Positions 1 through 58,082 of a stretch of DNA of 58,082 nucleotides are shown piece after piece. A model generated the notes under the pieces. That model ran no database searches. It saw only the letters and a list, made by a program, of their open reading frames with translations, and was not told the DNA's origin. Every line of letters begins with the position of its first letter. Position 1 is the stretch's first letter. Where the stretch lies: positions 62,001 through 120,082 of the IMG/VR virus record IMGVR_UViG_3300032829_000002; one strand, 5' to 3'. Source of the stretch: an uncultured virus (IMG/VR IMGVR_UViG_3300032829_000002). Its lineage: Duplodnaviria > Heunggongvirae > Uroviricota > Caudoviricetes. The position numbers and the translations under genes are program-made.

Positions 1-1221
1 TCGATGGGCTGCAAGGTTCCCTTCGATACGTGTTCGATCTGCCTCGACTGGGAGGCGTACCGAAAGGCGATGGCGACGTTCAAGAAGGATCGTCATCGTA
101 CGCCCGGAGAGGCAATCCTCGAGGTTCACAAGCAGCTCAAGGCGAAGAACGGCAAGGGCATCCGCGGCTTGTCGATCACGCGCGCCGACTACTGCGAGCA
201 CGCGCGCGGCTCGATGAACAAGATCTTGTCCGACGGACGAAAGGTCTTCGTCTACAACGACTACCCGAAGTTCTTCGACATCAGCTTCGTCTTCATCGGT
301 GCCGACAAGACGGCGAAGGTGATGATGAAGATCGCCGACGGCGAGAGCAAATTGTGGTCGTTGCCCTCAGCGGAAATCGCAGAGAAGCTCGGGTACGTCG
401 AAGAAGACGAACAAGAAGAAAAGACTGCGAGCGCTTCTGAAGAAGACGCGTTCAAGATGGCCTTCCTCGGGAAAGCCGCGAAGCTGAAGAAGAGCGAGAT
501 CGTGAAAGACACGGTCCCCTCGCAGTTCGCTGGCAAGGCTGTTCCGCTGCTCACTCGTCACGAGCCGGATCTACCCGAGGAGGTGCTCGATGCGCTTGCG
601 TCGCGTCCGCTTGGTGAAGCGCTCTCTACGACCACTGGGCTCGGTATGGTTCTTCGACCGAAGGAGTTCCAGCGGATCATCCTCGTTCGCGGAGGTCAAA
701 AAGACGTCGCGGACGATCTCGAGCAACGTGGAGTCGTCTTTCCAAAGAGCGAAGAAACGGACCCCGTTTCCCTTCGTTCCGACCTCTTTCACTCCGCGCT
801 CGCGAAGCTGCTTCTCCCGCTTCTTTCCGATCGATCTGCCTTCGGACCTGCCATCGAGAAGCGGGTTTTGGTCATCATTGGGAAGGGGTCGCCGGTAGCC
901 CGAAAAACAGATTCTTCCCATTCGTCAGATCTGCTGCGTAAGATTGGGAGTGCGTACAACGGCTATCGCCAAGCGATTCTTCATCTCGTTCCTGAAGTGC
1001 AGGACATGATCGATCGCTCCGGTCTTTCCGACGGTAGTCTCAAGAAACTTGCACAGGCCCACGTGAACGAGCTATTCACATCCTTGTCGGCTGCCTATCT
1101 CAAGAACGCGTTCTTGGACGAGGTCGGCCACTCCAAACAGGCGAACGCCGGCGTGGAGAGGGGACTCCCCTCGAGGAACACGTGGAACTCACCAACCCTC
1201 GATGAAGGAGTCCACTCATGA
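1..1221 (+). CDS. Prohead (capsid maturation) protease, 5'-truncated, with Cys/His insertion and long C-terminal extension
   Basis: SMGCKVPFDTCSIC...YCEH...FFDISFVFIGADKTA resembles large-phage prohead proteases (SMG serine, xIS.V...AD..A); lies upstream of scaffold and capsid genes. Confidence 0.65.
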   Translation, partial: SMGCKVPFDTCSICLDWEAYRKAMATFKKDRHRTPGEAILEVHKQLKAKNGKGIRGLSITRADYCEHARGSMNKILSDGRKVFVYNDYPKFFDISFVFIGADKTAKVMMKIADGESKLWSLPSAEIAEKLGYVEEDEQEEKTASASEEDAFKMAFLGKAAKLKKSEIVKDTVPSQFAGKAVPLLTRHEPDLPEEVLDALASRPLGEALSTTTGLGMVLRPKEFQRIILVRGGQKDVADDLEQRGVVFPKSEETDPVSLRSDLFHSALAKLLLPLLSDRSAFGPAIEKRVLVIIGKGSPVARKTDSSHSSDLLRKIGSAYNGYRQAILHLVPEVQDMIDRSGLSDGSLKKLAQAHVNELFTSLSAAYLKNAFLDEVGHSKQANAGVERGLPSRNTWNSPTLDEGVHS

Positions 1222-2021
1222 GTGGGATGCACGAATACCTCGCGCACGCGTACGGCACGACCCAGCCTCAGCAGACCGCTGACGCCGAGAAGGTCGCTCA
1301 AGCCGAGCTCTTCGCGAAGATGGCCGCCGAGAACGGCATCGACCTGAGCACGCTGAACGACAGCCAGATCACCGAGCTCTGGAACGCCACGTTCGCCAAG
1401 ACGGCGGGCGAGGAAGAGAAGAAAGAGCACGGCCACGCGCACAAGGACAAGAAGGCTGCGCAGCACGGCCACAAGCACCACGGCGAGAAGAAGGCCGAGG
1501 CGCAGGCGATGAACGAGTGGCTCCAGACCAAGGAAGCGCAGGCGAAGTTCGCCGAGGCCGACTTCTTCGGTCGTCAGATGGCGCACGCCTACGTGGCGGA
1601 GCTCCGCAAGATCGCCTCCGAAGGCGGCTTCGACTTCCTGGGCTCGAAAGAGGCGGCGATGCCGCCGCAGCTCGCGGCCGCGCTCGGCAAGAAGGACGGC
1701 GGCGGCGAGAAGGAAGAGAAGAAGGACGAGGAGAAGAAGGAAGAGAAGAAGGAGGAGAAGAAAGCCTCCGTGAGCAAGAAGGCGTCGCCTTCGGCGCTCA
1801 CCCAAGTCTCTGCCGCCTTCGCCATCGAGAAAGCGGCCTCGGCCGGTTTCGATCGCGACGAGGCGACCGCGCGCGTGTCGGCGGTCCTCACCCTCGGCTT
1901 CAACGAGGACAACAGCAAGGTGGCCGCCGCCACCGAGTTCCCGCAGGCCAAGGAGATCCGCGCTCTCGAGCTCCTCGAGGCGGCGGGTTACCCCGTGACC
2001 TGGGAGCAGCCCAAGGGCTGA
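1218..2021 (+). CDS. Putative head scaffold/internal protein
   Basis: ATGA-coupled to the protease; charged low-complexity tracts; many K-x-A motifs; AYVAELRKIAS. Confidence 0.6.
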   Translation: MSGMHEYLAHAYGTTQPQQTADAEKVAQAELFAKMAAENGIDLSTLNDSQITELWNATFAKTAGEEEKKEHGHAHKDKKAAQHGHKHHGEKKAEAQAMNEWLQTKEAQAKFAEADFFGRQMAHAYVAELRKIASEGGFDFLGSKEAAMPPQLAAALGKKDGGGEKEEKKDEEKKEEKKEEKKASVSKKASPSALTQVSAAFAIEKAASAGFDRDEATARVSAVLTLGFNEDNSKVAAATEFPQAKEIRALELLEAAGYPVTWEQPKG

Positions 2022-2034
2022 CAAGGAGAGACCG

Positions 2035-3300
2035 TTGTGGGATGGGAGTGCAGCCATGCGCAAGCAAGCCGAGGGGGAATCCTCGGGAGGCTCACTCCTG
2101 TCCGCAGCGGGATCTTCTCCGCTTCCGCAGCCGCAGATCGTCTCGCGACTTGCGCCGGGGAAGCGGGGGCCAACTGGAATGGCCCATCGGAACAACTTCA
2201 CCCGAGTGAACTCGGGCTCGATGCCAGCACCTGATGCTGGCGCAGTCTCTCAGAAGTCGCTACCACCAAAGTACGGGTCAATCATGAACGGAACAGGGAT
2301 GGCATCGAAACCGTCGCTTCAGGACCTGGTCAAGGCAGCGCAGGCTGGCTCCATCTCCCGTGCGCGCATCAGCGAAGAGGCCCGTCGTCAGGCGGAGAAC
2401 CTCTCGGGGGAGAAGACCGCGAGCGCACTGGAGCAAGAGATGTCGGTGCCGACGGAGTACGTCGACAAGCTCGCCGGCGCTCTCGAGTTCCTCGCGAGCG
2501 AGTTCCACAAGAGCGCGGCCAGCGCCGCGCCGCCGGCGCACATCACCGAGCACATCCAGGCTCCCGGCAAGGGACCCGGTGCGCTCGAGGTGTCGCACGC
2601 GACCGCATCGACGTCGCTTCCGGACCACAAGGGTCAGGCGCATCAGCAGCCGCCGCACAAGCCGGGCACCGAGAAGGTGCGCCCGTCGGATCAGGCTGCC
2701 AACGCGCTCGAGACGAACGAGCACCACTCGACGCCGGGGCACACCCCGCAGAAGGTGGCCTCGGCAGATCTGCTCGAGAGCAACCTCGCGCGCCTCGGCC
2801 TGAAGAAGGTCGCCGCGGAGAAGTGCGAGAAGTGCGGCAAGGACAAGACCGCGTGCGAGTGCAAGCCCGAGAAGAAGGCGTCTGCTCTCCTCGAAGGCAA
2901 CCTCGCGCGCCTCGGCATCAGCAAGAAGGCCGAGGACGCGATCAACCCGGCGCACATCTCGGCGGGTCCCGCCGTTCCGCCGGAGACCAGCGCTGCGGGT
3001 GAAGCGGGCGGCGCGCCCGCCGGCGGCAAGCCCGGTCCGAACACCGAGCTCGTCGGCTCGAACCAGGCGGCCATCAACTACACCAAGGGGCAGGCCAAGT
3101 CTGGTCCGAAGAGCGACATGAAGAAGTGGCTCGACGAGCCGGCTCTGTCGTCGCAGACCGACAGCACGCTCCGCGCGGCGTTCGACAGCACCGCGCAGGC
3201 GGGCACCAAGTTCGGCAGTGCGAACGGCGGCGTGAAGGTCGCGGCTGCGCGCGCTCTCCTCGAGACCCTGCTCGACGAGCAGACCAACCCGACGGCGTGA
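2035..3300 (+). CDS. Putative scaffold/internal head protein (start uncertain)
   Basis: AAGGAG upstream; disordered Ala/Pro-rich; duplicated LLExNLARLG block; K-x-A motifs. Confidence 0.6.
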   Translation: MWDGSAAMRKQAEGESSGGSLLSAAGSSPLPQPQIVSRLAPGKRGPTGMAHRNNFTRVNSGSMPAPDAGAVSQKSLPPKYGSIMNGTGMASKPSLQDLVKAAQAGSISRARISEEARRQAENLSGEKTASALEQEMSVPTEYVDKLAGALEFLASEFHKSAASAAPPAHITEHIQAPGKGPGALEVSHATASTSLPDHKGQAHQQPPHKPGTEKVRPSDQAANALETNEHHSTPGHTPQKVASADLLESNLARLGLKKVAAEKCEKCGKDKTACECKPEKKASALLEGNLARLGISKKAEDAINPAHISAGPAVPPETSAAGEAGGAPAGGKPGPNTELVGSNQAAINYTKGQAKSGPKSDMKKWLDEPALSSQTDSTLRAAFDSTAQAGTKFGSANGGVKVAAARALLETLLDEQTNPTA

Positions 3301-3310
3301 GGAAGGGACC

Positions 3311-3664
3311 ATGGAGAAGATCAGCCACGACAAGGTCGCAGAAGTCCTCAACGACGCTGCCACCGCGCTGCGTTCGGTCACGGCCGAGCGCGACGAGCTT
3401 CGCACGAAGGTCGCTCAGTACGAGCGCCGTGCGGAGGCGGAGAAAGTCGCTCACGAGATGCAGAGCAAGGGCATCAGCAACGAGCCCTTCGAGCAACTCG
3501 TGACGAACCTCGAGAAGATGGCCGAAAGCGGCAAGCTCGGGGAGATCAAGAACGCAGTGAACCTCGTCGGTCCCGACATGGGACGGAAGCTCGCTTCGCT
3601 CACCAACGACAACCAGTCTCACGTGGGCGGCTCCGACTTGGAGTCGTTCCTCACGGGCGGCTGA
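3311..3664 (+). CDS. Small coiled-coil scaffold-like protein
   Basis: Helical coiled coil two genes upstream of the capsid gene. Confidence 0.55.
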   Translation: MEKISHDKVAEVLNDAATALRSVTAERDELRTKVAQYERRAEAEKVAHEMQSKGISNEPFEQLVTNLEKMAESGKLGEIKNAVNLVGPDMGRKLASLTNDNQSHVGGSDLESFLTGG

Positions 3665-3699
3665 GTTCGGCTGAACATCGGTTCTAGGAGGAAATCATC

Positions 3700-4227
3700 A
3701 TGTCGACGGTCCAGAGGATCAATTTCGAGCTGGTGACGGACATCCTTCCGCTCCACCGGAGGGATTTCCCGCTCGCCGATCCGACGTTGGCCGACCCCAC
3801 GAACGCCACCACGGGGACGGTCGACGGCGAGTGGATGACGCTCAACTCGAGCTACCAGCTCATTCGCGGCGCGAGCATCGCTGCGGCGGGCAACGGCGCC
3901 ACTGTGCGCTGCTTCCCGCTGTGGGCGGAGCGCGGTCGTTACGACGTCCAGGCGATGGCAGGCCGCAAGATGCCGGTCATCTTCCTCGGCGCGTACGAGT
4001 TCGACACGCGCATCTACGACGCCTCGCTCGTCGTGGGCTCGGGTGCGGCGATCACCACGGTGCTCCAGCCCGTGAAGGTGTCGTCGATCCAGCTCGGTTC
4101 TCGCTTCTACTGCGGCCTCGTCGGCCACGGTGGCGCGGGAGATTCGGCGCCGATCGTCGGGTACGTCACCCGCCTTCCGGCGAGCAACGGCAACAAGCTC
4201 CGCTTCATCTCCGGGTACCGCTCGTAA
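3700..4227 (+). CDS. Putative capsid decoration/cement protein
   Basis: 175 aa beta-rich ORF directly upstream of the MCP; AGGAGG RBS. Confidence 0.5.
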   Translation: MSTVQRINFELVTDILPLHRRDFPLADPTLADPTNATTGTVDGEWMTLNSSYQLIRGASIAAAGNGATVRCFPLWAERGRYDVQAMAGRKMPVIFLGAYEFDTRIYDASLVVGSGAAITTVLQPVKVSSIQLGSRFYCGLVGHGGAGDSAPIVGYVTRLPASNGNKLRFISGYRS

Positions 4228-4269
4228 GCGGGACGCCAGAGCGGCAACAAGAAGGAGAAGGAGAAGACC

Positions 4270-5391
4270 ATGAGTGTCCCCGCACGAGTCCTCAACGACC
4301 TGTTCACCCAGAAGCTGGGCACGCAGGAAGGCAAGGAGAAGATCGCAGAGTACGGCGGTTCGTACGTCCGTGATCGTCTCCGCGAAGTGTCCTACGCGAG
4401 GAAAGTTCTTCCTCCCGAGCAGGTCACCCGCGCCGACTGCCAGCGCAGCGTCAACCACGACACCCTCGTCAAGATCGTGGACGTCGAGCCGCAGAGCCGC
4501 GCGCTCTCGATCTCGTTCCGCGGTCAGCCCACCGCCCGCTTCATCCGCGGTGCGAAGGCCGAGGTCGCCTTCTTCACCATCTCCTCGGAGATGTTCCAGA
4601 AGACGGAGCAGGAGCTTCTCGCCTACGAGATGCCCATCACCAAGATCATCGAGGACAACTCGGTGAAGGACATCCAGGAGATCGAGGACCGCGAGTTCAC
4701 GATCAACATCGAGGCGGCCGTCCAAGCGCTCCAGCAGGAAGCGAACGGCGGCACGATCACCTCGCTGAACTGGTCGAACATCAACGCGGGCGCCGTCGTC
4801 GAGTTCTCCGTCCGCAAGGGCGAGCTCGCGCGCAACGCCGGCAAGAACGACGCGACCGTGCGCCCGATCCAGCGCCCGGACCTCGTCAACCTCTTCAAGT
4901 TGCTCGACGGCAACCGCCTCCGCTCGGAGCGCGTCCTGATGACGGAAGTCGACTGGGACGACCTCCTTCAGTGGACGGTCGAGGACTTCGGCGATCGCCT
5001 CCAGTCGGAGACGGCGGTCGACGGGTACAAGTACAACACGCTGCTCGGCCGCGCGTACATCCGCACGGTCAAGACGGACATCCTCCGCGCGGGCAACGTG
5101 TACTGCTTCACCCGCCCGGAGTTCTTCGGGAAGTTCTACGTCCTGAACAACTCGAAGTTCTACATCGACAAGATCGCCAACATGATCACCTTCCAGGCGT
5201 GGGAGGACATCGGTATGGGGATCATCAACATCGCGGCGGTGCGCAAACTCGAGCTCTACTCGGCCGACGCGACGTCGAACAACGCGGATGGGCTGCTCTC
5301 GAGCTTCATCCCGGTCGCCGAGGACGCGCTCGGTGCGGTCAACAACCGCGTCGACACGGGCCTCCAGTTCCCGCAGGTCAACCAGTACTGA
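4270..5391 (+). CDS. Major capsid protein (HK97 fold)
   Basis: 373 aa; strong RBS; very biased codons; KDIQEIEDREF helix; LLG..Y A-domain motif; followed by terminator. Confidence 0.8.
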   Translation: MSVPARVLNDLFTQKLGTQEGKEKIAEYGGSYVRDRLREVSYARKVLPPEQVTRADCQRSVNHDTLVKIVDVEPQSRALSISFRGQPTARFIRGAKAEVAFFTISSEMFQKTEQELLAYEMPITKIIEDNSVKDIQEIEDREFTINIEAAVQALQQEANGGTITSLNWSNINAGAVVEFSVRKGELARNAGKNDATVRPIQRPDLVNLFKLLDGNRLRSERVLMTEVDWDDLLQWTVEDFGDRLQSETAVDGYKYNTLLGRAYIRTVKTDILRAGNVYCFTRPEFFGKFYVLNNSKFYIDKIANMITFQAWEDIGMGIINIAAVRKLELYSADATSNNADGLLSSFIPVAEDALGAVNNRVDTGLQFPQVNQY

Positions 5392-5428
5392 GCGGGACAC
5401 CGTCAGGCCACGGCGGTCTGGCGCAACT

Positions 5429-5472
5429 CACGAGGCGTCGGTACCGGCAGGTGCCGGCGCCTTGTGCTTTTT
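5429..5472 (+). terminator. Intrinsic terminator after MCP
   Basis: CACGAGGCGTCGGTACC-GGCA-GGTGCCGGCGCCTTGTG stem followed by CTTTTT. Confidence 0.75.
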
Positions 5473-5482
5473 CGGAGAGTCT

Positions 5483-6103
5483 ATGGAGTACTGCCTTCAC
5501 AGCACGGTCCGCTCGCTCAAGACGCGCACGCTGCGCGCGACGCAGCCGACGCATGTGCGCCGCACGCAGTTCGTTCTCGACACCCAGCGCCGCCTCGTAC
5601 CGGGGCGTCCGACGGTCATCAGCGAGGAAGAGCTGAGTCGCAATCTCGAAACGCTCAAGCAGCTCGAGAGGGACGGTGTTCTCGAGGTCAAGCTGCCGAC
5701 GGGAGAACCCGTCGATCTGCTGCACCTGGCGCCGAAGCAGAAGACGCCCGATCCGAAGCTGCACCCCGAACGGCTTCCGGACTCGGCGCACAACGACCTT
5801 CCCATCGGTCGCACGTTCCGCAAGCTCGATCTGTCCAACGAGCTCGCGGTCGATCCTCTCGCGAGGCCGGAGATCTTGTCGAAGGAGCCGGTGCCTGCGC
5901 CGCTTCCTCCTCCGGTCAAAGAGGGGCACATCGTTCCCGCTCTTCCGCCGAACGCCCCGTACGTTCCGAAGAAGAAAATCGAGGCGAAGGCTTCGGAGGA
6001 GCAGCCGGCGAGTACGAACATGTTCGGCGGTCCTTCTCTCGAGGACTTGGCGGACGTGGACGCAGACGAGGTCGAGTACGTCGAGAAGAAATCGCGGAGG
6101 TGA
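5483..6103 (+). CDS. Hypothetical protein
   Basis: GGAGAG RBS before ATG 5483; acidic/basic tail. Confidence 0.6.
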   Translation: MEYCLHSTVRSLKTRTLRATQPTHVRRTQFVLDTQRRLVPGRPTVISEEELSRNLETLKQLERDGVLEVKLPTGEPVDLLHLAPKQKTPDPKLHPERLPDSAHNDLPIGRTFRKLDLSNELAVDPLARPEILSKEPVPAPLPPPVKEGHIVPALPPNAPYVPKKKIEAKASEEQPASTNMFGGPSLEDLADVDADEVEYVEKKSRR

Positions 6104-6106
6104 CGC

Positions 6107-6607
6107 GTGTCGCTCGAGGGCATTCCTGGGGTCACTCAAACGATGAGGAACTTCGTACAGGACGTGCGCCTGTACATGCGGGACCTCCCTGAGTTGAACC
6201 GCATCGTGCGTGGAGAGGAGTCGAGCGATCGGCAGATCGCTTGGTCGATTCTCGATGCCCTCTCCGACTTCAACGGCACGCCGCACTTCACCTCGATGTC
6301 CCTCGAGGAGATGCTCATGCGCAACCAGCACGCCCTTCTGCGCCGCATGACGGTCATCTCGCTCATCGAGTCGGTCGCTCTTCTTCAGATCCGCAACCAC
6401 ATCAACTACTCGACCGGCGGCATCAACGTGGGCGTCAACGACAAGGCCCCGTTGCTGCTATCCTGGCTCCAGTACTACAAGTCGTACACCGATCAGCTCA
6501 AGCAACGCGTGAAGGTCGCTCTCAACATCGAGGGCATCTTGGGTCCGTCGAACAGCGGCGTGCACTCGGAGCTCTGGGCCGTCAACGCCACCTACGCAGC
6601 CTACTGA
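6107..6607 (+). CDS. Putative head-tail adaptor/neck protein
   Basis: GGAGG RBS; helical 166 aa; position after capsid gene. Confidence 0.5.
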   Translation: MSLEGIPGVTQTMRNFVQDVRLYMRDLPELNRIVRGEESSDRQIAWSILDALSDFNGTPHFTSMSLEEMLMRNQHALLRRMTVISLIESVALLQIRNHINYSTGGINVGVNDKAPLLLSWLQYYKSYTDQLKQRVKVALNIEGILGPSNSGVHSELWAVNATYAAY

Positions 6608-6614
6608 GGACACC

Positions 6615-7115
6615 ATGGCGATTTGGAAGGTCAACAAGTTCCGCGAGCTCGACGAGCTCAACATGTTCCTGAACGGCGCCGTTGTCGGCGGCGACGTCTC
6701 GTACTTCGCGCAGACGATCGCTCAGGGTGGCGGCGGTCAGCGCGACATCCCTCCGCTCGTCGGGCTGACCTTCAAGACGAAGGCGCCTGGCCCCGCAGGC
6801 ACGTGCACCTTCATCGCGGGTGCGAACCCAGGCGGCAAGCTCCTCTTCAAGGAGATCAAGTCGCAGATCGAGGGAGCGATCGCGGGCGTCAAGGTCCGCC
6901 AGTTCGAAGGCCACTTGGTCATCGTCGAGTCCTCGCCGGCGAACGGCATCACCATCGACAAGACGGGAACGGCCAACGCGGTTCTCGGCTTCGACACCGG
7001 CAACGACACGATCGGCAAGGTCTACGGCACACCGTATGGCACGCCGACGCCGCCGTACTTCGGCTTCGCGTACTCGGTCAACGACAACATGCACGTCGTC
7101 TACACCTTCGAGTGA
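6615..7115 (+). CDS. Hypothetical virion protein
   Basis: GAGGA RBS; TANAVLGF segment resembles the AGVLTAFGF segment of the sheath insertion. Confidence 0.6.
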   Translation: MAIWKVNKFRELDELNMFLNGAVVGGDVSYFAQTIAQGGGGQRDIPPLVGLTFKTKAPGPAGTCTFIAGANPGGKLLFKEIKSQIEGAIAGVKVRQFEGHLVIVESSPANGITIDKTGTANAVLGFDTGNDTIGKVYGTPYGTPTPPYFGFAYSVNDNMHVVYTFE

Positions 7116-7122
7116 GGAGTCC

Positions 7123-9657
7123 ATGTCGTTCGAACGCAACATCGTCGGAGACCTCCCGCTCGCAGCGGCGAGTGCCTTCTTTCTGAAGCTGAAGACGGCT
7201 GCTCAGGCTCCTCTCGATCCCCCGGACGAGACCGGCGGCCTCGAGGGGCAGTTCGAAGCGCCTGTCGAGCAGGTTCTTCCTCTGCTCGTGCAGATGGTCG
7301 AGAACGAGTTCAAGACCATGTACGCGTACAAGACGTACGCGCAGTCGCTCCGCGACTTGTCGCACTTCGCGATCGCAGAAGAGTTCGAAGATCACTCCGA
7401 GGACGAGATCGAGCACGCCGACTGGCTGCTTCGTCGTCTCGCTGTTCTCGGTGGTCCTTCGCAGCTCAACGACATCCCGGCGCCGCCGCCGGCGACCGAT
7501 CCGTCGGCGATCATCAACACGATGATCCGCATGGAGCAGGAAGGCATCGCCAAGTGGCGCGTGCTGCACTCGATGCTCGGAGAGAACCCGGCGAAGTACA
7601 AGGTCGAGGAGTACCTCACCAAAGAGCAAGAGCACCTCGACGAGCTCTGGCAGATGCTTCCGAACACTCCGTCGATGTCGATGCAACCGATGGCGGCGGC
7701 GCAACCTCCTGCGGCCCCGCAGCCGCAGCAGCGCACTCCAGCGACCAACAATCCGGACGCAAGCGGCACGATGCCGCCGGCGATCGAGAAGAAGGAAGCC
7801 ATGGCGAAGTTCGCCGAGCACGTGCGCGTGATGCGCAAGCGCGGCTCGGGCAACTTCGATCAGCACGGCGACGCGACCGCGATGATGGAGGACTTCCTCA
7901 AGAACGCGAGCGCCAAGATGGCGGTTTCGCACACGTGGGTGAAGGATCGAGTTGCTCGTGCCATCAATCGCGGAGCCAAAGAAAGTCGTGTGCGCGACTT
8001 CCAGAACGCGATGGGACGTGTCGTGGCCAAGCATCGTGGCCCTACGGGACCCGTTGCGCAGAAGGCGGATGCAGCAAAGCGAACTGCTGAAGAGGTGCTG
8101 GGGCTGAAGCGCGTTCGTGCTGCTACCGAGAAGAAAGCGGGCATCGGCGGCGGCTATGACTGGCGCCCGATGTCGGCGATTCCCGGAACGGCGGGAGACA
8201 CAGGCCGTGTCGAGCAACCCGTTCAGCAGCTCCAGGTCCAGCTTCCGGCCATCGGCAGCTACACGGGCAAGGAGACGACCAAGGCGGACCTCAGCTCGCC
8301 CGCTCCTCGTCGTGGTGGCGGAGGCGGTGGTGGAGGCGGGGACGACATGGGGCTGGGCGGCCTCGACTTCGGAAAAGAGGGATCGATTCCGCTCTGGAAG
8401 AAGCTCGCCAAGGCCGACGCCGTCTCGAGGGGCCACGAGCGCGCGGATGCGGGGCTCGCGGCGCGCGCGCGGCAGACGGAGGGAATGCGCGGTGAGCTCT
8501 ACGGCGACGTGATCGGCCGCATTCTCGGCGCGACCGGTGGCTTCTACGCGGGCAAGCCGGGTGGTTCTTTGCCGTCGATCGCAGCGGCTGCACTCGGGCA
8601 GCACTTGGGCGGCAAGGCGGGCAAGACCGTCGGACGTGAGGTCGACACGCGCCGCACCAAGAAGAAGCTCGGCGGCATCAAGCAGGCGTTCGAGGACACG
8701 ATGAATCTGCTCGGGCAAGAGCAGATGCTTCAGCAGCAGCAGGGCGCCAACGAAGCGGCCTTCTACATGGAGCGCTCGCGCGCGCTCGCCGAGCAGCAGA
8801 AGCAGATGGAGCAGGCGCTCCAGGCGGCGCAGCAGGAGAAGGAGCAGCAGGCGCAGCAGCTTGCGGAGCTCCAGAACGCGGTGCAGCAGCAGACGCAGAT
8901 GTCGAACGATGCGACGACGCGCGCGTTGATGCAGACGGTGCAGGCGAACAACTCGGCGCTTCAGAGCCGTCAGCTCGCGAACGACACGACGGCGGCGCTT
9001 CAGAAGTTGAAGCAGACGCTGCGGGAGATCGCTGGTGATGACAGCGGTTCGAACACCGGCGGTATGGGGTCTGGTGGTGAGCCGGCGACCAGCCTTCAGC
9101 AGCAGGGTCCGGCGGCGCAGGCACCGAGCGCGGGCAACACTCCGTCGGCAGCGCCCCCCGAAGGTGGAACGACGACTCCGGGTCCGACCGAAAGCCCAGA
9201 CTCGGGCGCGAGTGGTCAACCGGGACGCACGGTCGGGCAGCAAGATCAGAACCGCCCGCAGACGGGTGACCAGTTCAAGAGCGCGAGCGTGAAGGACCTC
9301 GCCAAGGGCGCGCTTCACGGAGCGAAGCAGATGCTCACGTCTAAGGCTCCGTACGCGCTTGGTGGCGCGGCACTGATGGGAGGTCTTCAGGCGGCCAACA
9401 TCCACGGCGGCTCGGAGAAGCTTCGTCAGGAGGTCGCGGCGGACGAGAAGACGCCTGCGGGATCGTTCGGTGAAGCGATGATGCAGGCGCAGCGCAAAGC
9501 GCGGCTTGGTCTGGCGGAGGCTGGGGAGAAGTTCCCTGGTGCTTCTACGGCGATGGCAGCTCTCGGCGGTGCAAGCATGGGTGCGAGTCTCGGTCCCGCG
9601 CTGGTGGGCCGACTTCAGCGCGCGCCCGGTGACATCAAGACTCTGATGGGAGGTTGA
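7123..9657 (+). CDS. Ferritin-like domain fused to glycine-zipper and coiled-coil regions (putative internal virion protein)
   Basis: GAGGAG RBS; ENEFKT...EDEIEH...MEQEG...KEQEH di-iron pattern; Gln-rich coiled coil; GxxxG tracts. Confidence 0.7.
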   Translation: MSFERNIVGDLPLAAASAFFLKLKTAAQAPLDPPDETGGLEGQFEAPVEQVLPLLVQMVENEFKTMYAYKTYAQSLRDLSHFAIAEEFEDHSEDEIEHADWLLRRLAVLGGPSQLNDIPAPPPATDPSAIINTMIRMEQEGIAKWRVLHSMLGENPAKYKVEEYLTKEQEHLDELWQMLPNTPSMSMQPMAAAQPPAAPQPQQRTPATNNPDASGTMPPAIEKKEAMAKFAEHVRVMRKRGSGNFDQHGDATAMMEDFLKNASAKMAVSHTWVKDRVARAINRGAKESRVRDFQNAMGRVVAKHRGPTGPVAQKADAAKRTAEEVLGLKRVRAATEKKAGIGGGYDWRPMSAIPGTAGDTGRVEQPVQQLQVQLPAIGSYTGKETTKADLSSPAPRRGGGGGGGGGDDMGLGGLDFGKEGSIPLWKKLAKADAVSRGHERADAGLAARARQTEGMRGELYGDVIGRILGATGGFYAGKPGGSLPSIAAAALGQHLGGKAGKTVGREVDTRRTKKKLGGIKQAFEDTMNLLGQEQMLQQQQGANEAAFYMERSRALAEQQKQMEQALQAAQQEKEQQAQQLAELQNAVQQQTQMSNDATTRALMQTVQANNSALQSRQLANDTTAALQKLKQTLREIAGDDSGSNTGGMGSGGEPATSLQQQGPAAQAPSAGNTPSAAPPEGGTTTPGPTESPDSGASGQPGRTVGQQDQNRPQTGDQFKSASVKDLAKGALHGAKQMLTSKAPYALGGAALMGGLQAANIHGGSEKLRQEVAADEKTPAGSFGEAMMQAQRKARLGLAEAGEKFPGASTAMAALGGASMGASLGPALVGRLQRAPGDIKTLMGG

Positions 9658-10967
9658 CCGTGCTCGACCATTTTCTTCTCGCGGCTCACCGCATGTCGAA
9701 GGCCGAGCAAGAGAAGCGCGCCTTCATCGAGGACTTGAAGAAGCTCCCGCGCCACGAGCTCGAGGCTCTCGCCAACGGCGAGAAGCTCGCGTTCAACGAG
9801 TGCGCTCCTGTCGACGGCAAGGTCGCTTGCTGGCTCGATCGTTTCAAGGGAACGCCTCTCTTCGAACAGGCCGTCGCGCTCGAGCAGCAAGAGCTCCAGC
9901 TCGACGCGCAGCGCATCCAGCACCGACTTCAGCAGCCGTCGATGGACAGCTTGTACACGCAGGAAGATCAGGTGCGTCTCCAGAAGCGGCTGCTCGAGCT
10001 CCAGCTCGCGCAGATCGAGGAGGAGGCGGCGCACACCGCCGCGGCAGCGGCTGCGCAGCCGAACACGCCGCCGGCCCCCGAGCTGACCGGCTCCCAAGGC
10101 GCCGGCGCTGTCGGCGCGGAGGAGCTCGACAACACCGAGGCGGTGCACAACCGCCCGGTCGGGTCTCCGGGATTGAAGCTGAGCTCGGCTTCCCTCGAGG
10201 ACGCCAAAGAGCGCATGCGCAAGACGGCGATGGACCCTGCTCTGATGGGCAAACTGCGTGGCGCGGCGCAGGCGACCAAGCAGACGGCGGTCAAGTTCAA
10301 GCCCGGCTCGCTTCCTCGCGCGCGCGACTTGAACGCGGAGGCGACGGCAATCGGGCGCGCGCGGCCGCGCCTCGAGGCGGTCGCAGACCCCTTCCCGAGC
10401 CGCAAGGTGGCGGAGGACCTGGCCAAGAAGCTCGCGCACGCGGATGCGGAGAAGCTGGCCTTCTCGCTGCCTCCAGGCATCGGCCAGGCGGCGAGCAACG
10501 TCTTCTCGAAGCTCGGACCCCAGGGGACCAAGGCGCTGGTCGGCGCGGGTCTCGGAGCCGCCGGCGGCGCGCTCATGGGTGGGCACGACGATCGCGGCTG
10601 GCACCCCGGCGGGATGCTCGCGGGCGCGCTCGGCGGCGCGGCGCTCGGTGGCGTGGCGGGGCATGTAGGCGGCAACGTCGCCGAGCAGATGGCGCGTGGC
10701 GCCCCGCTCCGTAAAGCGCTCGGTGCAGGTGCTGCTCTCAGTGGGCGGCAGGCGATGCGCGCGGCGCGCGCGGCGGAAACCGAGGTGCGCGGGCTGCGCG
10801 CATCGGCAGACCTGGCTGATCGAGTGAAGGCTCGAGGCGGCGCGCCCGCGGGGCTTCTCGGGTCAGGTGCACCTCCTGGAACGGTTCGTCAGGGGCCGAT
10901 CTCGGCGGCCTTCCGACAGCCGGAAGGAACGCTAGCGTCGGCAGGAGTCGCAAGCCCAAAAGCCTGA
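9654..10967 (+). CDS. Glycine-zipper putative internal/ejection protein
   Basis: GGAGG upstream of TTG start overlapping the previous stop; EKLAF twice; GAGLGAAGG/GALGGAALGG. Confidence 0.65.
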   Translation: MTVLDHFLLAAHRMSKAEQEKRAFIEDLKKLPRHELEALANGEKLAFNECAPVDGKVACWLDRFKGTPLFEQAVALEQQELQLDAQRIQHRLQQPSMDSLYTQEDQVRLQKRLLELQLAQIEEEAAHTAAAAAAQPNTPPAPELTGSQGAGAVGAEELDNTEAVHNRPVGSPGLKLSSASLEDAKERMRKTAMDPALMGKLRGAAQATKQTAVKFKPGSLPRARDLNAEATAIGRARPRLEAVADPFPSRKVAEDLAKKLAHADAEKLAFSLPPGIGQAASNVFSKLGPQGTKALVGAGLGAAGGALMGGHDDRGWHPGGMLAGALGGAALGGVAGHVGGNVAEQMARGAPLRKALGAGAALSGRQAMRAARAAETEVRGLRASADLADRVKARGGAPAGLLGSGAPPGTVRQGPISAAFRQPEGTLASAGVASPKA

Positions 10968-11029
10968 CGGGCGAGCTCGCTCCCGCGGGTCCGCCCACCA
11001 AAGCCGATTCGGTCGTTCAGCTCTCGCGC

Positions 11030-11449
11030 GTGCCGCAGTCCGAACAGCACGTCGTCAGCGGGAACGCGTCGCGCACGGGGCAGTCACCCACCCTGGCGTC
11101 AGCAGGAACGAACGCGCCTTCGAGTGTTCCCTCGAGCGTCCGTCCGCCGCAGCTCACCATGCAGTCAGTGCAGGAGCAGAAGGGCATCTTCAAGTCGCTC
11201 CCGGCGCAGTACCAGCAGATGATCGAACAGCACCCGCTGGTCACGCAGGAGGGCTTCGCGCCGCATGCCCTCGCGCAGGGCATCCTCGGCGATCAACGCC
11301 GCTTTGGTGGATTGGACGAAGCGTTCCGCAACTTCATGATGAACTCGGGCCAGCTCGGCAGCCCCGTGTCCGGACAGCTCAGCGCGCCTCGTGCTTCTTC
11401 GATTCCGCAGGTCACTGCGATGCGTTCGCAGATGGCTACTGGAAGGTAG
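11030..11449 (+). CDS. Hypothetical protein (start uncertain)
   Basis: Fills the gap in the operon; ends 2 nt before the next ATG. Confidence 0.45.
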   Translation: MPQSEQHVVSGNASRTGQSPTLASAGTNAPSSVPSSVRPPQLTMQSVQEQKGIFKSLPAQYQQMIEQHPLVTQEGFAPHALAQGILGDQRRFGGLDEAFRNFMMNSGQLGSPVSGQLSAPRASSIPQVTAMRSQMATGR

Positions 11450-11451
11450 CG

Positions 11452-12366
11452 ATGCCCGTCTCGATCACCATCAACGACTTCCTGGTTCGGTCGCTCGACA
11501 ACGCGCTGAATCAGGTGTCGTGGTCGATCGGAGACACGTCGGAAGATGTCCTCGACTACACCTTCCAGCTTCTTCGTTCCGAGTCACCGAGCGGGCCGTT
11601 CGACAAGCTGACCGAGCCCTTCAGCGATCGATTCTTCTTCATCGACAACGCCATCTACGTCGGCGACCGATGGCGGATGCTGCACTACCAGCTTCTCGTC
11701 ACGCACGTTCCGAGTGGCGATACGAAGACGTTCGGTCCTGTCACGCTCGAGCCCACTCCCGACTTGATTGCTCTCGAGCTCCGACGGCACATCCAGCTTC
11801 TCTTCCACGAGTACGCAGGTCGCCGCTGCTGGGTTCTTCCTGCACGCACGTTCGGACAGCGATGCGACTGCTGGAGTCCGACGTTGAAGAAGCGCACCCG
11901 ATCGCGCTGCGTGCGCTGCTACGACACGGGGTTCGTTCGCGGGTACCTCTCTCCGATCGAGGTGTGGATGCAGGTCGACCCCTCCGCGAAGAGCGAGCAG
12001 ACGTCGAACGTCGGGCCGCAGCAGCAGTCGAATACGACTGCCCGCTTGGGGTACTACCCGCCGCTCAAGCCGCGTGACTTGATCATCGAGTCCGAGAACC
12101 GCCGCTGGCACGTCGTTTCTGTTTCTTCGACCGAACACCTGCGTGCGACGGTGCATCAGGAAGTGCAGCTTCACGAAGTGCCTCCGCGTGACATCGAGTT
12201 CGAGATTCCTCTCAAGCTCGACGAGGCACTTCAGGACATCTACTTCGAGCCGCCGCGCAACTACACGATGCCGATGAACCTCGAGAACTTCTTGAAAGAG
12301 GAGATCCCCAACATCTTCTCGCTCTACAGAAACAGCATCCCGAATCCCGGAGACTTCGGGCAATGA
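11452..12366 (+). CDS. Putative neck/head-closure protein with Cys cluster
   Basis: FN3-like N-terminus; RCDC...CVRCYDTGF; beta-rich C-terminus; position. Confidence 0.5.
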   Translation: MPVSITINDFLVRSLDNALNQVSWSIGDTSEDVLDYTFQLLRSESPSGPFDKLTEPFSDRFFFIDNAIYVGDRWRMLHYQLLVTHVPSGDTKTFGPVTLEPTPDLIALELRRHIQLLFHEYAGRRCWVLPARTFGQRCDCWSPTLKKRTRSRCVRCYDTGFVRGYLSPIEVWMQVDPSAKSEQTSNVGPQQQSNTTARLGYYPPLKPRDLIIESENRRWHVVSVSSTEHLRATVHQEVQLHEVPPRDIEFEIPLKLDEALQDIYFEPPRNYTMPMNLENFLKEEIPNIFSLYRNSIPNPGDFGQ

Positions 12367-12743
12367 GCCTTCCGTTCCTGTTCGAGTACCTGCCCGAGGT
12401 CGCTCCCGAACCCGTGAAGCTCGCGGAGGAGATGCCGTCTGCCGGCGTTCCTCTTACGAAGGACACGATGCTCGCAGGGCTACTTGGAGCAGGAACGATC
12501 GCTGCGGGAACTGGCCTTGGGTACGGAGCTGGTAAGCTATTGGGGTACGGTGCAGATCTCGCGAGTCAGCGGCTGTTCGGGCACCCGGTTCCAACCGAGT
12601 ACCTTCCACCCGCTCTCGGCGTTCTCGGAGGTCTGGCAGGTGCAGTGCAGTCCGCCAAGGTGATGAAGAAGTACAAGGAGCTCTTGCGCCATGCCTACGA
12701 AGAATCCCAGAGTCGAGCCGCACGGGGAGCTGCCGGAGAGTAG
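12363..12743 (+). CDS. Small glycine-zipper protein
   Basis: VKLAE motif then two hydrophobic GxxxG helices. Confidence 0.6.
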   Translation: MSLPFLFEYLPEVAPEPVKLAEEMPSAGVPLTKDTMLAGLLGAGTIAAGTGLGYGAGKLLGYGADLASQRLFGHPVPTEYLPPALGVLGGLAGAVQSAKVMKKYKELLRHAYEESQSRAARGAAGE

Positions 12744-13644
12744 CTTCAAGTACAACCCGCTCCAGCACGTGCGCTTCTTGTACGTGTCGTTCGTACAGGG
12801 ACTCTTCTACTCCGCCCCTCGCGGGCAGTACCACTGGGAGTCGGACGACCAATCGACCGAGCTCTTCATCTCCGCCGAGTCGCCGATCAAGGTCGAGACG
12901 CTCAACATGCGCCCGTGCATCACCTTCACGCGCGCGCCGATCGGATTCCATCACCTCGGCTTCGACGACATGGACCAGTACGACTTCGCCACGGGTCGGA
13001 AGATCAAGTCGTTGCTGATTCCAGGCACGATGGTCATCAACTGCTGCTCGCGCAGCGACCTCGAGAGCGAGCATCTTGCGTGGGTGACGGCGGAGCACAT
13101 CTGGCTTCTTCGAGACCTGCTGATGAAGCAGGGCTTCTACGACGTCGGACGCAACATCCAAGTGGGCTCGCCGAGCGCCGCAGGAGCGATCATCGAGGGA
13201 GATGGTGCTGACGAGTGGTTCTGCACATCAGTGACGTCGCCGTACCAGTTCTATCGAACGAGCGCGCGTACGCCGCTCGCAACGGGCATCATCCAGAACG
13301 TGCAGCTTGCTCTTTCGATGATGCAGCCGTGCCCGATTCGTCCTGGGATGGCGCCGTCGATTGGTGCCGGCGGCAATCCGCCGTTCCTCGAGGTGACGAC
13401 GCGTCCTGGGCCGTTTGCGCCGGGAGCGCCCGATCCGAACGCGCTTCCGATGGCGGCGCATCCCCTCAACCCGGCGCAGCAGGTGGTCATCCGCCGCGCG
13501 CGCACGGGTCCGTACGGACTTCGTCCTCCGGGTATCGGCAACAAGACCTTTCTCAATCTTCAGGGGGCGGTCCTTCCCATATCCGGCACCGACGTGAAAG
13601 AATGTGATTCAACCCCGGTCGCAACGACCACGGTGAAGGTCTGA
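12691..13644 (+). CDS. Putative tail terminator/tail completion protein
   Basis: RPCITFTR motif; located just before the sheath gene. Confidence 0.5.
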   Translation: MPTKNPRVEPHGELPESSFKYNPLQHVRFLYVSFVQGLFYSAPRGQYHWESDDQSTELFISAESPIKVETLNMRPCITFTRAPIGFHHLGFDDMDQYDFATGRKIKSLLIPGTMVINCCSRSDLESEHLAWVTAEHIWLLRDLLMKQGFYDVGRNIQVGSPSAAGAIIEGDGADEWFCTSVTSPYQFYRTSARTPLATGIIQNVQLALSMMQPCPIRPGMAPSIGAGGNPPFLEVTTRPGPFAPGAPDPNALPMAAHPLNPAQQVVIRRARTGPYGLRPPGIGNKTFLNLQGAVLPISGTDVKECDSTPVATTTVKV

Positions 13645-14148
13645 ATGGACTCCACGACTCTTTGCGTAAAAGGCTGCGGAAAGCCGACGGCAACGTCTGG
13701 TCGACGCTGCTTTGTATGCCTGGAGAAGCAGCGCAGGGACAACCGACGCTACTACGCCAAGCGTGTGGCGCGAGGGCAGTGTCCATCGTGTCGAAAGTCC
13801 GCAGAGGTCGGCATTTTCTGCTTCAAGCACTGGCTCAAGAATGTGGGAGTTCCCCATGGGCTGGGGAATGGGAAGGGCATCGCTCTTCTTCAGCGCTTGT
13901 GGGAGGAGCAGAAAGGGCAGTGCGCCATTACCGGAGAGACTTTGATCCCCGGTGCTACTGCCAGCATCGATCACATCATTCCGAAGTCTCGCGGGGGCGC
14001 GAGCGTAAATGGGAACCTCCAGTGGGTTCTTCTACAAGTCAACCGCATCAAGTGGGACATGACCAACGAGGAGTTCGTCGAGACTTGTAGAAAAGTCGTT
14101 CGAGCAGCCGATCGTAGGTCCAACGAACAGATGGCAAGGAGCAACTGA
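13645..14148 (+). CDS. HNH endonuclease (probable homing endonuclease)
   Basis: QKGQCAITG...SIDHIIPKSRGG...NLQWV...N..K; N-terminal CxxC pairs; atypical codon usage. Confidence 0.85.
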   Translation: MDSTTLCVKGCGKPTATSGRRCFVCLEKQRRDNRRYYAKRVARGQCPSCRKSAEVGIFCFKHWLKNVGVPHGLGNGKGIALLQRLWEEQKGQCAITGETLIPGATASIDHIIPKSRGGASVNGNLQWVLLQVNRIKWDMTNEEFVETCRKVVRAADRRSNEQMARSN

Positions 14149-14150
14149 CT

Positions 14151-17000
14151 ATGGCGGCAGAACTTCCGAAGCCCGGCGTCGAGGTGATCCAGCAGTTCCG
14201 GACCACCTCCCCGACGGTCGTCACCCCCACCCTCGTTCCGTGCATCGTCGGCGCCTGCAAGCAGATCGTCGATGCCGTGAGCACCAGCGCAGCCGGCGCG
14301 CAAGCCGTGAACACGGGAGCACTCGTCAGCCTCCCCGCGGTCTTCACCGCGATCGCGGCGGGCGGCGGACCGCCGGTCGTCTACACTCTCAACGGCAACC
14401 TGCTCTTCTCGGTGAACGGCCAAGTCGATGTCACCGTCACCTTCGCGAGCGGAACCTACACGCCCGCGACGGTCGTGCAGATGATCAACGCGGCGCTCGC
14501 GGCCGTCGGCGAGTCGGATGCATACGCCGAGCTCGTTGGCACTGCGCAGTGGCGCCTGCGTACGACGGGAACGGGCGACAGCCAGTTCCTCACGATCGAC
14601 GGCGCCTCGACGGCAGGTGTGCTCACCGCCTTCGGCTTCCTGTCGGGTGGTGAGACGCGCTTCGGCGCGGGCAGCTACGCCGGCTGGCAGGTGCGCATTC
14701 CGACGACGGCGTTTCCGGACCCGCGCGGGAACATGTCGCAGCTCTCCATCGATCCGGCGACGGTCCGCGCGTTCCTCGGAACGGGTGCGACCAACACGCT
14801 CCTCGAGGCACTGCGCACGTCGTCCGTGCTCCGCAAGGGCGGCGCGGTCGCTGCGATCGACGACGGCAACGGCAACAACACGACCCCGTTCGTGGAGATG
14901 TCGGGTGAGGACTTCACCTCCGTGTCGACGCCTGCGACAGTAGCGACGGTGACGGGCGCGGGTGGTCCCACCTTCGCTTCGCTCGACGGCAAGACGCTCA
15001 TCATCTCGGATGGGCGCGCGCCGAAGACGGTCACCTTCAACAATCCGGGAAGCGCGGCCGCAGTGGCGGCGCAGATTCAGGCAGCGTTCAACCCGCTCGA
15101 CGGGTTGACGTGCACGCTCAGCGGCAGCGATCTCGTGCTCACCTGCACGCGCCTGCGCGAGGACGGTCTCACGACCGCGCTCGGCGAGGATTCGGAGATC
15201 GTGATCTACGGCGGCTCGGCGGTCTACCCGACCAACCTGCTCGACTCCGGCCTCACGCCGACCGTCAAGATCGCTCGCTACGTCGGCTCGCCGATGGCGG
15301 CGAAGGCGGGCGACGAGCTCTGGGTCGATGGTGTCTACATCGGCCTCATCAGCCAAGTGGCTCCGGGTTCGCACAATGCGCGCTTGAAGCTCAACACCGA
15401 GGTGCTGACGACCTTCACGGGTACGCACTTCTACGTCGTCGCCAAGAACCTTCAGCCGATGCCTACGATGACTGGCCGTCCCGCGCCGAACCTCATCGTC
15501 GACACCTCGGGCAACGCGTTGCTCAAGCTCGGCATCCTGCGCGACACGACCGGCAAGATCGTCGAGGCAGCCACGGCCTCTTCGCTTCTTCCGGGGCGCG
15601 CGCCGATGTACGTCGCGTACCACGCGCTTCGCCTCGACGTCACGCAGAAGGCCGCCAATCCGGGATTGCTGCGCGTCAACGACACCATCCAGCTCGGCAA
15701 CCTGCTCGACCCGGTGTCCCCCGACAACCCGCTCGCGCTCGGCATGTACTTCGCGCTGCTCAATGGTCCGGGCATCCAGGTGACCGGCCTTGGAGTCGAC
15801 GCGGTCGCTGCGAACGAGCCGTACGGTACTGTCGACGCCTTCACGCGCGCGGCGACGTACCTCGAAGCGTTCGAGGTCTACGGCCTCGTTCCGCTCACGC
15901 ACGAGAGCTCGGTCGCCGAGGTCTTCAAGACCCACGTCGACACGATGAGCGCGCCGGCGAACAAGGGAGAGCGCATCTGCTTGTTCAACCCGGACAAGCC
16001 GACGCACAAGGTCCACACGCTCGTCGCCAGCGGCGTCAACGGCAACAGCGTGGGCAACACGGGCCTCACGTTCGACACGGGTGTGTCGAACCTCGCCGCG
16101 CTCCTGCTCGCGCAGGGCATCGACCCGACCGGCGCGATTCCGGTCTCGGCGGGTCTCTTCTTGAACATCGCGGCGGACACGAACAACTACAACATCTCCG
16201 CGATCTCCGGCTCGGTCGTCACCGTCAACGAGACGTTCTCGCCGCAGCAGAACTCGGACGGCTTCTACGCGACGACGTCGATGTCGACGCCGCTCATCGA
16301 AGAGCCGTTCGCGATCCGCATCCGCGGCGCGGCGCTCACGCTCACCGACGGCTCGCCCGACAAGGATGGCATCGCCGACACGTACGCTGCGCTCGCGCAG
16401 ACGTACCTCGATCGCCGCTTCTGGCAGATCGTGCCGGACAAGTGCAAGGCCGTGCTCAACGGCATCGAGCAGCTCATCGAGGGCTTCTTCATGGCGGCGG
16501 CGATCGCCGGCATGATCGGCCAGCAGCCGCCGCAGCAGTCGTTCACCAACTTCCCGATGACCGGCTTCACCGGCGTCGTGGGGTCGAACGACTTCTTCAG
16601 CGAGAGCCAGATGAACCGCATGGCGGCTGGCGGAAACTACATCGTCATTCAAGAGGTCGACGGCGCGCCGCTCACCTCGCGCATGGCGCTGACCACCGAC
16701 ATGAGCTCGATCGAGACCCGCACGGACTCGATCACGAAGATCGTCGACTTCTGCGCCAAGTTCTACCGCCGTGGCCTGAAGAACTTCATCGGGCGGTTCA
16801 ACATCACGCAGGGCTTCCTCGACTCGCTCGGCCACGTGCTCGAGGGTCTGTCGAGCTTCCTCAAGGAAGCGGGCGTCCTCATCGGGGCGAAGATCAACAA
16901 CATCGTGCAGGACGACACGGCACCGGACACGGTGCTCGTGGACATCACGCTCGATGTTCCGTACCCCTGCAACTACATTCGTTTGACGCTCACCATCTGA
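14151..17000 (+). CDS. Contractile tail sheath protein
   Basis: N-terminal KPGVEVIQ; C-terminal DITLDVPYPCNYIRLTL; 949 aa. Confidence 0.9.
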   Translation: MAAELPKPGVEVIQQFRTTSPTVVTPTLVPCIVGACKQIVDAVSTSAAGAQAVNTGALVSLPAVFTAIAAGGGPPVVYTLNGNLLFSVNGQVDVTVTFASGTYTPATVVQMINAALAAVGESDAYAELVGTAQWRLRTTGTGDSQFLTIDGASTAGVLTAFGFLSGGETRFGAGSYAGWQVRIPTTAFPDPRGNMSQLSIDPATVRAFLGTGATNTLLEALRTSSVLRKGGAVAAIDDGNGNNTTPFVEMSGEDFTSVSTPATVATVTGAGGPTFASLDGKTLIISDGRAPKTVTFNNPGSAAAVAAQIQAAFNPLDGLTCTLSGSDLVLTCTRLREDGLTTALGEDSEIVIYGGSAVYPTNLLDSGLTPTVKIARYVGSPMAAKAGDELWVDGVYIGLISQVAPGSHNARLKLNTEVLTTFTGTHFYVVAKNLQPMPTMTGRPAPNLIVDTSGNALLKLGILRDTTGKIVEAATASSLLPGRAPMYVAYHALRLDVTQKAANPGLLRVNDTIQLGNLLDPVSPDNPLALGMYFALLNGPGIQVTGLGVDAVAANEPYGTVDAFTRAATYLEAFEVYGLVPLTHESSVAEVFKTHVDTMSAPANKGERICLFNPDKPTHKVHTLVASGVNGNSVGNTGLTFDTGVSNLAALLLAQGIDPTGAIPVSAGLFLNIAADTNNYNISAISGSVVTVNETFSPQQNSDGFYATTSMSTPLIEEPFAIRIRGAALTLTDGSPDKDGIADTYAALAQTYLDRRFWQIVPDKCKAVLNGIEQLIEGFFMAAAIAGMIGQQPPQQSFTNFPMTGFTGVVGSNDFFSESQMNRMAAGGNYIVIQEVDGAPLTSRMALTTDMSSIETRTDSITKIVDFCAKFYRRGLKNFIGRFNITQGFLDSLGHVLEGLSSFLKEAGVLIGAKINNIVQDDTAPDTVLVDITLDVPYPCNYIRLTLTI

Positions 17001-17028
17001 GCCGGTGACAAGGTGAAGGAGTAAGTCG

Positions 17029-17784
17029 ATGGCAGGCAACTTCAGCGATTGGTCGCCGTACAGCAACTACGTCCAGGCGGGACTGGTTGATGGTCGCTAC
17101 GCGACGGCCGGCTTCACGATGCTCGCGGCGGGTCCGCCCCGTCTCGCGAACATCGGCGGTGCAGCGGGCCTGGCACTCGCCGTCTCCGGCAACGGACAGG
17201 CGGCGAACCAGGTCGTTCTGCCGGTGGGCATCGTGCAGAACTTCAACCTCTCGCACACCCGCAACTTCAGCCGCATCTTCGAGATCGGCTCGGAGCGGTC
17301 GTACTTCATCGCGGGGCGCACCGTCGGGCAGATCGGCCTCGGCCGCATCTACTACCACGGCGTGTCGCTTCTGCGCATCCTGTACGCCTACTACCAGGAC
17401 CTCGTTCCTCCGACGATCGTTCCGGCGCTCTTTCCGAACGCGGGCGCTGCGACGATGTCGAACCCGCACGACGTCGTCATCCCGCCGGGATACGAGAACA
17501 TCTTCATCAACCTGGCCTCGGATCTGTTCGCGCAGCCGATCGGCCTGTTGATGTACATCCGCGACATCAACCTCGCGACGCTCGGCGCGGCCTTCTTCGA
17601 GGCGTGCTACATCCCGAACCACGTCTGGGCGACCGACTCGCAGGGCGTGCTCATCCAAGAGAACGTCGCGGTCCAATTCGAGCGCGCGGTGCCCGTGTCG
17701 GTGGCGGCGCTCACGCTCATCAGCACGACCACGTCGTCGAACGCCGGCGGCGCGAACATGACCTTCCCCGGCTTGCCGGGCTGA
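17029..17784 (+). CDS. Tail tube protein
   Basis: Follows sheath; IFEIGS...GRT.G.I...R and VLIQENVAVQFE motifs. Confidence 0.75.
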   Translation: MAGNFSDWSPYSNYVQAGLVDGRYATAGFTMLAAGPPRLANIGGAAGLALAVSGNGQAANQVVLPVGIVQNFNLSHTRNFSRIFEIGSERSYFIAGRTVGQIGLGRIYYHGVSLLRILYAYYQDLVPPTIVPALFPNAGAATMSNPHDVVIPPGYENIFINLASDLFAQPIGLLMYIRDINLATLGAAFFEACYIPNHVWATDSQGVLIQENVAVQFERAVPVSVAALTLISTTTSSNAGGANMTFPGLPG

Positions 17785-17796
17785 TAGGAGAACAAG

Positions 17797-18180
17797 ATGG
17801 GGACGCCGTTCTCCTTCCAGGGCTCGCTCAGCTTTCCGCCGGACGCCAGCGTCCCGCCGGAGCTCGTGGGCGTTGTCTTCTCCGCGCAGTACGACCAGTT
17901 CAACTGGTCGGTGATGAAGCTGACGGGGGCGGGCACCAAGGTCGTCCCCTTCGGCAACATCGGAGCGCCGGGAGTCAAAGCGGCACTCATCAAGGTGGAC
18001 CCCGACCCCCTGGCGGCTCCCGTGAGCCTTCAGTGGAACGGCGGGGGCGCGCCAGGGCAGCAAGAAGTGGCGCCGGGTGGTTTCCTGATGCTGGGCTCCG
18101 CCAACCCCGTCTCGGGGCTGACGTCGCTCAGCATCGTGTACACCACGGCCGTCACGGTCCGTGTACTCCTGCTAGGCTGA
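17797..18180 (+). CDS. Hypothetical beta-rich structural protein
   Basis: AGGAG RBS; operon position. Confidence 0.6.
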   Translation: MGTPFSFQGSLSFPPDASVPPELVGVVFSAQYDQFNWSVMKLTGAGTKVVPFGNIGAPGVKAALIKVDPDPLAAPVSLQWNGGGAPGQQEVAPGGFLMLGSANPVSGLTSLSIVYTTAVTVRVLLLG

Positions 18181-18216
18181 TCATGGACACTCCCATCTTT
18201 TCCTGGAGGCTCTCTC

Positions 18217-18504
18217 GTGGACGTCAACACCGCTCTGATCACCATGGCGATCTCCGCGGTCACCGGCATCGGGGCAGCCGCTCTATTCCTCTGGAGAACC
18301 GCGGGTGCCTGGCACACGTTCAAGCAGAAGACCACGGATGACATTCACGAGTTGCGCAGAGACTGCGACGACCTCGAGGAAGATCTGAACAAGCACGACA
18401 GGGAGTTGAAGGACTTCATCGCTGACCAAAGCAGACAATGGCGGGACATCAGTAGGTCGCTTGGTGTGATCGAGGGAACTCAAAACCGGAGAAGCAAACC
18501 ATGA
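18217..18504 (+). CDS. Single-TM plus coiled-coil protein (holin-like)
   Basis: GGAGG RBS; N-terminal hydrophobic helix then coiled coil. Confidence 0.5.
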   Translation: MDVNTALITMAISAVTGIGAAALFLWRTAGAWHTFKQKTTDDIHELRRDCDDLEEDLNKHDRELKDFIADQSRQWRDISRSLGVIEGTQNRRSKP

Positions 18505-18749
18505 CTCAGCCCAAAACGTCCAGCGCGCCGCCCGCAGCGACGGAGGTTCCCTCGAGGCCGCCTCGTCGTCGCATCTCTGGTTCGTTGATGCTCTCCCCCG
18601 AGGTCATCGAGATGAAGAGGGAGCAAGAAGAGGCGAAGAGACGTGCGGCGCGCCTCGCGGCGTTGGTTGCCCCCTCTCCCGATCTCTCCCCCGAACTCGT
18701 TCCCGATCCCTTCCCGAGCTACGCAGTGACCGCTACCGAAAAGAAATGA
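18501..18749 (+). CDS. Hypothetical protein
   Basis: ATGA overlaps at both ends. Confidence 0.5.
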   Translation: MTQPKTSSAPPAATEVPSRPPRRRISGSLMLSPEVIEMKREQEEAKRRAARLAALVAPSPDLSPELVPDPFPSYAVTATEKK

Positions 18750-19540
18750 CCCGTCCGAACGAAGAGCTGATGCGCCACTACGGCACCGATGTCGACTTCC
18801 AAGAGAAGGAAGCCGGGATCTCGCCGTTCGCGCAGCGTTTGCTCTTCGCGATGCTCGCCATGCGTATGGCGCAGCACGTCGGTGGTGAGATGAGCGAGCA
18901 GAGGCAGCAGGCGATCGCCATGAACGATGCCTTCCGCGCTTTGCAGCTTCAGCAGATGGCCTCCACGATCGGTAATGCGCAGCATGCGCAAGCGCCAGTG
19001 TTCGCACCGCCGGGTGCGGACCTCGGGTACCTGCCGTACCCAGTGCCGATCGGGATGGACGCGGGTATGGTCCGCGTAGCCTCCGCTCTCGGTGCGGAGC
19101 TGGCGCAGATGGAGAAAGAGGCAGGAATCATGAGCGGGATGGCGGGACTTCTTTCGAAGTCTCCCAACCTGGCGAAGCCCTTTCAGCAGGTTGGGCACGC
19201 GTTGCAGGCTCCCGTGCGCGCAGCGCAAGCCGCGGCCGCGTCTCCGATGGGACAGAAGATCGTTGGTGGTCTTCAGAAGGCACGCGACGTTGCTGCGCCC
19301 GTTGCTCAGAAGGCCGTTGCTGGAGCTAAGACTGTTGGTCGTGGCGCTCTCGCTGGTGGTCTCGTAGGTGCGGGTCTTCTTGGCGGCACCGCCTACCTGG
19401 CCTCGAAGCCGGTGCTCGGCTACCTCTCCCGCGAGCAGGGTCCAGCGGACTGGGGCGAGACCACCTACGGCGCTCCGCAACTCGCGCACGGCATCAACCA
19501 GTATGGGCAGCCCCAACTCGGGACGCCTTTCATTCGATAA
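18746..19540 (+). CDS. Glycine-zipper putative internal protein
   Basis: EKEAG twice; GALAGGLVGAGLLGG. Confidence 0.65.
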   Translation: MTRPNEELMRHYGTDVDFQEKEAGISPFAQRLLFAMLAMRMAQHVGGEMSEQRQQAIAMNDAFRALQLQQMASTIGNAQHAQAPVFAPPGADLGYLPYPVPIGMDAGMVRVASALGAELAQMEKEAGIMSGMAGLLSKSPNLAKPFQQVGHALQAPVRAAQAAAASPMGQKIVGGLQKARDVAAPVAQKAVAGAKTVGRGALAGGLVGAGLLGGTAYLASKPVLGYLSREQGPADWGETTYGAPQLAHGINQYGQPQLGTPFIR

Positions 19541-19552
19541 GGAGAAGAAGAC

Positions 19553-20254
19553 ATGAGCCTCGGTTCGGGACTGTTCACGAAGCCCACGGCGGGAAAGCCG
19601 CATATCGTCAAGAATCGTCTGGACGGAGTCGGCGGCGAAGTCGGCAAGCTCCGTGCAGATCTCGCCAAGGAGCTCGCTCCGTTGGCTGCGATTGCAGTCG
19701 AGGAGTGGTCTGCACCGCCGGCGGCAGCGACCAACCTCATCAAGACGAGCATCGCGACCGTCGCATCCGCGGTGACCTACAAGGGCACCGACCTCAACGG
19801 AAGCGTCGGCGCGGCGAAGTTCGCACCGCGTCCGATCTCCTGCGCACTCGGTGCGGGCGCGCACTACGCGGGCTCGGCCACGATCCAGGGCTACGATGCC
19901 CAGGGCGTCTACATCACCGACACGATCGCGCTCGCGGGCAATGGCGGCACGACGCAGCACACGGCGAAGTACTTCGCGCAGGTGCTCGCGATCGTTCTGC
20001 CGGCGCAGCTCGACACGAGCGGCACGCTCGCGTTCGGTCTCTACGGAAACAACATCGGCCTCTCGCGGACGCCGAAGGCGCGCACGACCGCCCTTTTCCT
20101 GCTCCACGAGTTCGAAGACGGAGCGGTGGCAGGCACCGCAGGAGCTCTCATTGCTGCGGGGTCGGCGGCTCCGTACGGCGCGTACACGCCGCACGACGCA
20201 CCGAACGGCACGCACAACTACGCGATCTACTACGAGTTCGACGCGACGGTCTAG
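19553..20254 (+). CDS. Hypothetical virion structural protein
   Basis: AAGGAG RBS; Ala/Gly/Thr-rich beta protein. Confidence 0.6.
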   Translation: MSLGSGLFTKPTAGKPHIVKNRLDGVGGEVGKLRADLAKELAPLAAIAVEEWSAPPAAATNLIKTSIATVASAVTYKGTDLNGSVGAAKFAPRPISCALGAGAHYAGSATIQGYDAQGVYITDTIALAGNGGTTQHTAKYFAQVLAIVLPAQLDTSGTLAFGLYGNNIGLSRTPKARTTALFLLHEFEDGAVAGTAGALIAAGSAAPYGAYTPHDAPNGTHNYAIYYEFDATV

Positions 20255-20733
20255 CGCGTCTTCTCGGGCGGGTGCTGCATCGCCGCATACGTGGTGAGCA
20301 GAAGCCGCTTGAAGTGAGGGTTGCTCATCGCGAGCGGCCCTCGAGCAGCCCGGATCAGGTGAACAGCTTGGTCCGGGCTCATCTTTTTGAGCAGCATCAG
20401 CGCGAGCGCAGTGATGACGCCTGACCGATTGCGCCCCTGCCAGCAGGTGACGAGGACGGTCTTGCCGCGACGCACTTGTCGCGCAGTCCACATCGCGGCA
20501 TTGATCGCGCGTTCTTTGTCTCCCGGCGGCATGCCCTTGAAGTCGTCGTCCATCGGCGCGTGCAGCACGGCGATGTCTGGGAAGCTCTGCGCTCCCGGTT
20601 GGAACTCTTTGGCGGCGAGCACAAGAGAGTCGATCCCGTGCTTGTAGAGTCCGGGGCCGATCGGCGGGTGCCCTCCCATCCAGATCGCTTCGGTGATGGG
20701 GCTTGCGTGTTCTTTGAGGTGCATCACGTCCAC
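20251..20733 (-). CDS. Dual-specificity/tyrosine phosphatase family protein
   Basis: VLVTCWQGRNRSG CX5R P-loop; PMDD acid loop; SNPHF..LL C-terminus. Confidence 0.85.
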   Translation of the reverse strand: MDVMHLKEHASPITEAIWMGGHPPIGPGLYKHGIDSLVLAAKEFQPGAQSFPDIAVLHAPMDDDFKGMPPGDKERAINAAMWTARQVRRGKTVLVTCWQGRNRSGVITALALMLLKKMSPDQAVHLIRAARGPLAMSNPHFKRLLLTTYAAMQHPPEKTR

Positions 20734-21221
20734 CAGAAAGAGTCGACGACAGGACCTTCGACAGGCTCCGCGATGATCGCAGAGCCAGCCGGTGGTTGCA
20801 CCGCACGAGGTTGAGTAGCAGGAGGAGTCTTCGCCGCCGGCGTTGCGGAGAAGAACTCCATGGTCGCGCGGTTGATGAGGTCTTTCTCTTCGGGCGTGAA
20901 GTCGGAGAACCGCGCCGAGTTGTTGTAGAGCGCACGTAGGAGTGAGAGCGCCTGCTCATCGTATCGATCGGGGCTCTCAGCAGCGCTTTGAAGAATGGGT
21001 TCCGGACGTCCGGAAAGCAGCTCCTCGAAGACGCCACGAGAGATCTTCTGAGCAGGTGCGAGCTGCATCAGCGCATCTTGCCGAGCGAGCTCCTGAAACG
21101 TCGGGAACTTCGGAAACGCGATGGGCTCAGGGAGCGCCTTTCGGAGCTCGTCTTGAGGGGAGGGGAGGGCGCCCTGCGGGTCCCAGGCCCCGATGCTTCC
21201 GCTGTTGTTGCTGTTGCTCAT
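20724..21221 (-). CDS. Hypothetical protein
   Basis: GAGG upstream; in minus-strand operon. Confidence 0.55.
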   Translation of the reverse strand: MSNSNNSGSIGAWDPQGALPSPQDELRKALPEPIAFPKFPTFQELARQDALMQLAPAQKISRGVFEELLSGRPEPILQSAAESPDRYDEQALSLLRALYNNSARFSDFTPEEKDLINRATMEFFSATPAAKTPPATQPRAVQPPAGSAIIAEPVEGPVVDSFWWT

Positions 21222-21423
21222 CGTTGAGCACCTCGAGGAATGCAGCGTCCAAAGACGATGCGTGGGCTAGAAAAAAGAGACGGACCACGGCGACGATCGC
21301 CTTCTCTCTCGAGATGGGACGTCGCCTTTTGCGAAGGTCGTTCTTGCGCAGAACCGCGACCAGCCTGTTGAGCTGCTGGAGCGTGTCGGAGTCGAAGTTC
21401 AGCCAGAACGCGCGTTCGTGCAT
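21127..21423 (-). CDS. Small basic hypothetical protein (possibly DNA-binding)
   Basis: ATG at 21423 lies 7 nt after a TATACT hexamer; the ORF track fuses it to the upstream frameshifted gene. Confidence 0.45.
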   Translation of the reverse strand: MHERAFWLNFDSDTLQQLNRLVAVLRKNDLRKRRRPISREKAIVAVVRLFFLAHASSLDAAFLEVLNDEQQQQQRKHRGLGPAGRPPLPSRRAPKGAP

Positions 21424-21476
21424 AGCAGGAAGTATAGCGAGAGCGGCGGCCGTTGTGCAGCCGCCGCTCTCTTCTT

Positions 21477-22056
21477 CTACTTGATTCGCAAGATCTCGTG
21501 AAGCTCCGGCCACGACGAGATGCGTCGCAGGTCCTTTCCATCCCGCTTGTTGTGCGGAGTGTCCCAGAGAAAGGCTGCACCACTCGTGTGGTGGTCGAGC
21601 CAGTCGATGACGTGCGTGTGCCTTGTCATCGACGAAGACGTCGCCTTGGACGATGTGCTTCGATTGCGTGTGGACGACTCGGCTGGACGGAATGCCGAAG
21701 TTCTTCGCGAGCCAGAGGTCGCGTTCGTGCGCCCACGTCTCGCTGCCGATGAGCGGTGAGGTGACGATGAATAGCTCGACACCTGCATCGAGGAGCTTCT
21801 GCACTCCTTCTTTCGCTCCTGCATAGACAGGCAGGTTCAAGCAGAACCCTGGTCTGCGCGCAACCACTCCCGCGAACTCACGGATGCCTGGTCCGTACTC
21901 GTCGAGTTGCCTGAAGATCTCCCAGTTCGGAAAGTCTTCTGGGCGCAGGTCGACGAGCTCGTTCTCTCGCAGCTCGTTGAGAATGCCGCCGACAAAGTCG
22001 GCCAAGATGCCATCACAGTCCAGCAGCAGCCGAAGCTTTCGTTTCTTCGCAGCCAT
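21477..22056 (-). pseudogene. HAD-family 5'(3')-deoxyribonucleotidase (NT5C-like) with a one-base frameshift near 21620
   Basis: LLDCDGILADF, IVTSP, W...LWL..NFG, K....DVFVDDK; expected C-terminus (W...AFLWDTPHN...RISSW.E) lies in another frame. Confidence 0.75.
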
Positions 22057-22462
22057 GGAGCCTCCTCACGTTTTGAATCTTGGCGAGCCGGTGGTTGGTC
22101 TTCTGAACTTCTGTTTCTTGCAGCACGCGAAGTCCGAAGTCCCCGCGCTGGGCACGCGCGAACATCTCCTCCATCGTGATCACTTCTACGGGAACGAGCC
22201 CGCCGAGAACGACGTCGAGCATATGCGCCACGGTCGTGGCCAGAGCTCCGACTCCAGCGATCTCCGCTCCCGCCTCCCGCTGCTTTTCGACGAGCGCTTT
22301 GGCGCTGTTCACTGCCTTGCAGATTCCCTCGAGGATGACGTTCGGCAGCAACCGCGGGTCTGGCCGGAGTGGCTGAATGCGGAAGGAGCCGGGTAGAAGA
22401 TCCGGCTGGATGAGAAAAAGCCAGGCTGCTGTACCCCTCTTCTTCTTGCGTCGATGGTTCAT
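22013..22462 (-). CDS. Hypothetical protein
   Basis: AAGGAGGCAAC-ATG; preceded by GGAATAAGA motif. Confidence 0.65.
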   Translation of the reverse strand: MNHRRKKKRGTAAWLFLIQPDLLPGSFRIQPLRPDPRLLPNVILEGICKAVNSAKALVEKQREAGAEIAGVGALATTVAHMLDVVLGGLVPVEVITMEEMFARAQRGDFGLRVLQETEVQKTNHRLAKIQNVRRLHGCEETKASAAAGL

Positions 22463-22497
22463 GTTGCCTCCTTGTGGAGCGCAGAGCACTCCGGGAC

Positions 22498-22506
22498 TCT
22501 TATTCC
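22498..22506 (-). promoter_or_regulatory. GGNATAAGA motif (putative phage promoter)
   Basis: GGAATAAGA then leader hairpin and RBS. Confidence 0.6.
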
Positions 22507-22588
22507 AGGTGTGCCTTGTTCTTGCGCGCAAGTTCGCCTCGACTGCTGGCACAAGAAACGCGAAGATATTGCTACAGTGGAGGAGCAC

Positions 22589-22972
22589 ATGCGGCACTGG
22601 GTCTACAACATCCGGGGGTCCGACCCCGATCCCATCAACCATCGGGGCATGAAGAGCTGGTTCTACTTCTACCGATGGCGGATGGAGGAAGAAGTCTGGC
22701 TTCCCGTGCAGGAACTCGACGTCCTCGACCTGATGCCCGCGCAAGACGACGTCGTTTGGTTGGTCATGGACGGCCGGATTCTTGGGTCGTCCCCCATCCT
22801 GCGCGTGGAGGAGAGCTTTCCATCTGGTCGCTACGAGCTTTGGTACGACGCGAGGAACGTGCGAGAGCTCAAGGTTCCCAAGCCTCTTCCTTCTTACCTC
22901 TCAGGCCCTCTGCGCACCCTCTTCTCTCCAGCCGATCCGTCTGAGTGGGAGGCTCTTCTGCATGCGCCATGA
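22589..22972 (+). CDS. Hypothetical protein
   Basis: GGAGGAG RBS; TGCTACAGT extended -10-like site upstream. Confidence 0.55.
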   Translation: MRHWVYNIRGSDPDPINHRGMKSWFYFYRWRMEEEVWLPVQELDVLDLMPAQDDVVWLVMDGRILGSSPILRVEESFPSGRYELWYDARNVRELKVPKPLPSYLSGPLRTLFSPADPSEWEALLHAP

Positions 22973-23180
22973 CGCTCGACACGCGCACCGCGATGGAACT
23001 GCCCGAGGACTTTTCCTGGGCACTTTCTACGGATTCGGTATCGGAATCGGCGGTACCGTTCCTGCGATCTTCGTAGCGCCAGAGAGCTCGAGCACGCGCC
23101 ACGTGCTGCTCGTTCTGCTCGTCTTTCAAATCATCGCGCTGGTCGTGGTCCAGTGCGTTCACCTCTTCTCGGAGAAGTAG
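22962..23180 (+). CDS. Two-TM small membrane protein, holin candidate
   Basis: GGAGG RBS; two hydrophobic segments; directly upstream of the endolysin. Confidence 0.45.
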   Translation: MRHDARHAHRDGTARGLFLGTFYGFGIGIGGTVPAIFVAPESSSTRHVLLVLLVFQIIALVVVQCVHLFSEK

Positions 23181-23182
23181 CC

Positions 23183-23911
23183 ATGAGCATCAAGGTTTCC
23201 GATCGACTGACCCCGGTGACGCCCCTTCAGTTTCTTCAAGGACTGGCGCAGAGCTGGGTCAACCTCTTCACGCTTCCTGCCACGAAAGAGCAGCTCCTCG
23301 TGCTGATGGCGCAGTCCGCCCTCGAGACAGGACGATGGCGGTACATCCACACGTACAACTTCGGCAACTCCAAGAGCACCGACGGCGACGGAAGGGACTA
23401 CTGCTACTTCGCGTGCTGGGAAGTCTTCTCGAACGCGGTGGCCGCTGCGTACGTCGCAGCGTCCAAGCCCGGCGCCGAAGCGCGCATCACCGAGACGCAC
23501 TCGGATGGCACGTCGACTGTCTGGTTCTACCCGGAGCACCCTGCTTGCCGCTTCCGCGCGTTCCAGGTGCTCAACGCCGATGGCACCATCGACGAATGGT
23601 CGAGCCTCGTACTGGGTATGACGGACTATCTCGGGATGCTGCGCAAGCGATTCAATCAATGCTGGAGCGCGGTGCTCTCCGGCGATCCCGTCAACTTCGT
23701 CAAGGCCCTCAAGGCGCAGGGGTACTTCACCGCCCCTTTGCAAGGGTACATCGACAACGAGGTCGCGCTCTTCAAGGAGTTCGGACACCTCAACGTCGAC
23801 TACAACGCGCTCCCCGTGATTCCGGACGACAAGCGTAAGCTCATCACCGACTTCAGCGCGGTGGTCGCTCAGGAGTACCTCGCGGACATCCAGGAGCTCG
23901 AACAGACGTAA
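23183..23911 (+). CDS. Endolysin, glucosaminidase/FlgJ-like (GH73) lysozyme fold
   Basis: AQSALETG.W...NFGN.K...FRAF...GYFTA...Y motifs. Confidence 0.75.
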   Translation: MSIKVSDRLTPVTPLQFLQGLAQSWVNLFTLPATKEQLLVLMAQSALETGRWRYIHTYNFGNSKSTDGDGRDYCYFACWEVFSNAVAAAYVAASKPGAEARITETHSDGTSTVWFYPEHPACRFRAFQVLNADGTIDEWSSLVLGMTDYLGMLRKRFNQCWSAVLSGDPVNFVKALKAQGYFTAPLQGYIDNEVALFKEFGHLNVDYNALPVIPDDKRKLITDFSAVVAQEYLADIQELEQT

Positions 23912-24077
23912 CGGCGTCAGGGTGCGACCTTCTTCAAAAGAAGAGCATCAAGACGGTAGACAAGAACGAGAAGATGCTTTACATCCGGAAGAGCGCCTGA
24001 ACCGGGGACAAGAAGAAGACCGCGGCATGTCAGGCCGCGGCAATGGCTGCTGTCAGCAGATAGGAGTTTTCGCGTCC

Positions 24078-24419
24078 ATGAACTCTCACGAAAGGATTGT
24101 CCTCAAGTCGCTACCGTTCGCGGAAGGAGATCGACGTTGGGCGGGCACCGTCGAAGTCGTGCACCGTACGACAACCTTCGAGGACGGTTCCAAGCGGGAG
24201 TTCATCGATCTTCAGCTCCACATCGGGGAGCGCTTCTTCGGCATCCCTACGAGAAAGATCGAAGAGCTGGTCTCCGCCATTCGCGCGGGTGCGGAGATGG
24301 CTGAAGAGGAGGTTCGAAAGCTTCCTCCTCCGCCGCGCAACGAGTCACGGCCTCACGATCGTGGTGATCGTGGGGACCGAGGACGTCGTCGCAACGACGA
24401 CGGCTATCGCAGAAAGTGA
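24078..24419 (+). CDS. Hypothetical protein (possible PC4-like nucleic-acid binder)
   Basis: AGGAG RBS; REFIDLQ strand, helix, RGD-rich tail. Confidence 0.55.
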   Translation: MNSHERIVLKSLPFAEGDRRWAGTVEVVHRTTTFEDGSKREFIDLQLHIGERFFGIPTRKIEELVSAIRAGAEMAEEEVRKLPPPPRNESRPHDRGDRGDRGRRRNDDGYRRK

Positions 24420-24429
24420 AGGAAAGAAC

Positions 24430-24618
24430 ATGAGCTACGAGATGGTCACCCTGGACGTGTACAAGAAGAAGCTGAAGAGCGGCGCGTACGTCAGCCTCAC
24501 CGGCGCCAAGCGCGCGCTCGGTCGCGTCCAGAAGATGAGCGCGGCGGACAAGGCGGCGGCGGTCAAGGCGGCCGAGCGTCACTTCGGCGCGAGCAAGAAG
24601 CCCGGCAAGAAGGGCTGA
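24430..24618 (+). CDS. Small highly basic protein
   Basis: AAGGA RBS; Lys/Ala-rich; strongly biased codons. Confidence 0.7.
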   Translation: MSYEMVTLDVYKKKLKSGAYVSLTGAKRALGRVQKMSAADKAAAVKAAERHFGASKKPGKKG

Positions 24619-24622
24619 TCCC

Positions 24623-25417
24623 ATGCCGACCAGCCCTGTTACCCCTCAGAAGTTCCTCGAGCGCCTGTCCGCTGGGAAGTACAACACCGAGGCCAACGCA
24701 AGAAAGGCACTCGGACGCGCGGGTACTCGCTGGAACAAGGAAACGCAGGACCGAGCATACATGTTCGTTGCCAGGTACTTCCGCAAGGGGTCTGAGGCGC
24801 TGCCCGAGGCATTCTGGCCCGGTGTGGAGCACTCTCAGGTTGCTGCGTCGGGTGGGAAGAAGGGTAAGAAGTCGAAGAAGAAGAGCGGCGCGGCGGGTGA
24901 CCCCACTTCGCCGCCTTCCTCTTGGGCGGTGTCCTCGCTTGCAGAAGAGGTGGACACAGAGCTCCGCACGGCGTACGCCGAGGAGCTCTTTGGTCCTGAC
25001 GGGAAGGCGACGGTCGAGTACTTGCACTCGGTCGTCTCCTTGCACAAGAACGTGATCGAGTGCTTCGACAAAGCGAAGAATGTCGATGAGAACGTCGATA
25101 CGAGTGAGGTGCAGGGCGTCATCAACAGCCTCAGTCAAGTGGCTGCGCTGGTGACGCAAGAAGCCCAGCGCGGAATGGGCGTCATGCTCAAGCACCTTCC
25201 GTCGACGCGTACGCCGGTCAACAACGGCGTCATCGTTCAGGCACTCGTCGTCTCCGAGGAGCCGGTCGAACAGACCTCTCCAGAGGCAGCGTCAGCTCCC
25301 GCAACGAACATCCCTTCTGCCTTCCAGATGGTCACTCCGGCGGAGGAGGTGTCGGAGCGTGAGCGCGCTTCCTTCGCGCGGGCACGTCCGCCCTTCATGA
25401 AGCCGGTCGATCGCTAG
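24623..25417 (+). CDS. Hypothetical protein whose N-terminus is paralogous to the 24430 protein
   Basis: VT...F...LS.G.Y.....A..ALGR pattern shared. Confidence 0.65.
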   Translation: MPTSPVTPQKFLERLSAGKYNTEANARKALGRAGTRWNKETQDRAYMFVARYFRKGSEALPEAFWPGVEHSQVAASGGKKGKKSKKKSGAAGDPTSPPSSWAVSSLAEEVDTELRTAYAEELFGPDGKATVEYLHSVVSLHKNVIECFDKAKNVDENVDTSEVQGVINSLSQVAALVTQEAQRGMGVMLKHLPSTRTPVNNGVIVQALVVSEEPVEQTSPEAASAPATNIPSAFQMVTPAEEVSERERASFARARPPFMKPVDR

Positions 25418-25838
25418 TGCTCCAGAGCAGGCCCGTTGTCTCGACGTTGTCGGTGACGACGGGTCTGCTCAGCACTTCCAGGTCGCCGTGCCTCTCTTTT
25501 TTTAGCCTCCAGGTTCGGGTGCCCATCGGGGATTCGTACAGCACCTTGAGGCCCTCGACGTGGCGGTCGATCAGCAGAAGTGCGAACGCCTGCGTCTTCG
25601 ATACGAGCTGCGAGAGCAGGTCGTCCCACGCTTCTCGGTTATTCGGAAGTTGCAGGAAGACGCGGTCGTTGATCGGAACCCCGCGGTCGTCGGTGACTTC
25701 GCTGCCGACCCACGTCATGGCGAAAGCGAGCTCGACGCCCGTGTGCGTTGTGCGCCGCAACTGATCGACGAGAAGGTCGCATACACGAAGAAGCTCTTCG
25801 TTGATGGCCTGATCGCTGAGGTCGATAGTTCTACGCAT
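25395..25838 (-). CDS. Hypothetical protein (start uncertain)
   Basis: Globular-looking ORF divergent from 25859. Confidence 0.55.
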   Translation of the reverse strand: MRRTIDLSDQAINEELLRVCDLLVDQLRRTTHTGVELAFAMTWVGSEVTDDRGVPINDRVFLQLPNNREAWDDLLSQLVSKTQAFALLLIDRHVEGLKVLYESPMGTRTWRLKKERHGDLEVLSRPVVTDNVETTGLLWSTSDRPAS

Positions 25839-25858
25839 CGGTGTAGAATGTCCTGAAG

Positions 25859-26158
25859 ATGAATCCGGTCGCAAGAGAATTGAGGCCGCTGCTTTCCTCC
25901 CTCGAGGGATGGATACCGACCATTCGCCGGTCGACCTACTCCGACAACGTGACCGTGTCCCTTGTCGACGAGGGCATTCAAGTCGTGGTGAGCTGGAGCT
26001 ACAAGGGCGGGGGCGAGTGGCGACACCTCTTTACCAACGAGGAGCTGCTGGGACATACTTCGACGCTGCGCCCGCCCAGCACGTGGATGGGACATCGACG
26101 AATGTGCGGCCTCTCTCGACAGATCATCTACAGCGTTCTTTCGCAGCGCGGGGCCTAG
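25859..26158 (+). CDS. Hypothetical protein
   Basis: TAGAAT hexamer 9 nt upstream; begins a long + operon. Confidence 0.55.
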   Translation: MNPVARELRPLLSSLEGWIPTIRRSTYSDNVTVSLVDEGIQVVVSWSYKGGGEWRHLFTNEELLGHTSTLRPPSTWMGHRRMCGLSRQIIYSVLSQRGA

Positions 26159-26167
26159 GAGAAGAAC

Positions 26168-26560
26168 ATGGCGGACGTCCCCTCGAACTTCACGTTGACC
26201 ATCGAGCAGTACCAGGCGCTGGTCGCTCTCGCGCGCGCAGGCACGACATCCGACGACCAGCGACGACAGCTCGAGCAGTTCTTGGTCGAGATCGAGAAGA
26301 CCAACGGGGTGACGCGCTACTTGCTCTGGGTGCAGTGGCAGGAGCTCGAGCAAGCATTGCCCCCCACGGCCAAGTTCCCTGAAGTCTGGCCTCCCGAGCT
26401 TCGTCAGCTCATTCAGCAAATCAACCGTCCGATCTCCCTCTCTGACGTGAACGCAGTTCTCGCGGCGAGCGCGAAGAAGCCGACCAACGTCTTGGTCACT
26501 CCCGATCCTGCCGCGGTGGTCGGTTGGACGCCCCTCGCTTTGTACTTTCCGGGTGGGTGA
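26168..26560 (+). CDS. Hypothetical protein
   Basis: AGGAG RBS. Confidence 0.65.
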   Translation: MADVPSNFTLTIEQYQALVALARAGTTSDDQRRQLEQFLVEIEKTNGVTRYLLWVQWQELEQALPPTAKFPEVWPPELRQLIQQINRPISLSDVNAVLAASAKKPTNVLVTPDPAAVVGWTPLALYFPGG

Positions 26561-26919
26561 TGAAGAAGTTCCTTGCGGTCGACGGCGCGTTGCTCGTGAC
26601 ACCCGAGATGCCCGTGATCAACACCCTTTACGAGCTGGCGTTGAAGTACGACGTCCAGACGCAGCTCGTGAAGAAGGAGTCCGGGCTCTCGTTGGTTGTC
26701 GGGGAGGACACGCTGGGCGTCGGAGAAGAAGGCAACTTCTGCGAGTTCTTGGCCTCTATCGGACGCGCGGTTCCGGGCAAGGTCGTAGGCGAGCTCGAAG
26801 TGTGGTGGCCCATGGCACTGGAGTCCGGCCCTCAGTGGTGGACGCTGAACGAAGCCGGGCAGCTCTTCGTCACCGAGAGCGAGATCGTGCGCGGCGAGCC
26901 TGCGTTGTACGGAGGCTGA
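26560..26919 (+). CDS. Hypothetical protein
   Basis: TGATG coupling. Confidence 0.6.
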   Translation: MKKFLAVDGALLVTPEMPVINTLYELALKYDVQTQLVKKESGLSLVVGEDTLGVGEEGNFCEFLASIGRAVPGKVVGELEVWWPMALESGPQWWTLNEAGQLFVTESEIVRGEPALYGG

Positions 26920-26920
26920 C

Positions 26921-27154
26921 GTGGCGCTCTGCACCGTGGGAATCGAAACGAAGACCGGAGGCCGCTACTCGTTTCCGGACATGGAGCGCAGCGAGGTCTT
27001 CAAGGTTCTCGGTCCGCAGCTTCTCCGCGCCAACGACATGGTGCTAGTGAATGTGAGTGGCGCGTGCCTGACGTTGCCTACCCGTATCATTCGCATCATC
27101 GCTATCGACGACGAGGTCACATGGAGAGCAACGCAGGAAGACTCGACCCCCTAG
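26921..27154 (+). CDS. Hypothetical protein
   Basis: GGAGG RBS, GTG start. Confidence 0.6.
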   Translation: MALCTVGIETKTGGRYSFPDMERSEVFKVLGPQLLRANDMVLVNVSGACLTLPTRIIRIIAIDDEVTWRATQEDSTP

Positions 27155-27456
27155 CCCCGCTGCCTTGCATGAACTGCAAGACGCCGGTGAAGCACGACGC
27201 AGCGAAGCTCTTTCAAGGAGTCTTCGTTTGCGGCGGTTGCCACGAGATTGCAACGCGTGCCTTCACGCGTCTCGAGCGAGAGCTGAAGATGATGCTCACG
27301 CTCGCGAGCGAAACGATCCGGTTGGCGTTGATCGAAGGACGTCTTCAGCTCGGACCTGCCGAGAGTGGAGACATTCCGAAGTCCGAGTTGATGCGCTCCC
27401 TCATCGAGCTCGCAGAGAAGCGTCAGAAGAAAGACGTCAAGGAGGTGCCCCCGTGA
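27121..27456 (+). CDS. Zn-finger protein
   Basis: CMNC...CGGC; GAGG RBS. Confidence 0.6.
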   Translation: MESNAGRLDPLAPLPCMNCKTPVKHDAAKLFQGVFVCGGCHEIATRAFTRLERELKMMLTLASETIRLALIEGRLQLGPAESGDIPKSELMRSLIELAEKRQKKDVKEVPP

Positions 27457-27707
27457 AAGTTGCCAAGAACCCGATCTTCGCGCAGTTCGAAGCGCGCTGC
27501 ACGTTCGAGGACTGTAAGGGTCGCATCATCTTCGACGAAGCACACTCGGCCGGTCTGAAGATCGGCGACAAGCTTCAGTTCCAGTCCAGCAACCCCGTGT
27601 ACGGAAGGTGTCCCCTATGCAAGAGGCACATGATGCAGATCACGAAGGCGCCCGAGTCGCCGAAGCCCAAGCCGCCCGTCGGCTTCACCAAAATCCCGAC
27701 CGAGTGA
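27453..27707 (+). CDS. Zn-ribbon protein
   Basis: AAGGAGG RBS; CTFEDC...CPLC. Confidence 0.6.
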   Translation: MKVAKNPIFAQFEARCTFEDCKGRIIFDEAHSAGLKIGDKLQFQSSNPVYGRCPLCKRHMMQITKAPESPKPKPPVGFTKIPTE

Positions 27708-28099
27708 TTCGAGCTCGTCTCGAGGGGTGGGAGGCGGATGTCGGCTGCGCTGTGGGTCTCGACGTTCAGCCAGTCGTGACTTCGACGCCGCACGGGGACA
27801 TCAAGTGGGTTCGGATCTACATTCCGAAGCTGCGCCTGTACAACAGCGCGCACATGTACCTGATTCAGGGCATGCCGATCACTCAGCTCTTGATGTCGAT
27901 GTCCCTCGAGGACAACTACGACCTGAAGATTCCGGGGCCGCTTCTCTACGTCGGCGGATTCCCTTCCGAGATGTGGGAAGTGCCCTTCTGCTACCGGGGC
28001 TTGACCGTCGGGCGTGCGCTGGAAGCGCCGGAGAAGCTTACCACCTCCGAGCTCCTTCTCGCGCTCTTCAACGACGAGATGGCACGTCGAAAGAAGTGA
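27704..28099 (+). CDS. Hypothetical protein
   Basis: GTGA coupling; followed by terminator. Confidence 0.55.
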   Translation: MIRARLEGWEADVGCAVGLDVQPVVTSTPHGDIKWVRIYIPKLRLYNSAHMYLIQGMPITQLLMSMSLEDNYDLKIPGPLLYVGGFPSEMWEVPFCYRGLTVGRALEAPEKLTTSELLLALFNDEMARRKK

Positions 28100-28102
28100 T
28101 CG

Positions 28103-28131
28103 AAGAGACGACTTGACGTCGTCTCTTTTTC
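28103..28131 (+). terminator. Intrinsic terminator
   Basis: AAGAGACGAC-TTGAC-GTCGTCTCTT followed by TTT. Confidence 0.7.
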
Positions 28132-28174
28132 TGTCCATCCTGCACACACGTTGTACACACGCTTCTGAGGTTCC

Positions 28175-29383
28175 ATGTCCAACAAGAATGAGACCAAGCT
28201 TCCTCACGTCGACCCGCGCGTCACTGACCCGCGCGCGGCCGCGTATCAGCGCGGTGCGACGCAACGCCGGCAGCCGCAAGAGCTGCCGAAGTACAACGAG
28301 CCACCGGCGGGCGGCCCCACACCGCCGATTCCGCTTCTCGATTCGCAGCACATCGAGGGCCAGACCATGGCGCAGCAAGCGGCCGCGCAACGCCGCGCCA
28401 TGCATGCGCCGCAGCAGGGGCAAGCAAGTATCTTCGAGCCTGCTGCGCCGCCGATCGGGCATCCCGAGCAGATGCCCCCGCCGCCGCCGCCGCCTCGCGC
28501 GGCCCCTGCCAACGGGCCTCTCAGCATCCAGCCTGCGGACCTGCTTCCGATGGAGGCCACGCAGGACCCCGCGTTTCAGCAGGGCTACGGATCGATGTAC
28601 GCATCCGCTCAGCCCGAGCTCGCGCGCAAGTACGGCGTCATGCGCGGCAACCAGCGCATTCCTCCGCAGATGCTGGTCAAGCAGGCGCCCGGCGCTCCTC
28701 CCAAGGGCCTCAGCCCCGAGACCGTCGAGGGCCTGAAGACCTTCGAGGAGCTCCAGAAGAAGGCAGGTCAGGTCGCTGCCGACAATGGGGACAAGGAGGC
28801 GGAGGAGGCATCCAAAGCGAGTGTCGCTGGCGAAGCCGCCAAGGCGGGCAGTGGCCTGAGCTCGAAGACCGAGATCGACACGATGATGAGCGCGCTCGAC
28901 ATGGACGCGCTGCACGAGCGGATGGTTCGCAACCTGATTCAGAACGACGAGCAGCGTTCGATCATCGAGGAGCGTCTCAGGCCGCTCGATCTGAGTGAGC
29001 TCATCACGCACGGGATGATCTCGCAGATCGTGCCGATTCAGCCGGGCGTCTTCGAGCCGGAGTTCCAGTCGGTGTCCGCGGAAGACGACCTTGCGATCAA
29101 GCGCCTCATCATCGAGGAGGCGAACTCGCTCAAGGTCGATGACCGCTACCTGCTCGACAAGTTCGCTCTGATGGGCATCACCTGCGCGCTGCGCGCGGTC
29201 AATCGCTTGCCGCTCCCGGATCATCGAGACGAGAAAGGATTCAACGACGAGAAGTTCTGGAAGAAGTTCGCCAAGATTCTGCGCTTCCCGCTGCCGATGA
29301 TCGCCAGCTTGGGCGCCAACTACTTCTGGTTCGACGTGCGCGTTCGCAAGCTGTTCGTCGCGGAGCGCGTAAAAAATGGCTAG
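28175..29383 (+). CDS. Putative tail assembly chaperone (short form) with Pro-rich N-terminus
   Basis: C-terminal domain (FQSVSAEDDL...IL..PLPMIASL...Y..F) ends at the slippery heptamer A AAA AAT. Confidence 0.55.
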   Translation: MSNKNETKLPHVDPRVTDPRAAAYQRGATQRRQPQELPKYNEPPAGGPTPPIPLLDSQHIEGQTMAQQAAAQRRAMHAPQQGQASIFEPAAPPIGHPEQMPPPPPPPRAAPANGPLSIQPADLLPMEATQDPAFQQGYGSMYASAQPELARKYGVMRGNQRIPPQMLVKQAPGAPPKGLSPETVEGLKTFEELQKKAGQVAADNGDKEAEEASKASVAGEAAKAGSGLSSKTEIDTMMSALDMDALHERMVRNLIQNDEQRSIIEERLRPLDLSELITHGMISQIVPIQPGVFEPEFQSVSAEDDLAIKRLIIEEANSLKVDDRYLLDKFALMGITCALRAVNRLPLPDHRDEKGFNDEKFWKKFAKILRFPLPMIASLGANYFWFDVRVRKLFVAERVKNG

Positions 29384-29799
29384 AGACTCCTGAAGGCTGG
29401 GCACGGGCGAACCTGCTGTTGTTGACGCTTCGCTCGATGCCCAAGCATGGGTCGATTCAGGAGTCGGTTCTCAGCCTAGTGATCTTGAAGAAAGAAGAGA
29501 TCGAGGCTGCGAAGACCCGAGCGTTGCTGCAAGGCATGCTCAAGCAAGACGCTGGCCCCGAGGCGTGGGCAGACTTCTTCAAGCTCGCTTTCCCCTGGGT
29601 GCAGGTTGCCAAGAAGCGAGACGAAGCCGAAGTCATCAAGAGGCTCCAAGAGGAGATCAAACGAGGGCCTCTTCAGATCACTGCGCAGCACGACAACAAG
29701 TTCCGAAGTCGTCTCAAGACCAAGGTCGTTCAGCGGCAGGCCAACACGGAGTTGGCCAGTCGCCTGTCCTCGAAACTCAAACCGGCTGTTCCACGATGA
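29371..29799 (+). CDS. -1 frameshift extension of the 28175 protein (long chaperone form)
   Basis: -1 frame open across the slippery site (KWLETPEGWARANLLL...); no convincing RBS of its own. Confidence 0.6.
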   Translation, partial: KKWLETPEGWARANLLLLTLRSMPKHGSIQESVLSLVILKKEEIEAAKTRALLQGMLKQDAGPEAWADFFKLAFPWVQVAKKRDEAEVIKRLQEEIKRGPLQITAQHDNKFRSRLKTKVVQRQANTELASRLSSKLKPAVPR

Positions 29800-30197
29800 A
29801 CAAAACTGCACAAGCTGCCTTCTGCCCCGAGTGCGCGAGCCCCCTCGTCGACTTCTCCGAGTTGTCCGACGAGGGCGCGCGTTGCAACGCGTGCGGCTGG
29901 AGCGGTCGCAAGTCCGAGCTCCTTTCTTCTCAGTTCATGCACGAGGAAGGTGGCCCTGGCGAAGTCTACGGTCACTTCGTCTCCGACCTGCGGTTGCTCA
30001 TGTCCAAGACGATCGCCACCCCCTTCGCGCACTTCCTGTTGAAGTGGGGGTTCTTGCCTTCGGAGAACCAGAAGGAGCAGATGACGATTCTGGCGCGCTA
30101 CCTCACCGTGGTAGCCCGCGCCATCGTGCGCGCTGTCCTCGAGGAGCGCGCCAGCATCGAAAAGGAGCGCGCTCGCGATGGAAAGCAATCAGCCTAA
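29796..30197 (+). CDS. Zn-ribbon protein
   Basis: FCPECAS...CNACGW. Confidence 0.65.
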   Translation: MNKTAQAAFCPECASPLVDFSELSDEGARCNACGWSGRKSELLSSQFMHEEGGPGEVYGHFVSDLRLLMSKTIATPFAHFLLKWGFLPSENQKEQMTILARYLTVVARAIVRAVLEERASIEKERARDGKQSA

Positions 30198-30483
30198 GCC
30201 CGTACCTGGAACGGGAATGCTCGAGCAGCGCGAGACGGCGGAGGAGGGATCGGGGCTGTACTGCTTCATGGACCAGCTTCGTCTCTGTGGTCCGGCGTGC
30301 ATGGCCTACTTGAACCCTGCGCCCCAGAACGACCCCGAGCTTCGTGGTCAGCAGTGGGCGCACTGCCACCTGCTCGTGAACGTGCATCGCGGTGGCAAGC
30401 ACCTGGTCATCCTGACCAGCATGGCGCACCGCGCCCTCAATCAGCAGCCGGGAGCCAACATCCCGCCGCCTCAACCGAGGTAG
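30178..30483 (+). CDS. Cys-rich hypothetical protein
   Basis: YCF...CGPACMA...C. Confidence 0.6.
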   Translation: MESNQPKPVPGTGMLEQRETAEEGSGLYCFMDQLRLCGPACMAYLNPAPQNDPELRGQQWAHCHLLVNVHRGGKHLVILTSMAHRALNQQPGANIPPPQPR

Positions 30484-30485
30484 CC

Positions 30486-31025
30486 ATGCAAGTAGAACTT
30501 GTCTCTCTTCAGCAAAAGCTCGACCTGAACAGCGGGGAGATGCAGAACTCCATCTCGCTGCGCTTGCCGAACGGCAAGATGATCGAGCTTCCGATCGACA
30601 ACAACGAGTCGCTGGAGGTCATTCGAGCAACGCGCTGGGAAGCTCCTCGCCAAGAAGAGATGCCGGAGCCTTCCTACGCGGCGCCCGCGCCGGAGCCCGA
30701 AGAAGTCGAAGAGCCCTCGCCGATCGGGTACGTGTCTCCTGCTCCTACATCAGGCATGCCTACCGGCATGCCTCGTCCGAGTTACGGAAACGAAGAAGCG
30801 CGCTCCTTCGCCGGCGACGATGACGCGGAAGCTGCCGCTGTGTTCGGCGGACCCGTCGTCAGTGGAACGCTCGGTCCTCCTCCTCAGCCCCAAGTCTCTT
30901 CTCGCGGTCGTCAGGTGTCGATGAACGAGTTCGGGTACCCCATCGTGCCGCGTGCGGGAATGGACCCTGGAGAGGTGACCGGCAGTGGTTCCGAAGCGGA
31001 CGAAGACGGAGTCTCCTCGATATGA
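30486..31025 (+). CDS. Hypothetical protein with disordered acidic C-terminus
   Basis: GAGGT RBS. Confidence 0.6.
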   Translation: MQVELVSLQQKLDLNSGEMQNSISLRLPNGKMIELPIDNNESLEVIRATRWEAPRQEEMPEPSYAAPAPEPEEVEEPSPIGYVSPAPTSGMPTGMPRPSYGNEEARSFAGDDDAEAAAVFGGPVVSGTLGPPPQPQVSSRGRQVSMNEFGYPIVPRAGMDPGEVTGSGSEADEDGVSSI

Positions 31026-31504
31026 TCGTCGTCGTCTGCTCGAACGCATCTTGCGGCGCCGCCTTCCGAGTCATGGGAGACCCGGTCGAGGTCAACCACC
31101 TCGTCGGAGCTTCTAGCTCGTTCTGGCCCAACAGGTACACGTGCCCGTCCTGTGAAGCGGCGGCCACCGGCGTGCTCGAAAGCGACATCGACGTTCGTAC
31201 GTTGCCGTCGTTGCGAGACTTGGAAGCCCAGGAGCTCTTCCAGGCGCTCAACGGGATGGGTCTTCCAGAGGAGCAGGACTGCACGATCGAGAGCGTGACC
31301 AAGGTCCTGCTCGATCAGCGCATCGTGAAGGTCATCGGGCATTCGATCGAGGGGACTCGTCGGTATTGCCTCGAGCACGTGGAGTTCGATGACGGTCGCC
31401 GTCTCTACTTCGCAGCGGGCAGCCACGGCGCTACCGCCTACCGCCTAACGCTTCCGATCAAGCACACCGAGAAGGTGCTCGAGGAGTTCGATGAGCCTGC
31501 CTGA
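31022..31504 (+). CDS. Zn-ribbon protein
   Basis: CSNASC...CPSC. Confidence 0.6.
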   Translation: MIVVVCSNASCGAAFRVMGDPVEVNHLVGASSSFWPNRYTCPSCEAAATGVLESDIDVRTLPSLRDLEAQELFQALNGMGLPEEQDCTIESVTKVLLDQRIVKVIGHSIEGTRRYCLEHVEFDDGRRLYFAAGSHGATAYRLTLPIKHTEKVLEEFDEPA

Positions 31505-32177
31505 GATGGTCATCCGTTACCGCCACGACGAGGGCGACACCTGCACGGGGGAGATCTTGCTTCGCTGGGAGGACGGGTCCTTTCCTGCACAGCAACTTCA
31601 TGCGATCGATCGCATCGGGTTCAACCGCATGATGGGAACGGTCAGCGAGGAGTTGAACAAGCACAAGGTCAGCAAGTTGATCATGGAGCGAACCGATCGC
31701 GGCGGTTTGAAGCCGTTCGTCTTCGACAATCCGACCGTCGAGCTTCTTCGCTCAGACCCGGTATCGGTCATCCGCTTGATGAACATCCCCCCGATCCACA
31801 TCGATCTGCGCAAGGAGAAGCCGGCGCCGCTTACGCCCATCTTCGTGGCGGGGCACGACGCGCTTGCGAACGGATTCGGAGACGAGGTCTACGCTCGAGT
31901 GCGCGGAACGGGTGGCACAGCGGAGCTCGAGTGCCCGTGCTGCGGTTTGTGGAGCACCGTCGACACCGAGTTTGTCTTCAACTGCAAGAAGAAGTGCAAG
32001 TTGACGATGCCCGTTCGCTTCACGGAGAAGTGGGCCGTCGTCAAAGTCGAGGACCTCCTCGGGCTCAAGCTCGATCGCTACTACCTGCCGCGCGAATGGA
32101 ACAAGTCGCATGGTTGGATCACCCGCGCCGACCTCGAGGCGCTGTTCGAACAATGGAAGAAGGAGAAGATGTCATGA
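31491..32177 (+). CDS. Zn-finger-containing hypothetical protein
   Basis: GAGGAG RBS; CPCC...CKKKC. Confidence 0.6.
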   Translation: MSLPEMVIRYRHDEGDTCTGEILLRWEDGSFPAQQLHAIDRIGFNRMMGTVSEELNKHKVSKLIMERTDRGGLKPFVFDNPTVELLRSDPVSVIRLMNIPPIHIDLRKEKPAPLTPIFVAGHDALANGFGDEVYARVRGTGGTAELECPCCGLWSTVDTEFVFNCKKKCKLTMPVRFTEKWAVVKVEDLLGLKLDRYYLPREWNKSHGWITRADLEALFEQWKKEKMS

Positions 32178-32536
32178 TGCAAGGTCCCAACCACCCTCGA
32201 ATGCGCGGTGTCGGTCAGGCCCCCACGCCGGCTGATGGACGCGGCTCTCCGCGCACGGTGGCGAACGTCGTTCCGATGGAGCAGTACGCCGTGCAGTACT
32301 TCGACGAGAACGGCACGCCGCGTGTCAACGTTCTGGTCAAAGTCGGCGACCAGTTCTACTTCCCGCCGAACGGCATCGATTGGGCGGCCTCGCTCAAGCC
32401 CGCGGCGGAGTGGGTGAAGAAGGGCGTGCTCGCGAAGATCGGCAACGGGCAGTCGGTCGACCCGCTTCCGAAGAGCGATGCGGTCGACGTGATGGCGGGA
32501 GAGGAAGACGATGCCGACGATTCGTCCGCTCAATGA
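32174..32536 (+). CDS. Hypothetical protein
   Basis: AAGGAG RBS; ATGA coupling. Confidence 0.6.
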   Translation: MMQGPNHPRMRGVGQAPTPADGRGSPRTVANVVPMEQYAVQYFDENGTPRVNVLVKVGDQFYFPPNGIDWAASLKPAAEWVKKGVLAKIGNGQSVDPLPKSDAVDVMAGEEDDADDSSAQ

Positions 32537-32846
32537 CTGGGTGCTCGTTCGGTGCGAGCCGATTCCCGAGATGATAGGGAGCATCATCGTGCCGAACGGG
32601 ACGCGCGTGCGTGCCGGTGAGGTCCTCGCTGTTGGGCCTGGTCGAGTCTACCGCGACAAGAACGTGCGCACTCCTCCCGACGTTCAGGTCGGAGAGCGCG
32701 TGGCGTTCTTCCGCGAGACGCTCGAGACGCAGCAGGGCAAGACCGTCGCTGGGATTCTCCAAGATCTCGGAGACGACCTCGGGCTCATTCGCGCCACCGA
32801 CGTTCTCTTCGTCATCCCTCCGGGGATGGAGGTCGATGTTCGATGA
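32511..32846 (+). CDS. groES: Co-chaperonin GroES (Cpn10)-like protein
   Basis: IRPLNDWVLV...GSIIVP...GEVLAVGPG...DVQVGERV...DVL.V. Confidence 0.85.
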   Translation: MPTIRPLNDWVLVRCEPIPEMIGSIIVPNGTRVRAGEVLAVGPGRVYRDKNVRTPPDVQVGERVAFFRETLETQQGKTVAGILQDLGDDLGLIRATDVLFVIPPGMEVDVR

Positions 32847-33100
32847 GGCTCGTCGTTTCCCCCGAGACGGGGGTGGTGGAGCTGAACTACACGTGGTTGC
32901 CGACGTGGATCGGTATCAACACCCCGCTCAAGAACGAGCTCGAGAAGGCGCTTGCGGACAAGCTCGTCGGCAAACCACTTACCGAAGAAGTCCTCGATGA
33001 GGCACACGACCTGGTCGTGGACTTCTTTGCTCAGCGCTTCCCTTCCATGAAAGGGTTGCGTGACTACCTCGACTCTCTCAAGTTCGTGACAATCGAATGA
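32843..33100 (+). CDS. Hypothetical protein
   Basis: ATGA coupling. Confidence 0.6.
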   Translation: MRLVVSPETGVVELNYTWLPTWIGINTPLKNELEKALADKLVGKPLTEEVLDEAHDLVVDFFAQRFPSMKGLRDYLDSLKFVTIE

Positions 33101-33267
33101 AGAACGGCCGCATCCATATGCGTATCGACCAGAAGCTGCTCGAGCGAGCCAAGAAGCTCGTTCGCCGACGCGGCATCACGCTCACGCAGTTCGTGGAGGC
33201 GGCCTTTCGTTCTGCGCTCGAGCAGGAAGAGTCGGAGAAGAAACCGTTCGAAGCGGAGCAGATCTGA
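33097..33267 (+). CDS. Ribbon-helix-helix DNA-binding protein (56 aa, absent from the ORF track)
   Basis: MKNGRIHMRIDQKLLERAKKLVRRRGITLTQFVEAAF; coupled to both neighbours. Confidence 0.75.
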   Translation: MKNGRIHMRIDQKLLERAKKLVRRRGITLTQFVEAAFRSALEQEESEKKPFEAEQI

Positions 33268-33815
33268 TGAGCGAGTTCCAAGAGCAGTCCGACACGATCG
33301 AGGTCCCGCGGGGTACCGGCATCGACGGTTTCGTCGCGGTCATCCGCGGTCTTCTGAAGTTGCCGCGTGTGCAGTACATCAACATCGATGGCAACGGGCG
33401 TGTTCGCTATGCTCGCGTGGTTCGAAAAGGGGAGGCGGTTCGCCCGGCGGATCTCGACTTCAGCAGCCTCTACCCCTCGACGATCATTCGCAACGCTCAG
33501 CTCAAGGAGCTCCCCGAAGAGCGGGTTGCTGCGTTCGCGATCGCCAAGATGTTTCAGGCAGCGTCGTACGAGAAGCTGTACCCCATCTCCTTCGTCACCA
33601 ATCCGAAGACCACGCTTTGGCAGTGGCACGACGACACGACGGGAATCAACATCGCGCATTCGGAGGACAGCCTCTACGGCGTTCCACTCTTGTTCGACGA
33701 GAACATTCCGGCGTACGTTCTGGTGCTCTGCACGGGGTACATGCCAGGCAGCCCGATGTCCGAGACCCGCAAGAGCTTCAAGATCACCATGCCGCAGTAC
33801 GGCCAGGGAGGCTGA
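33267..33815 (+). CDS. Hypothetical protein with capsid A-domain-like motifs
   Basis: FVTNPKT...LYGVPLLFDENIP. Confidence 0.6.
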   Translation: MSEFQEQSDTIEVPRGTGIDGFVAVIRGLLKLPRVQYINIDGNGRVRYARVVRKGEAVRPADLDFSSLYPSTIIRNAQLKELPEERVAAFAIAKMFQAASYEKLYPISFVTNPKTTLWQWHDDTTGINIAHSEDSLYGVPLLFDENIPAYVLVLCTGYMPGSPMSETRKSFKITMPQYGQGG

Positions 33816-33816
33816 C

Positions 33817-34338
33817 ATGCACGAGCTCACCCGTGTCATCATTCGCTCGGGGTTGGTCGCGCCCGAGTTCTTGGCGCAGTTCCGCAAGTGGGGGTTGATC
33901 ACTCCCGACGAGCCCCCGGTGCCGATCTCCGACAAGACGCAGCTCATTGCCGCGCTCGATCGTGCTCTTCAAGAGGAAGAGCTGGTGATCGTTCGTGAGA
34001 CCGACCTCGATGCGCTGAATCGCTATCTGGCGCACATGCACCCGAGCAAGCTGCACGTCGTCATGCCCGACGGTACGACAGGAGACTTCGACGTTACCTA
34101 CGGCAAGCTCGAGACGGGTGAGTACATCTTCCCGTGGCACTTCGAGAGCGTCGAGGACGTGCTCGCGAACGGCGAGACGTACCTGCTCGAGGACTCGACG
34201 AGCAACGTGAAGATCTACTTCTCGTCCGTCCGTGAGCTCTTCTTCGGCGACCACAAGGCATTCGTCGTCTGCACTCCTTCTCCTCAAGAGGTTTCCCATG
34301 GACAGCACGAACCCGCTGCTGACGCTCCTGCGCAGTAA
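33817..34338 (+). CDS. Hypothetical protein
   Basis: GGAGG RBS. Confidence 0.6.
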   Translation: MHELTRVIIRSGLVAPEFLAQFRKWGLITPDEPPVPISDKTQLIAALDRALQEEELVIVRETDLDALNRYLAHMHPSKLHVVMPDGTTGDFDVTYGKLETGEYIFPWHFESVEDVLANGETYLLEDSTSNVKIYFSSVRELFFGDHKAFVVCTPSPQEVSHGQHEPAADAPAQ

Positions 34339-34750
34339 GTTCGGCTACGAAGCGCGCGACGTCACGTCGGGCAAGAAGCAGCTTCGTGTACTCGGTCGAC
34401 TTCCCAACGAACGCATGGGCGATTGGCTGATCGGCATGCACTTCGCGCACCAAGCGCTGCAACGGCAGCCGGGATGGTCGGTCGACTTCAGCAAGTTCTA
34501 CTTCCCGCGCAACGGGAAGATCGTCTATGCCTGGAGGCTCATCTTCCAGAGTGTGGACGATCAGCCGATCTCCGCTCATCTTCAAGACATCATGAACTCG
34601 TTCTCTTCTGCTCCGCAGAGCTCCCGTGGGGAAGTCATGGAGATTCCCCTGATGGGGGCTGGGCGCAGTCGAAGCGCTGCCGGTGGAAGAGGGGCGTACA
34701 CCATCGGTGGTGCGAATCCGTTCATCCCCGGTCCCTCGAGGCGCGTGTAG
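34298..34750 (+). CDS. Hypothetical protein
   Basis: GAGGT RBS. Confidence 0.6.
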   Translation: MDSTNPLLTLLRSKFGYEARDVTSGKKQLRVLGRLPNERMGDWLIGMHFAHQALQRQPGWSVDFSKFYFPRNGKIVYAWRLIFQSVDDQPISAHLQDIMNSFSSAPQSSRGEVMEIPLMGAGRSRSAAGGRGAYTIGGANPFIPGPSRRV

Positions 34751-34759
34751 GAAGGCACC

Positions 34760-35410
34760 ATGTCAACGTCCGAGACGAAGTGGGTCGAGCCGCAGATCGC
34801 TCCTACGGAGTTCACCAAGGAGGAGCAGGAAGCGATCGAGCTCAAGAAGAAGGCGCTCGATGAGCTTCTGAAGCACCGGAAGCACGCCAAGTACAAGATC
34901 GAGCTCTTCTTCGGCAAGGCGCGTTCGCTCACCAAGCCGACTCCGGGCATCATCTCCTTCTGGGAGAGCGGTTCGAAGCTGCACGGCGGCGGCGACGCGA
35001 AGATCTACATCTGCCCTGGCAAGCAGCTCGGCATCAACAACTGCTCCGCGATCATTCCCGAAGCGGCGAACATCAACGCGCTGCACTTCTGCTCGGCGTG
35101 CAAGCGCTCATGGAAGGGCAAGGAGGTGATCGGAGAAGTCGTCGCCAACTTGACCATGCGTGGGTGGGCAGAAGCATTGCTGTACTACTACACGCACTTG
35201 GACCACAATGCGGACATCTACCTGAAGCACGCCTACGAAGACATCCGCACCGTCGCGATGCTCGAGCAGGCGAAGCAGAAAGGTGGAGAGTACCTCAACC
35301 GCGTTCGTCGCAAGCGTGCCCTTCACATCTATCCGCTCAACCGCATCATCACGGACACATCGGCAGGGGCCGACTTGCTCAGGCGCTTCTACGCGTTCTT
35401 GACCGCATGA
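34760..35410 (+). CDS. Zn-binding hypothetical protein
   Basis: YICP...C...FCSAC. Confidence 0.65.
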   Translation: MSTSETKWVEPQIAPTEFTKEEQEAIELKKKALDELLKHRKHAKYKIELFFGKARSLTKPTPGIISFWESGSKLHGGGDAKIYICPGKQLGINNCSAIIPEAANINALHFCSACKRSWKGKEVIGEVVANLTMRGWAEALLYYYTHLDHNADIYLKHAYEDIRTVAMLEQAKQKGGEYLNRVRRKRALHIYPLNRIITDTSAGADLLRRFYAFLTA

Positions 35411-35772
35411 GACACGACAAGTACGTCCGCATTCTGCACCGCCGCGCGGGCCTCCGCGAGCTTCAACGACTTCTGTCCGAGAGGTACCTCGTGGTCGATG
35501 GGCGCGCGAAGCAGCAGATCCTCTGCGAGGAGGCGCCTTACCAAGATCGGTTCCTCTCGCAGGACGCTCTCTCCGAAATCATGGGGATGCTATCCGCCCT
35601 CGAGGCCGAAGAAGACAAGCGACTGCTGCGCTTCGAGCTTCGAGAGAGGGACGAAGCTCAACTTCCAGACAGTCTGAAGGAGAAAGAAGATGGCAGAGAA
35701 GAGACGACGGCACGGCCGTCCCGGCGCGGACGGCGTGGTGGGTCCGACCCCTCACCTGCGCCTGCGTCTTAG
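35407..35772 (+). CDS. Hypothetical protein
   Basis: ATGA coupling. Confidence 0.5.
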   Translation: MRHDKYVRILHRRAGLRELQRLLSERYLVVDGRAKQQILCEEAPYQDRFLSQDALSEIMGMLSALEAEEDKRLLRFELRERDEAQLPDSLKEKEDGREETTARPSRRGRRGGSDPSPAPAS

Positions 35773-36091
35773 CCAGTTCGAGCAGCGCCTCGAGGCGTTG
35801 CAAGACGTCGTCGGCAACAACACCGACGTCTTCGCGGCTGGATTCGACGCGGCCGACCGCCGTATCTACACCCTGATGCGCGTCGTCAGCGACGTGGCAA
35901 CGGGGCGATCGCTTTACTTGGTCTCCGACGGAGTCGACGAACGAATCGACTACATGCAGTACTTCGCGGAGTACGAGGCCATTCAGGCCCTCATCGTGCT
36001 GGCGAAAGTGCACGGTCCGGCTGTTCAAGTCGAGGAGTCCGAGGCAGACTACGAAGAGTCAGCGGTCATCTTCGGAGGAGCCTCAACATGA
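35690..36091 (+). CDS. Hypothetical protein
   Basis: AAGGAG RBS. Confidence 0.6.
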   Translation: MAEKRRRHGRPGADGVVGPTPHLRLRLSQFEQRLEALQDVVGNNTDVFAAGFDAADRRIYTLMRVVSDVATGRSLYLVSDGVDERIDYMQYFAEYEAIQALIVLAKVHGPAVQVEESEADYEESAVIFGGAST

Positions 36092-36297
36092 AGCCTATTC
36101 AGCGAACCGACAGCCTCGATCACGTCAAGGTGTTGCCCAACGGAACGAAGGTCGTCTACGAGAGTGCGGCGGGAGGCATGCGGAAGATCTGCTGCCCGAA
36201 GTGCGGTGCTGCGAACGCGGTTCCGTCGGCGACAGCGAAGGGCCAGCAGGTGCTCCGCTGCAACTGCGGCGCGCAGTTCACGTCGACTCGGATGTGA
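36088..36297 (+). CDS. Zn-ribbon protein
   Basis: CPKCG...CNCG; GGAGG RBS. Confidence 0.65.
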   Translation: MKPIQRTDSLDHVKVLPNGTKVVYESAAGGMRKICCPKCGAANAVPSATAKGQQVLRCNCGAQFTSTRM

Positions 36298-36685
36298 GCG
36301 GTCGAAGCATCAGGAGTCCATCCGTCTGCGGCAGCATACCGATCACTCGGAACCCGAGCTTGTCGTACAGACCGCGAGCTCGGGTGTTATCCCTTCGGAC
36401 CGTGAGCATGACGGGTATGTACGCGTGCTTCAGCACCTCTTCCAGCATGCTCTGTCCGACGCCTCGTCCTTGAAAGTCCGGGTGCACCCCCACGCGAAGT
36501 AGATCGATGATCTCCGGACCGAATCGTACGAGGCAGTACCCGATGGCAGGTCTTCTCCAGATGAACGCCCTGCTGGTGCCGAGCTCCTCGTAGAGTGAGT
36601 GCTCGTTGAGGCAGTTGTCTGGGAACAACAACGTCTCGAGCTCGGCGAGCCGCTCGATGTCTTTCTTGTTGGCGTAGTGGAGCAT
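36278..36685 (-). CDS. GNAT (RimI-like) acetyltransferase
   Basis: RVGVHPDFQGRGVG motif A; LTVRRDNTRARGLYDKLGF motif B. Confidence 0.85.
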   Translation of the reverse strand: MLHYANKKDIERLAELETLLFPDNCLNEHSLYEELGTSRAFIWRRPAIGYCLVRFGPEIIDLLRVGVHPDFQGRGVGQSMLEEVLKHAYIPVMLTVRRDNTRARGLYDKLGFRVIGMLPQTDGLLMLRPLTSEST

Positions 36686-36694
36686 GGAGGCGTG

Positions 36695-36910
36695 ATGATT
36701 TCCGTTCAAGCAGACAACCTGCACGATGGCAAGGCACTCGAGAAAGAAGTCGATGCAGATCTCGATGCCTTCAACGCATGGTTTCAGGAGCACCTGAAGG
36801 ATGGCCCTCTCGACAACCTCGAGCGAGCGGCGATCAAGACCTACCTTTGGTGGAAGACCCATGACGGGGCTAAAAAAGAGGCACCCGAAGGTGCCTCTTC
36901 TCCCGCCTAG
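36695..36910 (+). CDS. Hypothetical protein
   Basis: GGAGG upstream; ERAAIKTYLWWK. Confidence 0.55.
   Translation: MISVQADNLHDGKALEKEVDADLDAFNAWFQEHLKDGPLDNLERAAIKTYLWWKTHDGAKKEAPEGASSPA
36869..36899 (-). terminator. Intrinsic terminator ending TTTTTTAGC
   Basis: GAGGCACC-UUCG-GGUGCCUC (cUUCGg tetraloop) plus U tract. Confidence 0.85.
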
Positions 36911-37227
36911 TTGACGGGCTGGTCCGCGCCGCCGGCGGCGTGCATCGCGACCGAGATGAACGTCATCGTCGTCTCGATCGAGTTGCGCAGGGCCATCAGC
37001 AACTTGAGGTGATCTGCGTACTTCTCCTTGTCGACGCCGTTAGTCAGTCCTGCCTTGCAGATGTCGACGCCGTTATCGATGACGTCCAGCGTCCAAGAGA
37101 AGTGCAGCATCGCCTGCTCGTAGCGCTGCTGGTGCAAGAAGGAAGACGCTGCGTGGTTGTACTTCGCGACCTTGAGCAGGTTCCTTGTGAGCTTCTCTTT
37201 GCAGACCTTGTCGATTTGAGTGTCCAT
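36907..37227 (-). CDS. Helical hypothetical protein (cassette gene)
   Basis: AAGGAGGCACTACC-ATG with own motif and terminator. Confidence 0.7.
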   Translation of the reverse strand: MDTQIDKVCKEKLTRNLLKVAKYNHAASSFLHQQRYEQAMLHFSWTLDVIDNGVDICKAGLTNGVDKEKYADHLKLLMALRNSIETTMTFISVAMHAAGGADQPVN

Positions 37228-37246
37228 GGTAGTGCCTCCTTGTTCT

Positions 37247-37255
37247 TCTTATTCC
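37247..37255 (-). promoter_or_regulatory. GGNATAAGA motif
   Basis: GGAATAAGA. Confidence 0.65.
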
Positions 37256-37310
37256 TCTTTTCAGGGTCCGATTGAAGGGGTACAAGAAGGAAAGCTACCG
37301 GGAGAAGAAG

Positions 37311-37604
37311 ATGGCACGAAAGTCCGTTGTTGCAATCGAGTGTGGCCGCTGCAATCGCACGGAGTACGTCGAGGAGGCTCCTGAGAGCGACTACCCCGCG
37401 CTCACGATCACTGTACGGGGGCACTCCGTCGCGTCCTACGACGACCTCTGCGCGAACTGCGAGGAGATCGTAACGACCGCGGTGACCAACTTGACGAAGC
37501 CGATGGAGAAGCGCTCCCCCATTCGCAAGAAGAAGGAGGCGGCTTCTGCACCCGCACAGGAGACACCGAACGGCGTTCAGCATATGCGCGTGCCACGGGG
37601 CTAA
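37311..37604 (+). CDS. Zn-binding small protein (Lsr2 N-terminus-like layout)
   Basis: MARKSVVAIECGRC...YDDLCANC; basic tail. Confidence 0.65.
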   Translation: MARKSVVAIECGRCNRTEYVEEAPESDYPALTITVRGHSVASYDDLCANCEEIVTTAVTNLTKPMEKRSPIRKKKEAASAPAQETPNGVQHMRVPRG

Positions 37605-37648
37605 AAAACGAGAGACAGCCGAGTGGGGGGAAGCCCGGCTGTCTCTCG
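37600..37648 (-). terminator. Intrinsic terminator ending TTTTTTAGC
   Basis: CGAGAGACAGCCG/CGGCTGTCTCTCG 13-bp stem plus U6. Confidence 0.85.
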
Positions 37649-37674
37649 CCGTCACCCGTCAAAGACGGGCAACG

Positions 37675-37866
37675 CTACACGACGGAAGGAGGGGCCGTCG
37701 CGGTGATCTTCTTGAGTTGGCGCTTGTACGCCTCCACGGCTTGCTTCAACCCGCGGTTTTCCTCTTCGAGTTTGTCGATGCGATCGTACAAGTGCGTGAA
37801 GCACTCGCTCAGCACGTGGAGTTGGTCGTCAGCTAGGTCCCCGCCGCAGTGTTCGCATTGTCCCAT
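37675..37866 (-). CDS. Small Zn-finger/coiled-coil protein (cassette gene)
   Basis: CEHC...H...C then coiled coil; AAGGAGG RBS. Confidence 0.7.
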   Translation of the reverse strand: MGQCEHCGGDLADDQLHVLSECFTHLYDRIDKLEEENRGLKQAVEAYKRQLKKITATAPPSVV

Positions 37867-37887
37867 GGTTTGATGCCTCCTTACTGT

Positions 37888-37896
37888 TCTTATCCC
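37888..37896 (-). promoter_or_regulatory. GGNATAAGA motif
   Basis: GGGATAAGA. Confidence 0.65.
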
Positions 37897-37930
37897 CTAC
37901 TACGTAGCGTTCTTGCGTAGCAGGGGTAGA

Positions 37931-37971
37931 GAAAAGAACCCCGGCTTGGACTTCCGGCCAGGGTTCTTTTC
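37931..37971. terminator. Bidirectional intrinsic terminator
   Basis: GAAAAGAACCC...GGGTTCTTTTC inverted repeat. Confidence 0.75.
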
Positions 37972-38070
37972 AGAGGCGTCCCTACTCCTACGTGGTAAGG
38001 AGGCAGTCCATGCAGAGGGCAAGCCCTCGGTTGGTCCACCACACGTAAGAGCAGTCTCTTCCTCCACGAT
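37931..38070 (-). ncRNA. Putative structured small RNA (~140 nt)
   Basis: Between an ATAAGA motif and a terminator; long stem 38039-38054/37982-37995; gCUUGc tetraloop hairpin; no convincing ORF. Confidence 0.5.
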
Positions 38071-38079
38071 TCTTATCTC
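38071..38079 (-). promoter_or_regulatory. GGNATAAGA motif variant
   Basis: GAGATAAGA. Confidence 0.55.
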
Positions 38080-38104
38080 GGAGAATACCTGTATTTTGCA
38101 CGGA

Positions 38105-38138
38105 GCTAAAAAGAAGGAACCCCGTGGGGTTCCTTCTT
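38105..38138 (-). terminator. Intrinsic terminator ending TTTTTAGC
   Basis: AAGAAGGAACCCC/GGGGTTCCTTCTT stem plus U tract. Confidence 0.8.
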
Positions 38139-38147
38139 CCGGTACTG

Positions 38148-38402
38148 CTACTCCGTGTCGATCGGGTCGGCCGCGCCACCGAAGGCGGCGTTGACACCCT
38201 TCTGCACGAGCGTCGCGATGCCGACGATCACGAGACCACCGGCGACGGCGCCTGCTGCGTACGAGAACGCGGTGGAGAACTCGCCGACGTGGGTGCTGAG
38301 CGATTCGCTGAATGTCGACGGCTCGAATGCCTTCGCCTGCTCCGACTTGTTCGTGTCGATGGTCTTGTTCGTGTCGATGGTCTTGTTCGTGTCGATGCTC
38401 AT
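38148..38402 (-). CDS. Small single-TM protein with IDTNKT repeats (cassette gene)
   Basis: AAGGAGGCAACC-ATG; hydrophobic AAGAVAGGLVIVGIATLV. Confidence 0.7.
   Translation of the reverse strand: MSIDTNKTIDTNKTIDTNKSEQAKAFEPSTFSESLSTHVGEFSTAFSYAAGAVAGGLVIVGIATLVQKGVNAAFGGAADPIDTE
38346..38397. repeat. 18-bp tandem repeat, about 3 copies
   Basis: CTTGTTCGTGTCGATGGT x2 plus a 16-bp partial copy. Confidence 0.9.
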
Positions 38403-38443
38403 GGTTGCCTCCTTGGTTGAATGGGTAGGTCTCCCATCAATCT

Positions 38444-38452
38444 TCTTATACC
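38444..38452 (-). promoter_or_regulatory. GGNATAAGA motif
   Basis: GGTATAAGA then leader hairpin and RBS. Confidence 0.65.
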
Positions 38453-38539
38453 GTTTCTTGTTGTTGTTTTTCCGGGGGCTGGGCTCTTTGACCTTCGCGA
38501 CCTCCCCGAACGGGACGCGTAGGACATCCTTCTCGAGGG

Positions 38540-38881
38540 TCATGCGACCCTCTCGAAGTACTTCTTCGGGTTCATGACGGGCTCGCCGCAGTGGCTGCAA
38601 CGAGGCCAGTCCTTGGCGACGCTTGCAAAGCGTGCCTCTGCGCGGAGTCGAGCCTGCGCTCGTTCGTGCTCCGGGAAGGAGCCTTCGTCTTCGCCGCACA
38701 TACCCTCCTCCACAGTGGAGTAGAGCCGGACCGGCGGTCTGTACGGAATCACGGGACCGAGGGCTTTGAGATTGCCCCCGGTCTTACTGGCGCGCCGAGC
38801 GTCAGCGGACGTGTGAACAAGATCGAGGGCTGTGCACGCCAGCTTCACGCCAGCGGCGACCCCCAGGAACATGAAGATCAT
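38540..38881 (-). CDS. Hypothetical protein (hydrophobic N-terminus, C-terminal CxxC)
   Basis: AAGGAGGCACT-ATG. Confidence 0.65.
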   Translation of the reverse strand: MIFMFLGVAAGVKLACTALDLVHTSADARRASKTGGNLKALGPVIPYRPPVRLYSTVEEGMCGEDEGSFPEHERAQARLRAEARFASVAKDWPRCSHCGEPVMNPKKYFERVA

Positions 38882-38897
38882 AGTGCCTCCTTGTTGT

Positions 38898-38906
38898 TCT
38901 TATTCC
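38898..38906 (-). promoter_or_regulatory. GGNATAAGA motif
   Basis: GGAATAAGA. Confidence 0.65.
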
Positions 38907-38929
38907 CTCCTTTCCTCTGGAATCGTCAG

Positions 38930-39940
38930 CTACTGGATGATCGAGAGCACCGTTGGGATGTCGAGCCCATGCTGGGCAGCGACCTCCAGTAGCTTCTTGT
39001 ATCCGCGAGCGTCTCCACTCTGAACCATCTTGATGGCGCGGCTCCAGTCGAGAAGCAGCTCCTTGGCCAGAGCGATCTGCGTATTGCTGCGACTGGCAGT
39101 TCGAAGTTGCTCTTCGAGTCGATCGGCTCGAATCTTTGCATCCTGCATTTCCGAAACTGCCGTGTTGAGTTGCTGCTCGAGAGCGGACACACGGCCCTTC
39201 AGGCGTGTGTTCACTGCCCTCATTGCCGGTGAGGAGTCATTGGGGGAGTCGTTGCTCACCCTTTTGGCGGCCTCGAGCTGCCTCTCGAGGCCATCGGTGT
39301 GCTTGCGAAGGTTGGTGAACCCGACTTCAAGCTCCCCGCGGATGCGCGTCTGCTCCGCGAGGCGCTCTTCGAGCGTCTGGTTCTCTTTCCTCAGCTTCTC
39401 GACGTTCGCTGCGTGATTGAGCAGCGCCGTCTCCCGCTCTTTCAGCGTAGCCTCGAGAGTCGTCTTGGCCTCTTGAAGCTTCTCGGTCTCCATCTCGTAG
39501 AGTTCGAGGGTCTCCTTCAGGTCTTGCAGTGACGGCTCCGGAGGCTCTGGGGCTTCTGGAAGGGGTCGAGGAGTGCTCGGCGGCGCTTGCTGCTTGTTTG
39601 GAACAGGTGTCAGGCGCGGCGGGCGTGGGAAGTGAGAGAGGTACTTTCCCCAGTCCCCCTTGTTTGGAAGGCCGACGAAGTACTTCCCGGTGTGCTTGGC
39701 CAGGTCTTTCGCTGCGTTTCGTTGCCCGGCGCTCATGAGCTCGATCATCGCGACGATGATGTCGGCCCCTTCGACGCTGGTCGACTTCGACTTGTCGAGG
39801 TTGGCGACCTTGACGATGTCGATGCCGTACCTCTCGAACCTCGGCCGGAGACTCTTTTCGAAGAGCTGTCCGGGGAAGTTCGAGAAGACGACAGCACGCA
39901 GGTTGCGTGTGGCACTTGACGGCGGTGTGGTTGTTACCAT
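38930..39940 (-). CDS. DUF2325-like alpha/beta domain plus long coiled coil
   Basis: ADIIVAMIELMSAG....AKDLAK..GKYFV; GGAGG RBS. Confidence 0.6.
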   Translation of the reverse strand: MVTTTPPSSATRNLRAVVFSNFPGQLFEKSLRPRFERYGIDIVKVANLDKSKSTSVEGADIIVAMIELMSAGQRNAAKDLAKHTGKYFVGLPNKGDWGKYLSHFPRPPRLTPVPNKQQAPPSTPRPLPEAPEPPEPSLQDLKETLELYEMETEKLQEAKTTLEATLKERETALLNHAANVEKLRKENQTLEERLAEQTRIRGELEVGFTNLRKHTDGLERQLEAAKRVSNDSPNDSSPAMRAVNTRLKGRVSALEQQLNTAVSEMQDAKIRADRLEEQLRTASRSNTQIALAKELLLDWSRAIKMVQSGDARGYKKLLEVAAQHGLDIPTVLSIIQ

Positions 39941-39951
39941 GTCTTCCTCCC

Positions 39952-40581
39952 TCATGGTGTCGAGCAGAGCGCCCACATGTGCCAAACGAGGTACGGAGAC
40001 GTGTTGGAGCGCACCTGGCACTCCATGCCTGCCTGCTTGGTCGTATCCGTCGGGTTGATCGGGATGCAGACGACCTCGCCGAGGTTGGGTGTGCTCATGT
40101 TGTAGTAGACGCCGCCAGAGATGAGGACGTCCGAGTTGTTGTTGCAGTAGATGTCACCCTTATCGACTTGCTGGTAGTTCGTGTTGGCGTTGTTCTGCCA
40201 GTTCACGACGTAGAGCTTCGACTTGGAGATCGACGTGCCGGCGGGGCCTTGGGGACCCGCAGGGCCTTGAACGCCTTGGACACCTTGAGCTCCCTGGGGA
40301 CCCGCGGGTCCCGCAGGACCTTGCAATCCAGGATCTCCTTGAGGGCCTTGGGGACCGGTGGCGCCGATGGTGCCAGGATCGCCCTTTGGTCCTTGCGGGC
40401 CGGCAGGACCCGCAGGGCCTTGAGGACCCGTGGGTCCTTGCGGGCCAGGATCGCCGGTGCAGAGCGGCGCGCTCGAAGAGCAGGCGGGATCGCCGCTGCC
40501 CTGCTTGTTGTTCGTCGTGGTGTCCGTACCGCACGCGACCAGGAACAGGCTCGCGATGAGAATCGAAATGTAGATGCGCAT
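39952..40581 (-). CDS. Collagen-repeat lipoprotein
   Basis: Signal peptide with LVAC lipobox; 25 uninterrupted Gly-X-Y triplets; Cys-containing C-terminal domain. Confidence 0.8.
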
Positions 40582-40601
40582 GGAAAGACCTCCTTCGTTC
40601 T

Positions 40602-40610
40602 TCTTATGCC
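40602..40610 (-). promoter_or_regulatory. GGNATAAGA motif
   Basis: GGCATAAGA. Confidence 0.65.
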
Positions 40611-40663
40611 GCCAACGGCTCCGGAATGTGCGCGCGGGCTAAAGAGAGCTGAACTCTCAGAGT

Positions 40664-40672
40664 TCTTATGCC
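40664..40672 (-). promoter_or_regulatory. GGNATAAGA motif heading an ORF-less unit
   Basis: GGCATAAGA. Confidence 0.6.
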
Positions 40673-40701
40673 CGATTCACCCTGGAAATTGCGCCCTCTG
40701 G

Positions 40702-40729
40702 GCTAAGAAGAAGGGGGTGCCCTTCTTCT
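40702..40729 (-). terminator. Terminator-like hairpin ending TTCTTAGC
   Basis: AGAAGAAGGG/CCCTTCTTCT stem. Confidence 0.6.
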
Positions 40730-40735
40730 ACTCGA

Positions 40736-40921
40736 TCAGCGCAGGAACCCCCGTCCGTCGCCCACCATTGCGAGCAGCCGCGTCTGGGTCTCCCTGCGGC
40801 GCTTCGCTTCTTCTTGTTCCTGTACCAGCAGGCAGAACAAGCGCCAGTCTTCGAAGCCGCTGAGCGGGCCGGCGTTGGTGTCCTCGGGATACAGGTATTT
40901 CTTGATGCAGTTCTTGTCCAT
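40736..40921 (-). CDS. Small hypothetical protein (cassette gene)
   Basis: AAGGAGGCACTACC-ATG. Confidence 0.6.
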   Translation of the reverse strand: MDKNCIKKYLYPEDTNAGPLSGFEDWRLFCLLVQEQEEAKRRRETQTRLLAMVGDGRGFLR

Positions 40922-40940
40922 GGTAGTGCCTCCTTGTTCT

Positions 40941-40949
40941 TCTTATGCC
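40941..40949 (-). promoter_or_regulatory. GGNATAAGA motif
   Basis: GGCATAAGA. Confidence 0.65.
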
Positions 40950-40990
40950 GCCTTCGCGCCCTTTTTTGTGGTTCGTGGTAGCCTTCGGAC

Positions 40991-43900
40991 ATGCCGCTGA
41001 ACTCCGCTGAGATTGCTGCCGCTTCTGGGCAGTTTCAGTCGATGTACGCCTCGAACATGCAGTTCTCGGGCATGGTCGGTGGGATGGGTGGGCCGCCCGT
41101 TCAGGCAGAGCGCGTTACGGGCGGGCTGATGAACGCAGCCGCGAGCGTCGGAGCTCCTTTGGCGAGCCTCGGCATCGGAATGCTCGGGCTCGATCCGATG
41201 AGCCTCGGCCTCAAGGCGGGGATGGGTGCCTACATGGGGGGCGCAGGGCTGATGGGAGCCGGCGTTGCGGGTCTTGGTGTTGCCGCAGGGGTGGCGGTTC
41301 CGATGGCAGTCGCCAGCTACGCGGCGAACCAGATGTGGACGGGCGCGCAGCAGCAGCAGGCGTTCAACCAGCAGATGCGCGGCGCCTTCAACTTCATGAC
41401 GCCGTACGGGCAGGGCTTCTCGACGGGGCAGCTTGGGGGGATCAACCAGCAGCTCTTCAACATGGCGGGGCAGCAGGGGCCTGGTGGGGAGATGCTCGGG
41501 ATTCGAGAGCTCCAAGGGCTCGCGTCGAACATGGGGCGGATGGGAATGGGCGGCGGCGTACGCGACGTCAGCCAGTTCACTCAGCGCTTCCGCGAGATGG
41601 TCGATACACTGAAGGTCGTAGCGAAGGAGATGGGAACCAGCATGCAGGCGGCGCAGGAGTTCGTCGTCGCGATGCGGGGATCGGGCATCTTCAACTCTGG
41701 AGACCAGCGTCGATTGGCCACCGAGATCCGCCAGTTCTCTCAGGCCGGCAACATGGCCACGAGCGAGCTCACCGCGGCGGCGAACATCGGAGCTCAGGTC
41801 TCCCGTGCGATCGGCGGCCGTGGAGCGCAGGGCGCGTTCGCAGGAATCCGCACAGCCGGGATGATCGGAACCGCCATGCAGGCGGGAGTGCTGTCGGAAG
41901 AAGACATCTACAACGCCACGGGGCTCACCGGCGCAGAGGGCCGACAGGCACTCGCGACACGGCAGCTCGAGCAGGCTGGTGGTTTTCTGCGTTCGGGACG
42001 CGGACGGATGTTCTTGGCGTCCGTCGCGGGACAGAATGGGCAGCTCGATCAAGCATCCGTCGAACAGTGGATGTCCGGTGACATGAACATCGGGGCCACG
42101 CGCGGCCGCGCTCGTGGGAACTTGTCCTCCATCGGAAAGGCCGGGTTCCTCCGCAACGAAGGCCGCCTTCGCGGTGCAGCTCTTCAGCAGTTCGGGGGAA
42201 TGCTCCCGACGATGGCGCTGATGCAGTGGGCTTCGAGCAAGGGCATCGACATCGATCAAATGGACGATCGCTCGATGATGTTCGCCTCCCGGCAGCTCGG
42301 AATGGGGATGGACGAGCTCGAGGACGCCGTGAAGATGGCGAAGGATATGCCCCGGCTGCGGGAGCAGCAGCGGTCATCGGCGCGCGCAGACGAGTTCCAG
42401 CGCAGGCAGGCCACCCTCAGCCGAACGCAGGGCATCGAAGGCGTCAAACGACGATTCGAAGAAGCCAGAGACAAGGTGCAGAACAGTCTGCAACGCGCCG
42501 GAGCTCAGTTCTACACCGACCTCTCCTCGATGGTGGAGACGTACATCAACAAGCTGACGGGCGTCGCGGTCGAAGAGTACGACCAGCAGATCATGGACGC
42601 CTACTCGGATGCGATTCGTGGCGCCGGGAGCTCTGGTCTTCAGAAGCAGCTCGGTGGCGGCGCGCGCGCCGGAGTGGGGATCGCAAGCAAGTACGGAACG
42701 GGTACTTCTCCTCTCGCTGGACGGACGTCTGCGCAAGCCGGCGTCAACAACTTCTTCGGACGCAGGGAGGGCGTAGGCCGTGCAGCCGAAATCGGTCTCA
42801 CTGGGTTGTTTAGCTCAGGAGCGTCGAAGCTCGCGTTCGGCGACTCGGACATGGATCGAATGCAGGCTGCTGGATACGGCGGGTTGTTCCGTGGTGTCGG
42901 CGGAGCGGACGATCTCCAAAGACGTACGAACATGGCGCAGGGGGCGTACTACGCAACGCAAGCTGCTCTTCGAGATCCTTCTCTCAAGGACGTGCACGGC
43001 AACGCGAAGCTCGATCAATTGACCCAGGTGCTCGCGCAGCGCGCGAACGCTGGTGACAAGGACGCCGCGGCCGCACTGATGAACATTCGGTCGGCCAATA
43101 CGCCGGAGGAGCGGCAGAAGATCGCTCGACAGATGATGGGAGAGAAGGGTCCGCCGAGTACCCTCTCTTCTTTGAGCGGTGGTTTTGCCACGATGGACGA
43201 GAAGAACTTGGCCTATGGGCAGGCGATGGCGATGCCCGCGGCCAAGAGGGGACGTCCCGAATTTGCAGAGGGACTTCTCGGTATGCTCGGAGCTCGCAAG
43301 ATCGACAAGCAGACCGAAGGGATGTCGGTTGTCGACAAGGTTCTCACGGGACTCACCGGGGGCTACTGGAAGACCGTCACCGATCGACGTGCGGCAGCAG
43401 CCAAGGGCGAGTACTTGAACTCGCAAGAAGGCAAGTCGCTGATCTCCGGCATCTACTCAGGCGACCAGGCGTCTCGAGACAAGATCGAAGACATGTTGCT
43501 GAAAGAAGATCTCCCGCCCGAGCAGCGAGAGGCTTTGAAGCAGATGGCAGCGGCTGCCGACTCCTTCGACCTGTACGAGAAGGCTCAGAAGGAGAAGCGA
43601 GAGCCGACAGAAGAAGAGTGGGCAGCGATCGCCCGCCGACGCGGTATGTCCGTGGACGCCGTGAAGAGCTCTCCGTCGCAGCTCTCAGCCGTCGCCAAGG
43701 GCCAGCAAGAAGAGAAGACGCGTATTCTCGCTCGCGAGATGAGTCGCGGAGCGCAGCAGCAAGCGCGTTCGCTCACGCTCAGCGGGTACGCGACCACGGA
43801 CAAGTCTGGAAAATTGGTCTTGTCGGCGGGCACCGAGGCAGCGATCACTTCGGCACTCGGCAAGGACGCTGGGGGCATCATCAAGGCGATGCAGGGCAAG

Positions 43901-44611
43901 CTTTCGAGCATCGACCGACAATCCATGGTTGGAGAAACCACGGATTCCGAGCTCCTCAAGGAACTCGCGACAGAGCAAGGCTCGTACGAGTCTCAGATTC
44001 GTGGCCTGTCCGTCGCTCAGAAGCGGAAGCTGGCATCCGAACTCGAGAAGCAGGGGCAGTTCGATCAAGCTTCGGAGCTCCGCTCGGATGCAGCAGAGCG
44101 CGCGAAGATCGAGGCGAAGCTCAAGAAGGGCGGAAGCGCCTACGCGATCGGAAGCTCCCTAGGAGTGCAGTTCCGAGGTGGAGACCTGCGGAAGTTCCAG
44201 GAGCTCGCCAAGAAGGACCCGTCCTTGGCAGCGAATCAGTTGCTGGCCAAGAGCGGCGTGAACGTCGGCGATCTCTCCGAAGAGGCGCGCAAGGACATCT
44301 CGAGCATGCTCGCCTCCGGAAACGCAGAGGCTATCCAGGACCTTGCGGCGGGCCGCGGCGCTGCCGGACGCGAGGTGCAAGCAGCTCGACAGAAAGCAGC
44401 CAAAGAGAAGACGGAGGCGTCGCAACGAGAACAAGATCCGTTGCTTGCTAAGATCGAGGAGCACCTCGCGCGAATCGCCGGTACGATGGGCGATCCCGAG
44501 GTCGGTACCGCCATCAAGAGCACCGCTCGTTTCACGCAGCAGGTCGCCAACAACACCGGGAACGATTCGAAAGACACCGAGCAAGGAACGCAGAAAGCGC
44601 CGCAATCATGA
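40991..44611 (+). CDS. Tail tape measure protein
   Basis: 1206 aa Ala/Gly/Gln/Met-rich helical protein with N-terminal hydrophobic stretch; precedes baseplate-like genes. Confidence 0.7.
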   Translation: MPLNSAEIAAASGQFQSMYASNMQFSGMVGGMGGPPVQAERVTGGLMNAAASVGAPLASLGIGMLGLDPMSLGLKAGMGAYMGGAGLMGAGVAGLGVAAGVAVPMAVASYAANQMWTGAQQQQAFNQQMRGAFNFMTPYGQGFSTGQLGGINQQLFNMAGQQGPGGEMLGIRELQGLASNMGRMGMGGGVRDVSQFTQRFREMVDTLKVVAKEMGTSMQAAQEFVVAMRGSGIFNSGDQRRLATEIRQFSQAGNMATSELTAAANIGAQVSRAIGGRGAQGAFAGIRTAGMIGTAMQAGVLSEEDIYNATGLTGAEGRQALATRQLEQAGGFLRSGRGRMFLASVAGQNGQLDQASVEQWMSGDMNIGATRGRARGNLSSIGKAGFLRNEGRLRGAALQQFGGMLPTMALMQWASSKGIDIDQMDDRSMMFASRQLGMGMDELEDAVKMAKDMPRLREQQRSSARADEFQRRQATLSRTQGIEGVKRRFEEARDKVQNSLQRAGAQFYTDLSSMVETYINKLTGVAVEEYDQQIMDAYSDAIRGAGSSGLQKQLGGGARAGVGIASKYGTGTSPLAGRTSAQAGVNNFFGRREGVGRAAEIGLTGLFSSGASKLAFGDSDMDRMQAAGYGGLFRGVGGADDLQRRTNMAQGAYYATQAALRDPSLKDVHGNAKLDQLTQVLAQRANAGDKDAAAALMNIRSANTPEERQKIARQMMGEKGPPSTLSSLSGGFATMDEKNLAYGQAMAMPAAKRGRPEFAEGLLGMLGARKIDKQTEGMSVVDKVLTGLTGGYWKTVTDRRAAAAKGEYLNSQEGKSLISGIYSGDQASRDKIEDMLLKEDLPPEQREALKQMAAAADSFDLYEKAQKEKREPTEEEWAAIARRRGMSVDAVKSSPSQLSAVAKGQQEEKTRILAREMSRGAQQQARSLTLSGYATTDKSGKLVLSAGTEAAITSALGKDAGGIIKAMQGKLSSIDRQSMVGETTDSELLKELATEQGSYESQIRGLSVAQKRKLASELEKQGQFDQASELRSDAAERAKIEAKLKKGGSAYAIGSSLGVQFRGGDLRKFQELAKKDPSLAANQLLAKSGVNVGDLSEEARKDISSMLASGNAEAIQDLAAGRGAAGREVQAARQKAAKEKTEASQREQDPLLAKIEEHLARIAGTMGDPEVGTAIKSTARFTQQVANNTGNDSKDTEQGTQKAPQS

Positions 44612-44916
44612 CCATTCCGGCCTCCTTCGATCCCTTCGCCTTGATCTCGACGCAGGTCATGCAGACCAAGCTGCCGACGAGCATCTTCGTGCAGCCTCCG
44701 GGGTGCGGGCCTGGACGAAACGAGACGCCGGTCACCATCAAGATGAACGGCAAGCTCTACACGTTCACGTACCGTGACAAGATCGTGCCCGAGGACCCGT
44801 TCCTTCTGGCTGTCAAAGCGGCTGCCTTCTCCATCAAGCGCGTGGAGGAGTATCGTGGAGTGCCTCCGCCCCGCTCGGTGCGCGACTTCCTCATCAAGAC
44901 CAACCTCGCCGTCTGA
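44608..44916 (+). CDS. Hypothetical protein
   Basis: ATGA coupling. Confidence 0.6.
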   Translation: MTIPASFDPFALISTQVMQTKLPTSIFVQPPGCGPGRNETPVTIKMNGKLYTFTYRDKIVPEDPFLLAVKAAAFSIKRVEEYRGVPPPRSVRDFLIKTNLAV

Positions 44917-44925
44917 GGACAAGCC

Positions 44926-47052
44926 ATGTCGGTGTTCGTTTCCCTCGAGATCGACGACTTCCAGAGGACGTTCTCCCAGCAAGTGGCGAACGGCAAGAGC
45001 GCGCGCAAGAACGGATCGAATCCCAGCGTTCGACGTCCTACGCGTGGTCTCGAGGTCAAGGACGACACCTACGCGATCATCCGCGTAGTGCGTGCGGACG
45101 GTAGCAACATCCCGCTCTTCGATTCGGGTGCGATGGACGGCACCGGTCAGAACGAGAACTACGCGAACTTCCTTCTTCAGAGCGTGAGCGAAGCACGCAT
45201 GGAGAAGCAGCAGATCGTGGAGACGTTCGGCGAGCCCTACATCTTCTTCTTTGGTGAAGCTCCCCGCTTCATCGATGTTCAAGCGGTGCTGCTCAAGAGC
45301 TTCGACTTCAACTGGCGCTCGGAGTGGTGGGAGAACTACGACAAGTACCTGCGCGGGACGAAACTCGTGGAGATGGGAGCGCGCTGCTACCTCTTCTACG
45401 AGGACACGATCATCGAGGGTTACATCCTCAACGCACAGACGCAAGAGTCGGCGGACATGCCGATGATGCTCCAGCTTCAGTTCCGCATGTTCGTGACGAA
45501 CTACGCGAACATCTCCTTCATCGGCGATCCGTTCTACCCGATTCGTTCGGGTGCCGTGCCTCCTCCCGGCGTGGCGGACCTGACGAGCATGGACGCGTGG
45601 GATCAGCTCACACCGAAGTACCCCGATCAGGTCAGCCCCGAGCAGCAAGCACAAGAAGCCTTTCTTCAAGCGCTTCGCTCGAGCGGACAAGTTCAGCTCG
45701 ATCAGCAGATTCAAAAGCAGCAGACGCTCAACTCGATTCTCACGAGAGAGCAGCAGATCGCTGCCAACCAAGCGCTCTTCGCATCTGGAAGCTTTTTCAG
45801 CACTGCGTATCTGACGAGCGTTCTTCAACGCGGCATGACCAGCACTGCGTTCCCGTCGCAGGACATCGAAGGCTTCCTCTTCAACGTGCAGCAGTTCTTG
45901 AACGATGCGCAGACGGCGCTGTCGGGACCGCAGCCTCCTCCGCAGCACGTCAACGCGATTCGTTCGAAGGTCGCCGACAACAAGGACGAGTACGTCAACG
46001 GTGGCTTCGGAGATGTTCTGCCCAACATGGCGTACACCCCAGGCTCGACCGCGCCTGGTGTCGACGATCCAACGCTCACGCCCGGCGGCCCCGTCAACAG
46101 TCCGCCGGCGTCTCCTCTCAACACCGTCAACAACCAGTCGTGCCGCAACGGCGCGATGATGGGGCCGGGCAACTACTACGGCTTCGGCCTCGTTCCCTAC
46201 ACCCCAGGCTCGTCCTTGCAGTCGTACGGTCCGTACGGACGCCCTCTTGGCGCAGGTGCTGGATTCACGGGCGGTGCAATCGGTGCGGGTGCCTCCGCTG
46301 GCGTGGGGGCGGGGTTCGGTGTCGGCGTGGGTGTCGGTGGTACCGTCGGCATCCCCTTTCAGAACGGCGCAGGCGCTCAGGCGGTGGCGGGCGCGTACGC
46401 AGGCCAGCTCCCGTTCGGAGCACAGTCTGGGCTTGGCGCGGCGCCTAGCGGCGTGGCGGGGCTGATTCTGACCAATCAGGGTCTCTCTCTTCAAGGCGGC
46501 GGGCTCGCGGGTGTGGGCTTCGGTTTCCGAGGCGCCTTCAGCCGCAGCTACGGGTACACCGCCGGCGTGGGCGGGTCGTACGGCGGCGCGATGGGTGGCT
46601 CGTTCGGTCCGGGTGTCGGTGGCGGCTTGGGGGGCTACGGCGCGGCGAGTTACGGCAACCCGGCGTACGCGCAGTACGGCAACTCGCTCAACCAGCAGTC
46701 GACCTTCAACCCGTACGGGCTGCCGACAGGTTCTCCGTACGGCCTTGGGTACACGGCGCCTGGGCAGCCGAACACGAGCTCGGTGTACCGCTACACGGCA
46801 GGCATCGGACCCGATGGAACTCTTCAGAGCACCCAAGGGTTCGCTCCGATGGGCGTGCCTGCGGGCTCGACCAACTACGGCGGCTACGGCGCGGTCGCGG
46901 GTGCGCAGAGCACCGTGTTCGGCGGCGGAGCGAACATGGCTGCTGTGTCCTCAATGGGGCCTGGCGTGATGGGCGACGGCGTGTTTGGAATGCAGTCGCT
47001 GCCGGGGACTTACGGAGTGCCGTGCCCGAATACACCGCTGTCGCAGATCTGA
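44926..47052 (+). CDS. Putative baseplate/tube-initiator protein with Gly/Tyr-rich tail
   Basis: FLLQSVSEARMEKQQIVETFGE.YIFFFGE tube-fold-like N-terminus; after tape measure. Confidence 0.6.
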   Translation: MSVFVSLEIDDFQRTFSQQVANGKSARKNGSNPSVRRPTRGLEVKDDTYAIIRVVRADGSNIPLFDSGAMDGTGQNENYANFLLQSVSEARMEKQQIVETFGEPYIFFFGEAPRFIDVQAVLLKSFDFNWRSEWWENYDKYLRGTKLVEMGARCYLFYEDTIIEGYILNAQTQESADMPMMLQLQFRMFVTNYANISFIGDPFYPIRSGAVPPPGVADLTSMDAWDQLTPKYPDQVSPEQQAQEAFLQALRSSGQVQLDQQIQKQQTLNSILTREQQIAANQALFASGSFFSTAYLTSVLQRGMTSTAFPSQDIEGFLFNVQQFLNDAQTALSGPQPPPQHVNAIRSKVADNKDEYVNGGFGDVLPNMAYTPGSTAPGVDDPTLTPGGPVNSPPASPLNTVNNQSCRNGAMMGPGNYYGFGLVPYTPGSSLQSYGPYGRPLGAGAGFTGGAIGAGASAGVGAGFGVGVGVGGTVGIPFQNGAGAQAVAGAYAGQLPFGAQSGLGAAPSGVAGLILTNQGLSLQGGGLAGVGFGFRGAFSRSYGYTAGVGGSYGGAMGGSFGPGVGGGLGGYGAASYGNPAYAQYGNSLNQQSTFNPYGLPTGSPYGLGYTAPGQPNTSSVYRYTAGIGPDGTLQSTQGFAPMGVPAGSTNYGGYGAVAGAQSTVFGGGANMAAVSSMGPGVMGDGVFGMQSLPGTYGVPCPNTPLSQI

Positions 47053-47058
47053 GGAAGC

Positions 47059-50000
47059 ATGGCAGGTAGAGGTCACAAGCTTCGCCTTCGACTTTTTCTC
47101 GAGGGCATCGAAGTTCCTGTCATCGCCGCGCAGGTGGTTGCCGTTCCGAACGGCCCGATGCAATGCGTGATCCAAGTGCCACCGTCTGCGATGGGCACCA
47201 AGCTGCTCCCGCGAACGCTCGTGCACTTGTTCTTCTACGACTTCTACGAGCTCGACAGCCCCCTCGTTTCGAACGCCACGCAGACGAACAACTCGAAGCA
47301 AAATCCGACCACGTACGAGCAAGCGCAGTCACGTCGCAACGACCGTACGGGGCAGGACGTCGATCAAGAGAGTGACGACGAGTTCGCTCGAGATCGGGCG
47401 AACGATCGATACAAGTTGCTCTTCTGTGGAGAGATCATCGGGTTTCAGTGGACGAAGAACCAGACGCAGCGCTCCCTCGTTTTTCAGTGCGTCGACTTGT
47501 CGAACTACTGGGACTACGCGTACCAGTTCAGCAACACCGACATCTTCGGGCCAGGCGTCAAGGCTGTCTTCAGCGGTGGTTCGACGGACTTGCTCACGGA
47601 CTTTTTGACGTCCCCCGGTGAGGCGATCACCTCGCTGCTTCACCAGAGCTCGATTCAGTACCCGAACCTGCCGGGCCTGCTCGGTGGTATCGTTCGCATC
47701 CTCGAGTCCGTTGGCGGGACGTACTACTACGGCAAGACGGTTCAGGGGCAGAACATCTTCTTCTCGTTGGCCGAGCTTCGTCTGCACATCTCGCAGATGA
47801 TCACGGTCTACCCGCAGGACCCGACGGCGTCTCGTCTTCTCAACTCCGACGGGTGGGATGCTCTCTTCGGTCGCGTTCTTGGAAACCTCGGGGAGCAGGT
47901 CAGCATCCGCGACGTGATGAACTCGCTGATGAGCACCGTTTTCCACGAGTCGTACGGGCAGCCGTGCCCTCGCTACGTGCCAGGAACGGGAGGTTCGACG
48001 AACGGTCTCGGACGCAAGAGCATCCGCGTCGTACCTGCACTCTTCCCGCTCTACCAGACGGCGATCGATGGGCAGTCGCAGATCACCACGATCAAGACGT
48101 CGATCACCGGTACGCAGCCTCAAAGCACGACACCTGGGCAAGAATCGACTCTTCTCAACAAGAACCCCGTCGACTTCCTCTCGGTGCAGATGGACCGTCT
48201 GCGCAAGCTTCTTCAGCAAGCTGCGACGGTGAGCAACCAGAAGAACCTGCCAGCCGCGGTTCCTCTCTTCTCATCGGCAGCGACTGCTGTCGGCGTGGCG
48301 ATCACGAAGCTGAAGAAGAACTGGGCTCCCGGTCGTTCTGGCAAGAACGTCGACGAGATCACGAGCAAGCTCGACGAGGCATCGACGGCGCTCGGGAAGG
48401 TCGCGGCGCTCGAGACCAACACGGTCAGTCGAGATAAGGCGACGCCCGCTCGTCTCAACAGCCACATCATCCGGCCGGACATCTGGTTTGGACCGCCTCC
48501 TCGCTGCAATGTTCTGTTCCCCGAGAACTACGACACGATCACCTACTCACGCGTGTTCACGCAGGAGCCGACACGCCTGCTTCTGAAGACGAACGAAGAG
48601 TTTGTTGGCGAGGACGACCTGATGGACTCGTTCTACGTCGCCCCGAAGGTGAAGACGGTCAAAGGGCAGAAGAAGTCCGATCAGCTTCTCTTCGAGAACG
48701 ACATCCTCGATCACGAGCTCTTCACGGGCATCCTGCCTGTCTTCGAGAAGATGGGCGAGATGAACATCCTCGCCGTGCGTTCGGGAACAGTCGACAGCAC
48801 CTTGGCCAAGGTCAGCCTCGCGCAGCGCTCGACGAACTTCTTGTACTTCAAGTACCGCTTCACCGCGCGCAAGATGAGCATTCGCGGAAAGTTCAACCCG
48901 TGGATCGCCGTGGGGTTCCCCGGACTCATCCTCGACAAGTACGTCGATCTCGAGCACGTCTCGACCGTTCGTACGTTGCTCTCGCAGTACCAGCAGAAAG
49001 TGCCGGAGCTGACCAAGTATCTAGGGTCGCACTACCTCGGTGCGTTCACGCAGGTCACGCACGCAGTCGATCAACGGCAGGGCGTGACGACCATCGAATG
49101 CAGCTACCCTCGGCAACACGACGAGACCACGGAGCTCCTTGGTCCGTCGATGCTTGACGACCAGATGGTGAACAAGCGCACTGGAGCAGATGCCAACAGG
49201 CAGACTCTCGTGGCGGCGCTGACCAAGCCGCCCATCGGCGGCGTCGGTCCGAACTTTGGGATCATCTCTCGTGTCGAAGACGCAGGTCTTCTTCCGCCGC
49301 TGCCTGGTTCCACACCGGACACCGCGCAGAAGCTTCCCGTCTTCCTCGGCGCGAGCATCACTGGAGGCAACCTCGACTCGAGTGCACCCGTCGACGTTCC
49401 TGTCGCAGCGGGCGCGGTGAGCAGCGCGGTTGCCGATTACGTGGGGGACAGCGCGAAGGTCGTCGTCTTCAAGGGGTACCGCATCACGGAGCGTGTTCCG
49501 CAGTATCGACAGGAGTACGTGAAGATGCCGCCCGAGGAGTACATCCGTCCGGGTTGGTACGCCGACGTCTGGCACCCGCGCAAGATCGGGGAGATCTACA
49601 ACTACTACTTCGGCATCGGCTCGATCACCGACCAGACCAACGTCAACCAGCCCGACGGCTCGTCGAAGACGCTCATCAACATCGACGATCTCGAGCAGCT
49701 TGGCGATGCGGGCAACTCCAAGGGCGGCAACGACCCACGAGCCGACATCTCTGCGTTGCTCACACTGCAAGAAGGAGCTTCGATCGAGCAGGCGACGGAC
49801 TTCTTGGTCTTGACGTACTCGTACATCAAGCAGTCCGGTCTGGACGTCGACGAGTTCGTTCGTTCGTACACCTGGCGGCCGGTTGCCACGATGCTCGACA
49901 TGTTCGGAACGTCGGACCTTCAGTTCACCGCGGATGGCACGCAGGTCATCCGCGGCGTCGAGGGGTTCCACTCAAGAGCGTTCGGCAACTACGCCGATCT

Positions 50001-50151
50001 GTTCGGGCTCGTTACGCCCGACATTGAAAGCGTGATCGGGGTCAACCGCACGGCCATCGCGCGGCAACGTCTCGACATCCGCGGACGGCGTTTTCAGGCC
50101 GTCGGCGACTTCGTCAGCGATCTCCAGTTCGCCCGCGCGATCCTGGGCTGA
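47059..50151 (+). CDS. Putative baseplate hub protein
   Basis: LRLFLEGIEVP, LLFCGEI, FNPWIAVGFPG, ..VTH... pattern of hub (gp27/gp44-like) proteins; position. Confidence 0.6.
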   Translation: MAGRGHKLRLRLFLEGIEVPVIAAQVVAVPNGPMQCVIQVPPSAMGTKLLPRTLVHLFFYDFYELDSPLVSNATQTNNSKQNPTTYEQAQSRRNDRTGQDVDQESDDEFARDRANDRYKLLFCGEIIGFQWTKNQTQRSLVFQCVDLSNYWDYAYQFSNTDIFGPGVKAVFSGGSTDLLTDFLTSPGEAITSLLHQSSIQYPNLPGLLGGIVRILESVGGTYYYGKTVQGQNIFFSLAELRLHISQMITVYPQDPTASRLLNSDGWDALFGRVLGNLGEQVSIRDVMNSLMSTVFHESYGQPCPRYVPGTGGSTNGLGRKSIRVVPALFPLYQTAIDGQSQITTIKTSITGTQPQSTTPGQESTLLNKNPVDFLSVQMDRLRKLLQQAATVSNQKNLPAAVPLFSSAATAVGVAITKLKKNWAPGRSGKNVDEITSKLDEASTALGKVAALETNTVSRDKATPARLNSHIIRPDIWFGPPPRCNVLFPENYDTITYSRVFTQEPTRLLLKTNEEFVGEDDLMDSFYVAPKVKTVKGQKKSDQLLFENDILDHELFTGILPVFEKMGEMNILAVRSGTVDSTLAKVSLAQRSTNFLYFKYRFTARKMSIRGKFNPWIAVGFPGLILDKYVDLEHVSTVRTLLSQYQQKVPELTKYLGSHYLGAFTQVTHAVDQRQGVTTIECSYPRQHDETTELLGPSMLDDQMVNKRTGADANRQTLVAALTKPPIGGVGPNFGIISRVEDAGLLPPLPGSTPDTAQKLPVFLGASITGGNLDSSAPVDVPVAAGAVSSAVADYVGDSAKVVVFKGYRITERVPQYRQEYVKMPPEEYIRPGWYADVWHPRKIGEIYNYYFGIGSITDQTNVNQPDGSSKTLINIDDLEQLGDAGNSKGGNDPRADISALLTLQEGASIEQATDFLVLTYSYIKQSGLDVDEFVRSYTWRPVATMLDMFGTSDLQFTADGTQVIRGVEGFHSRAFGNYADLFGLVTPDIESVIGVNRTAIARQRLDIRGRRFQAVGDFVSDLQFARAILG

Positions 50152-50197
50152 AACTTCCGCTTCCTGTCCCCCGGTGGTAGAACCGTATGGAGCCCCG

Positions 50198-50599
50198 ATG
50201 GACTACGCCGCGGTCATGGAGAGAGCTTTTCTCGACGAACTCGAGAAGATCGCTGCTGCTCGAGAGCAGCTACGTCACGGCAAGTCGCGTGCGAAGCGGC
50301 GCCCGATGCGTGTGTCGACGATGCTCCGCAAGGAGAAGGACGGCACGCTCTACAAGTACACGAAGCAGGCGGATGGCTCGATCGGCAACGTGGTGCCGTA
50401 CTCGAACTCCGACTACCAGTCGGCGACGGGTGCATCTGGCCCGACGGGAACTCCTGCCGCAGCCAAGCCTGGTCCGAACGACATCGTTCCGTCTCGAGAA
50501 GACGGACGCGAGGCCATGTCCACCAAGATCCCTGCCTTCGCGCGCTACTCTCTGGCGCCGGCAGCAGTCAACACGCCCGAAGAACACGGCAACTTCTGA
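50198..50599 (+). CDS. Putative internal head protein (FLDELEKIA motif)
   Basis: GGAG RBS; motif shared with neighbours. Confidence 0.65.
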   Translation: MDYAAVMERAFLDELEKIAAAREQLRHGKSRAKRRPMRVSTMLRKEKDGTLYKYTKQADGSIGNVVPYSNSDYQSATGASGPTGTPAAAKPGPNDIVPSREDGREAMSTKIPAFARYSLAPAAVNTPEEHGNF

Positions 50600-50607
50600 G
50601 GTCCATC

Positions 50608-51276
50608 ATGTCCATGCCCATCTCGATGTTCTCCTTCTTCGACGAGCTGAAGCAGATCCAAGCCGGCACCGGCATGGGCAAGATTGCCAAGGAGCTCACC
50701 GAGGCATCGCGCGAGAAGATCAAGGCGAAGAACTTCGCTCTCACGCCAGCGCAGTCGGCGACGGGGGAGGCAGCCTACCCCATCCATGATCGCCGTCATG
50801 CAGCCAACGCCCTCTCCCGTGTCGAGCAGCACGGCACGCCGAAGCAGAAGGCCGAGGTCTACAAGGACGTCGCCAAGAAGTACCCCGACCTCGCCCGCAA
50901 GAGCGACGTGCCGGCTCTTCGCGCAAAGGCAGCTTCGGTTGCAGATAAGGCGAAGAGTGTGGGGCACAAGGCGCTCGAGCACGGTGCGCACGCGGTGCAT
51001 GGGTTCTTGCACAATCGCATGGAGCCGGCGCAGGACATCGCGCATGGCCTTCTTCTCGGCGACTCCAAGAGAGTCGCGCACGGAGCCGGCGGTGCCGCTT
51101 CCGGTGCGCTGTTGTTCGAGGCGGGTCGTCGGGCAGGCAAGAGCAAGGAGAAGGACGGCACGATGGGGATGGCCCCTGCGAGCGCGTCCGCTCTTCCTGG
51201 CATGGTCGGTGGCCCGCCGGGCGGAATGGGCATGAACATGACACCGCCGATGGCGATGCCGGGGAGGATGGGATGA
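50608..51276 (+). CDS. Putative internal head protein (FFDELKQI) with YPIHD..HA.NAL domain
   Basis: GAGG RBS; glycine zipper near C-terminus. Confidence 0.65.
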   Translation: MSMPISMFSFFDELKQIQAGTGMGKIAKELTEASREKIKAKNFALTPAQSATGEAAYPIHDRRHAANALSRVEQHGTPKQKAEVYKDVAKKYPDLARKSDVPALRAKAASVADKAKSVGHKALEHGAHAVHGFLHNRMEPAQDIAHGLLLGDSKRVAHGAGGAASGALLFEAGRRAGKSKEKDGTMGMAPASASALPGMVGGPPGGMGMNMTPPMAMPGRMG

Positions 51277-51593
51277 ACGCCGTCGTCTACAAGTCATTCG
51301 TCGACGAGCTCATGAAGATCAAGCAGGCGGGAGAGGGCCTGAGCGCTGCCGGCGCGCTCGGCCGAGCTCTCGGTCCCGAAAGTGCCATCGGTCGTCACTT
51401 GGCCGAGCACGGCCACGCCTACGATCTCGGCGGCCTCGGCATCTTGGCCCTTCCGCCGATCGACACGTTGCAGCACCAGGCGCGCAAAGAGCACCCCGAC
51501 AAGTGGGAGATGGCGCATGCGGGCTTGGAGCTCGGGGGACTTGGTACCCTTGCGGCGCCGGTCGCCGCGCAGCTTCTGGCCCACAAGAAATGA
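51273..51593 (+). CDS. Putative internal head protein (FVDELMKIKQAG)
   Basis: Repeated (D/E)LGGLG.LA.P hydrophobic segment. Confidence 0.65.
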   Translation: MNAVVYKSFVDELMKIKQAGEGLSAAGALGRALGPESAIGRHLAEHGHAYDLGGLGILALPPIDTLQHQARKEHPDKWEMAHAGLELGGLGTLAAPVAAQLLAHKK

Positions 51594-52390
51594 ACCTTCG
51601 CGCCACCATCGACGAGCTCGAGAAGCTCGGGGCGATCACCCCGGAGCAGGCGCGCGCGTCCTACGAGCGTGTGCAGCAGCTCGAGGCAAGCAAGCCCACG
51701 ATCGGTCAGGCGCTTCGGTATGGAGCGCTTGGTGCGATCGCAGGCCCCGCAGCGAGTGCGATCGGCGACGTCGTGCGTGGGCAGCTTCCGTTCAAGCCTG
51801 TCGAGGTTGGTGGCAAGCCGGTTCGATTCGGGCGCTTGCGATCAGGACTTGGGTCCGCCGCCGCCGGCGCCGTGATGGGCGGCGTGGCTCCTCTTCTTCG
51901 GTACCACATGGACCGTGCGGCGGAGATGGCGACGCTGCGCCAGTTCATGCAGGAGTACGAGCAAGGGCAGGGCAAGACTGCGGCTCGATTGAAGCTCGAA
52001 GGCGACGCTCTCATCGAGGTCGACAAGGACGGCAAGAGCCTGGGCAAAGGCCCTGTTCCGATGAAGGAGAAGGGGAGCGACGCGTACGTCTCGTATGCTC
52101 CTGGAGACTTCGTCACGTCGCAGTTCAGCGGCCCGCTCAGCTACGGACCCTGGATTCTGGCAAGCGGGCTCGCCGGCGACGACTCGACTCTCGAGGCACC
52201 CGTCGTGCGCAAGAAGCAAGCGGCGTCTCTCATGCCCACGACGCCAGCTTCTCCGAAGACTGGCCTCACGGCTGCTCGCAAGGTAGGACAGCCCAAGCTG
52301 ACTGCTCCCGGCGGGCCAAGCATCGCCGACATCGCTAAGCCCCAAGGCTACGGTCTCCCCGCGTCAGGGGCGAAGAAGGGAATCATCTAG
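51590..52390 (+). CDS. Putative internal head protein (IDELEKLGA) with glycine zippers
   Basis: ATGA coupling; GALGAIAG, AAAGAVMGG. Confidence 0.65.
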   Translation: MNLRATIDELEKLGAITPEQARASYERVQQLEASKPTIGQALRYGALGAIAGPAASAIGDVVRGQLPFKPVEVGGKPVRFGRLRSGLGSAAAGAVMGGVAPLLRYHMDRAAEMATLRQFMQEYEQGQGKTAARLKLEGDALIEVDKDGKSLGKGPVPMKEKGSDAYVSYAPGDFVTSQFSGPLSYGPWILASGLAGDDSTLEAPVVRKKQAASLMPTTPASPKTGLTAARKVGQPKLTAPGGPSIADIAKPQGYGLPASGAKKGII

Positions 52391-52392
52391 CC

Positions 52393-53403
52393 ATGCCCGA
52401 GTGGATTCACGAGCGCGCTGAGCATCTGCTCGCCAAGAACCCCGACATGAAGAAGTCGACGGCGTTCGCGGTTGCGACGCAGCAGTCGCATGCGCTCGGC
52501 AAGACCCCGAAGGGGTATGGTACTGCAAAGGGCAAGCAGACGGCGAAGGCCAAGTACGACACGCCGAAGGACGACGTGAAGGCCGCCAACCCTGGCGGTC
52601 TGAAGACGCCCAAGCTGAAGGAGTCTGGGTGGCTTGGAGACGCGGCGGAGAGCGTGAAGCGCGTTCTGACGACGCCCATTCCCGGCACGCCGGAGATCTT
52701 TCCTCGAGCTGCGGTGGAGACCGCCACGAGGGCAGGCAACGTGATGAAGAAAGCGCCCCTTGGGCGGCCGATGGGAGGCAGTTTCGTGACCAAGAGAGCA
52801 AGCGAACGCATGAAGGCCGCCTACGAGAAGATCGCAGGCACTCCTCCGCCGCTCCCGGCGGCTGCTCGAGCAGCAGCCAAAGCTACTCCGACGATCGCCA
52901 AGGCCCTTCCGAAGCCGAAGCTGTACGGCGAGGAAGGCTTTCAGGCGCTCATGGAAGGCGCGCGCGCCGCCAAGAGCAACCCGTTCGCAGCGATGAAGCT
53001 CAGCATGAAGCTCGCTGCCGAGAAGGCGGACATCGAGACCAAGGGTTCGCTCGAGCAGAACGTCGAGACCCCGCAGAAGGGGACCGAGCACAGCCAGCAG
53101 GGCGCCGGCGAGCAGAAGGGTGTTCCGACCGAGGGGTACCACTGGGGACAGGACCCCTTCAACGGCAAGCCGGGGATCGGCAATCGCAAGGACGCGTACG
53201 AGGTCTTCACCGACGGCGCCGAGCAGATCAACGTCGCGGACAACCACGACCTGCTGCATCGCATATTCACGAACATGGGGCCTGCATCCGACGCAGCGAA
53301 GGCTACGATCGAGCAGAACTTCTCGGGCGGTCGCCGCGGGCACTACGTGACGCACGCACAGACCTTGCTCGAGAAGGTTCGCAGCGTCGCTGGCCGCGCG
53401 TAG
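52393..53403 (+). CDS. Basic protein with ChaB-like N-terminal motif and K-x-A motifs
   Basis: STAFAVATQQ; TKRAS, EKIAG, MKLAA. Confidence 0.6.
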   Translation: MPEWIHERAEHLLAKNPDMKKSTAFAVATQQSHALGKTPKGYGTAKGKQTAKAKYDTPKDDVKAANPGGLKTPKLKESGWLGDAAESVKRVLTTPIPGTPEIFPRAAVETATRAGNVMKKAPLGRPMGGSFVTKRASERMKAAYEKIAGTPPPLPAAARAAAKATPTIAKALPKPKLYGEEGFQALMEGARAAKSNPFAAMKLSMKLAAEKADIETKGSLEQNVETPQKGTEHSQQGAGEQKGVPTEGYHWGQDPFNGKPGIGNRKDAYEVFTDGAEQINVADNHDLLHRIFTNMGPASDAAKATIEQNFSGGRRGHYVTHAQTLLEKVRSVAGRA

Positions 53404-53422
53404 CAACAACGGAAGTCGGGAC

Positions 53423-53431
53423 GGGATAAGA
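53423..53431 (+). promoter_or_regulatory. GGNATAAGA motif upstream of the sigma gene
   Basis: GGGATAAGA then AAGGAGG RBS. Confidence 0.65.
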
Positions 53432-53449
53432 GGCCCGAAGGAGGTTCTT

Positions 53450-54196
53450 GTGTCCAACCCGATTGACGAGCTGCTCGAAGAGAAGAAGAAGACGGCAGCA
53501 GTTCGCGCAGCTCGAGATCTTGATCTCTGGAGCAAGTGGAATGAGAGCGGGCGCAAGCCTGAGCATCTCGAGCCCTTGCTCGACGCATACCAGCCGCTGA
53601 TCAACAGCAAGGTCCGCGAGTGGACTCCTCCGCTCATCACGCCGAGTGCGATGGAGGCGGAGATCACCGGCCACGTCATCCAAGCCTTCCAGACGTACAA
53701 CCCGCAGAGAGGCGCTGCGCTCAACACGCACGTGCAGCACCGCATTCAGAAGGCGAAGCGGTACATGGTCAAGTACCAGAACCGCGCGTACATCCCCGAG
53801 AGTCCGGCGTACCAGATCGGCAACTTGCAGCGAGCGCACGGTGCGTTGACGGACGACCTTGGGCGAGCACCGACCGCACAGGAAATCGCCGAGTACGTAG
53901 GCATCCCCGTGCGCAAAGTAGTACAGATTCAGAAGTCGATTCGCAAAGACATCCCGAGCTCTGCACTCGAGAGTGACCCGATGCCTCGTTTCGGATCGAG
54001 AGAGCAAGAAGTTCTGTCCCTTCTTCCGAGCGTGCTCACGCCCGAAGAAAAGCAGGTCTTCGACCTCGTGTACCACCCCGACACGAGTAAGCGGGTGGTT
54101 TCGACTTCGGCCATCGCCAAGAAGATCGGTAAGAACGCCTCTCAGGTGAGCCGGCTCAAGTCGAGCATCATAGAGAAGACCAAGCAGTACCTCTGA
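53450..54196 (+). CDS. RNA polymerase sigma-70 family factor (FliA/SigF-like regions 2-4)
   Basis: QAFQTYNPQRGAALNTH..HRI (region 2); LGRAPTAQEIAEYVG (region 3); LTPEEKQV...IAKKIG.NASQVSRLK (region 4). Confidence 0.9.
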   Translation: MSNPIDELLEEKKKTAAVRAARDLDLWSKWNESGRKPEHLEPLLDAYQPLINSKVREWTPPLITPSAMEAEITGHVIQAFQTYNPQRGAALNTHVQHRIQKAKRYMVKYQNRAYIPESPAYQIGNLQRAHGALTDDLGRAPTAQEIAEYVGIPVRKVVQIQKSIRKDIPSSALESDPMPRFGSREQEVLSLLPSVLTPEEKQVFDLVYHPDTSKRVVSTSAIAKKIGKNASQVSRLKSSIIEKTKQYL

Positions 54197-54217
54197 GCTG
54201 CGTCAGAGGAAGACTTC

Positions 54218-54249
54218 AAGGCTCGGCCTCGGCCGGGCCTTTTTCTTTT
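54218..54249 (+). terminator. Intrinsic terminator
   Basis: AAGGCTCGGCC/GGCCGGGCCTT stem plus T tract. Confidence 0.8.
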
Positions 54250-54258
54250 GGAGGGCAG

Positions 54259-54810
54259 ATGCAGCGACGCTATCGAGAAGTTCCTAAAGAGGAGCGTGTC
54301 ATTCGAGTCAAATGCGCGCGGGCACAGCACGAGATCTTCGTTTCTGAAAGAGGTCGCGTTCGGTTCTTGAGCCATTCCTGCGTTTCGCCGCAGGTCCTGT
54401 TGCAAGAGGGGTACATGCGTAACTTGGACGAGCGCGGGTGCTACCTCTTTGCAAAGCTGCTTCTTCGAAAGGTCTCGAACGATTGGTCATACCACGCCGG
54501 AGACTTCGTGAAGGTCAAAGCACGTCGAACATTCGAGCTACGCTCTCTTCACAACGCAGGCATCGACGAGGTCGCCGCCGGACTCTTTTTCAATGACGCG
54601 TACAAAAGAAGATCGGAGCGGATCAAGGAGCGGGAGTACATCGACGACTATCCGGAGCCCTTTCATCGGATGCCACTGCAACGAATCGAACGTATCTACT
54701 CATGCATTCGAGCCGAGCAAACGAGGAAACTGCGTCGGGTTCGAGACTCGCTGAAACTCGCGGGGTTCCAGCCGCGCGAATCATGGGAGCTTCCTTCGTA
54801 CCGTCGTTGA
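54259..54810 (+). CDS. Hypothetical protein
   Basis: GGAGG RBS; atypical codons. Confidence 0.55.
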   Translation: MQRRYREVPKEERVIRVKCARAQHEIFVSERGRVRFLSHSCVSPQVLLQEGYMRNLDERGCYLFAKLLLRKVSNDWSYHAGDFVKVKARRTFELRSLHNAGIDEVAAGLFFNDAYKRRSERIKEREYIDDYPEPFHRMPLQRIERIYSCIRAEQTRKLRRVRDSLKLAGFQPRESWELPSYRR

Positions 54811-54825
54811 GGTAGACTTCTCGCG

Positions 54826-55038
54826 ATGGCTTCGCAAGCAGAGCGAGATCAACGCCTCGACCAACTCGTACAGCTCACGCAGCAGTGGTCGCAGCAGCGA
54901 CAGAAGGAGTTGAACGACCGCGTCACACAACTCACGCGCATGCTACAAGGGCGTGGGCTTGGCCAACTGATCGATGCACAGCAGCAAGCCGTGACGGCTC
55001 TTGCCGTCACCGAGATCGACAACTTTCTCGCAGGGTGA
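54826..55038 (+). CDS. Small helical protein
   Basis: TAGACT hexamer 7 nt upstream. Confidence 0.6.
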   Translation: MASQAERDQRLDQLVQLTQQWSQQRQKELNDRVTQLTRMLQGRGLGQLIDAQQQAVTALAVTEIDNFLAG

Positions 55039-55041
55039 TTC

Positions 55042-55353
55042 ATGGAAGAGATCAAGCAGAACGGCGTGGCTCCTGTTCCGGAGAAGGTCGAGACGGCCGC
55101 TCCGACGAACGTGCGCACCGTGGGTGCGATGACGGAGATGGAACGTCTTCGCGTGGAGAACGTTTCGCTCCGCGCCGAGAACCTCATGCTTCGCAAGGAG
55201 CGCATGAAGAAAGACGCCGACGCGATTCAGAGCGAAGAGGAGAAGATCCAGAAAGAGATCTTCGAGCTTCGCGGTCTGGTCGCCGCGCGCCTCGGCGTGC
55301 AGCCGGACAAGGTCCGTTTCCGTCGTGATGGTATGGTCGAGGAGGTGATCTGA
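55042..55353 (+). CDS. Coiled-coil protein
   Basis: Operon position. Confidence 0.6.
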   Translation: MEEIKQNGVAPVPEKVETAAPTNVRTVGAMTEMERLRVENVSLRAENLMLRKERMKKDADAIQSEEEKIQKEIFELRGLVAARLGVQPDKVRFRRDGMVEEVI

Positions 55354-55354
55354 A

Positions 55355-56359
55355 ATGACGACGATCGTAGGTCAGGCCGTTCAGCTACAGCTTCGGGCCG
55401 TTCAGGCGGACTGGGCCGGGCTCTTCGATCGTCTTCAGGTCTGGCGGAGCACCTCGGGTGCCGATGGCCCGTACGTGGAGCTCACTGCTCCTACGTGGCT
55501 CGGTGCTCGAGTGCCCGCCGACGTAGTCGGTGACCCTCCTTCTAGCCCTCCTTCAGGTCCGAGTGCCTTTGTCGTCGGCATGACGGCCTCTTTTCTCATC
55601 GACGAGACGACGCATATCGACGTCACGTTCACCGGTTCGAATCCGATCACTCGGTCACAAGCGGCCTCGCAGATCGTGGCACAGAGCCGTGGGATGCTGA
55701 CCAGCTTCGTCACGATGGATGGGCGGCTCGTCGTACAGTCCGTCGAGGCTGGCAACAAGGCCATCCTGCGCGTGCTCGCCACCGATGCTGCCGCGCTGCT
55801 CGGACTTCCGACGACGGACCCCGCTTGGGCGAACTACGGCAAAGACGCTCGCATCGTTCTTCGCCCCGAGCAGGAGCTCTACCCCTTCGTCGATTGGCAC
55901 AGCGGTTCGGGCTACTTCTACAAGACACGCTTCTCGAGTGACATCGACAACACGGTCAGCGACTTCTCGTTGCCGTTCACACTCACCACCGGTGGGAGCA
56001 TCGATCCCTCTTCCCTCGTTCTTGGAACAGTCGACCTCGTCGACGTGCAAGGCCGCGCCGTGCAGAACAGGGAGGTGACCGTCTACTCCAAGTTCCAGGG
56101 TAACGTAATCAACGGACGTGTGATGACGTCGACGGATGCGCGCGTAGTCACGGATGCGGACGGTCATGCAGAGTTCCTGCTGGTCCGTGGTGCGCAGGTG
56201 ACCGTGTCCGTTGCAGGAACGCAGCTCGCGAGAGACTTGACCGTTCCGACGGACCCGACGATCACGTCCTTCAATCTGCTCGACCCCTCCGTCGGTAGCG
56301 ACGATGTCTTCGTCGTGCAGGTTCCGAACATCGACTTCGCGGTGAGACGATCACTGTGA
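55355..56359 (+). CDS. Putative virion structural protein (beta-sandwich domains)
   Basis: GGAGG RBS; TDADGHAEF.L..G transthyretin/Cna-like motif. Confidence 0.6.
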   Translation: MTTIVGQAVQLQLRAVQADWAGLFDRLQVWRSTSGADGPYVELTAPTWLGARVPADVVGDPPSSPPSGPSAFVVGMTASFLIDETTHIDVTFTGSNPITRSQAASQIVAQSRGMLTSFVTMDGRLVVQSVEAGNKAILRVLATDAAALLGLPTTDPAWANYGKDARIVLRPEQELYPFVDWHSGSGYFYKTRFSSDIDNTVSDFSLPFTLTTGGSIDPSSLVLGTVDLVDVQGRAVQNREVTVYSKFQGNVINGRVMTSTDARVVTDADGHAEFLLVRGAQVTVSVAGTQLARDLTVPTDPTITSFNLLDPSVGSDDVFVVQVPNIDFAVRRSL

Positions 56360-56595
56360 GCGACGTCTTCATCTTCTATCCCAACAGGCAGCCGGACGGG
56401 CAGTCCTTCGCCTTTCACCGGCTGGCCCATGTTCCTGGAAAGGACCTCGCGAAGTACCTGCGAGATGTGCGGTTGGTCGGGCTTCGATCGCGCTCGCGCT
56501 GTACGCTTGACGGCAGCTCTGTCGTTCTTCGTCTCAGCTACATCCCCAAGCCTGGCGATCGAATCGTTCTTCGTACTGCGAGAGGCATGTCATGA
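56356..56595 (+). CDS. Small protein, possible beta-grasp (ubiquitin-like) fold
   Basis: Coupled at both ends; YIPKPGDRIVL. Confidence 0.55.
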   Translation: MSDVFIFYPNRQPDGQSFAFHRLAHVPGKDLAKYLRDVRLVGLRSRSRCTLDGSSVVLRLSYIPKPGDRIVLRTARGMS

Positions 56596-57476
56596 GCGTC
56601 GAGTCCGTAGATTTCTACCTTGTGGACAACACACCGTTCGCAGCACCCATCTCGGGCGTCGTGGTCAAGGTCTACAGCCAAGACGGCAAGCAGGTCTTCG
56701 GACAGCAGACCACGGATGCGAATGGGCTCGCCGCGTTCTTGTTGCCGTCCGACACGACCTTTCAGGTGCGCTTCTACAAGCAGCAGGTGAACATCAAGAA
56801 CCCGCAGTTCATCCAGGTGCTCGAGGCGCCTGCGACGAACGCATTCACTGTTGTCGGGGAGCCCTTCCAAGCGCCGACGTCGACAGATCCACGCCTCTGC
56901 ATGTGCTACGGCTTCTTCCGCACCGTCGCCGGAGGACCTGCGCAGAATCTCGACTGCCACATCATCGCGCAGTTCAACCCGTTGCTGCTCGATGGCGCTG
57001 GAGTTCTCACTGAACGCGTGATCGAACGAACGGACGAGCACGGGTACTTGCAGGTTCCCCTCATCCGCAACGGTCAGTACCTCGTTACGATCCAAGGCTT
57101 CGAGGACGTGCAACGCGTCATCTCCGTACCCGACGCACTCAACGCCAATCTGCCCGACCTGCTCTTCCCGGTCGTCGGCGCCGTGACGTTCGATCCGGTG
57201 GGACCCTTCACGATTCAAGTCGGCGTCGACTTCGTGACCACACCGACCGTGGTTGCTACTGACGGAGAGATCCTCGCCGGCGTCGCAGGAGGGGACGTCC
57301 AGTGGTCGACGGACGATCCCACGATCGCAGCCGTCATTCCATCGGCGACAACGCTTACGCTGCGTGGATTCAAGCCAGGTACGACGAATCTGCGAGCGGT
57401 GCGCTTCAACACGAGCATCGTGCGCTACCCCGATCCTGGGATTCAAGGCGTCCCGCTCGCCATCACCGTCCAATGA
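56592..57476 (+). CDS. Putative virion protein with transthyretin-like and Ig-like domains
   Basis: TTDANGLA, TDEHGYL, VQWSTDDPTIA (Big_2-like). Confidence 0.65.
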   Translation: MSVESVDFYLVDNTPFAAPISGVVVKVYSQDGKQVFGQQTTDANGLAAFLLPSDTTFQVRFYKQQVNIKNPQFIQVLEAPATNAFTVVGEPFQAPTSTDPRLCMCYGFFRTVAGGPAQNLDCHIIAQFNPLLLDGAGVLTERVIERTDEHGYLQVPLIRNGQYLVTIQGFEDVQRVISVPDALNANLPDLLFPVVGAVTFDPVGPFTIQVGVDFVTTPTVVATDGEILAGVAGGDVQWSTDDPTIAAVIPSATTLTLRGFKPGTTNLRAVRFNTSIVRYPDPGIQGVPLAITVQ

Positions 57477-57910
57477 ACGATCGCGTACTGGAAGGAGTGA
57501 ACTGCCGGGTACTCCTTTTGGAGATCGTCCGGCGGGCGGCTTACGACTGGGTTCTCTACCGCAACAGTCGACGACTCGAGAACCGCAAGCTCGCGCACGA
57601 GGCGTACACGTGGCTCTTCGTCGAAGCTCCCGGACATCCGCACTGGCAGCAGCGTAAAACCGACGGCTACGAGGCGTTCTCCTTCATCAGCATCTGCGAA
57701 ACTCTGGGGCTCGATCTGGAAGAAGTGCGTGCGCGCCTGCGCACGATCACCGCACGAGACATTCAGACGCTTGGGCGCCCTCCCACGCGCCGGCGGCTGC
57801 CTCCTCCGCGCACGGAGTCCGACTATCTCGAGTCCATCAAGGTTGATACGAACGGGCAGCGTGGATTGGCAGCGCTTCTCGACGCCGGCGATATCGTCTC
57901 GCTCGAGTAG
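57473..57910 (+). CDS. Hypothetical protein
   Basis: A..D...A..WLF...SF..ICE.LGLD...VR, a pattern common in phage ORFs. Confidence 0.6.
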   Translation: MNDRVLEGVNCRVLLLEIVRRAAYDWVLYRNSRRLENRKLAHEAYTWLFVEAPGHPHWQQRKTDGYEAFSFISICETLGLDLEEVRARLRTITARDIQTLGRPPTRRRLPPPRTESDYLESIKVDTNGQRGLAALLDAGDIVSLE

Positions 57911-57929
57911 CAACTTGTGCGTACGACAG

Positions 57930-57938
57930 GGAAAAAGA
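57930..57938 (+). promoter_or_regulatory. GGNATAAGA motif variant
   Basis: GGAAAAAGA then leader hairpin and AAGGAGGCATCC-ATG. Confidence 0.45.
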
Positions 57939-57972
57939 GCCTCGGGAGCGCTTGCTCCTAAAGGAGGCATCC

Positions 57973-58082
57973 ATGGGTTCGCACTACTACGCGTCCGACC
58001 TGAAGTTCTTTCTTCCGGTCGACAAGCACGCCGAGGCGCTGGAGCGCTTTCAGAAATGGCGCAAAGAGAAAGACGATGACCG
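57973..58082 (+). CDS. Hypothetical protein, 3'-truncated
   Basis: AAGGAGG RBS; MGSHYYASDLKFFLP... Confidence 0.65.
   Translation, partial: MGSHYYASDLKFFLPVDKHAEALERFQKWRKEKDDD

Follow-up and report, generated by a model that had tools for sequence, protein, structure and literature searches.

A myophage known only from uncultured virus records very probably encodes a genuine small non-coding RNA on the minus strand of a short stretch between two small genes, and a tract within this RNA is the reverse complement of the phage's own early-type ribosome-binding sites (RBSs). We propose, with a probability of about 0.5, that it acts in trans on multiple targets, as an anti-RBS sRNA that damps early mRNAs of the phage itself. 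That the RNA acts by pairing to RBSs is probable from the sequence, and the odds are even that the phage's own early mRNAs are its main targets. Damping of early protein synthesis is made probable by the many related viruses that carry similar RNAs.

The DNA analyzed here (the window) is a stretch of 58,082 nt, bases 62001-120082 of the 120-kb virus record IMGVR_UViG_3300032829_000002. A 185-kb record, G001, carries identical DNA (0 differences over L001); for genome-wide tests, the missing part was taken from G001 and joined to the stretch. The source is a myophage of about 185 kb, as judged from PHROG matches to capsid and tail sheath, and it encodes a 2128-aa fused beta-beta' RNA polymerase and a sigma-70-family protein. 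Capsid relatives are common (259 matches, 80 kept), and the bins that hold relatives of the phage bear six or more different labels. Cultured relatives are distant: Salmonella phage Arash and Vibrio phages D69, D148, and D181 share capsid identity of 25-29% and polymerase identity of 31-32% with the phage. They resemble it in genome size (180-188 kb), in a related capsid protein, and in a multi-subunit RNA polymerase; the mReC clade, as described in the accessible part of its report (PMC7481178), likewise combines a related capsid with a multi-subunit RNA polymerase. The terms "early" and "late" are labels given from gene content. Other minus-strand coding in the window includes a dual-specificity phosphatase (20251-20733), and the early cassette at 39952-40581 encodes a collagen-repeat protein with a signal peptide.

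At the sequence level, the unit stands alone, running from promoter to terminator with no translated ORF. Its parts, its neighbors, and its best-matching gene start are as follows:

38148..38402, minus strand: upstream cassette gene for an 84-aa protein, with its own terminator at about 38140-38103
38094..38099, minus strand: -35-like box GCAAAA of an early-type phage promoter (profile score)
38071..38077, minus strand: -10-like box GATAAGA (sequence, two-box pattern)
37923..38065, minus strand: predicted small non-coding RNA of about 135-143 nt, both ends inferred
38061..38065, minus strand: 5' GGAGG, paired with CCUCU at 37976-37972 (minimum-energy and centroid structures)
38042..38054, minus strand: 5' arm of the outer stem, CUGCUCUUACGU(G), 13 bp (sequence, fold)
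38015..38028, minus strand: inner hairpin GAGGG-CUUG-CCCUC (sequence, fold)
37996..38012, minus strand: anti-RBS tract CAUGGACUGCCUCCUUA (pair probabilities, duplexes with gene starts)
37982..37994, minus strand: 3' arm of the outer stem, (C)ACGUAGGAGUAG (sequence, fold)
37923..37971, minus strand: intrinsic terminator hairpin with U-rich runs on both strands (sequence, fold)
37997..38048, plus strand: AAGGAGG and a 12-codon ORF (ATG at 38010), judged not to be the product
37675..37866, minus strand: downstream cassette gene for a 63-aa protein with CxxC and a coiled coil, with its own promoter (ATAAGA at 37893)
57961..57975, plus strand: best-matching gene start AAGGAGGCATCCATG, a candidate target (15 bp, one bulge)

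Early-type promoters occur across the lineage: GCAAAA, a gap of about 17 nt, and then GGGATAAGA. In the phage, such ATAAGA promoters lie upstream of accessory cassettes, the sigma gene, and the DnaB-primase-polymerase block; because they precede these genes, we take promoters of the form GCAAAA...GATAAGA to be early-type. Strict matches to the two-box pattern number 15 in the genome and 0-4 in the 20 shuffles. We built a profile from 53 Shine-Dalgarno (SD)-led promoters of 12 genomes (consensus CGCAAAA...GGGGATAAGA), with the sRNA-unit site outside the training set. The sRNA-unit promoter scores 24.6 bits and ranks 10th among 18 sites in the phage (training 5th percentile 20.8, 25th percentile 25.4). 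A sequence-only reading of this DNA had described a minus-strand GATAAGA, an ORF-less body, and a terminator, and these are present in that order, with the motif at 38077-38071 and the terminator at 37971-37931. Because GATAAGA forms the -10-like box of a promoter whose other half is GCAAAA, the RNA probably begins at G38065 and not at 38079; a G occupies the +1 offset in 21/21 ORF-less units compared.

At the other end of the unit, the terminator hairpin is followed by CTACCCC, a variant of the family's TTAGCCC terminator tail. Early terminators carry a conserved (T)TTAGCCC after the hairpin, at 36867, 37598, 38103, 40636, and 40700 and in relatives; perhaps this tail is a signal for the phage polymerase. 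An empty cassette at 40636-40669 consists of a 31.6-bit promoter, a 15-nt hairpin, and a terminator tail only, after which a second promoter follows.

The predicted fold is significant on the minus strand only. For the 149-nt stretch, the folding energy is -68.4 kcal/mol (z -4.87), which 0/200 shuffles match. For the 98-nt body without the terminator, z is -3.6 on the minus strand (1/500 shuffles) and -0.92 on the plus strand (90/500 shuffles), and the two imperfect positions of the outer stem read as G-U on the minus strand and as A-C on the plus strand. The overall shape is a rod: a GGAGG/CCUCU closure, the 13-bp outer stem, the inner hairpin, and a bulge before the 3' arm. The structured RNA of the sequence-only reading is borne out by these values and in its details: the long stem, put at 12 bp with G-U pairs, is present at 38054-38042 with 37994-37982 and spans 13 bp, and the GAGGG-CUUG-CCCUC hairpin was found at 38028-38015 (gCUUGc is a stable tetraloop). 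The anti-SD segment is predicted to be exposed only in part. By pair probabilities, UCCUUAC (38001-37995) alone within the tract is unpaired, as a bulge that is likely a toehold, whereas CAUGGACUGCC is kept in short G-U-rich helices. We rejected a reading of the opposite strand as a GGA-loop RNA (a CsrA sponge) or a super-SD, because the promoter and the fold are on the CU strand.

The description of the cassette as ORF-less also stands, in that promoter and terminator enclose no SD-led ORF with proper placement on the RNA strand. That strand has an 18-codon GTG frame, whose GGAGG is 16 nt off and paired. The plus strand at the tract looks like a typical start (GTAAGGAGGCAGTCCATG) and is similar to the downstream cassette leader. 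This likeness, the lack of a sequence homologue of the RNA, and the existence of an empty cassette at 40669 would all suit an RNA with no trans function: an inverted or duplicated gene start in an empty cassette, either a relic or the site of the plus-strand 12-codon ORF. We consider this improbable. The significant fold lies on the minus strand only; two terminators precede the plus-strand ORF; the late-type motif near it (37991-38001) is defective, without the final T found in 25/25 picked late motifs; and CU-rich units without an ORF are found repeatedly in this slot. The opposite strand has no matching ORF in relatives: it reads ATG-TGA in L187, has a different frame in L188, or has no ATG. 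An anti-start-codon CAU ahead of the CU tract, part of the original claim, is present in the phage's RNA but is not a family trait (3/24 units). On the sequence, then, the plus-strand 12-codon ORF is disfavored as the product.

The tract complements gene starts over 9-15 bp. Of the 218 gene starts called, those of the form AAGGAGGCA-N-CCAUG give the best duplexes: 57961, the downstream neighbor, and a gene outside the window. The start at 57961 gives both the top duplex (-25.8 kcal/mol) and the top net energy (-8.5). Three starts had been named earlier as the context of the cassette genes; of these coordinates, 37227 and 40921 mark the ATG, and no ATAAGA motif belongs to the gene at 57961 itself. 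No perfect target was found in the full record, where a 16-mer of the RNA matches only itself and the next best match has three mismatches. The core motifs separate gene classes: AAGGAGGCA occurs at 8/18 early, 2/200 other, and 0/58 late-block starts, and GGAGG at 18/18, 47/200, and 7/58, respectively. Phages differ as well: AAGGAGGCA occurs at 6/15 of the phage's own early starts versus 3/102 early starts of nine relatives.

The fit between RNA and RBS follows the phage. We compared ten RNAs with ten early-start sets (3-19 starts each) in a matrix from which G002 and G017 were left out because the set contained no unit of theirs. The own-phage excess is 0.40 nt (p 3e-5) over 9 phages, with G026 (3 starts) dropped and with a permutation that ignores kinship; with the strand paired to the 5' end of the RNA itself masked, it is 0.34 (p 9e-5). 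Antisense RNAs give 0.02 (p 0.39), shuffled RNAs a maximum of 0.21 among 200, and random genome windows 0.02 +/- 0.10, with the best of 200 sets at 0.41. An energy-based fit shows a weaker own-phage effect (p 0.013-0.016, 7 phages, kinship ignored), and the trend recurs in 9 same-slot loci, a partly separate set (p 0.002 and 0.024, kinship ignored). The own-phage fit could come from a shared host, from sequence habits of the lineage, or from descent from an inverted gene start, and for a single RNA such descent would produce this pattern too.

Because the RNAs fit their own phage's early RBSs best, the "cassette regulon" is favored over host genes as the target, two options that the sequence-only reading had left side by side. 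A host-directed anti-SD sRNA, which would target SD-led host mRNAs for shut-off or anti-defense and match phage RBSs as a side effect, is unlikely. It would be at home behind an early-type promoter, as we infer for host-takeover functions; no fixed phage partner goes with the CU tracts that recur across relatives; and many late-type starts look leaderless (8/25) and would escape it. What speaks against it is that the fit reaches past the SD core to phage-specific bases of the spacer (GCA) and tracks the individual phage.

Predicted binding is weak after deduction of the energy needed to open the RNA. With a generic SD probe, the RNA yields -3.7 kcal/mol net versus -5.0 for shuffles (37/50 as good or better), and only 4/21 units beat their own shuffle mean. 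Median net binding is -1.45 for early starts versus -1.09 for late starts (p 0.088), and coding early transcripts with predicted 5' ends reach -7.8 at best, at the upstream 84-aa gene. Of the original proposal of a trans-acting silencing sRNA, the structured non-coding RNA with an anti-RBS tract is well supported by its promoter class, its strand-specific fold, and the ORF-less CU-rich units of relatives; the weakness of net binding counts against silencing; pairing despite weak net energy is assumed to need a chaperone or kinetic seeding.

Homologues of the phage's own RNA were not found. An exact 18-mer of the RNA matched its own record only or gave chance matches, as did two degenerate patterns, for which L305, the sole other match inspected, is unlike the unit. 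A DNA search of 23 related records gave no homologue (best E 0.004, terminator-sized pieces), the cultured phage collection held no DNA match to the RNA, and the examined part of G002, the closest relative, yielded no such unit. The Rfam check suggested earlier was negative: Rfam 15 gave no match at the gathering score or below E 0.01, with 7 sub-threshold matches across 36500-41500, mostly on terminators, and 0 matches in 9 further loci.

Comparable units were sought by position. We scanned 51 loci upstream of the 40991-type gene and obtained 41 promoter rows without an SD-led ORF. By eye, 21 compact units were kept and 20 dropped (likely missed ORFs, duplicates, and units whose ends were cut off or unclear). 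With 3 more from a covariance model, the set comprises 24 hand-delimited units from 22 loci, the phage's own included. CUCCU/CCUCC occurs 80 times in these units versus 28.5 +/- 6.0 expected (0/500 dinucleotide shuffles), a count that is inflated because 11 of the 24 units are one homologous family; the density is 23.6 per kb in the units versus 1.6-4.4 per kb in 7 genomes. The motif is present in 21/24 units and absent from 3, and in the phage's RNA alone the count (2 versus 0.77 expected, 106/500 shuffles) is within chance. The sense strand folds better than the antisense strand in 15/24 units only, and seven same-slot or similar units, when aligned, have no shared sequence (39% column identity).

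The same set bears on a decoy role, in which CU-rich single strands would titrate a protein, such as a nuclease that acts on the anti-SD tail or a pyrimidine-binding regulator, or in which the RNA would mimic the 16S tail. The relatives' RNAs have several exposed CU tracts each, some in terminator loops; unpaired positions of the units are 67% C+U; and predicted mRNA binding is weak, all as a decoy would have it. We nevertheless regard a decoy as rather unlikely, since the tract has no fixed motif (ACCUCCU in 5/24 units, CACCUCCU in 2/24) and changes with each phage's RBSs. The 16S-tail mimic of the sequence-only reading is disfavored on further grounds. The 16S rRNA tail consensus is ACCUCCU, though this may not be the tail of the phage's host; the phage's RNA has GCCUCCU, with G in place of A at the first base, and 9/15 of the phage's own early RBSs face this position with C.

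Covariation supports the sisters of the phage's RNA and not the RNA itself. The homologous family, R1, comprises 11 distinct RNAs (L177, L178, L183, L186, L187, L188, L210, L212, L214, L225, and L228) with a three-domain structure, marked by a CCUUYGGCAAG hairpin, a CCCCAC...GUGGGG stem, and CU-rich loops. Double changes occur in 25/38 pairs in a plain alignment of 8 members, and in 28/38 pairs in a model-fitted alignment that takes in partial matches and is biased toward the model. Four R1 members were scanned against Rfam without a match. The R1 model recovered 3 new members but nothing in the phage window up to E 1, and because it misses the phage's RNA, the covariation analysis suggested by the sequence-only reading lends support to the sister family but not to the RNA in question. 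R1 and the phage's RNA have a layout in common: a closing stem, an inner hairpin, an unpaired CU tract, and a 3' arm.

Other short units accompany these. A second ORF-less early unit of the same phage (L090:4019-4110, about 92 nt, 29.8-bit promoter) bears the family terminator tail and folds into two hairpins; the 15 nt at its start complement the tract (13 bp, one bulge) but are paired in its own hairpin. We considered this unit as a sponge and provisionally rejected it: in the best dimer, it is the RNA's purine-rich 5' end and not its seed that pairs with the L090 tail, at a net -11.8 kcal/mol (6/150 shuffles and 1/250 random windows are as strong), and no ORF-less unit ranks first in 8/9 relatives. 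Further short, apparently non-coding early units at G005:154199(-), G006:165710(-), G007:182468(+), G005:41174(-), and G006:48632(-), from three close relatives, have a common GGCGCACAGCA-hairpin motif. The early units at L117:11436(-) and G026:86897(+) contain tRNA T-arm-like sequences, as judged by eye.

The flanking genes invite a more local reading. The upstream 84-aa protein has a polar start and a hydrophobic C-terminal segment, and matches no Pfam, PHROG, NCBIfam, or atlas family. The small protein of this slot, at 38148-38402 and in 21 related loci, evolves fast; its N-terminus is polar and often repetitive, its C-terminal segment hydrophobic, and its gene is preceded by a long leader with a hairpin at the start. 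In relatives, a loosely similar gene (weak BLAST links) precedes CU-rich ORF-less units; the two occur together in 9/22 loci, and the gene occurs without such a unit in 13/22. The downstream 63-aa protein has no family match either, and the RBS of its gene (AAGGAGGCA) is complementary to the RNA. The promoter of this gene lies inside an inverted repeat at 37894-37926, with arms (37926-37916 and 37904-37894) similar to those of the RNA's outer stem; the repeat may be an operator or may have been left by a local duplication.

Could the RNA be a type I antitoxin-like regulator of one neighbor, the small upstream membrane protein or the 63-aa protein? The hydrophobic segment is suggestive, and the upstream gene is the best coding early target both here (-7.8) and in G011 (-15.3, with a 12-nt match). 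Type I systems are built on long, near-perfect pairing with one neighboring toxin mRNA. Here, perfect matches span 6-12 nt, the upstream gene ranks first within its locus in 3/9 only, and in most loci with this gene the unit is missing; we judge this reading very improbable.

The late genes supply the counterpart of the early RBSs. A TGnTAnnnT motif lies at 40974-40990, upstream of a 1206-aa gene at 40991 that is labelled tape-measure-like and has no family match. The motif is present in 25/25 loci picked from 37, mostly 6-14 nt before the start, and is probably a late promoter. Because the gap between motif and start codon is 6 nt in 8/25 loci, the sequences suggest that late mRNAs are partly leaderless. 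At the capsid gene (4250-4270, with 17 related loci), the SD of most relatives reads GGAG and lacks the G that would follow, versus GGAGG at the early genes of the phage.

Anti-SD pairing by small RNAs has cellular precedents. RsaE, LhrC, and the pneumococcal csRNAs are C-rich-loop sRNAs of Gram-positive bacteria, and csRNAs also carry an anti-start-codon, as does the phage's RNA. These sRNAs repress multiple targets via a pyrimidine seed on the SD, the mode proposed here; they differ in being chromosomal regulators of cellular genes, whereas the phage seed follows the virus's early RBSs. According to the accessible part of PMC4615179, RNAIII carries UCCC loops, and the cuckoo/RSs0680 sRNAs of Alphaproteobacteria keep an exposed anti-SD-like C/U motif constant on variable stems and are proposed to occlude RBSs. 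As described there, cuckoo RNAs have 2-4 adjacent hairpins of similar size with CCUCCUCCC in each loop, in contrast to the phage-encoded single rod with a terminator and a bulged tract. Exact CCUCCUCCC occurs in 0/24 units, and CCUCCUCC in 4 relatives but not in the phage's RNA; the RNA does not belong to the cuckoo group. For lytic phages, the accessible part of PMC8244752 describes sRNAs as less obvious in function and predicted for few such phages, and does not mention an anti-SD class; the sRNAs it covers are short non-coding transcripts of virulent phages, as is, by prediction, the RNA described here. A literature search, with most subscription papers outside it, found no paper on such a phage RNA. 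The main text of PMC10690425 is without the terms "Shine-Dalgarno" and "sRNA", and four motifs are absent from the 7 supplementary files searched. Relative to known anti-SD sRNAs, the tuning of the seed to the RBSs of its own phage would be the new element.

On the preferred reading of a multi-target anti-RBS sRNA, the RNA would be made early, from its early-type promoter, and its paired 5' end and terminator would render it stable and allow it to accumulate. The bulge would seed on the AAGGA that early mRNAs carry at their 5' ends, with pairing then extended through GGCA and often CCAUG. Loading of the 30S subunit would be blocked, and the early class would be damped as a group. Late-block mRNAs, which have no AAGGAGG and carry a GGAG-only, weak, or no SD or are partly leaderless, would be largely spared, and the RNA would therefore feed back negatively, with a delay, on early expression; strong-SD host mRNAs would be hit as by-catch.

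The usual explanation of phage timing lies in polymerases and sigma factors. A wider reading, which we offer tentatively and hold to be doubtful as yet, is that of a class-wide translational timer: a post-transcriptional early-to-late switch in which early mRNAs, whose strong SD stands right at the 5' end, would be turned off through their type of RBS, as would SD-led host mRNAs, and late mRNAs, with a weak SD or none, would not. Such a timer might serve a widespread lineage of large lytic phages through several unrelated folds, with the seed re-tuned in each phage. If this is true, an RNA that mutes a gene class by RBS type would add a translational layer to the early-to-late switch, and would represent a compact, tunable repressor of strong-SD mRNAs.
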